Below, piece by piece: positions 1 through 30,422 of a DNA stretch of 30,422 nt. The stretch comes from a virus. Taxonomy: Duplodnaviria > Caudoviricetes. Numbering within the stretch: position 1 is the stretch's first letter; each line of letters begins with the position of its first letter. The notes beneath the pieces are model-generated. The model searched no databases and was not told the origin of the DNA. It saw only the letters and a list, made by a program, of their open reading frames with translations. The position numbers were made by a program, and so were the translations under genes. The stretch is taken from positions 1-30,422 of the IMG/VR virus record IMGVR_UViG_3300032236_001020; one strand, given 5' to 3'.

Positions 1-1
1 T

Positions 2-1387
2 TCATGTCCTGGATATCAAACTGCGTATACAGATCAACAGTGTTCGGTAAATCCTCTATACAGTACTAGTTGCACAGGTTACCAACAAGCATATCACGAT
101 CAGCAATGTTCAGTAAATACTTTATACGCAACAGACTGTCCTGGGTATGCAGCTGCTTATTTGGATCAACAGTGTTCAATTAATCCACTATACTCAACAG
201 CTTGTTCGGGATACCAGCAAGCATACCACGATCAACAATGCACGATTAGTCCGTTGTATGCTACTGACTGTAATGGTTATCAACAAGCATACCACGATCA
301 ACAATGTTCTTTGAGCCCATTGTATGCCAGCGATTGTCCTGGGTATGCAAGAGCCTATCACGATCAACAGTGTACGGCAAATCCTCTTTATGCAACAGAC
401 TGCACAGGATATGCGACTGCTTATCATAACCAACAATGCACGGCAAATCCGCTGTATATGTCTGACTGTCCTGGGTATGCACAAGCATATTTTAATCAAC
501 AGTGTTCATTGAATGGATTGTATGATCGATCTTGCCCCAACTACTCGACAGCATATGCTACCAAAATGTTGCTTGAACAACAAAATCTTGCCACAACTGT
601 AGCAACTGCAGGAGTAGTCGCATCCACTGCACCAGTAACAACTGTAACACCAACCACGACAACTACAACGACAACTCCAACTACTACCACATCAACTACG
701 GTATCTGTTGGTTCTGTTGCTCCAACTATTAGTTCTAGTGGTGCTGTTTCTGTAACTCCATCAGCCACTGGTAATACTACTGTTGATAAAGCGATTGCTG
801 CACCAGCACCAACTGCTGCACCTGCTGCAGCTCCAGCTGCTCCTGTTCAATTAGTTGCACAAGCACCTGCTCCGTCTGCTCAAACTCCTGCTGCTCCAGC
901 ACAACAAGCCAATGATAAACCATCAGGCGACAAACCAAGCGGTGGATCTGGTGACAAAAAATCTAACAGCGAGAAAAAGTCAGATGGTGACAAACCAGCT
1001 AGTTCAACACAAATGGCTGGTGGTCAACAAGATGGAAATAAAGATCAACCTAAAACTGCTCGTCAAGAGTTAGCAGAAAGAAAGGAAGCAGCTGCAAAGA
1101 AAGAAGCAGCAGGTAAAGCGAAAGAATTAGCAAATGAAATGAGCAAAGCATCAAACATGGAAGCGCAGAAGCAAATGCAAACTGTAGTTATCCAAGCGAT
1201 GGCGTTTAAGCCAGGATTTGATGCATACAATCAACAACTGATTGTTCAAAGCCAATTTTATAAACCATACACAATCTATAATAATCAACAACCAGTTGAC
1301 AATAGAAGATTGGGTCGTGGGTTGTTTGGTCCGACTGATGCATTACATAACGAAATGGTTGAGTCGCAATACAATAGACAGGACTAA
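2..1387 (+). CDS. 5'-truncated Cys-rich tandem-repeat protein with Thr/Ala/Pro-rich linker and charged C-terminal domain (probably virion or secreted)
   Basis: Frame is open from base 2 (SCPGYQTAYTDQQC...), so the 161 start in the ORF track is internal; stop at 1385-1387. Confidence 0.85.
   Translation, partial: SCPGYQTAYTDQQCSVNPLYSTSCTGYQQAYHDQQCSVNTLYATDCPGYAAAYLDQQCSINPLYSTACSGYQQAYHDQQCTISPLYATDCNGYQQAYHDQQCSLSPLYASDCPGYARAYHDQQCTANPLYATDCTGYATAYHNQQCTANPLYMSDCPGYAQAYFNQQCSLNGLYDRSCPNYSTAYATKMLLEQQNLATTVATAGVVASTAPVTTVTPTTTTTTTTPTTTTSTTVSVGSVAPTISSSGAVSVTPSATGNTTVDKAIAAPAPTAAPAAAPAAPVQLVAQAPAPSAQTPAAPAQQANDKPSGDKPSGGSGDKKSNSEKKSDGDKPASSTQMAGGQQDGNKDQPKTARQELAERKEAAAKKEAAGKAKELANEMSKASNMEAQKQMQTVVIQAMAFKPGFDAYNQQLIVQSQFYKPYTIYNNQQPVDNRRLGRGLFGPTDALHNEMVESQYNRQD
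35..562 (+). repeat. Eight tandem 66-bp (22-aa) coding repeats, QQCxxxPLYxxxCxGYxxAYxD, plus a partial unit at the window edge
   Basis: Direct translation; third codon positions vary between units. Confidence 0.9.
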
Positions 1388-1390
1388 ACG

Positions 1391-2167
1391 ATGGATCCGC
1401 TAACGCTATTCGCTTTAGCAAACGGAGCAGTATCTGCAGTAAAGGCTGGGTGTAAACTTTATAAAGATATCAAAGGTGCAGCTGGAGATGTTAAAGAAGT
1501 ATTGAAGGATTTAGATGATCAGTTTGCAAAACTGCATCCACCAGAGAAACCAGCTACAGTTGAACAAAGAAACAATTACATCAAAGAAAAGAATCGTGTA
1601 ATTGAGTTGAACAAAAGAGATGGCGAGACTGTTGGAATTTATACAGAAATTGGAAACCATCTTGGTGCTTATTATGATAACATGAATAAATGTGTTGCAA
1701 TTTTTGAGGAAGAAGAAAGAAGAAGTAAAACTGAAATTTATACTGGTGATGACAGTTTAGGTAAACGAGCACTACAAAGAGTTCTAATGAAGAAACAATT
1801 AGAACAAATGGGTACTGAGTTGCGTGAACTAATGATTTATCAAAGTCCTCCTGAGTTGGGTGCTCTTTATACTGAGGTTGAAGAGATGATGAAGGAGATG
1901 GGCAAAGAACAAAAAGTTCTTATTGCTAGACAAATGCAAAAGCAAGAGATTGCTGAGAAACGAAGAAAACAAAAATTAAAACAACTACATCATAATATGA
2001 TTATTGGTATTGGTGGTTTGATAACTTGTTGTAGTGTTGGATTGATGTTTGCTTATGTTATACAGGATAGGATTGAGAAGTATCCACAATATGGAACAGG
2101 TTGGATTCCGAAGACAGAAAAACAAAGACAGCAAGAATCCGAAAAACAAATTTACATAGGAAGATAA
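1391..2167 (+). CDS. Hypothetical coiled-coil protein with C-terminal transmembrane segment
   Basis: 258-aa ORF; hydrophobic MIIGIGGLITCCSVGLMFAYVI. Confidence 0.8.
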   Translation: MDPLTLFALANGAVSAVKAGCKLYKDIKGAAGDVKEVLKDLDDQFAKLHPPEKPATVEQRNNYIKEKNRVIELNKRDGETVGIYTEIGNHLGAYYDNMNKCVAIFEEEERRSKTEIYTGDDSLGKRALQRVLMKKQLEQMGTELRELMIYQSPPELGALYTEVEEMMKEMGKEQKVLIARQMQKQEIAEKRRKQKLKQLHHNMIIGIGGLITCCSVGLMFAYVIQDRIEKYPQYGTGWIPKTEKQRQQESEKQIYIGR

Positions 2168-2168
2168 A

Positions 2169-2645
2169 ATGGCAGAAGAAATTAAAGATGTCAACGCTGC
2201 GATTGACAATGCAGAAGCAGCAGTAAAGAAGTACGCAAGTAAAGATACAGTCATCAGCATCGGTGGGTATGAATTCACTCCAGCGAAATTGATGGTTGCT
2301 TTTACTATCGTATCTTCTATCCTTGGTGGTTTATACGGAGCATTTGAAGTATACAAAGACTATCAAGATATGAAGAGCAAGATTACTAAGTATGTTGCTC
2401 CAGACTTATCTGAGTTATACAAGAAAATGGAATTGACCCAGCAAAATGCTGAAAAGTCTGTTCAGTATACTCAAGATATTAAAAACGATTTAAAGGGTGA
2501 TATCCGTCGCCTTGAGGGTGTTGTTGAAAATGTAGAAAGATCTACTAAAACTAGCCAGCGTGAAACTGATCAAGACATTCGTCAGTTGCGTAAGGAAATC
2601 GACAGCAAGATCCAAAAAGCATTAGATAATCCATTGGCAAAATGA
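2169..2645 (+). CDS. Hypothetical membrane-anchored coiled-coil protein
   Basis: 158 aa; TM LMVAFTIVSSILGGLYGAF then heptad-rich region. Confidence 0.8.
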   Translation: MAEEIKDVNAAIDNAEAAVKKYASKDTVISIGGYEFTPAKLMVAFTIVSSILGGLYGAFEVYKDYQDMKSKITKYVAPDLSELYKKMELTQQNAEKSVQYTQDIKNDLKGDIRRLEGVVENVERSTKTSQRETDQDIRQLRKEIDSKIQKALDNPLAK

Positions 2646-2785
2646 TAGACAGTAAGCCAGATTATCTCAATAGACCTGTATGTCCTGTCTCTGGTTGTAA
2701 AGGCTGGAGACAGATTTATTCTAAAAGTGGAAAGGGATCCTACCTTAAAACTTGTAGGAATCACACATACAAGGATGCTAAATAG
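2642..2785 (+). CDS. Small putative Zn-binding protein (CPVSGC...CRNH), 47 aa
   Basis: ATGA overlap with upstream stop; translated by hand, below ORF-track cutoff. Confidence 0.5.
   Translation: MIDSKPDYLNRPVCPVSGCKGWRQIYSKSGKGSYLKTCRNHTYKDAK
2777..2784 (+). promoter_or_regulatory. Candidate T4-type late promoter (GCTAAATA)
   Basis: Similar to T4 late consensus TATAAATA; upstream of the nuclease operon. Confidence 0.4.
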
Positions 2786-2866
2786 TCGTGAATTACATAA
2801 TAGATTACTATGTTTATGTAATGTTACAAGTATGGTTTTTACCTTATAAACTAATTGGAGCGATAA

Positions 2867-3685
2867 ATGAAAAAGATCTTAGCATTTGTATTGCTCGTAA
2901 GTAGCTTCTCGGCTTTTGCCTGGACTCAACGAGCACCATTCCCTATCCAGAATTGTCAGGCACATGCCCCATATGGATTCCCTCAAGCACAAGGTGTTCA
3001 GCCACTATGCCAGCAGGCATATCTCGTTGGCTATGATGCGCCAGCAAAACTTCCAAGGTTCGTAACTTATGAACTTCTTCCTACTAATGCTCTTGGTTGC
3101 GTTGCTCGTACTAATGCTTTCGCTGCTAATCAATTTGTGCCTAATGGTGCTACTCCTGCCGACTATGCTGGTACTGGATATGATAAAGGGCACATGGCGC
3201 CAGATGGTGACCTTTCTTGGGATCCGCAAGTAGAGTACGAAAGTTTTTTGATGACAAACATGTCTCCACAGGCTGGGTCATTAAATCGTGGAATTTGGAA
3301 ATTACTGGAAACAAGTGTCCGTGGTTGGGCAGTTCAACGCAACCAATCTTACACAGTATATGTTGGAGGATTATATTCCGCTACTGATAAAAAGATCGGT
3401 AATGGTGTAGTTGTTCCTCATGCATTCTACAAAATTGTTATCAATAACCAGACTAAAGAAATTGCTGGTTGGTCATTCCCACATACAGCACCATATCCTA
3501 ATCTTGGCAACGACTTAACTAAGTTCCGTGTTCCAGTTGCTACTATTATGTCTGCTGCTCAAGTTCAATACGCATTCCCACAAGGTGCAATCGAGTTGGC
3601 TCCTGGTAAAGAGTGGCCAGTTGACTTTGGTGCTTTGACAAAAGCAAAACGAGCCAAGTGTGGTGCAAACGCATCGGACGACTAA
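2867..3685 (+). CDS. Secreted DNA/RNA non-specific endonuclease (NucA/Serratia nuclease family)
   Basis: Signal peptide MKKILAFVLLVSSFSAFA; YDKGHMAP, NMSPQ, LNRGIWKLLE, VPHAFYKIV motifs. Confidence 0.92.
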   Translation: MKKILAFVLLVSSFSAFAWTQRAPFPIQNCQAHAPYGFPQAQGVQPLCQQAYLVGYDAPAKLPRFVTYELLPTNALGCVARTNAFAANQFVPNGATPADYAGTGYDKGHMAPDGDLSWDPQVEYESFLMTNMSPQAGSLNRGIWKLLETSVRGWAVQRNQSYTVYVGGLYSATDKKIGNGVVVPHAFYKIVINNQTKEIAGWSFPHTAPYPNLGNDLTKFRVPVATIMSAAQVQYAFPQGAIELAPGKEWPVDFGALTKAKRAKCGANASDD

Positions 3686-3686
3686 T

Positions 3687-4037
3687 ATGAAAATCGCATA
3701 TTTAATTCCAGCATTATTCTTATCTGGTTGTTCAGTCTTATCGACTATACTGCCTATCGATCACGATCCAGTTATGTTTAATAATTTGGTGTCTACTAAG
3801 ATTGCCGTTGAGAAGTTAAATTGCGATGATAAAAATTGGGCTGATGCAGAAGTAAAAATACATCAGCTCAAAGTTTATACTGATTTAAGAGGTGATCCTC
3901 AAGCGAAGTCTATTGCTCAGTTGGAAGAAGCAATTGAAAAAGCCAAGGCATCGAATAGTAAACTATTTTGTGAATCAATTTTAAAAGTAAACAAGACTCG
4001 CATCGATGTAGTTGCTGATGCATGGAAGGGACGATAA
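3687..4037 (+). CDS. Putative lipoprotein
   Basis: Start at ATG 3687; MKIAYLIPALFLSGC lipobox. Confidence 0.75.
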   Translation: MKIAYLIPALFLSGCSVLSTILPIDHDPVMFNNLVSTKIAVEKLNCDDKNWADAEVKIHQLKVYTDLRGDPQAKSIAQLEEAIEKAKASNSKLFCESILKVNKTRIDVVADAWKGR

Positions 4038-4267
4038 TGTTAGAACAATTAAGAGAAGCTGCAGGTATGGGTGGTCCAGCTGCAGCATTGGCCAATCAAT
4101 TATTAGTTATCCGTCAACAGTATGAGAACCATGAACTGACTCAAGAAGAATATCAGTTTATGATTCAACAAATCGCTGAGGTAAATGCTGCGCAAGATTT
4201 AGCAAATGATGAACAAGCATTTCGTTTCATCGTTCAATCTGCACAGCTACTGTATAACTTTGTATGA
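4037..4267 (+). CDS. Hypothetical protein
   Basis: TAATG coupling with previous stop. Confidence 0.7.
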   Translation: MLEQLREAAGMGGPAAALANQLLVIRQQYENHELTQEEYQFMIQQIAEVNAAQDLANDEQAFRFIVQSAQLLYNFV

Positions 4268-5064
4268 AATACCGAACGATTTTCGTAAGTGATGTCCACT
4301 TAGGAACTCGTGATTGCCAAGCTGATAAGTTAAATAATTTTTTAAAACATAACACCTGCGAGACGCTATATCTCGTTGGTGATATTATTGATGCTTGGAA
4401 GATACAGCAGAATAAGTGGAAGTGGAAACAATCACATACTAATGTGGTTCGTAGAATTCTTGGCCACGCAAAGCGAGGAACAAGAGTTGTATATGTAGCA
4501 GGAAATCATGACGAATTTTTAAGACCAATGATCCCATACGGATTTTCTTTTGGTCTAATTGAAATACAAAACCAAACAGAACATATCGGAGCAGATGGTA
4601 AACATTACCTAGTAACTCATGGCGATTTGTTTGATGGTATTACAAGACTGGCTCCATGGTTGGCGTTTCTTGGTGATAAATTGTATGATCTTGTTCTTGA
4701 ATGGAACAGTAAATTTAATTGGATACGACACAAGCTGGGGTTTGGTTATTGGTCGTTATCTAAATATTTAAAACATAAAGTTAAAAAAGCCAGTGACTTT
4801 ATGTTCCAGTTTGAAACTAACATATCGAAATACTGCAAGAAAAGAGGTTTCGATGGAGTCATTTGCGGACATATACATCATGCTGAAATAAAAGAGATCG
4901 ACGGCATTGTTTATATGAATGATGGCGACTGGGTTGAGTCTTGTACTGCTCTCGTTGAACATTATGATGGTCGATGGGAAATAGTAACTTGGACTAAGGA
5001 GAAAGACGATGAAAGTTCAAAAGATAGTAAAGAAGATGTACGAAGCGATTCTCAATCACAATAA
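4264..5064 (+). CDS. Calcineurin-like metallophosphoesterase, LpxH/PlcP (phospholipase C) family
   Basis: SDVHLG, GDIID, GNHD, HGD, GHIH, NDGDWVESCTAL motifs. Confidence 0.88.
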   Translation: MKYRTIFVSDVHLGTRDCQADKLNNFLKHNTCETLYLVGDIIDAWKIQQNKWKWKQSHTNVVRRILGHAKRGTRVVYVAGNHDEFLRPMIPYGFSFGLIEIQNQTEHIGADGKHYLVTHGDLFDGITRLAPWLAFLGDKLYDLVLEWNSKFNWIRHKLGFGYWSLSKYLKHKVKKASDFMFQFETNISKYCKKRGFDGVICGHIHHAEIKEIDGIVYMNDGDWVESCTALVEHYDGRWEIVTWTKEKDDESSKDSKEDVRSDSQSQ

Positions 5065-5140
5065 GAAAAAAGAAAAGAAATTGTGGTTCAAAGCATTGAA
5101 GAAATCTTTAAAGCATAAACAAACTCAAGTAGTTCGATGA
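5009..5140 (+). CDS. Small basic protein, 43 aa (MKVQKIVKKMYEAIL...)
   Basis: SD AAGGAG upstream; stop overlaps the next ATG (ATGA). Confidence 0.55.
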   Translation: MKVQKIVKKMYEAILNHNKKKEKKLWFKALKKSLKHKQTQVVR

Positions 5141-6126
5141 AAAAAATTCTGATCATAACAGATAACCTACCAGATCAAATCAATGGTGTTGTTACCACTT
5201 ACAAAAATATTGAAGCGTGTGCGGTTCGGGATGGTTATACTGTTGATTATCTTGATCCCAGCAGGTTCCGCTATTTTGATTGCCCTCGCTACAACGAAGT
5301 CAAGATTACCCTTCCATGGGCAGTGGGCAAGAAGATTGAGGAGATCAATCCAGATTATATCCACATCGCCACAGAAGGTCCTCTGGGTTTGTGGGCTAGA
5401 GCATATCTTGCAAAATGTGGTATTAGGCACAATACTGCTTATCATACTAAATTTCCTGAGGGACTTAAAACCCTTTTTGGGATTCCTGAATCTTTAACAT
5501 GGCGTTTCGTTCGCTGGTTTCATAAACACAGTGGTAAAGTTTTAACTACCACTGAAACAATGGTAAGAGATCTAAAGGAACATGGGTTTGACGGAGAAGT
5601 TATTCCTTGGACTCGTGGTGTTGATAGAGAAATTTTTAATCCATCATATAGGGTTGGTGCAGCAGCCAATCCTATTCTTCTTTGCGTATCTCGTGTTAGT
5701 AAAGAAAAGAATTTAGAAAAATTTTTTGAGCTGGATTATCCTAATGTAACCAAAATAATGGTTGGTGATGGACCAATGCTTGAAGAGTATAAAAAGAAAT
5801 ACCCTGATGTAATTTTTACTGGTTTCAAAACAGGTAAAGATCTTGCAGACTATTATGCAAAAGCAGATGTGTTTGTATTTCCATCTCGTTGGGAAACATT
5901 CGGTATAGTTATGATTGAAGCAATGGCTTGCGGTACTCCAGTTGCAGCATTTCCTTGCGATGGACCAAAAGATGTTATTGATGATGGCGTCACTGGATAC
6001 ATGGATGAAAATTTAGCAGATGCAGTTTTTATGTGTATGAAGTTAGATAGGGAGAAAGTGTTAGAAGGTAGTCAGCGTTGGACATGGGACAATGCTTGGA
6101 AAATCTTTAAAGAAAATCTAACATGA
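5137..6126 (+). CDS. GT4 family glycosyltransferase (Agt-like glycolipid synthase)
   Basis: QINGVVTT, HIATEGPLG, YHTKFPE, RVSKEKN, FPSRWETFGIVMIEAMACGTPV. Confidence 0.9.
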   Translation: MKKILIITDNLPDQINGVVTTYKNIEACAVRDGYTVDYLDPSRFRYFDCPRYNEVKITLPWAVGKKIEEINPDYIHIATEGPLGLWARAYLAKCGIRHNTAYHTKFPEGLKTLFGIPESLTWRFVRWFHKHSGKVLTTTETMVRDLKEHGFDGEVIPWTRGVDREIFNPSYRVGAAANPILLCVSRVSKEKNLEKFFELDYPNVTKIMVGDGPMLEEYKKKYPDVIFTGFKTGKDLADYYAKADVFVFPSRWETFGIVMIEAMACGTPVAAFPCDGPKDVIDDGVTGYMDENLADAVFMCMKLDREKVLEGSQRWTWDNAWKIFKENLT

Positions 6127-6773
6127 AAAAGATGGCATTGTTTATGCATCATCCTGAGTGTTCTGAGGATTGTGCTTATGCAATGGTGCATGCATTATCG
6201 TCGCAGTATCAGATAAGAATATTTACTGAGGATGAATTAGATGATCCTGAATTTTTTACTAATCTTGATGTTGTTGCTTTTCCTGGCGGTATTGGCGATA
6301 GCGACACATATGCTAATTTCTTCACTAGAAGAAGAGCGAACAGAATATCCGACTTTCTATCAGCAGGTGGTTGCTACCTTGGTATTTGCATGGGTGCTTA
6401 TTGGGCTGGAAAGCGTTATTTCGATCTACTTGATTCTGTAGAACCAGTTCAATATATTAAAAGAGCTGGTGCTGATGTAAGAAGAAGCTACGGAACAGTA
6501 GCTTCAGTCACATGGAAGAACCAAAAAGAGGATATGTATTTTTATGATGGTTGTGCGTTAGTTGGAGATGAAGAACAATTCAAAACAATTGCTCGCTACG
6601 CCAACGGAGATCCGATGGCAATCATACAAGGTAGGATTGGTTTGATTGGATGTCATCCTGAAGCAGCAGAGTATTGGTTTAAAGAACCATGGCAATACAT
6701 ATATAAATACTACAATGGTGGAAGACACCACGAATTACTACTGAATTTTGTAAATGAACTTACGGAGAAATAA
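6123..6773 (+). CDS. Class I glutamine amidotransferase-like / BPL-N domain protein
   Basis: FPGG, GICMGAY nucleophile elbow, HPE. Confidence 0.8.
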   Translation: MKKMALFMHHPECSEDCAYAMVHALSSQYQIRIFTEDELDDPEFFTNLDVVAFPGGIGDSDTYANFFTRRRANRISDFLSAGGCYLGICMGAYWAGKRYFDLLDSVEPVQYIKRAGADVRRSYGTVASVTWKNQKEDMYFYDGCALVGDEEQFKTIARYANGDPMAIIQGRIGLIGCHPEAAEYWFKEPWQYIYKYYNGGRHHELLLNFVNELTEK

Positions 6774-6908
6774 ATGATAGTTGCTGGATGGGTTGTTGTT
6801 GGATTCTTTTCTGCCATCGGTTGGTGGTCTGCAAACCACTATGTGATTGAACCTTATTTCCCTGAGCCGATTGTTAAAGAAAAAAAACTGAAAGAGAGCA
6901 ATGAATAG
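6774..6908 (+). CDS. Small membrane protein, 44 aa
   Basis: Starts right after previous stop; hydrophobic N-terminus MIVAGWVVVGFFSAIGWW. Confidence 0.6.
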   Translation: MIVAGWVVVGFFSAIGWWSANHYVIEPYFPEPIVKEKKLKESNE

Positions 6909-7080
6909 ACCAGACAAAAATTTTAAACTAAGCAAGACAGCCAAACGCATGGCTGCAACTTTCGTTGACCCACAAGAGCGCAGGGCATTTATCCGTCTAA
7001 TGGTGGATGCCGAGTTGGAAGCCAAAAAAGCACCACCTAAGCAAGAAAAAGGTCAAAAAAGGGATAACCCTACGGACTAA
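6901..7080 (+). CDS. Hypothetical protein, 59 aa (MNRPDKNFKLSKTAKRMAAT...)
   Basis: Hand translation; fills the gap before the terminator. Confidence 0.65.
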   Translation: MNRPDKNFKLSKTAKRMAATFVDPQERRAFIRLMVDAELEAKKAPPKQEKGQKRDNPTD

Positions 7081-7087
7081 AAGGTTA
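7065..7087. promoter_or_regulatory. 23-bp palindromic box, copy 1 (consensus TAACCCTAC-N5-GTAGGGTTA)
   Basis: TAACCCTAC GGACT AAAAGGTTA; same length as copies at 17170, 27721, 28061. Confidence 0.55.
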
Positions 7088-7098
7088 TTTCCTCCCCT

Positions 7099-7136
7099 AA
7101 AACCCCTGTAAGTTGTTGATTTTACAGGGGTTTTTT
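7099..7136 (+). terminator. Intrinsic terminator hairpin containing an IHF-consensus site
   Basis: AAAACCCCTGTAAG...TTTACAGGGGTTTTTT; 7109-7121 reverse complement AATCAACAACTTA fits WATCAANNNNTTR. Confidence 0.75.
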
Positions 7137-7151
7137 ACATTCAGAAAGTCC

Positions 7152-7180
7152 TTGCCTTAAATTGCAAGAAGTCGTATAAT
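7152..7180 (+). promoter_or_regulatory. Early sigma70-like promoter
   Basis: TTGCCT-N17-TATAAT. Confidence 0.85.
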
Positions 7181-7210
7181 TATTATATGGAATCGAGAAA
7201 AGGATCTAAA

Positions 7211-7576
7211 ATGCTTAGTTGGGAAGATATGAGTCCGTTAGAGCAAGCCCAGTGTATTTACTGGGATATGTATAAAGATGCCTATGGTGTTCGTCCTCGT
7301 GGCATCGATACAACCGACTGGTCTTTAGACCATTTTGAAGCTGAGTTCAAAGTACTCGGTCGTGTTATAGAGCAAGAAGAAATTGCTCGCAAGGAAGCAG
7401 AAGCAGAAGCGACTGCAAAGTTTGAACAGCATGTCATCAATACAATTTGTATGGGTGCTCGTGATCGTAAAACAGCATTGCGCTGGATTATGGACGCAAG
7501 TAATGCTGAAGGTGACTGGGAATATTTTTGTTTCCTGAATGGTCTTCCATATGGTTATTTTAAAGAGGTAGCATAA
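7211..7576 (+). CDS. Hypothetical phage protein (YWDMYKDAYGVRPR motif)
   Basis: SD AAAGGA before ATG 7211; alternative in-frame ATG at 7187. Confidence 0.8.
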   Translation: MLSWEDMSPLEQAQCIYWDMYKDAYGVRPRGIDTTDWSLDHFEAEFKVLGRVIEQEEIARKEAEAEATAKFEQHVINTICMGARDRKTALRWIMDASNAEGDWEYFCFLNGLPYGYFKEVA

Positions 7577-7577
7577 C

Positions 7578-8282
7578 ATGACTTTACTTACTGTTGGTAA
7601 TCCAAAATTGTTGAAGGGTGAGAAGAAAGGTTATTTGTCTTCTGTGTTGCATTTCGCCCCAGCGAATCTTTCTGGCAAAGAAGTTTGCGCTAAACGAACA
7701 GCTGGTTGCACTGCTGCATGTTTAAACACTGCTGGTCGTGGTGGTATCTTTAAGAAAGGTGAAACCACGAATGTTATTCAGCAGGCACGCATCCGTAAGA
7801 CCAAAATGTTCTTCGAGAATCGTGAACAATTTTTCAAAGATTTGACACGAGAGATTGATGGTGCAATTAATAAAGCCAAGAAACTCGGTTTGACACCAGT
7901 GTTTCGTTTGAATGGTACTAGCGATCTTGCATGGGAGAAGTATACAATCGGTGATACTAATCTTAATATTTTCCAAATGTTCCCTGAAGTGCAATTCTAC
8001 GATTACACTAAAATCAATAATCGTAAAGTATCGCATATTCCTAACTACCATCTAACATTTTCGAATGCCGATGGTAACGAGATGGATGTTCGTATTGCGA
8101 TGGCAAATGGTATGAATGTTGCAGTTGTGTTTGATAAATTGCCAGAAACATATCTTGGTCGCAAGGTTATCAATGGTGACGAAACCGACTTGCGTTTCTT
8201 GGATGAACAAAGAGTTATCGTTGGCTTAAAGGCTAAGGGTAAAGCCAAGAAAGATACTTCTGGTTTCGTTGTAAGAATCTGA
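7578..8282 (+). CDS. Phage gp88-like protein with Cys cluster
   Basis: GNPKL, CAKRTAGCTAAC, FRLNGTSD, FYDYTK, GDETDLRFLD motifs. Confidence 0.7.
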   Translation: MTLLTVGNPKLLKGEKKGYLSSVLHFAPANLSGKEVCAKRTAGCTAACLNTAGRGGIFKKGETTNVIQQARIRKTKMFFENREQFFKDLTREIDGAINKAKKLGLTPVFRLNGTSDLAWEKYTIGDTNLNIFQMFPEVQFYDYTKINNRKVSHIPNYHLTFSNADGNEMDVRIAMANGMNVAVVFDKLPETYLGRKVINGDETDLRFLDEQRVIVGLKAKGKAKKDTSGFVVRI

Positions 8283-8311
8283 TTGTCTTTAATTCATAAC
8301 TCAGGTATAAT
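8283..8311 (+). promoter_or_regulatory. Early sigma70-like promoter
   Basis: TTGTCT-N17-TATAAT. Confidence 0.8.
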
Positions 8312-8318
8312 TATTCTT

Positions 8319-8669
8319 ATGCAAATGATACATACATCGTTAGGAAAGTCCAAGAAGCGTAAGCCAGATGCGAAAGCACGCAAGTTGCGTGAGGACTGGG
8401 AAAATCTTTTAAAGAAGTATGCCACAAAGACTTCGACTGCTTCACAAAAGCACAAGAAACTCAGTGAGTCAGACTTCCTTGGGAAAGTTGCTTGTCGTGA
8501 GACACCTAAGATCCCAAGTCTTCCATTTACTGGTGGACCATGCCCCAAGAAACCTAATCCTGTATATACAGGCACGAAGATCAAGGGTATTGGCACCATG
8601 CACAAGAGTAATGCTGTGCCAGTGTTTAGTGATGAGGAAGCAATAGCGATTGCAACAATGCGGAGGTAG
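8319..8669 (+). CDS. Basic hypothetical protein of T4-like phages (YTGT..KGIGTMHKSNAVPV), probably leaderless
   Basis: ATG 7 nt after TATAAT, no SD. Confidence 0.75.
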   Translation: MQMIHTSLGKSKKRKPDAKARKLREDWENLLKKYATKTSTASQKHKKLSESDFLGKVACRETPKIPSLPFTGGPCPKKPNPVYTGTKIKGIGTMHKSNAVPVFSDEEAIAIATMRR

Positions 8670-8670
8670 T

Positions 8671-8811
8671 ATGAAGATCGTTTTGAAATTGAAGAAGGTG
8701 CGTAACCCTGTAGCAAAGGATTTGCGAACACCAAAGTATAGAATGAAAGTAGTTGTAAGCAAGAAAGCGTATAAACGATTGAAGAAGGTTATGGATTATG
8801 AATTTGAATAA
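8671..8811 (+). CDS. Small basic protein with ArfA-like motif, 46 aa
   Basis: SD GGAGG; MKIVLKLKKVRNPVAKDLRTPKYRMKVVVSKKAYKRLKKVMDYEFE. Confidence 0.6.
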   Translation: MKIVLKLKKVRNPVAKDLRTPKYRMKVVVSKKAYKRLKKVMDYEFE

Positions 8812-10105
8812 ATTTTTTGATGAGTTGGCTGCAAACAATTCTCGTAACTTCAAACTGGATACATTGAAGGCAAATGCTAACGATGTTGTCTTACGACAGG
8901 TTGTTAGTCTTGCTCTTGACCCATTTACAAATTTTTACATTCGTAAAATTCCAAAGTATAAACCAAACACCACAAGCACTAATCTTAATTTGAAAGATGC
9001 CTTCCCATACCTTTACCAATTGTGTAATCGTTTGGTAACTGGTAACGCTGCAATTGAGAAGTTGACGCAGGTACTTGAGATGGTTTCAGCTGATGACGCA
9101 AAGGTTCTTGAACGAATTATCAAGAAAGATCTATTGTGTGGTGTTTCAATCTCTACTGCCAATTCTATTTGGCCAGGATTGATCCGTGAGTATCCAGTTA
9201 TGCTCTGCTCTCCGTATGAGCAGAAGCTGGTAGACAAAATTAAATTCCCTGCATATGCGCAGTTGAAGATGGATGGTATGCGATTCAATGCTATCGTAAA
9301 AGATGGCGCAGTTGAATACCGTAGTCGTAATGGTAAAGAATTAAACCTGTTGGGTGAATTAGATGATCAATTCCTTAAAATGGCTGATGGTGGTGACTAT
9401 GTTTTCGATGGTGAACTTATGGTTATGTTTGATGGTGACCATCAGTTTGCTGATCGCCAGACTGGTAATGGTATCCTTAACAAAGCAAACAAGGGAACAA
9501 TCTCTGCAACCGAAGCAGGTTTGATTCACGCTACCGTATGGGATATGTTGCCGTATGTTTTGTTCTGCGAGTCATACAGTGATACACCATATGCGACTCG
9601 GTTTGCCAAACTCGGTAAGATGGTTGACAAGGTTCCATCTAAGGATAAACGAGTATGGCTGGTAACGAGTAACATCGTAAACACAATGGAAGAAGCCACA
9701 GAGATTTTTGAAGGCTATCTTGCGCAGGGGTTGGAAGGAATCATTCTCAAGGATGGTTCAGGTATTTGGGAAGATAAACGAGCCAAGCACCAGATCAAGT
9801 TCAAGGGTGAACTAGAATGTGATTTGAAGATTGTTGGTACTGAGCCACATAAGAAGAAACCTGAATGGCTGGGTGCAATCATTTGCGAGTCCAGTGATGG
9901 CATTATTAAAGTTAATGTAGGAAGTGGGTTCAATGATGATCACCGTAAGTCGTATAAAGAGAAAGATATTCTTGGCAAGATTGTCGCTATCAAATACAAT
10001 GCTCGGATTAAGAATAAAGCTGGTGAAGAAAGTTTGTTCCTCCCAGTCTTTGTCGAACTACGAGAAGACAAGGATATCGCAGATTCTGCTAAGGAAGTGA
10101 AATGA
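8798..10105 (+). CDS. ATP-dependent DNA ligase (T4 gp30-like)
   Basis: KMDG adenylation motif, FDGEL, EGIILK, VNVGSG OB-fold, LFLPVF. Confidence 0.95.
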   Translation: MNLNKFFDELAANNSRNFKLDTLKANANDVVLRQVVSLALDPFTNFYIRKIPKYKPNTTSTNLNLKDAFPYLYQLCNRLVTGNAAIEKLTQVLEMVSADDAKVLERIIKKDLLCGVSISTANSIWPGLIREYPVMLCSPYEQKLVDKIKFPAYAQLKMDGMRFNAIVKDGAVEYRSRNGKELNLLGELDDQFLKMADGGDYVFDGELMVMFDGDHQFADRQTGNGILNKANKGTISATEAGLIHATVWDMLPYVLFCESYSDTPYATRFAKLGKMVDKVPSKDKRVWLVTSNIVNTMEEATEIFEGYLAQGLEGIILKDGSGIWEDKRAKHQIKFKGELECDLKIVGTEPHKKKPEWLGAIICESSDGIIKVNVGSGFNDDHRKSYKEKDILGKIVAIKYNARIKNKAGEESLFLPVFVELREDKDIADSAKEVK

Positions 10106-10287
10106 ATGAACATATTAAACAACTTGCCGAACAGGCGTATCAATTATGTGGTAAGCATTCTAATGATTATAATGGTCCAGCATTTACGGAAAAGTTTGCC
10201 GAGTTGATTATTAGAGAATGTATTGCTCAATGTAATGATGGTGATAGTCGGTGGTTTATCGCACAACATTTCGGAGTTGAAGAATGA
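10102..10287 (+). CDS. Hypothetical protein, MNE.IKQLA family
   Basis: ATGA coupling; paralog of next ORF C-terminal part. Confidence 0.75.
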   Translation: MNEHIKQLAEQAYQLCGKHSNDYNGPAFTEKFAELIIRECIAQCNDGDSRWFIAQHFGVEE

Positions 10288-10610
10288 ACGATCCAGTTAA
10301 AGGTTGTGATGTATATAAAAATATTGGATGTGCCCATATTGATGGATTCCTTTGTGATTATCCAAACTGCTCTATATTGAAAGATTATAAAATGAATGAA
10401 CGAATTAAACAACTTGCCAGACAAGCAGGATTCGATGTAGAACGAATGGAAATAAATCATGCTAATGGTAATCCGTCAATGGCAGAACAGTTTGCCGAGT
10501 TGATTCTACAGGACTGCATGTCTATCTGTGAAGAACTCGGTGATAAGGGTTTAGATGGTCATTATTGTGTAGATAAGATTCGCAAGGAATTTGGAGTATG
10601 TCCGCAGTAA
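10284..10610 (+). CDS. Hypothetical protein; Cys/His-rich N-terminus fused to an MNERIKQLA module (internal ATG 10392)
   Basis: Translation. Confidence 0.7.
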   Translation: MNDPVKGCDVYKNIGCAHIDGFLCDYPNCSILKDYKMNERIKQLARQAGFDVERMEINHANGNPSMAEQFAELILQDCMSICEELGDKGLDGHYCVDKIRKEFGVCPQ

Positions 10611-10650
10611 TCGCAATGGCTATAATTATAGTAATGGAGTTGGCATCGAA

Positions 10651-10872
10651 ATGAAACTAGCAGATCAATTTTCTAAATCTTTACCCCAGAAGTGGAACTA
10701 TGGAGACAGAGTATTCGCAAAGTGGGAGGGTGTTCCCCTAGTAGGAATGGTAATAAGACAGAATGAGTTTGGTGTGCTAATACATGCAGATCTTCCCCTC
10801 GGAGCAAACGAAGGAAGACAGGTAATATATTGCGATCCCAAAACTGTTAAGAAATTGAAAGTAATAGAGTGA
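10651..10872 (+). CDS. Hypothetical protein, possible SH3-like barrel
   Basis: ATG 10651 after GGAG; TATAAT at 10621 with weak -35. Confidence 0.65.
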   Translation: MKLADQFSKSLPQKWNYGDRVFAKWEGVPLVGMVIRQNEFGVLIHADLPLGANEGRQVIYCDPKTVKKLKVIE

Positions 10873-10953
10873 CAGTGCAGCATTTGGCGTTGTGGTAGAA
10901 ATAGAGAAAAATAGTTCCACTGCATCCTGCTGTGCTCTATTAACACACTGTCC
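10871..10953 (-). ncRNA. Candidate ~83-nt structured small RNA with pseudoknot
   Basis: Nested stems GACAGTG/CACTGTC, CAGCA/TGCTG, GTGG/CCAC plus crossing ATAGAG/CTCTAT; minus-strand AATAAATA at 10957-10964. Confidence 0.45.
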
Positions 10954-10976
10954 AATTATTTATTTGCAAATGCAAT

Positions 10977-11005
10977 TTGCCCAAAATTTTAGAATGCGGT
11001 ATAAT
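10977..11005 (+). promoter_or_regulatory. Early sigma70-like promoter
   Basis: TTGCCC-N17-TATAAT. Confidence 0.8.
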
Positions 11006-11035
11006 AGTTTTATAGATTAACTTGAGGAGTTTGAA

Positions 11036-11707
11036 ATGCCTAACTGGTGCGACAATGCTGTGACAATCAGCCATGAAGATAAGTCTAAGATCGATGCAAT
11101 CGTTGCTGGTCTTGAGAAAGAAGACAAAGAATTCTTGAATGTGATTCGACCAAATCCTTCTGGTGAGTGGGACTATGGTTGGTCAGTTGACAATTGGGGT
11201 ACTAAGTGGGAAGCTGGTATCATCGATTGGAATCGAGAAGATGACAATACTGTTTGGGTATCGTTTGACTCTGCTTGGTCTCCACCGATTGCAATCTACG
11301 AGTTTATGCATGAAGAAGGTTATGAAGTCCGTGCTGTTTATCACGAAGGTGGTATGGCATTCTGTGGTCGTTATGAAGATGGCTACGATGACTTCTATGA
11401 ATATGATCTTAGCGACATTAGCAATATCCCTGAAGACATTGCAGACTTTGCTGACTTGCAGTATCGTCATGACGAGTGGGTTGAAGAGCAATTAGAAGAA
11501 AAGTTATCTGAACTAGAACGCACTGAGTGGTTTGATGTTATTGAAAAGCCAGTTCGTGAAGGTCGTTATGAAGTTGTTTCAACTGCATGGGAATTTCCTC
11601 AGTATTGCAATTGGAATGGTAAGAAATGGGGTCGTTGGCAAGACGATGAGATCGATGTTATTAAATGGCGAGGTCTTGTCGAAGAATATACAGAAAGCGA
11701 AGAATAA
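11036..11707 (+). CDS. YubB/DUF1281-like ferredoxin-fold protein
   Basis: MPNWCDN, NWGTKW, FDSAWSPP motifs; SD GAGGAG. Confidence 0.75.
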   Translation: MPNWCDNAVTISHEDKSKIDAIVAGLEKEDKEFLNVIRPNPSGEWDYGWSVDNWGTKWEAGIIDWNREDDNTVWVSFDSAWSPPIAIYEFMHEEGYEVRAVYHEGGMAFCGRYEDGYDDFYEYDLSDISNIPEDIADFADLQYRHDEWVEEQLEEKLSELERTEWFDVIEKPVREGRYEVVSTAWEFPQYCNWNGKKWGRWQDDEIDVIKWRGLVEEYTESEE

Positions 11708-11931
11708 TGGTTCTAGACTCTCTGATTAAGCAAAAGATTTTCTTTGATGTTAAAGACAAGAAACATGTAGATTCTTACAGGAAGTTTTTAATAACAGGTG
11801 CATGGGGTAAAGATACATGTCCATACATTTTGGAGTTTCCTTACCTTACTATTCCTGATATGATTAAAGACAAATTGATTCATAGTTTTTTAAAGATTAA
11901 AAAGGTAACATATGCAAGTCGCTATCAATAG
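11707..11931 (+). CDS. Hypothetical protein
   Basis: TAATG coupling; WGKDTCPYILEFPY. Confidence 0.7.
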   Translation: MVLDSLIKQKIFFDVKDKKHVDSYRKFLITGAWGKDTCPYILEFPYLTIPDMIKDKLIHSFLKIKKVTYASRYQ

Positions 11932-12277
11932 ATGTTATGGTGGGTTCGGCATCTCAAATTTGGCGTTTGAGAAATTACTCGAGCGCAAGGGTATTGCATT
12001 CAATAAAGTTCCAGCCAAGTGGCCAATTCGTGGAAACGAATTTGATTATTACAGAGTTGATGCAGATCCTGATGGCGAAGATTACCTTAGTGAGTATGAC
12101 TTCTTTGATAATCGTGCCGATGCAGATTTGATTGCAGTGATTGAAGAGTTGGGTAAAGACTCTTGGGGTTGGGCAGCAGAGATCGCCATTGTTGAAATTC
12201 CTGATGATGTTAAATGGCACATTCACGAGTACGATGGTATGGAATATGTGGCTGAAGATCATAGGACATGGTCATGA
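11912..12277 (+). CDS. Conserved phage hypothetical (INRCYGGF...EYDGME)
   Basis: ORF with SD AAGGT. Confidence 0.8.
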   Translation: MQVAINRCYGGFGISNLAFEKLLERKGIAFNKVPAKWPIRGNEFDYYRVDADPDGEDYLSEYDFFDNRADADLIAVIEELGKDSWGWAAEIAIVEIPDDVKWHIHEYDGMEYVAEDHRTWS

Positions 12278-12540
12278 ACGAAGTGAAAACTGAAAACGAA
12301 CATCTGTTTCCTAGTGGTGGATTGAGTATTCCCTATGAAGTTGGTCATGCAATTACTAAGGAATGTCTGATTGACTCTCGAAACTATCTTAGAAGTGAGT
12401 TGGAACAGTGGAATGCAAATCCAAAAGATGATTTAAATCCTGATGGTTATTGGATGCATCCAGACGACATCGTATTGAACGGAAAACTAATTCGTGCGAT
12501 GGATATCCTTATTGATTATTTTGGTGGTGAAAATGCGTAA
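12274..12540 (+). CDS. Hypothetical protein
   Basis: ATGA coupling. Confidence 0.7.
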   Translation: MNEVKTENEHLFPSGGLSIPYEVGHAITKECLIDSRNYLRSELEQWNANPKDDLNPDGYWMHPDDIVLNGKLIRAMDILIDYFGGENA

Positions 12541-13075
12541 AGAACTAGACGAAGCACTCTGTGCAAAGTATCCGCTGATCTTTAAAGATCGTCATGAGAA
12601 CATGCAGAACACAGCAATGTGCTGGGGTTTTGAATGTGGCGATGGTTGGTATAATATCATCGATGCTCTTTGCGGTTTGTTGACAAGCAAGTATCGTCAA
12701 GCCAAAGATCGCTACGAGCATCTTGTTGAAGTTGGTGTTGGTAATGTTCTTTATGGAACAAAAACACTAACTCAAGAAGACTTTGATGATGCGAAAGCAA
12801 AGTTTGATGTTGAAACTGCCAAGGTTCCAGTTGCTGTTCAAGTCAAAGAAAAGTTTGGCGGACTGCGTTTCTATGTGCAAGCAGCAACAGATGAACATTA
12901 CAATTACATTAGTTTCGCAGAGTCGATGAGTTATCGTACTTGCGAACAGTGTGGTGCTCCAGGTAAAAGATATACCGATGGTTGGCATACAACTCTGTGT
13001 GATATTCATGCAGATATGATGGGTCGACAAGATGAATATGAAGATGAAACTGAGGTAGACGAAAATGCTGTATAG
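12533..13075 (+). CDS. Conserved phage hypothetical (GDGW, QVKEKFGGLRFY, C-terminal CxxC..C..H Zn site)
   Basis: Motifs in translation. Confidence 0.8.
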   Translation: MRKELDEALCAKYPLIFKDRHENMQNTAMCWGFECGDGWYNIIDALCGLLTSKYRQAKDRYEHLVEVGVGNVLYGTKTLTQEDFDDAKAKFDVETAKVPVAVQVKEKFGGLRFYVQAATDEHYNYISFAESMSYRTCEQCGAPGKRYTDGWHTTLCDIHADMMGRQDEYEDETEVDENAV

Positions 13076-13439
13076 TAAAGACCAACTGCCTGAAATCTTC
13101 AAGCGCATCGACGATCTTATCATTGGCTCTGGTTTCAAGTCATACAAAGAACCAGCACCGAAATATATCATGGGTCCAAACTGGACTGATGAGTTGCGTG
13201 AGAAAAATGGATATACCCTCATCGATGGTGAGTGGTTTCAAGTTAAAGCTGTGCAAGCTGAATGGGATGTATTTAAAAAAGATCTGGAGTCGTTGTTTGA
13301 TGATATTTCTAAACAACGAGCCAAGATAGAGTTACAACAAAGGAGACTATGGGAAATGGAATATGGTCTACGAGTTGCAGCAAAGGCATTAAATAATTCT
13401 CTTAAACTTACGCAGGATTTGATTAACAATGACATATGA
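13065..13439 (+). CDS. Hypothetical protein
   Basis: SD GAGGT; ORF. Confidence 0.75.
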   Translation: MLYSKDQLPEIFKRIDDLIIGSGFKSYKEPAPKYIMGPNWTDELREKNGYTLIDGEWFQVKAVQAEWDVFKKDLESLFDDISKQRAKIELQQRRLWEMEYGLRVAAKALNNSLKLTQDLINNDI

Positions 13440-13656
13440 CAGAAAGGTTCCAGCCTTGTTACAATCTAAAGCAAGTATTACTGAGACGATCAGTATCGCT
13501 GTAAAGCGAGAATTCGTGGAGGGATATGTATTGTCCAAGAAGTTGAAAGACTTCGGGATTAACAATCCTATGTTAGTATCAGCCAATCGACCAGAACAGG
13601 GCGAGGATACATATATTAAAGTAAAGGTGATAGTAGATGACAGTCCTACAGCGTAA
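13429..13656 (+). CDS. Hypothetical protein
   Basis: ORF in tightly packed operon. Confidence 0.65.
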   Translation: MTYDRKVPALLQSKASITETISIAVKREFVEGYVLSKKLKDFGINNPMLVSANRPEQGEDTYIKVKVIVDDSPTA

Positions 13657-13882
13657 TGTGGTTGAATACCAAGAGATTGATTTCTCGGATGGATATCAAA
13701 TTCGTTTAGAACATTGGCATGAGAAGAAATATGACACTCATACAATTACAGTAAAACGAAAAAATATTATGCCAGAGTATGCAGACAAACCTGTATATCC
13801 AGACATTCAGTTCCATTTAGATACAGAACACTTTAAGAAGTTTTGTGAGTTTTTTAATATGATTAGCGGAGAAACATTATGA
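13637..13882 (+). CDS. Hypothetical protein
   Basis: ORF with SD AAGGTG. Confidence 0.7.
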   Translation: MTVLQRNVVEYQEIDFSDGYQIRLEHWHEKKYDTHTITVKRKNIMPEYADKPVYPDIQFHLDTEHFKKFCEFFNMISGETL

Positions 13883-14223
13883 TTTCAAGTAACAGCGGTA
13901 TTGATTTTATTTCATTGGCAAGAGCATCTGGTGTAGATCCAGAGTCTATTATGAAAGAGCCAGAGTTTGCAGAGTTTATGCGTGGATACCTCGCTGAGAA
14001 TACTGCAGTTGTAACCTTTACCAAGAAAGACGGCACTAGTCGTGTAATGCGTTGCACTCGTGACTCTTCAGTTATTCCATTGGCTAAGTTGCCGAAGGAA
14101 GATCCAGCCAAGTCAGCAAAGGCTCCAACAGGCGACGCAGTTCAAGCGTTTGATTTGGATCTTGGTGAATGGCGTGCATTTAACACTAGCAATATTACTC
14201 GCATTGAATGGGCACAAGTATGA
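13879..14223 (+). CDS. WYL-like/Sm-like SH3 beta-barrel protein
   Basis: VTFTKKDGTSRVMRCT...FDLDLGEWRAF. Confidence 0.75.
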   Translation: MISSNSGIDFISLARASGVDPESIMKEPEFAEFMRGYLAENTAVVTFTKKDGTSRVMRCTRDSSVIPLAKLPKEDPAKSAKAPTGDAVQAFDLDLGEWRAFNTSNITRIEWAQV

Positions 14224-14489
14224 CACAAACAATTTCCAGTCCAGCAGATCGCACAAAGATCAAGAAGATGCTTGGAGAGATCTCCAGCAGCATGACACGA
14301 ATTGAAGCAGAACGAGATTTGATCCGTGAAACTATCAAGGAAATGTCTGACCAGTTCCAACTACCAAAGAAAACTTTGAATCGTATGGCTAAGGTTTATC
14401 ACAAACAGAACTATACGCAAGAGGTCGCAGACCACGAAGAATTCGAATCACTTTATGAAACAATCGTTCAGGAGAAAACTAATGGGTAA
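14220..14489 (+). CDS. dsbA: T4 DsbA-like double-stranded DNA-binding protein
   Basis: KKTLNRMAKVYHKQN...EEFESLYETIV resembles T4 DsbA; near rnh as in T4. Confidence 0.75.
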   Translation: MTQTISSPADRTKIKKMLGEISSSMTRIEAERDLIRETIKEMSDQFQLPKKTLNRMAKVYHKQNYTQEVADHEEFESLYETIVQEKTNG

Positions 14490-14670
14490 ACTTGCAATTG
14501 CTGGCTTCATTATTATTGCACTGTTAATTCTTGCACCAGTTGCAACTATTTGGTCTTTGAATACACTGTTCCCCTCTCTTGCGATCCCTGTCACCTTTAA
14601 TACATGGTGTGCGTCTTTGGTCCTCGGTGGTGTCGTTGGTGGATCCACTGGACTCAGCTTTAAAAAGTAA
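14482..14670 (+). CDS. Small membrane protein
   Basis: SD AGGAG; two hydrophobic segments. Confidence 0.75.
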   Translation: MGKLAIAGFIIIALLILAPVATIWSLNTLFPSLAIPVTFNTWCASLVLGGVVGGSTGLSFKK

Positions 14671-14684
14671 TACTTTTGGAATAC

Positions 14685-14713
14685 TTGTCTTTAATTCGGA
14701 TCTATGGTATAAT
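14685..14713 (+). promoter_or_regulatory. Early sigma70-like promoter
   Basis: TTGTCT-N17-TATAAT; 15-bp palindrome AAAAGTAATACTTTT at 14663-14677. Confidence 0.8.
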
Positions 14714-14738
14714 TATATTCTAAGGAGGTAATTTACCT

Positions 14739-15842
14739 ATGGCTACGACAGCAAAACGCAAAGCACAAGTTGCAAAAGTTGAACGGATGATGAAGGGTTC
14801 GGAAGTTTCCCTTCATCCAGATACATACAAACGAGATTTGATCATTGCACTGAATTATTACAATTCAAACCATGACGACAAAGAAAAGAAGAAGTGGCTA
14901 ATCAGTCACATCGCAGCAACAGATAAGAAAGCTGCAGTTGAACTATTGAAGATTGACGAGTATCAATTTCGCTATGCAGGTATCCTTGCACGAATTACCG
15001 ATGGTGGTTCTGAACTGCAAGAGAAGGAAGCATTGTATCTTGAAAACGAGATCAGCCGACTCAAGAAGTTTGTTCACAAGCCAGTTGTTGTAAAGGTTGA
15101 GGAAGACAAACCAGTGACCAATGTAATTTCTATCCAAGAACGCATGCTCGACAAAGCACGAGAAGTTGCTGGTGAGATCGATGGTCAGTTGGATGACTTT
15201 GTATTGTTCGACAAGACATTTGATCCGAAGGATATCCTGAAAGGTATGAATGTTGCTGGTCCAATCGCTAAACTGATTGCACCAATGTATGACAAACTGA
15301 TCGCAGAACTACAGGAAGTTCTTGAAGGTGAAGACGATCAGTTGGCAGAAGGTTATTCTCACATGAAGAAAACCAAGATCAAGAAGTATCTTGCTCTGGT
15401 TGAATCTATTAAGGATGCCTGTGGTTTGCAGGTTCAAGTGGCTAAGGCTACTCGTATGCCACGCAAGCGCAAAGAGAAACCAGCTGGTGTAATCGTTGCC
15501 AAGATGAAGTTTATGAAAGAGCATACTGAATACGGTATCAAGTCTGTTGTTGCATCGTCTATTGTAAACAGTCAAGAGTTGTGGGTTTTCAATACAAAGT
15601 ATAAGAAACTGCAGGTGTATCGTGCAGCAGATCCAAAGGGTTTGTCTATCAAAGGCACTACGGTAATCGGCTACGATCCTAGCAATTCTGGTAGTCGAAC
15701 ACTGCGTAAGCCAGAGTTAGTTTCTAGTTATCAGGGTATGGGTAAACGACCACTGAACAATGCATACAAAGCATTGACAACAAAGGAACAGGCAGTTAAT
15801 GGTCGCATTAACGAAGAATGTATTTTACTGAAGGTATTTTAA
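14739..15842 (+). CDS. Conserved hypothetical protein of T4-like phages
   Basis: 367 aa; SD AAGGAGG; LWVFNTKYKKL, RTLRKPE, NGRINEECILLKV. Confidence 0.85.
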   Translation: MATTAKRKAQVAKVERMMKGSEVSLHPDTYKRDLIIALNYYNSNHDDKEKKKWLISHIAATDKKAAVELLKIDEYQFRYAGILARITDGGSELQEKEALYLENEISRLKKFVHKPVVVKVEEDKPVTNVISIQERMLDKAREVAGEIDGQLDDFVLFDKTFDPKDILKGMNVAGPIAKLIAPMYDKLIAELQEVLEGEDDQLAEGYSHMKKTKIKKYLALVESIKDACGLQVQVAKATRMPRKRKEKPAGVIVAKMKFMKEHTEYGIKSVVASSIVNSQELWVFNTKYKKLQVYRAADPKGLSIKGTTVIGYDPSNSGSRTLRKPELVSSYQGMGKRPLNNAYKALTTKEQAVNGRINEECILLKVF

Positions 15843-16714
15843 TGATTCTAATTGACTATTCGCAGGTATCTTTAGCAAACATTCTTTCGTTCAAGAAAGA
15901 GTTGATGTCAGGAGATTCAAAGGTTACTACTGACTTAATCCGTCACGCAACCATCTCAACAATTAAATCCTACAAAAAGAAGTATGGAAAAGACTATGGT
16001 GACATAGTTATTTGTTGTGATGGTCGCAACTACTGGCGTCGCCAATACTTCGAGCACTACAAGGCATCTCGTAAGAAGAATCGTGACGCATCTGATCTTG
16101 ATTGGAAAATGATTTTTGATACGCTTGGAGTAATCCGTGAAGAGATCAAAGAACACTTTCCCTACAAGGTTATTCATCTCGACCAGTGCGAAGCAGACGA
16201 CATCATTGCGGTGTTGACTCAGCAAACACAGGAGTTCGGTTTCGATGAGCCAGTGATGATTGTCTCAAGCGACAAAGACTTTAAGCAATTACATAAGTTT
16301 GATAATGTAAAGCAATACAGTCCGTTGATGAAGAAGATGATTACTGCCAAGAAGTCTGAGATCCACGAGAACTACATTACGCATATCGTAAAGGGTGATA
16401 CAGGTGACGGCATTCCAAACATTCTGAGTAAGGATGATTGTTTTGTTACTGGCACTCGCCAAACACCAGTGTCTGCAAAACGATTGACAGACTTTATGGT
16501 CAATGGTATCCATGCATGCAAAAACGATGAAGAGAAACGAAACTGGCAACGCAACCAGATGTTGGTAAACTTTGAGATGATTCCAGATAACATCAAGAAA
16601 TTGGTTCTCGATGAATACCTAAGTAGTAAACCAAAAGGCGACAAGATGGCGATTATGAATTATCTGATTGCCAACAGATGTCGATTGTTACTAGATGAAA
16701 TAGAGGAGTTTTAA
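15842..16714 (+). CDS. rnh: T4 RNase H-like 5'-3' exonuclease / flap endonuclease
   Basis: ILIDYSQ, WRR..YKASR, EADDII, SSDKDFKQL, GDTGDGIPN. Confidence 0.93.
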   Translation: MILIDYSQVSLANILSFKKELMSGDSKVTTDLIRHATISTIKSYKKKYGKDYGDIVICCDGRNYWRRQYFEHYKASRKKNRDASDLDWKMIFDTLGVIREEIKEHFPYKVIHLDQCEADDIIAVLTQQTQEFGFDEPVMIVSSDKDFKQLHKFDNVKQYSPLMKKMITAKKSEIHENYITHIVKGDTGDGIPNILSKDDCFVTGTRQTPVSAKRLTDFMVNGIHACKNDEEKRNWQRNQMLVNFEMIPDNIKKLVLDEYLSSKPKGDKMAIMNYLIANRCRLLLDEIEEF

Positions 16715-17145
16715 TGGCACAGCCAATTACAGAAATTTTAAGTGAGTTGAACGAGAATCCTAAACTGTTGGAAACAAAGTTCAGAGATCGTTATGCAGCA
16801 TTGAAAGTTATTTTTGAGTATGCATACGACAAAGAGAAAAAATGGTTGCTTCCAGAAGGAGATCCTCCATACAAACCACCAGTTGAACCACTCGGTATGA
16901 CACCAACAAACTTATACACAGAGTTGCGTCGGTTCTATGTGTTCTGCCGTCCAGACTTGAAGCAGTTGCAGAGAGAAACGATGTATGTGGGTTTACTTGA
17001 GGGTATCCACCCAGACGAAGCCAAGATGATTGGGGCTGTAAAAGACCAAAAATTGAACAAAATCTACCCAAAATTGACCCGAAAATGGGCTGAAGAGGTC
17101 GGTTTCGTGCAAAAAGTCGAGAAAGTAGCCAAAAAACCCTCGTAA
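16714..17145 (+). CDS. Conserved hypothetical protein of T4-like phages
   Basis: LPEGDPPY, RETMYVGLLEGIHPDEA. Confidence 0.8.
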   Translation: MAQPITEILSELNENPKLLETKFRDRYAALKVIFEYAYDKEKKWLLPEGDPPYKPPVEPLGMTPTNLYTELRRFYVFCRPDLKQLQRETMYVGLLEGIHPDEAKMIGAVKDQKLNKIYPKLTRKWAEEVGFVQKVEKVAKKPS

Positions 17146-17192
17146 GTTGTTGATTTTATGAGGAAAAAATAACCCTACCGAGCGTAGGGTTT
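17143..17192. promoter_or_regulatory. IHF-consensus site (17143-17155) plus 23-bp palindromic box copy 2 (17170-17192)
   Basis: TAAGTTGTTGATT; TAACCCTAC CGAGC GTAGGGTTT (could also act as a terminator). Confidence 0.65.
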
Positions 17193-17205
17193 TTGCATTT
17201 AGTGC

Positions 17206-17234
17206 TTGCCTTTAATTGCAAGATCTCGTATAAT
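17206..17234 (+). promoter_or_regulatory. Early sigma70-like promoter; near-duplicate of the 7152 promoter and leader
   Basis: TTGCCT-N17-TATAAT then TATTATATGGAATCGAGAAAAGGA. Confidence 0.85.
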
Positions 17235-17264
17235 TATTATATGGAATCGAGAAAAGGACTAAAA

Positions 17265-17549
17265 ATGTTGAAATTTGCAAATGTGGCTTCTGTTGGTGAT
17301 GTTATCCGTGCTTACGACTTCAAGCCAATGGCTGGTCGCAACGATTGTTTCGTTGAAGGTAAAGTTGTTTCAAAGGGTAAGAACAGCAAAGCGATGTTCG
17401 ACTGCTACGAAATTTTGGTGTCCAAAGATGTGTTTGATGGTAAGGTTATGAAAGGTGTGCGTAACTCTCGTCTGGCAAAGACTGTGTTTGTGCCCTTTGA
17501 AGTTTCGTTTATGGAATACGATGCTCGCATCATTAACTTGTCTAAGTAA
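17265..17549 (+). CDS. Hypothetical protein
   Basis: SD AAAGGA; MLKFANVASVGDVIRAYDF. Confidence 0.8.
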   Translation: MLKFANVASVGDVIRAYDFKPMAGRNDCFVEGKVVSKGKNSKAMFDCYEILVSKDVFDGKVMKGVRNSRLAKTVFVPFEVSFMEYDARIINLSK

Positions 17550-17559
17550 GGAGAAAATT

Positions 17560-17721
17560 ATGAAAGGTTCTATTCGTGCTTTGGTTGGTTTTATGATTAC
17601 TTTCGGTGCTGTTGGTGGTATGGAAGATCCCACTAACTCGCTGTTGGTTGGTGTCGTGATTGCTGCTGTTGGTTTGGCAATTATGGCTTCTGGTGTGTTT
17701 GCTATGAAGGAGACTGTATGA
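17560..17721 (+). CDS. Small two-TM membrane protein
   Basis: SD AAGGAG. Confidence 0.75.
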   Translation: MKGSIRALVGFMITFGAVGGMEDPTNSLLVGVVIAAVGLAIMASGVFAMKETV

Positions 17722-17891
17722 TCGCTGATGTGAACTACTGGTTGGCAGTTGCTGCTGAAGACATCCGTCGTGAAAAGATCGATGCCGAGTATGAAGAAGA
17801 ATTGAAAGAGTTGGAGTTGCAAAAGCAGTATGAGTTTTTGTCTTATGCTGACGAATGCGCAAATGATGATGCACAATATTATGGAGCCTAA
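17718..17891 (+). CDS. Small acidic protein, 57 aa
   Basis: SD AAGGAG; ATGA coupling; hand translation. Confidence 0.65.
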   Translation: MIADVNYWLAVAAEDIRREKIDAEYEEELKELELQKQYEFLSYADECANDDAQYYGA

Positions 17892-17892
17892 T

Positions 17893-18132
17893 ATGGTTAT
17901 TGATACAATTGAATATCGTGGTGAGGTTTTTGAACGCACCCATGGAAGTCCTTTCGATCGTGGTGCAGCAGATAGCTACTACCATCGTCCAGAAGATCCA
18001 CACTACTACCCTGAGGGTACTTACAGAGGTGATCGTGTTGAATCCAAAGACATGAGTATGGCAGAGTTGCGTGCTTACTTTGCTGGCTACGAATACAACG
18101 AGAAATTTGGTGATAAGAAAGATTGGGGTTAA
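17893..18132 (+). CDS. Hypothetical protein (HGSPFDRGAADSYY)
   Basis: SD GGAG; ATG 17893. Confidence 0.8.
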   Translation: MVIDTIEYRGEVFERTHGSPFDRGAADSYYHRPEDPHYYPEGTYRGDRVESKDMSMAELRAYFAGYEYNEKFGDKKDWG

Positions 18133-18133
18133 T

Positions 18134-18337
18134 ATGTTAGCATACTGTGATTATATGGCGAAGGTTATCAACGACTCGCTGAAAAAAGACAGCCATGTGT
18201 ATGGTTCGTTTGTTGATAGTGTTGGCAAGGTTCAGTGGGATCTTGGAAAGAATGGCGAGTTCTTATCGACTCGTAAAGTTATGAATGTTGTTGATCGCAA
18301 TGGTAAGTCTTACCGAGTGATCGTGGAGGAAGTATGA
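18134..18337 (+). CDS. Hypothetical protein
   Basis: ATG 18134. Confidence 0.75.
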   Translation: MLAYCDYMAKVINDSLKKDSHVYGSFVDSVGKVQWDLGKNGEFLSTRKVMNVVDRNGKSYRVIVEEV

Positions 18338-18513
18338 GTGTAATGTCTGACTTGCATCTGCAAATTTGTGAGATGCTTGACGAAGGTTTGAAACCTATTA
18401 GCATCGCTGGCTTGTTGGGTATTCCACTAGAAATGGTGTACGATGTCGTTGATGCTGAAATGAACAACGAGTCGGATGTTGAAGAAATTAGTTATGATGA
18501 GGATTTGTTATGA
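18334..18513 (+). CDS. Small HTH-like protein, 59 aa (MSVMSDLHLQICEMLDEGLKPISIAGLLGIPLEMV)
   Basis: SD GGAGG; ATGA coupling at both ends. Confidence 0.65.
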   Translation: MSVMSDLHLQICEMLDEGLKPISIAGLLGIPLEMVYDVVDAEMNNESDVEEISYDEDLL

Positions 18514-18809
18514 ATAAATTTGTAAGGAATGGAATTGTGAACGATTCTAATCGGGAGATCTTGTTGATCACCCAAGAAGAATGCGCTGAGGTAACTCAGG
18601 CTATCAGTAAGATCTTTCGGTTCGGTATGGAATCTGAACACAGAGGTCAGTCGAATCGCGAACACCTTGAAGAAGAAATTGGTGACTTGATGTGTATGAT
18701 CGACCTGCTGATCGACAGTGGTATGGTTAGCGAGTCTGCGGTAATGACTGCAAAGAATGAGAAGTTGAATAAATTGATGACATGGTCTAACATTGGGAAA
18801 GTAGCATGA
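18510..18809 (+). CDS. MazG-like nucleoside triphosphate pyrophosphohydrolase
   Basis: QEECAEV...EEEIGDL acidic motif. Confidence 0.8.
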   Translation: MNKFVRNGIVNDSNREILLITQEECAEVTQAISKIFRFGMESEHRGQSNREHLEEEIGDLMCMIDLLIDSGMVSESAVMTAKNEKLNKLMTWSNIGKVA

Positions 18810-19051
18810 TTAAAGGTTTGATTAACAATCAGTGGGATCGTGACAATCTCGAGTTTCTTTTGAACACCAAGGGAGACGAATTCCACGACTTCTGGCAACA
18901 GTCAGACGAAGACGATCGAGTCTATGCGCAGGAGTTGCTTGATGCATATTCCCGTGAGTTGAAGTTGAAAGCAGAGTTGCTTGAGATTGAAGCAAAGCTG
19001 GGTAGTTATGATGAAGCCAAAAACATTCTTGGAAAGGTAATGGCAAAATGA
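18806..19051 (+). CDS. Hypothetical protein
   Basis: ATGA coupling. Confidence 0.75.
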   Translation: MIKGLINNQWDRDNLEFLLNTKGDEFHDFWQQSDEDDRVYAQELLDAYSRELKLKAELLEIEAKLGSYDEAKNILGKVMAK

Positions 19052-19221
19052 TGGAATTGCAATATGACATTTCAGAGTACTATAGTTACCTTGATAGGTT
19101 GCGTGAGTCTGGTGTAACGAACATGTTCGGTGCAGCACCTTACCTGCAACAAGAGTTTGGTTTGGATAAACGAACAGCCCGAGAGATCTTAACAAGTTGG
19201 ATGGAGAATTTCCGTGGATGA
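19048..19221 (+). CDS. Hypothetical protein (LRESGVTNMFGAAPYL), 57 aa
   Basis: Hand translation; ATGA coupling. Confidence 0.7.
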   Translation: MMELQYDISEYYSYLDRLRESGVTNMFGAAPYLQQEFGLDKRTAREILTSWMENFRG

Positions 19222-19432
19222 TGAAAAATTGATGGAGTTGTCGGTTACAATCGATAATACACTGCTTGCCCTTTGTGACAAGTATAAAACAAATGCATTA
19301 ACAATGAGTGCTGTTGTTATGGCTCGAATGATGTTGCTTTGCGATTCAGTTGGCTCTAGTGATGACATGCGTAAACTGTGCCACGAAGTATCTGGCGCAC
19401 CGATGCCAAAACCTATGGAGCAATTTCATTGA
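19214..19432 (+). CDS. Hypothetical protein
   Basis: GTG start, SD GGAG. Confidence 0.7.
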   Translation: MDDEKLMELSVTIDNTLLALCDKYKTNALTMSAVVMARMMLLCDSVGSSDDMRKLCHEVSGAPMPKPMEQFH

Positions 19433-19863
19433 AACAGAAGTGGATTGATGCATTTATGGATACAGCTGAGAGGTTTGCTCAGTTGTCTTCAGCGAAACGA
19501 TTGAGGGTTGGTGCGGTAGTCGTAAAGGACAATCGTATCATCTCAATTGGATACAATGGTATGCCAGCAGGATGGACTAACGAATGTGAACATGTTATCC
19601 AGCTGTCAGACGATACAGTTGAATTGAAAACGAAAGATGAGGTAATACATGCTGAAGCGAATGCTATACTTAAGTTGGCTCGTGATGGGGAGAGCGGAAA
19701 TGGCAGTAGTCTATTTTGCACTCATGCTCCTTGCGTTCAGTGCGCCAAACTTATCTATGGTGCTGGAATCAACAGCATGTACTATCGTGAGTCCTATCGT
19801 GACAATGACGGAATTGAGTTTTTGCAGAAATGCGAAATAAATGTTCAGAAAGTTGCAAAATAG
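19429..19863 (+). CDS. dCMP deaminase
   Basis: VGAVVV, GYNG, HAEANA, PCVQC; TTG start after GGAG. Confidence 0.92.
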   Translation: MKQKWIDAFMDTAERFAQLSSAKRLRVGAVVVKDNRIISIGYNGMPAGWTNECEHVIQLSDDTVELKTKDEVIHAEANAILKLARDGESGNGSSLFCTHAPCVQCAKLIYGAGINSMYYRESYRDNDGIEFLQKCEINVQKVAK

Positions 19864-19864
19864 T

Positions 19865-19904
19865 TTGCCTTTTAATCAAAAGTGTGGTAGAATAATACTA
19901 AATA
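19865..19904 (+). promoter_or_regulatory. Tandem early (TTGCCT-N17-TAGAAT, 19865-19893) and late-type (ACTAAATA, 19897-19904) promoters of the tRNA-array leader
   Basis: Motif match; 5' hairpin GATACGAAC/GTTCGTGTC at 19907-19930. Confidence 0.7.
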
Positions 19905-19954
19905 GAGATACGAACCAAAGTGTTCGTGTCCAAAATCAAAGGAAGAAATTTCAA

Positions 19955-20077
19955 ATGTTACAGTTGTGTATATCCAGAACGATGCAAAAGCATTTACCAC
20001 TCTCAAGTGGCTGGTCAAACACACGCCCATCATTTGGATATGCGATTGAGAATGATACTGGGGGTTTTGGAAAGTAA
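19955..20077 (+). CDS. Putative attenuator leader peptide, 40 aa (MLQLCISRTMQKHLPLSSGWSNTRPSFGYAIENDTGGFGK)
   Basis: SD AAAGGA; 32 distinct codons; last codons overlap the antiterminator strand. Confidence 0.65.
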   Translation: MLQLCISRTMQKHLPLSSGWSNTRPSFGYAIENDTGGFGK

Positions 20078-20137
20078 AGTATAGACTACATAGTTTATTT
20101 CCCAAAACCCTCTACCTGAAAAGTTAGAGGGTTTTTT
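20060..20137 (+). terminator. Antiterminator/terminator pair upstream of the tRNA array
   Basis: GGGGGTTTTGG (20060-20070) pairs with CCAAAACCCTC (20102-20112); terminator CCCTCTA/TAGAGGG + T6 (20108-20137). Confidence 0.8.
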
Positions 20138-20147
20138 GTTTTAGGGC

Positions 20148-20196
20148 TTGCCTTAAATTCGGATTGAAGGTAGAATTCAATCCTGTTCTTTAAAAA
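20148..20196 (+). promoter_or_regulatory. Sigma70-like promoter (20148-20176), overlapping hairpin (20161-20183) and boxA-like motif (20184-20196)
   Basis: TTGCCT-N17-TAGAAT; GGATTGAA/TTCAATCC; TGTTCTTTAAAAA. Confidence 0.65.
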
Positions 20197-20212
20197 TTTG
20201 AGTAGTTTCTGT

Positions 20213-20286
20213 TCGGGAATGGTGTAATGGTAACACAACACACTTTGACTGTGTCGTTCTAGGTTCGAGTCCTAGTTCCCGTGCCA
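20213..20286 (+). tRNA. tRNA-Gln(TTG)
   Basis: Cloverleaf, loop CT-TTG-AC, GGTTCGA, CCA. Confidence 0.92.
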
Positions 20287-20502
20287 AACTAAAATACATT
20301 GGGTAGCCAATTCCAGTAGGCACTCTAGGAGTTTAGATCATTCGACGGAATGGTGCTCGCTAGTTTGCACGAAACCTTGAGATCATATCAGGAGGACGCT
20401 GGGTAAAGTTGGATCGTAATGTGTTTGATGACCAATCGCTAGACGATAGCGTGGTTAACCCTGAGTGGGTGTCGTCAATCGTCCCAATGTATTTTAGTTT
20501 GG
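20284..20502 (+). ncRNA. Candidate structured ncRNA A (~220 nt) closed by a perfect 20-bp inverted repeat
   Basis: CCAAACTAAAATACATTGGG (20284-20303) / CCCAATGTATTTTAGTTTGG (20483-20502). Confidence 0.65.
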
Positions 20503-20507
20503 TATAT

Positions 20508-20583
20508 GCTCGGTTCGTCTATCGGCTAGGACACTGCCCTTTCACGGCAGGAAGGAGGGGTTCGATTCCCCCACCGAGTACCA
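20508..20583 (+). tRNA. tRNA-Glu(TTC)
   Basis: Cloverleaf, CT-TTC-AC, CCA. Confidence 0.93.
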
Positions 20584-20591
20584 GAATTTTT

Positions 20592-20665
20592 GGGAGTAAA
20601 ACTTTAAAGTGAAGTAACTGGCTTTTAACCAGTAAAACTAGGAGCATTACCTAGTACTCCTACCA
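20592..20665 (+). tRNA. tRNA-Lys(TTT), non-canonical T-loop
   Basis: ACTGG CT-TTT-AA CCAGT; T-loop AGCATTA; CCA. Confidence 0.8.
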
Positions 20666-20671
20666 AACAAT

Positions 20672-20747
20672 GGTGTCTTTAGTGTAGAGGTTCGCACCCG
20701 ACTCTGTGAAAGTCGTAGTATGGGATCGTTCCCCATAAGACACCCCA
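20672..20747 (+). tRNA. tRNA-His(GTG)
   Basis: 8-bp acceptor stem with G-1:C73; CT-GTG-AA. Confidence 0.9.
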
Positions 20748-20749
20748 AT

Positions 20750-20824
20750 GGTAACATAGCACAATGGCAGTGCACTTCCTTCATACGGAATAGGTTGCTG
20801 GTTCAAGTCCAGCTGTTACCACCA
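20750..20824 (+). tRNA. tRNA with CAT anticodon (elongator Met or Ile2)
   Basis: TT-CAT-AC loop; CCA. Confidence 0.85.
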
Positions 20825-20834
20825 AGAGTTAAAT

Positions 20835-20923
20835 GGAAGTGTGTGCTGAATTGGTTGAAGGCAACGGACTGTAAATCCGCCACATAAGAAACGCTGTAGG
20901 TTCGAATCCTACCACTTCCACCA
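20835..20923 (+). tRNA. tRNA-Tyr(GTA)
   Basis: CT-GTA-AA; long variable region; CCA. Confidence 0.92.
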
Positions 20924-20928
20924 GATAT

Positions 20929-21004
20929 GTCGCTTTAGCAAATGTGGTCATTGCAGCAGTTTGAAGCACTGATGAACAAGGTTCGATCCCTTGAGGCGAC
21001 ACCA
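20929..21004 (+). tRNA. tRNA-Phe(GAA)
   Basis: TT-GAA-GC loop; CCA. Confidence 0.87.
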
Positions 21005-21009
21005 AATAT

Positions 21010-21085
21010 GCCCGATTAGTAAAATGGATTATTACGCTGTGCTACGAACGCAGAGGTAGAGGTTCGATTCCTTTATTGGGTGCCA
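21010..21085 (+). tRNA. tRNA-Arg(ACG)
   Basis: CT-ACG-AA; CCA. Confidence 0.9.
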
Positions 21086-21091
21086 GATTAT

Positions 21092-21166
21092 AGCCAATTA
21101 GCTCAGTGGTAGAGCATCGTCTTGATAAGGCGAGGGTCGATGGATCGTTCCCATCATTGGCTACCA
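21092..21166 (+). tRNA. tRNA-Ile(GAT)
   Basis: TT-GAT-AA; CCA. Confidence 0.9.
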
Positions 21167-21172
21167 GATTAT

Positions 21173-21250
21173 GCCCATGTGGACAAATTGGTAAAGTCGC
21201 TTCTCTCAAAAGGAAAAGGTATCTCTGTTCGAATCAGAGCATGGGCACCA
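21173..21250 (+). tRNA. tRNA-Leu(CAA), short variable region
   Basis: CT-CAA-AA; CCA. Confidence 0.87.
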
Positions 21251-21254
21251 ATAT

Positions 21255-21331
21255 GCGGATGTGATGGAATTGGTATACATGTTAGTCTTAGAAACTAAAT
21301 CCTGCGAGTTCGAGTCTCGCCATCCGTACCA
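21255..21331 (+). tRNA. tRNA-Leu(TAG), short variable region
   Basis: CT-TAG-AA; CCA. Confidence 0.9.
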
Positions 21332-21332
21332 T

Positions 21333-21407
21333 ACTCGGTTAGCTCAGCGGTAGAGCAGTGCCCTTACAAGGCGAAGGTCGTAGGTTCAATCCCTACACCG
21401 AGTACCA
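21333..21407 (+). tRNA. tRNA-Val(TAC)
   Basis: CT-TAC-AA; CCA. Confidence 0.92.
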
Positions 21408-21408
21408 G

Positions 21409-21437
21409 TTGTCTTATAAGAATAAGTATAGTATAAT
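21409..21437 (+). promoter_or_regulatory. Internal sigma70-like promoter in the tRNA array
   Basis: TTGTCT-N17-TATAAT. Confidence 0.75.
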
Positions 21438-21446
21438 AGTTTTTGT

Positions 21447-21521
21447 GCAGGATTAATTCAGTGGTAGAATGTCTCGTTGCCAACGAGAATGTCATCGGTT
21501 CGAACCCGATATCCTGCTCCA
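21447..21521 (+). tRNA. tRNA-Gly(GCC)
   Basis: TT-GCC-AA; U73; CCA. Confidence 0.93.
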
Positions 21522-21527
21522 AGTTAT

Positions 21528-21603
21528 GCAGCATTAGCTCAATCGGGAGAGCACAGCACTGTCACTGCTGAGGTAAGGGGATCGAAACCCCTATGCTGCG
21601 CCA
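21528..21603 (+). tRNA. tRNA-Asp(GTC)
   Basis: CT-GTC-AC; G73; CCA. Confidence 0.92.
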
Positions 21604-21607
21604 AGTT

Positions 21608-21681
21608 TTGTGGTAAGGAAAGTAAAAGGAGCATGGGCAAGTCATTTGCTAGAGAATGACCAGATACCGCACCTGCCACAA
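21608..21681 (+). ncRNA. Candidate tRNA-sized structured RNA, not a cloverleaf
   Basis: Closing stem TTGTGGTA/TGCCACAA; inner hairpin GTCATT/AATGAC. Confidence 0.4.
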
Positions 21682-21692
21682 TTTTAGTTTAT

Positions 21693-21768
21693 TCCGAAGT
21701 AGCACAGAGGTAGTTGCACCTGACTGTTAATCAGGGTGTCGTAGGTTCGATCCCTACCTTCGGAGCCA
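21693..21768 (+). tRNA. tRNA-Asn(GTT)
   Basis: CT-GTT-AA; CCA. Confidence 0.93.
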
Positions 21769-21777
21769 TAGTTTTAT

Positions 21778-21854
<77 letters not shown>

Positions 21855-21860
21855 AGTTTC

Positions 21861-21948
21861 GGACGATATAGTATAACACGACGATATCTAAATGTTATGC
21901 GAATGTGAAATGAGTAGGGCACTGATCCTGACCTGCTATCGTCCACCA
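21861..21948 (+). ncRNA. tRNA-like RNA with acceptor stem and ACCA end but no canonical anticodon or T loop
   Basis: GGACGATA/TATCGTCC-ACCA; GTAGG/CCTGC stem in T-arm position. Confidence 0.55.
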
Positions 21949-21953
21949 TTTTT

Positions 21954-22028
21954 GGGTTGTTAGTTTAGTTGGGAAAACACTTGCCTTGCACGCAGGAGTG
22001 GGGAGTTCGAATCTCCCACGATCCACCA
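21954..22028 (+). tRNA. tRNA-Ala(TGC)
   Basis: G3:U70 identity pair; CT-TGC-AC; CCA. Confidence 0.92.
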
Positions 22029-22033
22029 AATTT

Positions 22034-22107
22034 GCTCTTTTAGTATATTGGTATTATGTCGGTTTTGTAGTCCGAAGAAGGTAGTTCAATTCTATCAAGG
22101 AGCACCA
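22034..22107 (+). tRNA. tRNA-Thr(TGT)
   Basis: TT-TGT-AG; CCA. Confidence 0.85.
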
Positions 22108-22113
22108 AGTTAT

Positions 22114-22188
22114 ATCTCAGTAGTGTTAACGGCAGCACGACAGTCTCCAAAACTGTGAGTCGGGGTTCAAATCCCTGCTGGGATGCCA
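22114..22188 (+). tRNA. tRNA-Trp(CCA)
   Basis: CT-CCA-AA; CCA. Confidence 0.92.
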
Positions 22189-22194
22189 AGTTAT

Positions 22195-22284
22195 GGAAGT
22201 GTGGCAGAGTCTGGTTTATTGCACCTGTCTTGAAAACAGACGAGTAGAAATGCTCCGTGAGTTCGAATCTCACCGCTTCCGCCA
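22195..22284 (+). tRNA. tRNA-Ser(TGA)
   Basis: CT-TGA-AA; long variable arm; CCA. Confidence 0.93.
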
Positions 22285-22302
22285 ATTAACGAAAGGGTTG
22301 TT

Positions 22303-22470
22303 ATGTCACAGAAAGATACGATAGAAAAAGCGTATGGTAATATACCAAAAGAGATCAGCAACCCATTCACTATTTTTGATTGGCTTCCTGAGTTCAGAGG
22401 TATACGATACTACATCGCAAAGATTAGGAGAGTGGGCAGGATGGTAATGCAGCGGATTGCTAATCCGTAG
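22303..22470 (+). CDS. Small ORF (55 aa) running into tRNA-Ser(GCT)
   Basis: GAAAGGG upstream; MSQKDTIEKAYGNIPKEI... Confidence 0.5.
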   Translation: MSQKDTIEKAYGNIPKEISNPFTIFDWLPEFRGIRYYIAKIRRVGRMVMQRIANP

Positions 22471-22516
22471 ATTCAGGAAACTGGATCACAGGGTTCGACT
22501 CCCTGATTCTCCGCCA
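22427..22516 (+). tRNA. tRNA-Ser(GCT)
   Basis: TT-GCT-AA; long variable arm; CCA. Confidence 0.93.
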
Positions 22517-22658
22517 ATTTGTCAACAACAAATTCAGGTTTCTGTTTTTTAGGAAATTGTAATTTGAATTCTTTTATACAGCTATAACTTCCACGAGAGA
22601 CATATTGCCCTCGTGTCGAGTCGAAAAGTACTTGAATGGCTTCTTCTGCTGTAATCAT
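22473..22658 (-). CDS. Possible antisense small gene (61 aa, MITAEEAIQVLFDSTRG...)
   Basis: Fills a non-tRNA gap; minus-strand CATAAATA at 22664-22671 just upstream of the ATG. Confidence 0.4.
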   Translation of the reverse strand: MITAEEAIQVLFDSTRGQYVSRGSYSCIKEFKLQFPKKQKPEFVVDKLAENQGVEPCDPVS

Positions 22659-22670
22659 TAAAATATTTAT

Positions 22671-22745
22671 GTCCCCATCGTATAATGGATAATACAATTC
22701 TCTTCTAAAGAATGAATGTGGGTTCAATTCCTGCTGGGGATACCA
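22671..22745 (+). tRNA. tRNA-Arg(TCT)
   Basis: CT-TCT-AA; CCA. Confidence 0.92.
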
Positions 22746-22748
22746 AAT

Positions 22749-22825
22749 GCGGATGTGATGGAATTGGTATACATATCAGACTTAAAATCTGAGTTCTGAG
22801 GGTTCGAGTCCCTCCATCCGTACCA
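22749..22825 (+). tRNA. tRNA-Leu(TAA), short variable region
   Basis: CT-TAA-AA; first 26 nt identical to Leu(TAG). Confidence 0.92.
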
Positions 22826-22827
22826 AT

Positions 22828-22902
22828 GGGCTTATAGCATAAAGGTAGTGCCGTCAACTCATAATTGATAAGGAGATGGTTCGAATCCATCTGAGCCCAC
22901 CA
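22828..22902 (+). tRNA. tRNA with CAT anticodon (Ile2 or elongator Met)
   Basis: CT-CAT-AA; CCA. Confidence 0.88.
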
Positions 22903-22938
22903 ATGTTAAATAGGAGATATCTTTAAAAGGAGAATGAG

Positions 22939-23493
22939 ATGAATGTCCTAGCACTAGATTCTTCAGGTCTACCAAGAGCATGGGTAAACTTTGAAGACGC
23001 AATCTGCTATCATGCCAAAGATCAAGTTGTTTGGTCATTGGGAGATACCATTGCCACATTCCGTGGTGGTATACAGAAAGATGGCACACAATCAGTGTTG
23101 GAGACAAAGTCCATTATTGCTGTTCGTGGTAATGTAACACTGGAAAAGATTGGTAGAGTTACACTAACAAACAGAACATTATTCGGTAGAGACAGACATA
23201 TGTGTGCTTACTGCGGAGATGTTCATGGCAATGCTTCATTATCCAGAGATCATATCCATCCTGTATCAAAAGGTGGACAAAACATTTGGACCAATGTTGT
23301 TACTTGCTGCTTAAAGTGTAACGCAAAGAAAGGCAGCAAGACTCTTGAAAAGGCAAATATGGAATTGTTATATATCCCATACGAACCAAATCACTACGAG
23401 AATATGATTCTGTTGAACAGAAATATTCTTGCAGATCAAATGGAGTATTTGCTTGCTGGTGTTCCAAAGAACAGCAGAGTAAGATTAATGTAG
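22939..23493 (+). CDS. HNH endonuclease
   Basis: CAYCG, DHIHPVSKGG, NVVTCCLKCNAKKG. Confidence 0.92.
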   Translation: MNVLALDSSGLPRAWVNFEDAICYHAKDQVVWSLGDTIATFRGGIQKDGTQSVLETKSIIAVRGNVTLEKIGRVTLTNRTLFGRDRHMCAYCGDVHGNASLSRDHIHPVSKGGQNIWTNVVTCCLKCNAKKGSKTLEKANMELLYIPYEPNHYENMILLNRNILADQMEYLLAGVPKNSRVRLM

Positions 23494-23564
23494 GTGTGAC
23501 TGAATGGTAAGGTAGCGGTTTGCAAGTCCGATGTTCACAGGTTCGATTCCTGTCACCTACTCCA
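23490..23564 (+). tRNA. tRNA-Cys(GCA)
   Basis: TT-GCA-AG; U73; CCA; overlaps HNH stop. Confidence 0.88.
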
Positions 23565-23566
23565 AT

Positions 23567-23595
23567 TTGCCTTGCAAGTTTTTATTGGGTATAAT
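23567..23595 (+). promoter_or_regulatory. Sigma70-like promoter directly upstream of ncRNA B
   Basis: TTGCCT-N17-TATAAT. Confidence 0.8.
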
Positions 23596-23599
23596 TACT

Positions 23600-23798
23600 A
23601 TATTGTTTATCGTTGAGGGTGTGAGCAAAAGAAAAGGGAATCCCAACTGTTAGGGAAGATAATCGCCAGTCAAAACAGCGTCCATTATTCGGAGAGAATC
23701 TAGACTCCCAATCTAGATTGAAATGCTTGAAGATCTGGTGGCAGGAATTTAAAGCTGCCAACAAAACACATAACAGTACTCTCAACGATAAACAATAT
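23600..23798 (+). ncRNA. Candidate structured ncRNA B (~200 nt) closed by a 21-bp stem
   Basis: ATATTGTTTATCGTTGAGGGT / ACTCTCAACGATAAACAATAT (one G-U); inner hairpins AATCTAGA/TCTAGATT and TGGCAG/CTGCCA. Confidence 0.7.
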
Positions 23799-23872
23799 GC
23801 GGGATTAGTTTAATGGTAAAACTAGAGATTTCCAATCTTTCGTCATCAGTTCGATTCTGATATCCCGCTCCA
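23799..23872 (+). tRNA. tRNA-Gly(TCC)
   Basis: TT-TCC-AA; U73; CCA. Confidence 0.92.
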
Positions 23873-24020
23873 TTAGTTTAGTGTTATCAAGGTATCGTCA
23901 TAGGACGCTATGACTATGCGGGTCCAACTGTGCGAGGAACGGATCCTGATATAACTGCTATTCGCTTGTCAGTGCTAGCTACATTCTTGACAAATGGGCA
24001 CGATAGCACTAAACTAATGG
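23870..24020 (+). ncRNA. Candidate structured ncRNA C (~150 nt) closed by a 19-bp stem
   Basis: CCATTAGTTTAGTGTTATC / GATAGCACTAAACTAATGG (one G-U); inner stems GTCATAG/CTATGAC, GGGTCC/GGATCC, TTGTCA/TGACAA. Confidence 0.7.
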
Positions 24021-24021
24021 A

Positions 24022-24029
24022 ACTAAATA
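24022..24029 (+). promoter_or_regulatory. Candidate late promoter ACTAAATA
   Basis: Same octamer as at 19897. Confidence 0.45.
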
Positions 24030-24037
24030 CATTACCT

Positions 24038-24113
24038 GCCCATTTAGCTCAGTTGGTAGAGCATCTCATTAGTAATGAGGAGGTCTGCGGTTCGAATCCG
24101 TAAATGGGCACCA
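24038..24113 (+). tRNA. tRNA-Thr(AGT), A34 anticodon
   Basis: CTCA TT-AGT-AA TGAG; canonical D and T arms; CCA. Confidence 0.9.
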
Positions 24114-24125
24114 ACGAATAATATT

Positions 24126-24824
24126 ATGACTGAACCTAAAATCTTTATTGCAACACCGATGTATGGTGGACAGTGTTACGGCACTTACGCTAACTCGATG
24201 ATTACTCTTGTGAATGTTCTCGCCAGAAAGAACTGGCTTGGCACATGGTCATTTTTGTATAATGAATCTTTGATCCAACGAGGTAGAAATACTTTAGTCC
24301 ATCAATTCCTACAAACAGACTATACGCATTTATTGTTCATCGATTCAGACATGGGTTTCTTTGCCCATGATGTAATGTCAATGATAGAGCAGGATGTAGG
24401 TATCGTTAGTGCATTGTGTCCAAAGAAGAAACTAGATTGGAATTTGATCGCCAGTGCTGCAATTGCTGGAGTACCACCAGACCAACTAATGACGGCAACA
24501 GCCGAGTGGGCATATTTACCACTACAAGAGATTGGTATACTAGATACAAGCGAACAAAAGATAGTAGAGATAGAAGCAGCAGGTACTGGACTAATCTTAA
24601 TTAAGAGAGAAGTGTTCGAACAGGTAGATGTCCCTTACTTTACAGCAACAAACGGAGAGAACATTAAGATGTTCTTTGAAACCAAATTGGATGAAGACAG
24701 TGGGCTAAATAACTATCTGTCTGAAGATTATAATTTCTGTAAGATGTATAGAAACAAAGGTGGCAAAGTATATCTTGCCCCATGGACAAAAGTAAAACAT
24801 ACAGGTACTTTAACATTTGGTTAG
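24126..24824 (+). CDS. GT-A fold glycosyltransferase-like protein
   Basis: IATPMYGG, ESLIQRGRN, LFIDSD, GTGLILIKREVF, SEDYNFC; ATG 24126 (the track start lies inside the tRNA). Confidence 0.8.
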   Translation: MTEPKIFIATPMYGGQCYGTYANSMITLVNVLARKNWLGTWSFLYNESLIQRGRNTLVHQFLQTDYTHLLFIDSDMGFFAHDVMSMIEQDVGIVSALCPKKKLDWNLIASAAIAGVPPDQLMTATAEWAYLPLQEIGILDTSEQKIVEIEAAGTGLILIKREVFEQVDVPYFTATNGENIKMFFETKLDEDSGLNNYLSEDYNFCKMYRNKGGKVYLAPWTKVKHTGTLTFG

Positions 24825-24832
24825 GAGAAAAG

Positions 24833-25105
24833 GTGACAATACCACAAAGACAAAAAGAATACGGTAGAGGTAAGAAAAGAGAAAAACGATTCGATGGCAG
24901 TTCGGTAATCGTTCAAGATGGTAGATTTGAACAGGCACTGCGCCAGTTCAAACGAAAGATAGACGAGAATGGTCTATTGCAAGAATTAAGAGAACGACAA
25001 GAGTATGTCAAGCCAACAACCAAAAGGAAGATGGCAAAGGGTAGGGCAAAAGCCAGATGGCGTAAGTTTATTCGCCAACAGCAATTGCCAGAGAAATTAT
25101 ATTAA
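24833..25105 (+). CDS. rpsU: 30S ribosomal protein bS21 with N-terminal extension
   Basis: FEQALRQFKRKIDENGLLQELRERQEYVKPTTKRK; GTG start after AGGAG. Confidence 0.9.
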   Translation: MTIPQRQKEYGRGKKREKRFDGSSVIVQDGRFEQALRQFKRKIDENGLLQELRERQEYVKPTTKRKMAKGRAKARWRKFIRQQQLPEKLY

Positions 25106-25109
25106 CAAT

Positions 25110-25187
25110 CGCAGGGTATGGAAGTGGTCTATCCGTCTGGTCTCATAAGCCATGAAATCGTTGGTTCGAATCCAACCCCTGCAACCA
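25110..25187 (+). tRNA. Initiator-like tRNA-fMet(CAT)
   Basis: C1:A72 mismatch; CT-CAT-AA; AACCA end. Confidence 0.85.
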
Positions 25188-25200
25188 AATAAAGGCAAAC

Positions 25201-25452
25201 ATGAAACTACTTAAATTTTACGCTGAATGGTGTGGTCCTTGCAAAATGCAAACCATGGTTATTAAGAATGCTGGTGACAAAATTACTGTACCAGTTGAAG
25301 AAGTTGACATTGATTCAAATGTATTCATGGCTAGCAATTTCAATATTCGCTCTGTTCCTACCATGGTGTTGGTGGACGACAAAGAGAAAGAGATCAAACG
25401 CAAGGTTGGCGTAATGCAAGAATCGGAGTTGATCGAATGGTTAGCGTCTTAG
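25201..25452 (+). CDS. Thioredoxin
   Basis: FYAEWCGPCK, IRSVPT. Confidence 0.93.
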   Translation: MKLLKFYAEWCGPCKMQTMVIKNAGDKITVPVEEVDIDSNVFMASNFNIRSVPTMVLVDDKEKEIKRKVGVMQESELIEWLAS

Positions 25453-25592
25453 TATTTGTTGCGGTAGTTATAATTGTTGGAGTTGTAACAAATAAACTAC
25501 CAGCGTCAAGGTGTAACTACCATTGCAGGCAAGGAAGGAATTGCACCTGTGGCATAAATAGTCCATCAGAGGAGAAACAAGATGGCAGGTAA
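25437..25592 (+). CDS. Small membrane protein with Cys motif (CNYHCRQGRNCTC), 51 aa
   Basis: Hand translation. Confidence 0.55.
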   Translation: MVSVLVFVAVVIIVGVVTNKLPASRCNYHCRQGRNCTCGINSPSEEKQDGR

Positions 25593-25758
25593 CAAACCGA
25601 CAATTCGACTAATCAAGTATCAGGATCCAGCGATGACTGCACCTATTTACTATTGGGTGCTTATCAACAAACCAACAGAGAGAGTTGGTCCAATCTATTT
25701 TACAACCCAGCAAGAAGCATGGGACTGGGCAACGCAGAACGGATACAAGTATAAGTAA
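25582..25758 (+). CDS. Hypothetical protein, 58 aa; CATAAATA late-type promoter at 25553-25560
   Basis: SD GAGGAG; hand translation. Confidence 0.7.
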   Translation: MAGNKPTIRLIKYQDPAMTAPIYYWVLINKPTERVGPIYFTTQQEAWDWATQNGYKYK

Positions 25759-25763
25759 ACTAT

Positions 25764-25910
25764 ATGACTGATGATGAGATTTTGAAACTATACAATGAGA
25801 TGGTAGATTATTATGGCGAGTCACTCCCCAATTATGAACATGAGCCAATTCGGTTTGCCTACTATGTTCGTAACTTTCGTTATTACAAAAGCAGACAATT
25901 CATAGATTGA
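25764..25910 (+). CDS. Hypothetical protein, 48 aa (LPNYEHEPIRFAYYV)
   Basis: Hand translation. Confidence 0.6.
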   Translation: MTDDEILKLYNEMVDYYGESLPNYEHEPIRFAYYVRNFRYYKSRQFID

Positions 25911-25911
25911 G

Positions 25912-25940
25912 TTGTCTGCAATTTTCATTTAGGGTATAAT
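25912..25940 (+). promoter_or_regulatory. Early sigma70-like promoter
   Basis: TTGTCT-N17-TATAAT. Confidence 0.75.
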
Positions 25941-25945
25941 AAATT

Positions 25946-26056
25946 ATGACTGATCTTTTAATAGCAATTTTTATTGGTGTTGTCCTTGGCTTTGGGCTGG
26001 GTGCAACGATGTTCGTAAGGCATTGTAAGAATACAGCAAATACAGAAGAGGATTGA
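25946..26056 (+). CDS. Small membrane protein, 36 aa, probably leaderless
   Basis: ATG 5 nt after TATAAT; hydrophobic. Confidence 0.5.
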   Translation: MTDLLIAIFIGVVLGFGLGATMFVRHCKNTANTEED

Positions 26057-26247
26057 TGGAATACTTTATTATTCTTGTTTTTGGAATTCTTCTTGGATAC
26101 AACTTCAGGAAACAACCAACACAGGTAAAGGAAGATGACAAGGATTTTACCTACTACAAAAACCTATCATCCTCACTAATGAACGATGTTCGATGCTTAC
26201 GGCAAGAGAATAGAGAACTCCGTGGAATTTCCAGAACATCAGATTAA
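26056..26247 (+). CDS. Small membrane-anchored protein
   Basis: SD GAGGA; N-terminal TM. Confidence 0.65.
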   Translation: MEYFIILVFGILLGYNFRKQPTQVKEDDKDFTYYKNLSSSLMNDVRCLRQENRELRGISRTSD

Positions 26248-26395
26248 ACGCTGGTATAAAAACCTATACAAAGGAGAACGATGGCTGGTAGTTATCGCTC
26301 TCATTTTAACATTTTTTGTTATGGTACTGTGGGCAACCAATGATACCATAAGAGCAAGACCCCACCCTAAATTCATTATATTGGAGAGAAAATGA
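26222..26395 (+). CDS. Small membrane protein (start uncertain)
   Basis: TM WLVVIALILTFFVMVLW; stop overlaps GroES start. Confidence 0.55.
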   Translation: MEFPEHQIKRWYKNLYKGERWLVVIALILTFFVMVLWATNDTIRARPHPKFIILERK

Positions 26396-26658
26396 TTGTT
26401 ACACCATTGAAGAAAAAAGTCCTAGTTGCAGAGAATAAAGTAGAACAAACTACCGATTCTGGTATTATTCTGGATGGCACTACAAGCAACCGAGACAGCA
26501 AACAAGGAACAGTTCTTGCAATTGGACCAGATGTTACAATGGTTGAAGTAGGCGATGTAATCATGCTTGAATGGAACAAAGCACAGGTAGTAAAGATTGG
26601 CGATGCCCAACGAGTTATCGTCGATGAGGACAATATTGTAGCTGTAGTGGAGAGTTAA
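26392..26658 (+). CDS. groES: Co-chaperonin GroES-like
   Basis: PLKKKVLV, TDSGIIL, GTVLAIGPD, VGDVI, EDNIVAVV. Confidence 0.9.
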   Translation: MIVTPLKKKVLVAENKVEQTTDSGIILDGTTSNRDSKQGTVLAIGPDVTMVEVGDVIMLEWNKAQVVKIGDAQRVIVDEDNIVAVVES

Positions 26659-26659
26659 G

Positions 26660-26968
26660 ATGGGTTATGGTATGAGTGATGGTGGCAAAGGTTCAAAGCC
26701 AAGACCATTCAATATCAGCAAGGATGAGTTTGCTCAGCGCCATGATCAGATTTTTGGGCAGACTAGGAAGTGGTACTTTAATAAACAGTGTGGGTGCTAT
26801 CGTTGTATGGATCTGCAGTTTGATCCACATACAAACATGCCAATGACTGTTAGTCGTTTTATCGTTTGTCCAGAATGCGGAAACAAGCGATGCCCAAGAG
26901 CAACAGACCATACATTGGCTTGCACCAACAGTAACGAACCAGGACAAGACGGAAGCAGATACAAATGA
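26660..26968 (+). CDS. Cys-rich Zn-binding hypothetical protein
   Basis: CGCYRC, CPECGNKRCPRATDH. Confidence 0.75.
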   Translation: MGYGMSDGGKGSKPRPFNISKDEFAQRHDQIFGQTRKWYFNKQCGCYRCMDLQFDPHTNMPMTVSRFIVCPECGNKRCPRATDHTLACTNSNEPGQDGSRYK

Positions 26969-27264
26969 CTACTTTTACAACCGAAGATCGAATGCGATCA
27001 GAGAAGTTTGATTTAGTTAAATACCGAGACGCTGGTATGAATTCTTATACCTACTTTTGGAAAGATGCCAACAACCATACCGTGAGCCCATTCTTTGATA
27101 GCGAGAGAGAAGCGCAGGACTGGATGGATCTTGAAAATTATAAAAGACAAGCCAGAGGATTGTGGAGTGATTCATGCACAACTCAGAGAGAAGATAAACT
27201 AGGCTCGCTGGAAGAAGCAGAAGAATTTGCCAAGAAACGAAACTACCGATACAACAATGACTAA
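26965..27264 (+). CDS. Hypothetical protein (MTTFTTEDR)
   Basis: ATGA coupling. Confidence 0.75.
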   Translation: MTTFTTEDRMRSEKFDLVKYRDAGMNSYTYFWKDANNHTVSPFFDSEREAQDWMDLENYKRQARGLWSDSCTTQREDKLGSLEEAEEFAKKRNYRYNND

Positions 27265-27375
27265 TTTTGAAATAGCAATGATCGTTCTATCAGCTACTAG
27301 CACTTTCAATACAGTGGCGTTGATAATTGTTCTGTGGAAAGTTTTCGCAGGGTAGTTATCGCTCTCGACTTACCC

Positions 27376-27723
27376 ATGGGACAATACAAAGCCAAAGACT
27401 GCCCGACCTGCGGAACAACGCACAACAAACGAGGACCATACTGCTCTCGTTCCTGCGGTAACCATCGCCAATACACTACAACGCAGAAGCAAGCCAAGAG
27501 CAAAGCGATGCGAGAGCACATGGCTGGCGACTCGGACTCGGCTACCCTAAGCAAGTGGATCATTGCGGAGAAGGGTAGGTTTCACCGAGAGAGCATAGCG
27601 GATCCAAACGCACCCAAAGCCAGCGAGAGAGATCCAAACGACTACAATGTCCTTCCGAACACACGGATCGAGAGAGGGCAATTCGTAGCGGATGGCGCAC
27701 TCTGGACCGAAGCCGACCAATAA
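27376..27723 (+). CDS. Zn-ribbon hypothetical protein
   Basis: CPTC...YCSRSC; start uncertain (27334 or 27376). Confidence 0.7.
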   Translation: MGQYKAKDCPTCGTTHNKRGPYCSRSCGNHRQYTTTQKQAKSKAMREHMAGDSDSATLSKWIIAEKGRFHRESIADPNAPKASERDPNDYNVLPNTRIERGQFVADGALWTEADQ

Positions 27724-27836
27724 CCCTCAGTTCTGTAGGGTTATTCTACCCTAAAATTCCCTTATAAATCAACAACTTACGGCATCCCGAGAGGGAGCAG
27801 AAATCGCTTGCCCTAAATTCGGTTTTATGCCATAAT
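27721..27836 (+). promoter_or_regulatory. Palindromic box copy 3 (27721-27743), IHF-consensus site (27767-27779) and promoter TTGCCC-N17-CATAAT (27808-27836)
   Basis: TAACCCTCA GTTCT GTAGGGTTA; AATCAACAACTTA. Confidence 0.7.
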
Positions 27837-27865
27837 TAGTTATAGTTTGAAATTTAGGAGTTTTT

Positions 27866-28063
27866 ATGAGCTGTACCCTGTTAAACCAATACCGTGACAC
27901 GACTAACCGCTACCACTTTGTTGGTATCCCAATGGCGAATTTGGCTGAAGTCCAAGCCCACTTCCGTCCTGGGGGTTGTTTTGTTCGTTACATCTACAAA
28001 AATGCTGAAGGCAAAAACTGCAAAAAAGCTGATGCCGTTACCTTTGCTGTGGGTGATCAATAA
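27866..28063 (+). CDS. Hypothetical protein
   Basis: SD AGGAG. Confidence 0.75.
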   Translation: MSCTLLNQYRDTTNRYHFVGIPMANLAEVQAHFRPGGCFVRYIYKNAEGKNCKKADAVTFAVGDQ

Positions 28064-28124
28064 CCCTACTATGGGTATGGTTTCTCAGAAATCTCTTGCC
28101 CTTTATTCAAAAATAGACGATAAT
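28061..28124 (+). promoter_or_regulatory. Palindromic box copy 4 (28061-28083) and promoter TTGCCC-N17-GATAAT (28096-28124)
   Basis: TAACCCTAC TATGG GTATGGTTT; leader TAGTTATAGTTTGAAA shared with the 27808 promoter. Confidence 0.65.
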
Positions 28125-28155
28125 TAGTTATAGTTTGAAAATCTTGGAGAAATAT

Positions 28156-29061
28156 ATGAATGTTACTGTTGCCTTTGATGCTGGTTCTAAAAAGTGGGTT
28201 GGTTCTATTAATGGTCAACCAGTTGTTCGCAGTATCGGCAAGCGATATGTTGAACGCAAGCTGGAAGAAATGGCTGGCGAGAAAGTTGACTTCGCTGCAT
28301 CCGCTGTGAAGCAAGCTGAAAAGCAAGAACGATTTGGCATCAATGCTCGCTTCGGTTTCGTTGAGAAATTAGTCGGTATGGTTGCCCAAGGTGTTCAGCC
28401 CAGTGCTGTTATCACTGGCGAAGGTGGCTTGGGTAAGACCTACACTGTTACTAAGACCTTGCTTGACAATGGCTATACCGATATTTCTAATCTTGCTGAC
28501 TTCCAAGTCGGTACTGTTATCAATACTCGTCGTTGCTTTACCACTGTTAAGGGTTACAGTACTCCAAAGGGTTTGTACCGCACTCTGTTTGAAAACAATA
28601 ACTCTGTTATCGTGTTCGACGACTGCGACTCTGTGTTAAAAGACCCAGTTGCCCTTAACCTGTTGAAGTCTGCCCTTGATTCTTACGGCAAGCGTATCAT
28701 TAGCTGGAATGCCGACATGCGTGACGAAGACCTGCCAAGATCTTTCGAGTTTACTGGTCGTGTTATCTTCATCTCAAACATGAGCCAAGACAAGATCGAC
28801 CAAGCCATCCGCAGTCGTTCTATGATGATCGACCTTGCGATGACTACCGACCAGAAACTCGACCGCATGGAACACATTGCTGCCAGCGACGAGTTTTTGC
28901 CTGAGTACGATGCTAAGGTTAAGAACGATGCGTTGAACCTGATCCGTGAAATCAAAGCTGAAGTAAACGAAATTTCTCTCCGTACCTTGATCGCTGTTAG
29001 CAAAATCCGTGCTAACAACAAAGACTGGAAAGATCTTGCTGTTTACATGTTGACAAACTAA
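28156..29061 (+). CDS. P-loop NTPase / AAA+-like ATPase
   Basis: Walker A GEGGLGKT, Walker B IVFDDCD, VIFISN, AIRSR; ATG 28156 after GGAG. Confidence 0.88.
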   Translation: MNVTVAFDAGSKKWVGSINGQPVVRSIGKRYVERKLEEMAGEKVDFAASAVKQAEKQERFGINARFGFVEKLVGMVAQGVQPSAVITGEGGLGKTYTVTKTLLDNGYTDISNLADFQVGTVINTRRCFTTVKGYSTPKGLYRTLFENNNSVIVFDDCDSVLKDPVALNLLKSALDSYGKRIISWNADMRDEDLPRSFEFTGRVIFISNMSQDKIDQAIRSRSMMIDLAMTTDQKLDRMEHIAASDEFLPEYDAKVKNDALNLIREIKAEVNEISLRTLIAVSKIRANNKDWKDLAVYMLTN

Positions 29062-29072
29062 TCGGAGGTTAT

Positions 29073-29258
29073 ATGGACAAAGCGATGAGAACTATTCCTG
29101 GTATTGGTGAAGCAGGCATTGATACGGAAGCATCGGCAGGTAATGGATGCTTCTATGTTAAGTTGTATGATGGATCGTACGATGCTGTTGGCTTCGATAG
29201 TATTGAAGAAGCGTATGATGAATTGATCTACGCTGTTGAATCGAAAGGAACACTATGA
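29073..29258 (+). CDS. Hypothetical protein
   Basis: SD GGAGG. Confidence 0.75.
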   Translation: MDKAMRTIPGIGEAGIDTEASAGNGCFYVKLYDGSYDAVGFDSIEEAYDELIYAVESKGTL

Positions 29259-29470
29259 TTACGAGAAAATTCTTGGCTGGTTTAAACTTTCGCATTATGA
29301 CCGACAGCGACCGAATCGGTTTCGCTGGTTGCGAGTCCCCTGTTTCTCTTATTGCTGAATATGGCGATAACTACCTAGTGATTATTGATGGTTCGTATGC
29401 TGAGGTATGCGATGTAAACGAACTGCAATTGGTTGATTCTTGTGATGACATTCGTGAATTGGAGTACTAA
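29255..29470 (+). CDS. Hypothetical protein
   Basis: SD AAAGGA; ATGA coupling. Confidence 0.75.
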   Translation: MITRKFLAGLNFRIMTDSDRIGFAGCESPVSLIAEYGDNYLVIIDGSYAEVCDVNELQLVDSCDDIRELEY

Positions 29471-29472
29471 AG

Positions 29473-29685
29473 ATGAAATTAAGAGTAATTATCAATGGTG
29501 TATCCGTCTATACAACCCCTAATCGTATCCTGAAGGGGATCGGGGATTTTTCCAGCATTAATACCGTATGCCAACTAGCCCTTGCGGATATGGATCCCGA
29601 CTCTGTTGGCTTGTGCCGTACTTACAAACTGTACGATGGTAAGATGAAGAAAACCGAAATCACTGTACAAATCTCAAAGGTATAA
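29473..29685 (+). CDS. Hypothetical protein
   Basis: SD GGAG. Confidence 0.7.
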   Translation: MKLRVIINGVSVYTTPNRILKGIGDFSSINTVCQLALADMDPDSVGLCRTYKLYDGKMKKTEITVQISKV

Positions 29686-29768
29686 AAAGATGACCATAGC
29701 CCTAGTAGTAACAATCTACCTATTCGTTCTAGCAGTAATTGTAGCATTTGTAAAAGGAGTAAATTGCG

Positions 29769-29984
29769 ATGAGTAAACAATTTGTCTATGTCCTAACGCA
29801 AGAAGACGAGGACGGCACTACGGTAATCGGTGTATATGAAACCCAAGCAGCAGCTGAGGAAGAAAGAAACGCAATAATCCGAGACTACTTTGATATCCCC
29901 GAAGACGAAGTACCTGATGCATTCCTAGAAGACGAGGTAAGCGACTCGGTAACCTATGATATCGTAATGAGAGAATTGCTATGA
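29769..29984 (+). CDS. Acidic hypothetical protein
   Basis: SD AAGGAG. Confidence 0.75.
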   Translation: MSKQFVYVLTQEDEDGTTVIGVYETQAAAEEERNAIIRDYFDIPEDEVPDAFLEDEVSDSVTYDIVMRELL

Positions 29985-30160
29985 TAACCTATGACGCAGA
30001 GGGAAAGAACGCAATTCTCGTAACCACTACGCCAAGAGTCGAGTTTACCGATGCCGTACCGTTGTCCTTTATTAACGAATTTCTCCGTAGAATGGCCAAG
30101 AACCAGATCAAGGTACGGGATTATCAGGGGAATGAATTAAAGGTTTACTATGAAGGATGA
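29981..30160 (+). CDS. Hypothetical protein, 59 aa
   Basis: ATGA coupling; hand translation. Confidence 0.55.
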   Translation: MITYDAEGKNAILVTTTPRVEFTDAVPLSFINEFLRRMAKNQIKVRDYQGNELKVYYEG

Positions 30161-30346
30161 TACTGTGTTCTTTGGTACAATTATCGCATTCTGTCTAGTG
30201 TTTACTGGGCATCCGATACTGGGGTTTATTTTGGCTGTTTGGGTGTTGGTTTAGTAGTTATCGCTCTTCCCGTTATTTTCAATGATTCGTAGACATAAGC
30301 ACATTTGCAACGACGCCAGCCGAGAATCACCGCCAAAAAATATCGC

Positions 30347-30376
30347 TTGCCGTAAATACCCTAATTGTGGTATAAT
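30347..30376 (+). promoter_or_regulatory. Early sigma70-like promoter
   Basis: TTGCCG-N18-TATAAT with extended TG. Confidence 0.65.
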
Positions 30377-30422
30377 TACATTATACCGTGTTGATTATTG
30401 GAAGGCAAATATTATGAGTAAA

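Follow-up and report, generated by a model that had tools for sequence, protein, structure and literature searches.

Among leader-peptide attenuators, those of amino-acid operons (trpL, hisL, thrL, and ilvL) are the classical examples, and arrest peptides of the SecM, TnaC, and ErmCL type carry fixed residues at a fixed spacing from the stall site. According to a theoretical treatment of attenuation, the mechanism requires synchrony; when a single regulatory codon stands among many others, sensitivity is low, and sensitivities converge only when the regulatory codons become very slow (PMC1183508). A sensor of broader scope is the upstream ORF (uORF) of whiB7 (wblC) in mycobacteria, in which stalling leads to antitermination and the sensed set follows the coding sequence; as reported in that work, whiB7 is activated by the knock-down of tRNAs and of synthetases, and removal of the single Trp codon from the uORF weakens the Trp response (PMC10274678). 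By analogy with the latter case, one codon may suffice for sensing.

As for tRNA arrays, whether those of phages serve codon compensation or the replacement of tRNAs cut by host defence is a long-open question (PMC10264068). In Anabaena, impaired translation induces the trn operon, a long tRNA array, 100- to 1000-fold, and this induction aids survival; in the text of that paper, “attenuat” and “leader” occur 0 times (PMC8421152), and a protein repressor, TrcR, is named in another (PMC10272220).

In the present work we analyzed a leader ORF preceding a tRNA array in a 30,422-nt stretch of viral DNA (hereinafter, the window). The original prediction, that is, an attenuator whose leader contains codons for nearly all amino acids and lies ahead of tRNA genes, is supported by the comparative evidence reported below. 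The parts listed in it all lie at the coordinates given, and none of its refuting outcomes that were checked was observed.

The leader, its helices, and its surroundings in the window

The window, a whole contig of 30.4 kb, derives from an uncultured T4-like phage: the genes recognized through PHROGs include those for DNA ligase, exonuclease, dCMP deaminase, HNH nuclease, ribosomal protein S21, and thioredoxin. The searches retrieved no close cultured phage relative, the best identity of the DNA ligase being 40%, and DNA searches matched tRNAs only. The features of the locus are as follows:

19429..19863, + strand: dCMP deaminase gene (PHROG 174, E 7.8e-53), the final gene of the upstream operon
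19865..19893, + strand: P1, sigma-70-type promoter TTGCCT-17-TAGAAT with a TG motif (consensus match)
19899..19904, + strand: TAAATA (from the sequence), which we take to resemble a T4-type late promoter
19907..19930, + strand: 5' hairpin of 9 bp (19900-19960 folds at -12.1 kcal/mol, z -3.4)
19939..19943, + strand: SD-like AAGGA, 11 nt upstream of the ATG
19955..20077, + strand: leader ORF (40 codons, 32 distinct, 19 amino-acid types, no Val)
19958..20056, + strand: putative sensing zone, codons 2-34, ending at the sole Asp (limits from sole-copy counts and folding)
19997..20010, + strand: possible pause hairpin of 5 bp (z -0.98 alone)
20026..20062, + strand: possible 1:2 protector helix, predicted in the window, with no conservation above chance
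20060..20112, + strand: antiterminator helix, in which 20060-70 pairs with 20102-12 and a further pairing of 20072-78 with 20094-100 prolongs the stem
20081..20098, + strand: inner stem, which folds when the ORF end is removed (as with a ribosome sitting there)
20104..20137, + strand: intrinsic terminator CCCTCTA/TAGAGGG with T6 (-16.3 kcal/mol, z -3.0)
20148..20176, + strand: P2, sigma-70-type promoter past the terminator (consensus match), a predicted bypass in the window genome
20184..20200, + strand: boxA-like element (from the sequence) ahead of the first tRNA, presumably akin to rrn boxA
20213..25187, + strand: 28 tRNA genes, together covering all 20 amino acids, with the main block at 20213-22902
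21409 and 23567, + strand: promoters inside the array (consensus matches)
23490, 23799, 24038, and 25110, + strand: outlying tRNA genes for Cys, Gly, Thr, and a Met-type tRNA, respectively

The number of tRNA genes that had been proposed downstream of the leader is correct, 26 being found by ARAGORN and two by Rfam (at 20592 and 23490); the anticodons of the Lys and Cys tRNAs were taken directly from the sequence. No terminator was seen between the dCMP deaminase gene and the leader, and the same gene is the upstream neighbor in 39 out of 62 relatives with sufficient upstream DNA. The array also embeds two protein genes: one for an HNH endonuclease (22939-23493), which runs up to where tRNA-Cys begins, and one for ribosomal protein S21 (24782-25105), directly preceding the last tRNA. 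Moreover, two structured inserts, both without a match in Rfam, were observed. The former, of about 215 nt (20285-20505), lies between tRNA-Gln and tRNA-Glu, has a long closing terminal stem, and folds at -68.6 kcal/mol (20290-20505); its homologues occur at 15 of 115 loci, at varying positions within the arrays, and RNA contigs of great depth from other organisms match its segment 20368-20428 (depth 4155 in X6 and 242 in X7), so that it is possibly an abundant unnamed non-coding RNA. The latter (23598-23790), located between the 23567 promoter and tRNA-Gly, has a long terminal stem and folds at -48.7 kcal/mol.

The composition of the leader ORF was exactly as had been described (40 codons, Val missing). 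At least 19 amino-acid types occur in 5.9% (P 0.059) of 5224 40-codon windows from the phage's own genes, and at least 32 distinct codons in 0.25% of the same windows; in random DNA with an equal base composition the number of distinct codons is 28.9 ± 2.5, about 1 SD below the 32 observed. Taken alone, the codon diversity of the window is marginal and only suggestive; it is because of the homologue family that we consider the content of the leader non-random. Of the 26 anticodon types in the window array, 24 have a codon in the putative sensing zone (null 15.9 ± 2.4, P 0.0004), while Val and CTA codons are missing even though the array carries both tRNAs. The leader peptide matched no PHROGs family, and a tblastn search against cultured phages gave a best E of 8.

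Folding confirmed the proposed 11-pair helix between 20060-70 and 20102-12 (one G-U pair, -23.9 kcal/mol, z -4.4). Antiterminator and terminator both need 20104-12 and are thus mutually exclusive; a promoter/terminator scan of the window did not include the 20104..20137 terminator among its calls. The inner stem at 20081-98 appeared in folding, as anticipated, once the ORF end was removed. In 37 aligned sequences, 95.9% of the antiterminator positions are paired, with 14 double changes, and 93.5% of those of the terminator, with 24 double changes, neither value being reached by any of 500 shuffles; the helix cores are, however, fixed by the patterns used for searching, and a single pair accounts for 13 of the 14 double changes in the antiterminator. 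With this limit on the cores, the pairing of both helices is kept in the relatives. The suggested pause hairpin at 19997-20010 is weak: in the window it is not significant (z -0.98), and the relatives give it modest support (83% of cells paired, 4/500 shuffles as high; mean z -0.96 when compared with synonymously recoded sequences). No pause site in the leader is convincing. The idea of a conserved 1:2 protector helix was discarded, its mean z relative to synonymous recoding being 0.02 in 36 representatives.

The two modes of folding both place a clear switch at the ORF end and disagree for codons 2-20. At equilibrium, the terminator is favored in the window (0.71-0.99) for stalls at codons 2-20, because there the 1:2 helix can form, and in 15 homologues it has a mean of 0.4-0.75 for stalls anywhere upstream of the boundary, close to 0.5 for the later ones. 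When folding takes place before the 3' arm of the terminator exists, the antiterminator is at 0.92 or above at every position up to the boundary. Sensing in the first half of the leader would hence need a kinetically persistent antiterminator, since equilibrium favors the terminator there. T-box, PyrR, and other riboswitches were rejected, only tRNA reaching an Rfam gathering score (the best PyrR score was 25.8 bits, E 0.28, against a cut-off of 54). The RNA comparison covered seven of eight runs that share 5% of the words with the window; the RNA contigs touching the leader are short, come from relatives, and have low depth, with no start, stop, or read-through visible in them.

Content, frame, and codon choice in related leaders

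Relatives were retrieved by means of DNA patterns, whose sets overlap and are not independent. The terminator pattern gave at least 119 viral loci. Among the matches listed, a homologous ORF is present in 91 of 120 sequences (window included), corresponding to 69 distinct homologues of 32-45 codons; 55 of these 69, again among the matches listed, hold all 20 amino-acid types and the remaining 14 hold 19, as compared with all 20 types in 0.36% of 40-codon gene windows. In an overlapping set (n = 88), 20, 19, and 18 types are found in 72, 15, and 1 leaders, respectively. Several residues occur in exactly one copy: Asp and Trp in 69/69 homologues, His and Tyr in 68/69, and Cys in 65/69; Ala is single in 41/69. 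A second pattern, based on uORF motifs, was too loose (7/120 loci passed the filter, among the matches listed); out of six such loci inspected, five are true family members, all five with a terminator.

This completeness exceeds what the composition of the alignment columns would give. Among 31 representatives, 77% hold all 20 types versus 12% after column shuffling; none of 2000 column shuffles reached the observed mean, and chimeras gave 0.36-0.45. The conservation of a codon-diverse uORF had been put forward as a check, and the uORF is indeed conserved in frame, with an amino-acid diversity far above that of gene windows and of column shuffles. Furthermore, the rare residues relocate: in the 31 representatives, Cys lies before the LP motif, after it, on both sides, or on neither in 16, 11, 0, and 4 cases, Gln in 16, 13, 1, and 1, and Tyr in 19, 11, 1, and 0. 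On a tRNA-gene tree of 32 leaves, the states of Cys, Gln, and Tyr change 11, 8, and 7 times, respectively, counts that recombination could inflate; the homologues also share ancestry. A reciprocal swap is seen between the window (Cys5/Asn22) and its sisters L657 and L639 (Asn5/Cys22); the window branch also carries Thr where these two have Val.

The frame is kept at 92 of 93 clean-anchor loci over nine lengths, while a non-coding spacer splits 50/37/10, and the other two frames of the leader ORFs contain on average 2.9 and 4.0 stops. The same ATG is preceded, in 61 of 86 relatives, by a -35/-10 pair whose -10 box lies 6-7 nt upstream, and these are predicted to be leaderless; 10 of 86 have an SD-type start like that of the window. 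The conservation of the frame, together with the two modes of start, is good indirect evidence that the leader is translated. A loose version of TAAATA lies within 130 nt of the ATG in 79/86 relatives, a count for which no null was computed; as a speculation, in the leaderless relatives the ORF on a transcript begun here would lack an SD, which could force read-through late in infection.

Residue identity is lower in the leader than in the neighboring dCMP deaminase (0.52 vs. 0.71), whereas synonymous identity is higher (0.72 vs. 0.49, the leader being higher in 208 of 231 pairs, drawn from 22 of 36 representatives). Judging from these alignments, selection acts on the content of the leader rather than on the peptide sequence. 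The leader favors codons that the tRNAs of the array read by wobble (TTT 36:0, TAT 34:3, GAT 34:2, ATT 36:1, GAG 33:7, GCG 31:13, and CAG 35:7), with Lys and Cys codons not conforming. The codons AGG, CGG, CCC, and TTC occur in 0/69 homologues, and so the sensing of “almost any codon” does not extend to them; the anticodons CCT, CCG, and GGG, dedicated to the first three, are absent from 22/22 arrays. TCC and CTC are common in leaders, though their readers are missing from most arrays. Over the 22 arrays, the sensing zone has codons for a mean of 92% of the anticodon types. Some odd anticodons were also observed in these arrays: Thr-AGT in 17/22, including the window (24038-24113), Ser-AGA in eight, Ile-TAT in nine, and a CTA (amber-reading) tRNA in four (L611, L635, L643, and L651).

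Predicted sensing boundary, proposed mechanism, and rival explanations

The last codons of the leader are expected to be blind, because a stalled ribosome frees the antiterminator only while 20060-70 is uncovered. The distribution of sole-copy residues has such a limit: relative to the GGT codon, they are found at -5, -4, and -3 in 22, 19, and 34 of 36 representatives, and at each of the positions from -2 to +3 in 0-1 of 36. The Phe of GFGK is backed by a second, upstream Phe in 35/36, at 13 different offsets, and the amino-acid set is complete three codons ahead of the antiterminator core. If the edge of the ribosome is placed 8 nt past the start of the A site, a value chosen after the data were seen, the antiterminator goes from 0.99 at -3 to 0.00 at -2. 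Edges of 7-9 nt put the fold switch between -3 and -2; an edge of 12 nt puts it earlier and leaves Asp34 outside the sensed range. An edge of about 8-10 nt agrees with the ribosomal helicase site. The idea that almost any codon is sensed would hold as far as most amino-acid types are concerned, with codons 35-40 predicted to be blind and Val absent in the window.

On this basis we consider it probable that the leader is a ribosome-mediated transcription attenuator sensing the shortage of almost any tRNA that the array can supply. Host RNA polymerase would start at P1 or enter from upstream, with a ribosome trailing on the ORF. When decoding is fast, the ribosome at codons 35-40 would cover 20060-70 and the terminator would form; a ribosome waiting at any codon up to Asp34 would instead let the antiterminator form first, sequestering the terminator CCC and permitting read-through into the tRNAs, and the new tRNAs would relieve the stall and close the feedback loop. 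The response should be greater to deep tRNA loss (cleavage, degradation, severe uncharging, or a missing anticodon modification) than to mild starvation; we infer such a trigger because there is one codon per type and, in theory, sparse codons are insensitive until they become very slow.

The promoters that had been proposed at 19865, 20148, 21409, and 23567 are present as consensus matches only, and such matches are not enriched (30 per 10 kb vs. 24.6 ± 3.8 in shuffles). Among the matches listed, the P2 position has a score of at least 9/12 in 48 of 83 loci (window included), some of them with two promoters after the terminator, and lacks a promoter in 35/83; in 33/83 the spacer to tRNA-Gln is at most 56 nt and holds a boxA-like element and no sigma-70 promoter. 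A loose boxA-like match is found in 80/83 loci, and in the relatives without P2 the element follows a small hairpin directly 3' of the terminator; rrn-type antitermination could be recruited in this way to the read-through transcript. Since P2 lies past the terminator, the switch would add to the tRNA output in the window genome without being its sole gate; in about 40% of the loci, which lack P2, no route to the first tRNAs other than read-through is evident from the sequences. A module of a hairpin and a sigma-70 promoter recurs elsewhere, at 17171-17234 in the window; in relatives it lies either downstream of the terminator or in the interval that separates TAAATA from the leader promoter.

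The bypass gives rise to one rival explanation, which we regard as unlikely: the switch would be real and yet minor for the tRNA supply in window-like genomes, with P2 and the internal promoters driving the array, and the attenuator trimming output, ending the upstream operon, or acting on P2 by read-through. P2 with the boxA-like element 11 nt past the terminator, the 48/83 loci with a promoter there, and the loss of the Val codon in the window lineage speak for it; it does not account for the 33/83 short-spacer loci devoid of a promoter, and selection on content appears to persist in P2-bearing loci, because the leaders there keep 19-20 types. It is similarly unlikely that the leader is a general sensor of translation stress or coupling, like toiL or whiB7 in the antibiotic response, or an arrest peptide, its completeness being secondary. 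The fold would be switched by whatever slows the ribosome, the leader has conserved motifs (LP, W, R, AIE, and GFGK), and toiL senses five antibiotic classes by stalls at different positions (PMC12121999). A timer or an arrest peptide, on the other hand, needs none of the completeness, which unrelated peptides share equally, and would leave unexplained the low residue identity (0.52) alongside the high synonymous identity and the rare residues that relocate yet stay single.

A third explanation, which we consider very improbable, is that the operon simply closes with a common type of small gene and a common type of terminator, the overlap and the content being due to chance and shared ancestry. 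The window-only statistics are marginal, terminator-then-promoter modules recur in the phage (17171-17234), and the homologues are related, all of which would agree with it. The matches listed for a three-strand pattern, conversely, argue against it: the ORF ends in the helix in 52 of 53 viral matches with a tRNA downstream, a short ORF does so in 8 of 69 viral matches without one, and among the bacterial matches listed this holds for 15 of 123, none with more than 17 types. No tRNA was found within 500 nt of these 123 bacterial matches, which come from 4 of 64 parts of the bacterial genomes. The start codon in the viral comparison was picked by a score favoring diversity, and the homologue, tRNA-Gln, and spacer sets were obtained without that score. 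Chance would also leave unexplained the column shuffles, the compensating moves, and the -3/-2 boundary. Overall, the attenuator reading concerns a real feature with strong comparative support and a putative mechanism.

Leaders beyond the family and comparison with known systems

When tRNA-Gln was the only anchor, at least 109 distinct loci were retrieved, 60 of which have enough upstream DNA; among the matches listed, a terminator and a short ORF are present in 15/60, and 45/60 are without such a leader. Eleven of these 15 array heads have 19-20 types, and five of the 11 lie outside the family. Out of 14 divergent leaders, 11 show no likeness to the family profile (E > 0.04), and several have different three-strand sequences with identical wiring. 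The same wiring with biased content was observed in the viral loci L121/L163, L153, L173, and L078, each before the matching first tRNA: Asn-rich leaders before tRNA-Asn, Thr/Ser/Ile-rich before tRNA-Thr, Cys-Cys before tRNA-Cys, and Ser/Pro before tRNA-Pro.

Stretches of 12-20 kb from eight cultured phages were also searched. None holds an all-20 leader, and in two of the eight, CcrColossus and Atu_ph07, a leader lies before tRNAs; no leader was found before a tRNA in those of RsoM2USA, PX29, JSF10, Mendera, S13, and Morian, where stretches of 12-20 kb may miss the array heads. The leaders are located as follows:

JX100810, L720:13491-13650 and 6607-6726: the two CcrColossus leaders, both ORFs unannotated in the record
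NC_042013, L721:2163-2350: the Atu_ph07 gp469 leader

The 31-codon ORF of CcrColossus ends in a -43 kcal/mol helix that captures the 5' arm of the terminator. In its codons 1-16, 87% encode Tyr, Phe, Val, Ile, Gln, Asn, and Arg, that is, the following tRNA block, of which the Gln, Asn, and Arg tRNAs were recognized only in extended DNA and the tRNA-Tyr and tRNA-Phe are unannotated in JX100810 (null 33%, 0/2436; joint P 0.004 for the whole ORF); Met and Thr occur in the leader without a tRNA in the block. The second ORF, of 39 codons, consists for 76% of Pro, Lys, Leu, His, Ala, and Ser and lies before those tRNAs (0/2137); it is followed by a C-rich tract with no U-tail terminator. In Atu_ph07 gp469, 82% of the first 29 codons specify one of the 11 amino acids served by the 13 tRNAs that follow (null 54%, 0/1174; joint P 0.013 for the whole ORF). 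The codon cut-offs of CcrColossus and Atu_ph07 follow the position of the helix, although they were chosen by the analyst. “Attenuat” and “leader” occur 0 times in the available part of the Atu_ph07 paper. A further Atu_ph07 region (L721:1479-1605), which precedes gp470 and lies upstream of the tRNA region, holds a 16-codon ORF and a terminator for which a competing helix is predicted.

As in the window, the leader codons of CcrColossus and Atu_ph07 mirror the downstream tRNAs, and two of these three leaders show pairing between the end of the ORF and an arm of the terminator. Unlike the window, they have 6-11 amino acids with repeats and one leader per block; these, too, are predicted attenuators. 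A wider reading, which we advance tentatively and with some doubt, is that a compact alarm may have arisen in phages several times independently. With a single codon for each tRNA type, it would respond whenever anticodon nucleases of the anti-phage defence destroy any of the host tRNAs, or when an anticodon modification is lost, and would turn on replacement tRNAs. The all-20 leaders and the block-matched ones would then be two forms of one unrecognized rule, a tRNA operon leader written in the codons of its own tRNAs.

If the attenuator reading is true, the array would be inducible by stalled decoding, so that phage tRNAs answer a shortage; the codon list of the leader would tell which shortages selection cares about, and attenuation would have direct product feedback, the sensed molecule being the transcribed one. 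The element is about 200 nt long with host-type promoters, so a plain reporter suffices for testing, and it might find use as a broad biosensor for tRNA damage. As block-matched leaders occur in two cultured phages, an infection test is already feasible.

A search of the open-access literature, conducted mostly on titles and the beginnings of abstracts and leaving supplements and subscription journals outside its scope, found no leader-peptide attenuation of tRNA genes. The original prediction had gone further, knowing of no description of a pan-codon sensor; this was too strong, because broad sensing has been tested for the uORF of whiB7, which in M. smegmatis encodes 19 amino acids.

With the leaders of the trp, his, thr, and ilv operons, the window shares a short ORF, exclusive 2:3 and 3:4 helices, and a U tract, a ribosome at the ORF end favoring termination; those attenuators repeat the codons of one to three amino acids, form a 1:2 pause hairpin, and precede biosynthetic enzymes (PMC1183508). 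The leaders of the window family, unlike those of the trp/his/thr type, have roughly one copy of each amino acid and no conserved 1:2 helix; the downstream genes are tRNAs, and the product is the sensed molecule. Compared with arrest peptides, the leader has motifs, but the spacing from R to GGT is variable, taking nine lengths, and codons are more conserved than residues. Like the toiL uORF of E. coli topAI-yjhQ, one uORF would answer stalls at several positions; toiL differs in acting by translation control and Rho-dependent termination, in sensing antibiotics, and in having a toxin-antitoxin pair as its target (PMC12121999). The Anabaena trn operon differs in being on a plasmid and not in a phage, with an induction that takes many hours (PMC8421152).

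A close case is whiB7, in which a uORF with nearly all amino acids likewise lies ahead of an antiterminator/terminator; its target is a transcription factor, and its uORF is Ala-enriched and misses several amino acids in M. tuberculosis (PMC10274678). The window leader would work like the whiB7/wblC attenuators and is not one of them, belonging to a T4-like phage and not to Actinobacteria; its targets, unlike that of whiB7, are phage tRNA genes, and single-copy completeness is conserved within about 35 codons. The attenuator class and broad sensing are thus known, and what is new is the tRNA genes as target together with the compact, one-of-each design.
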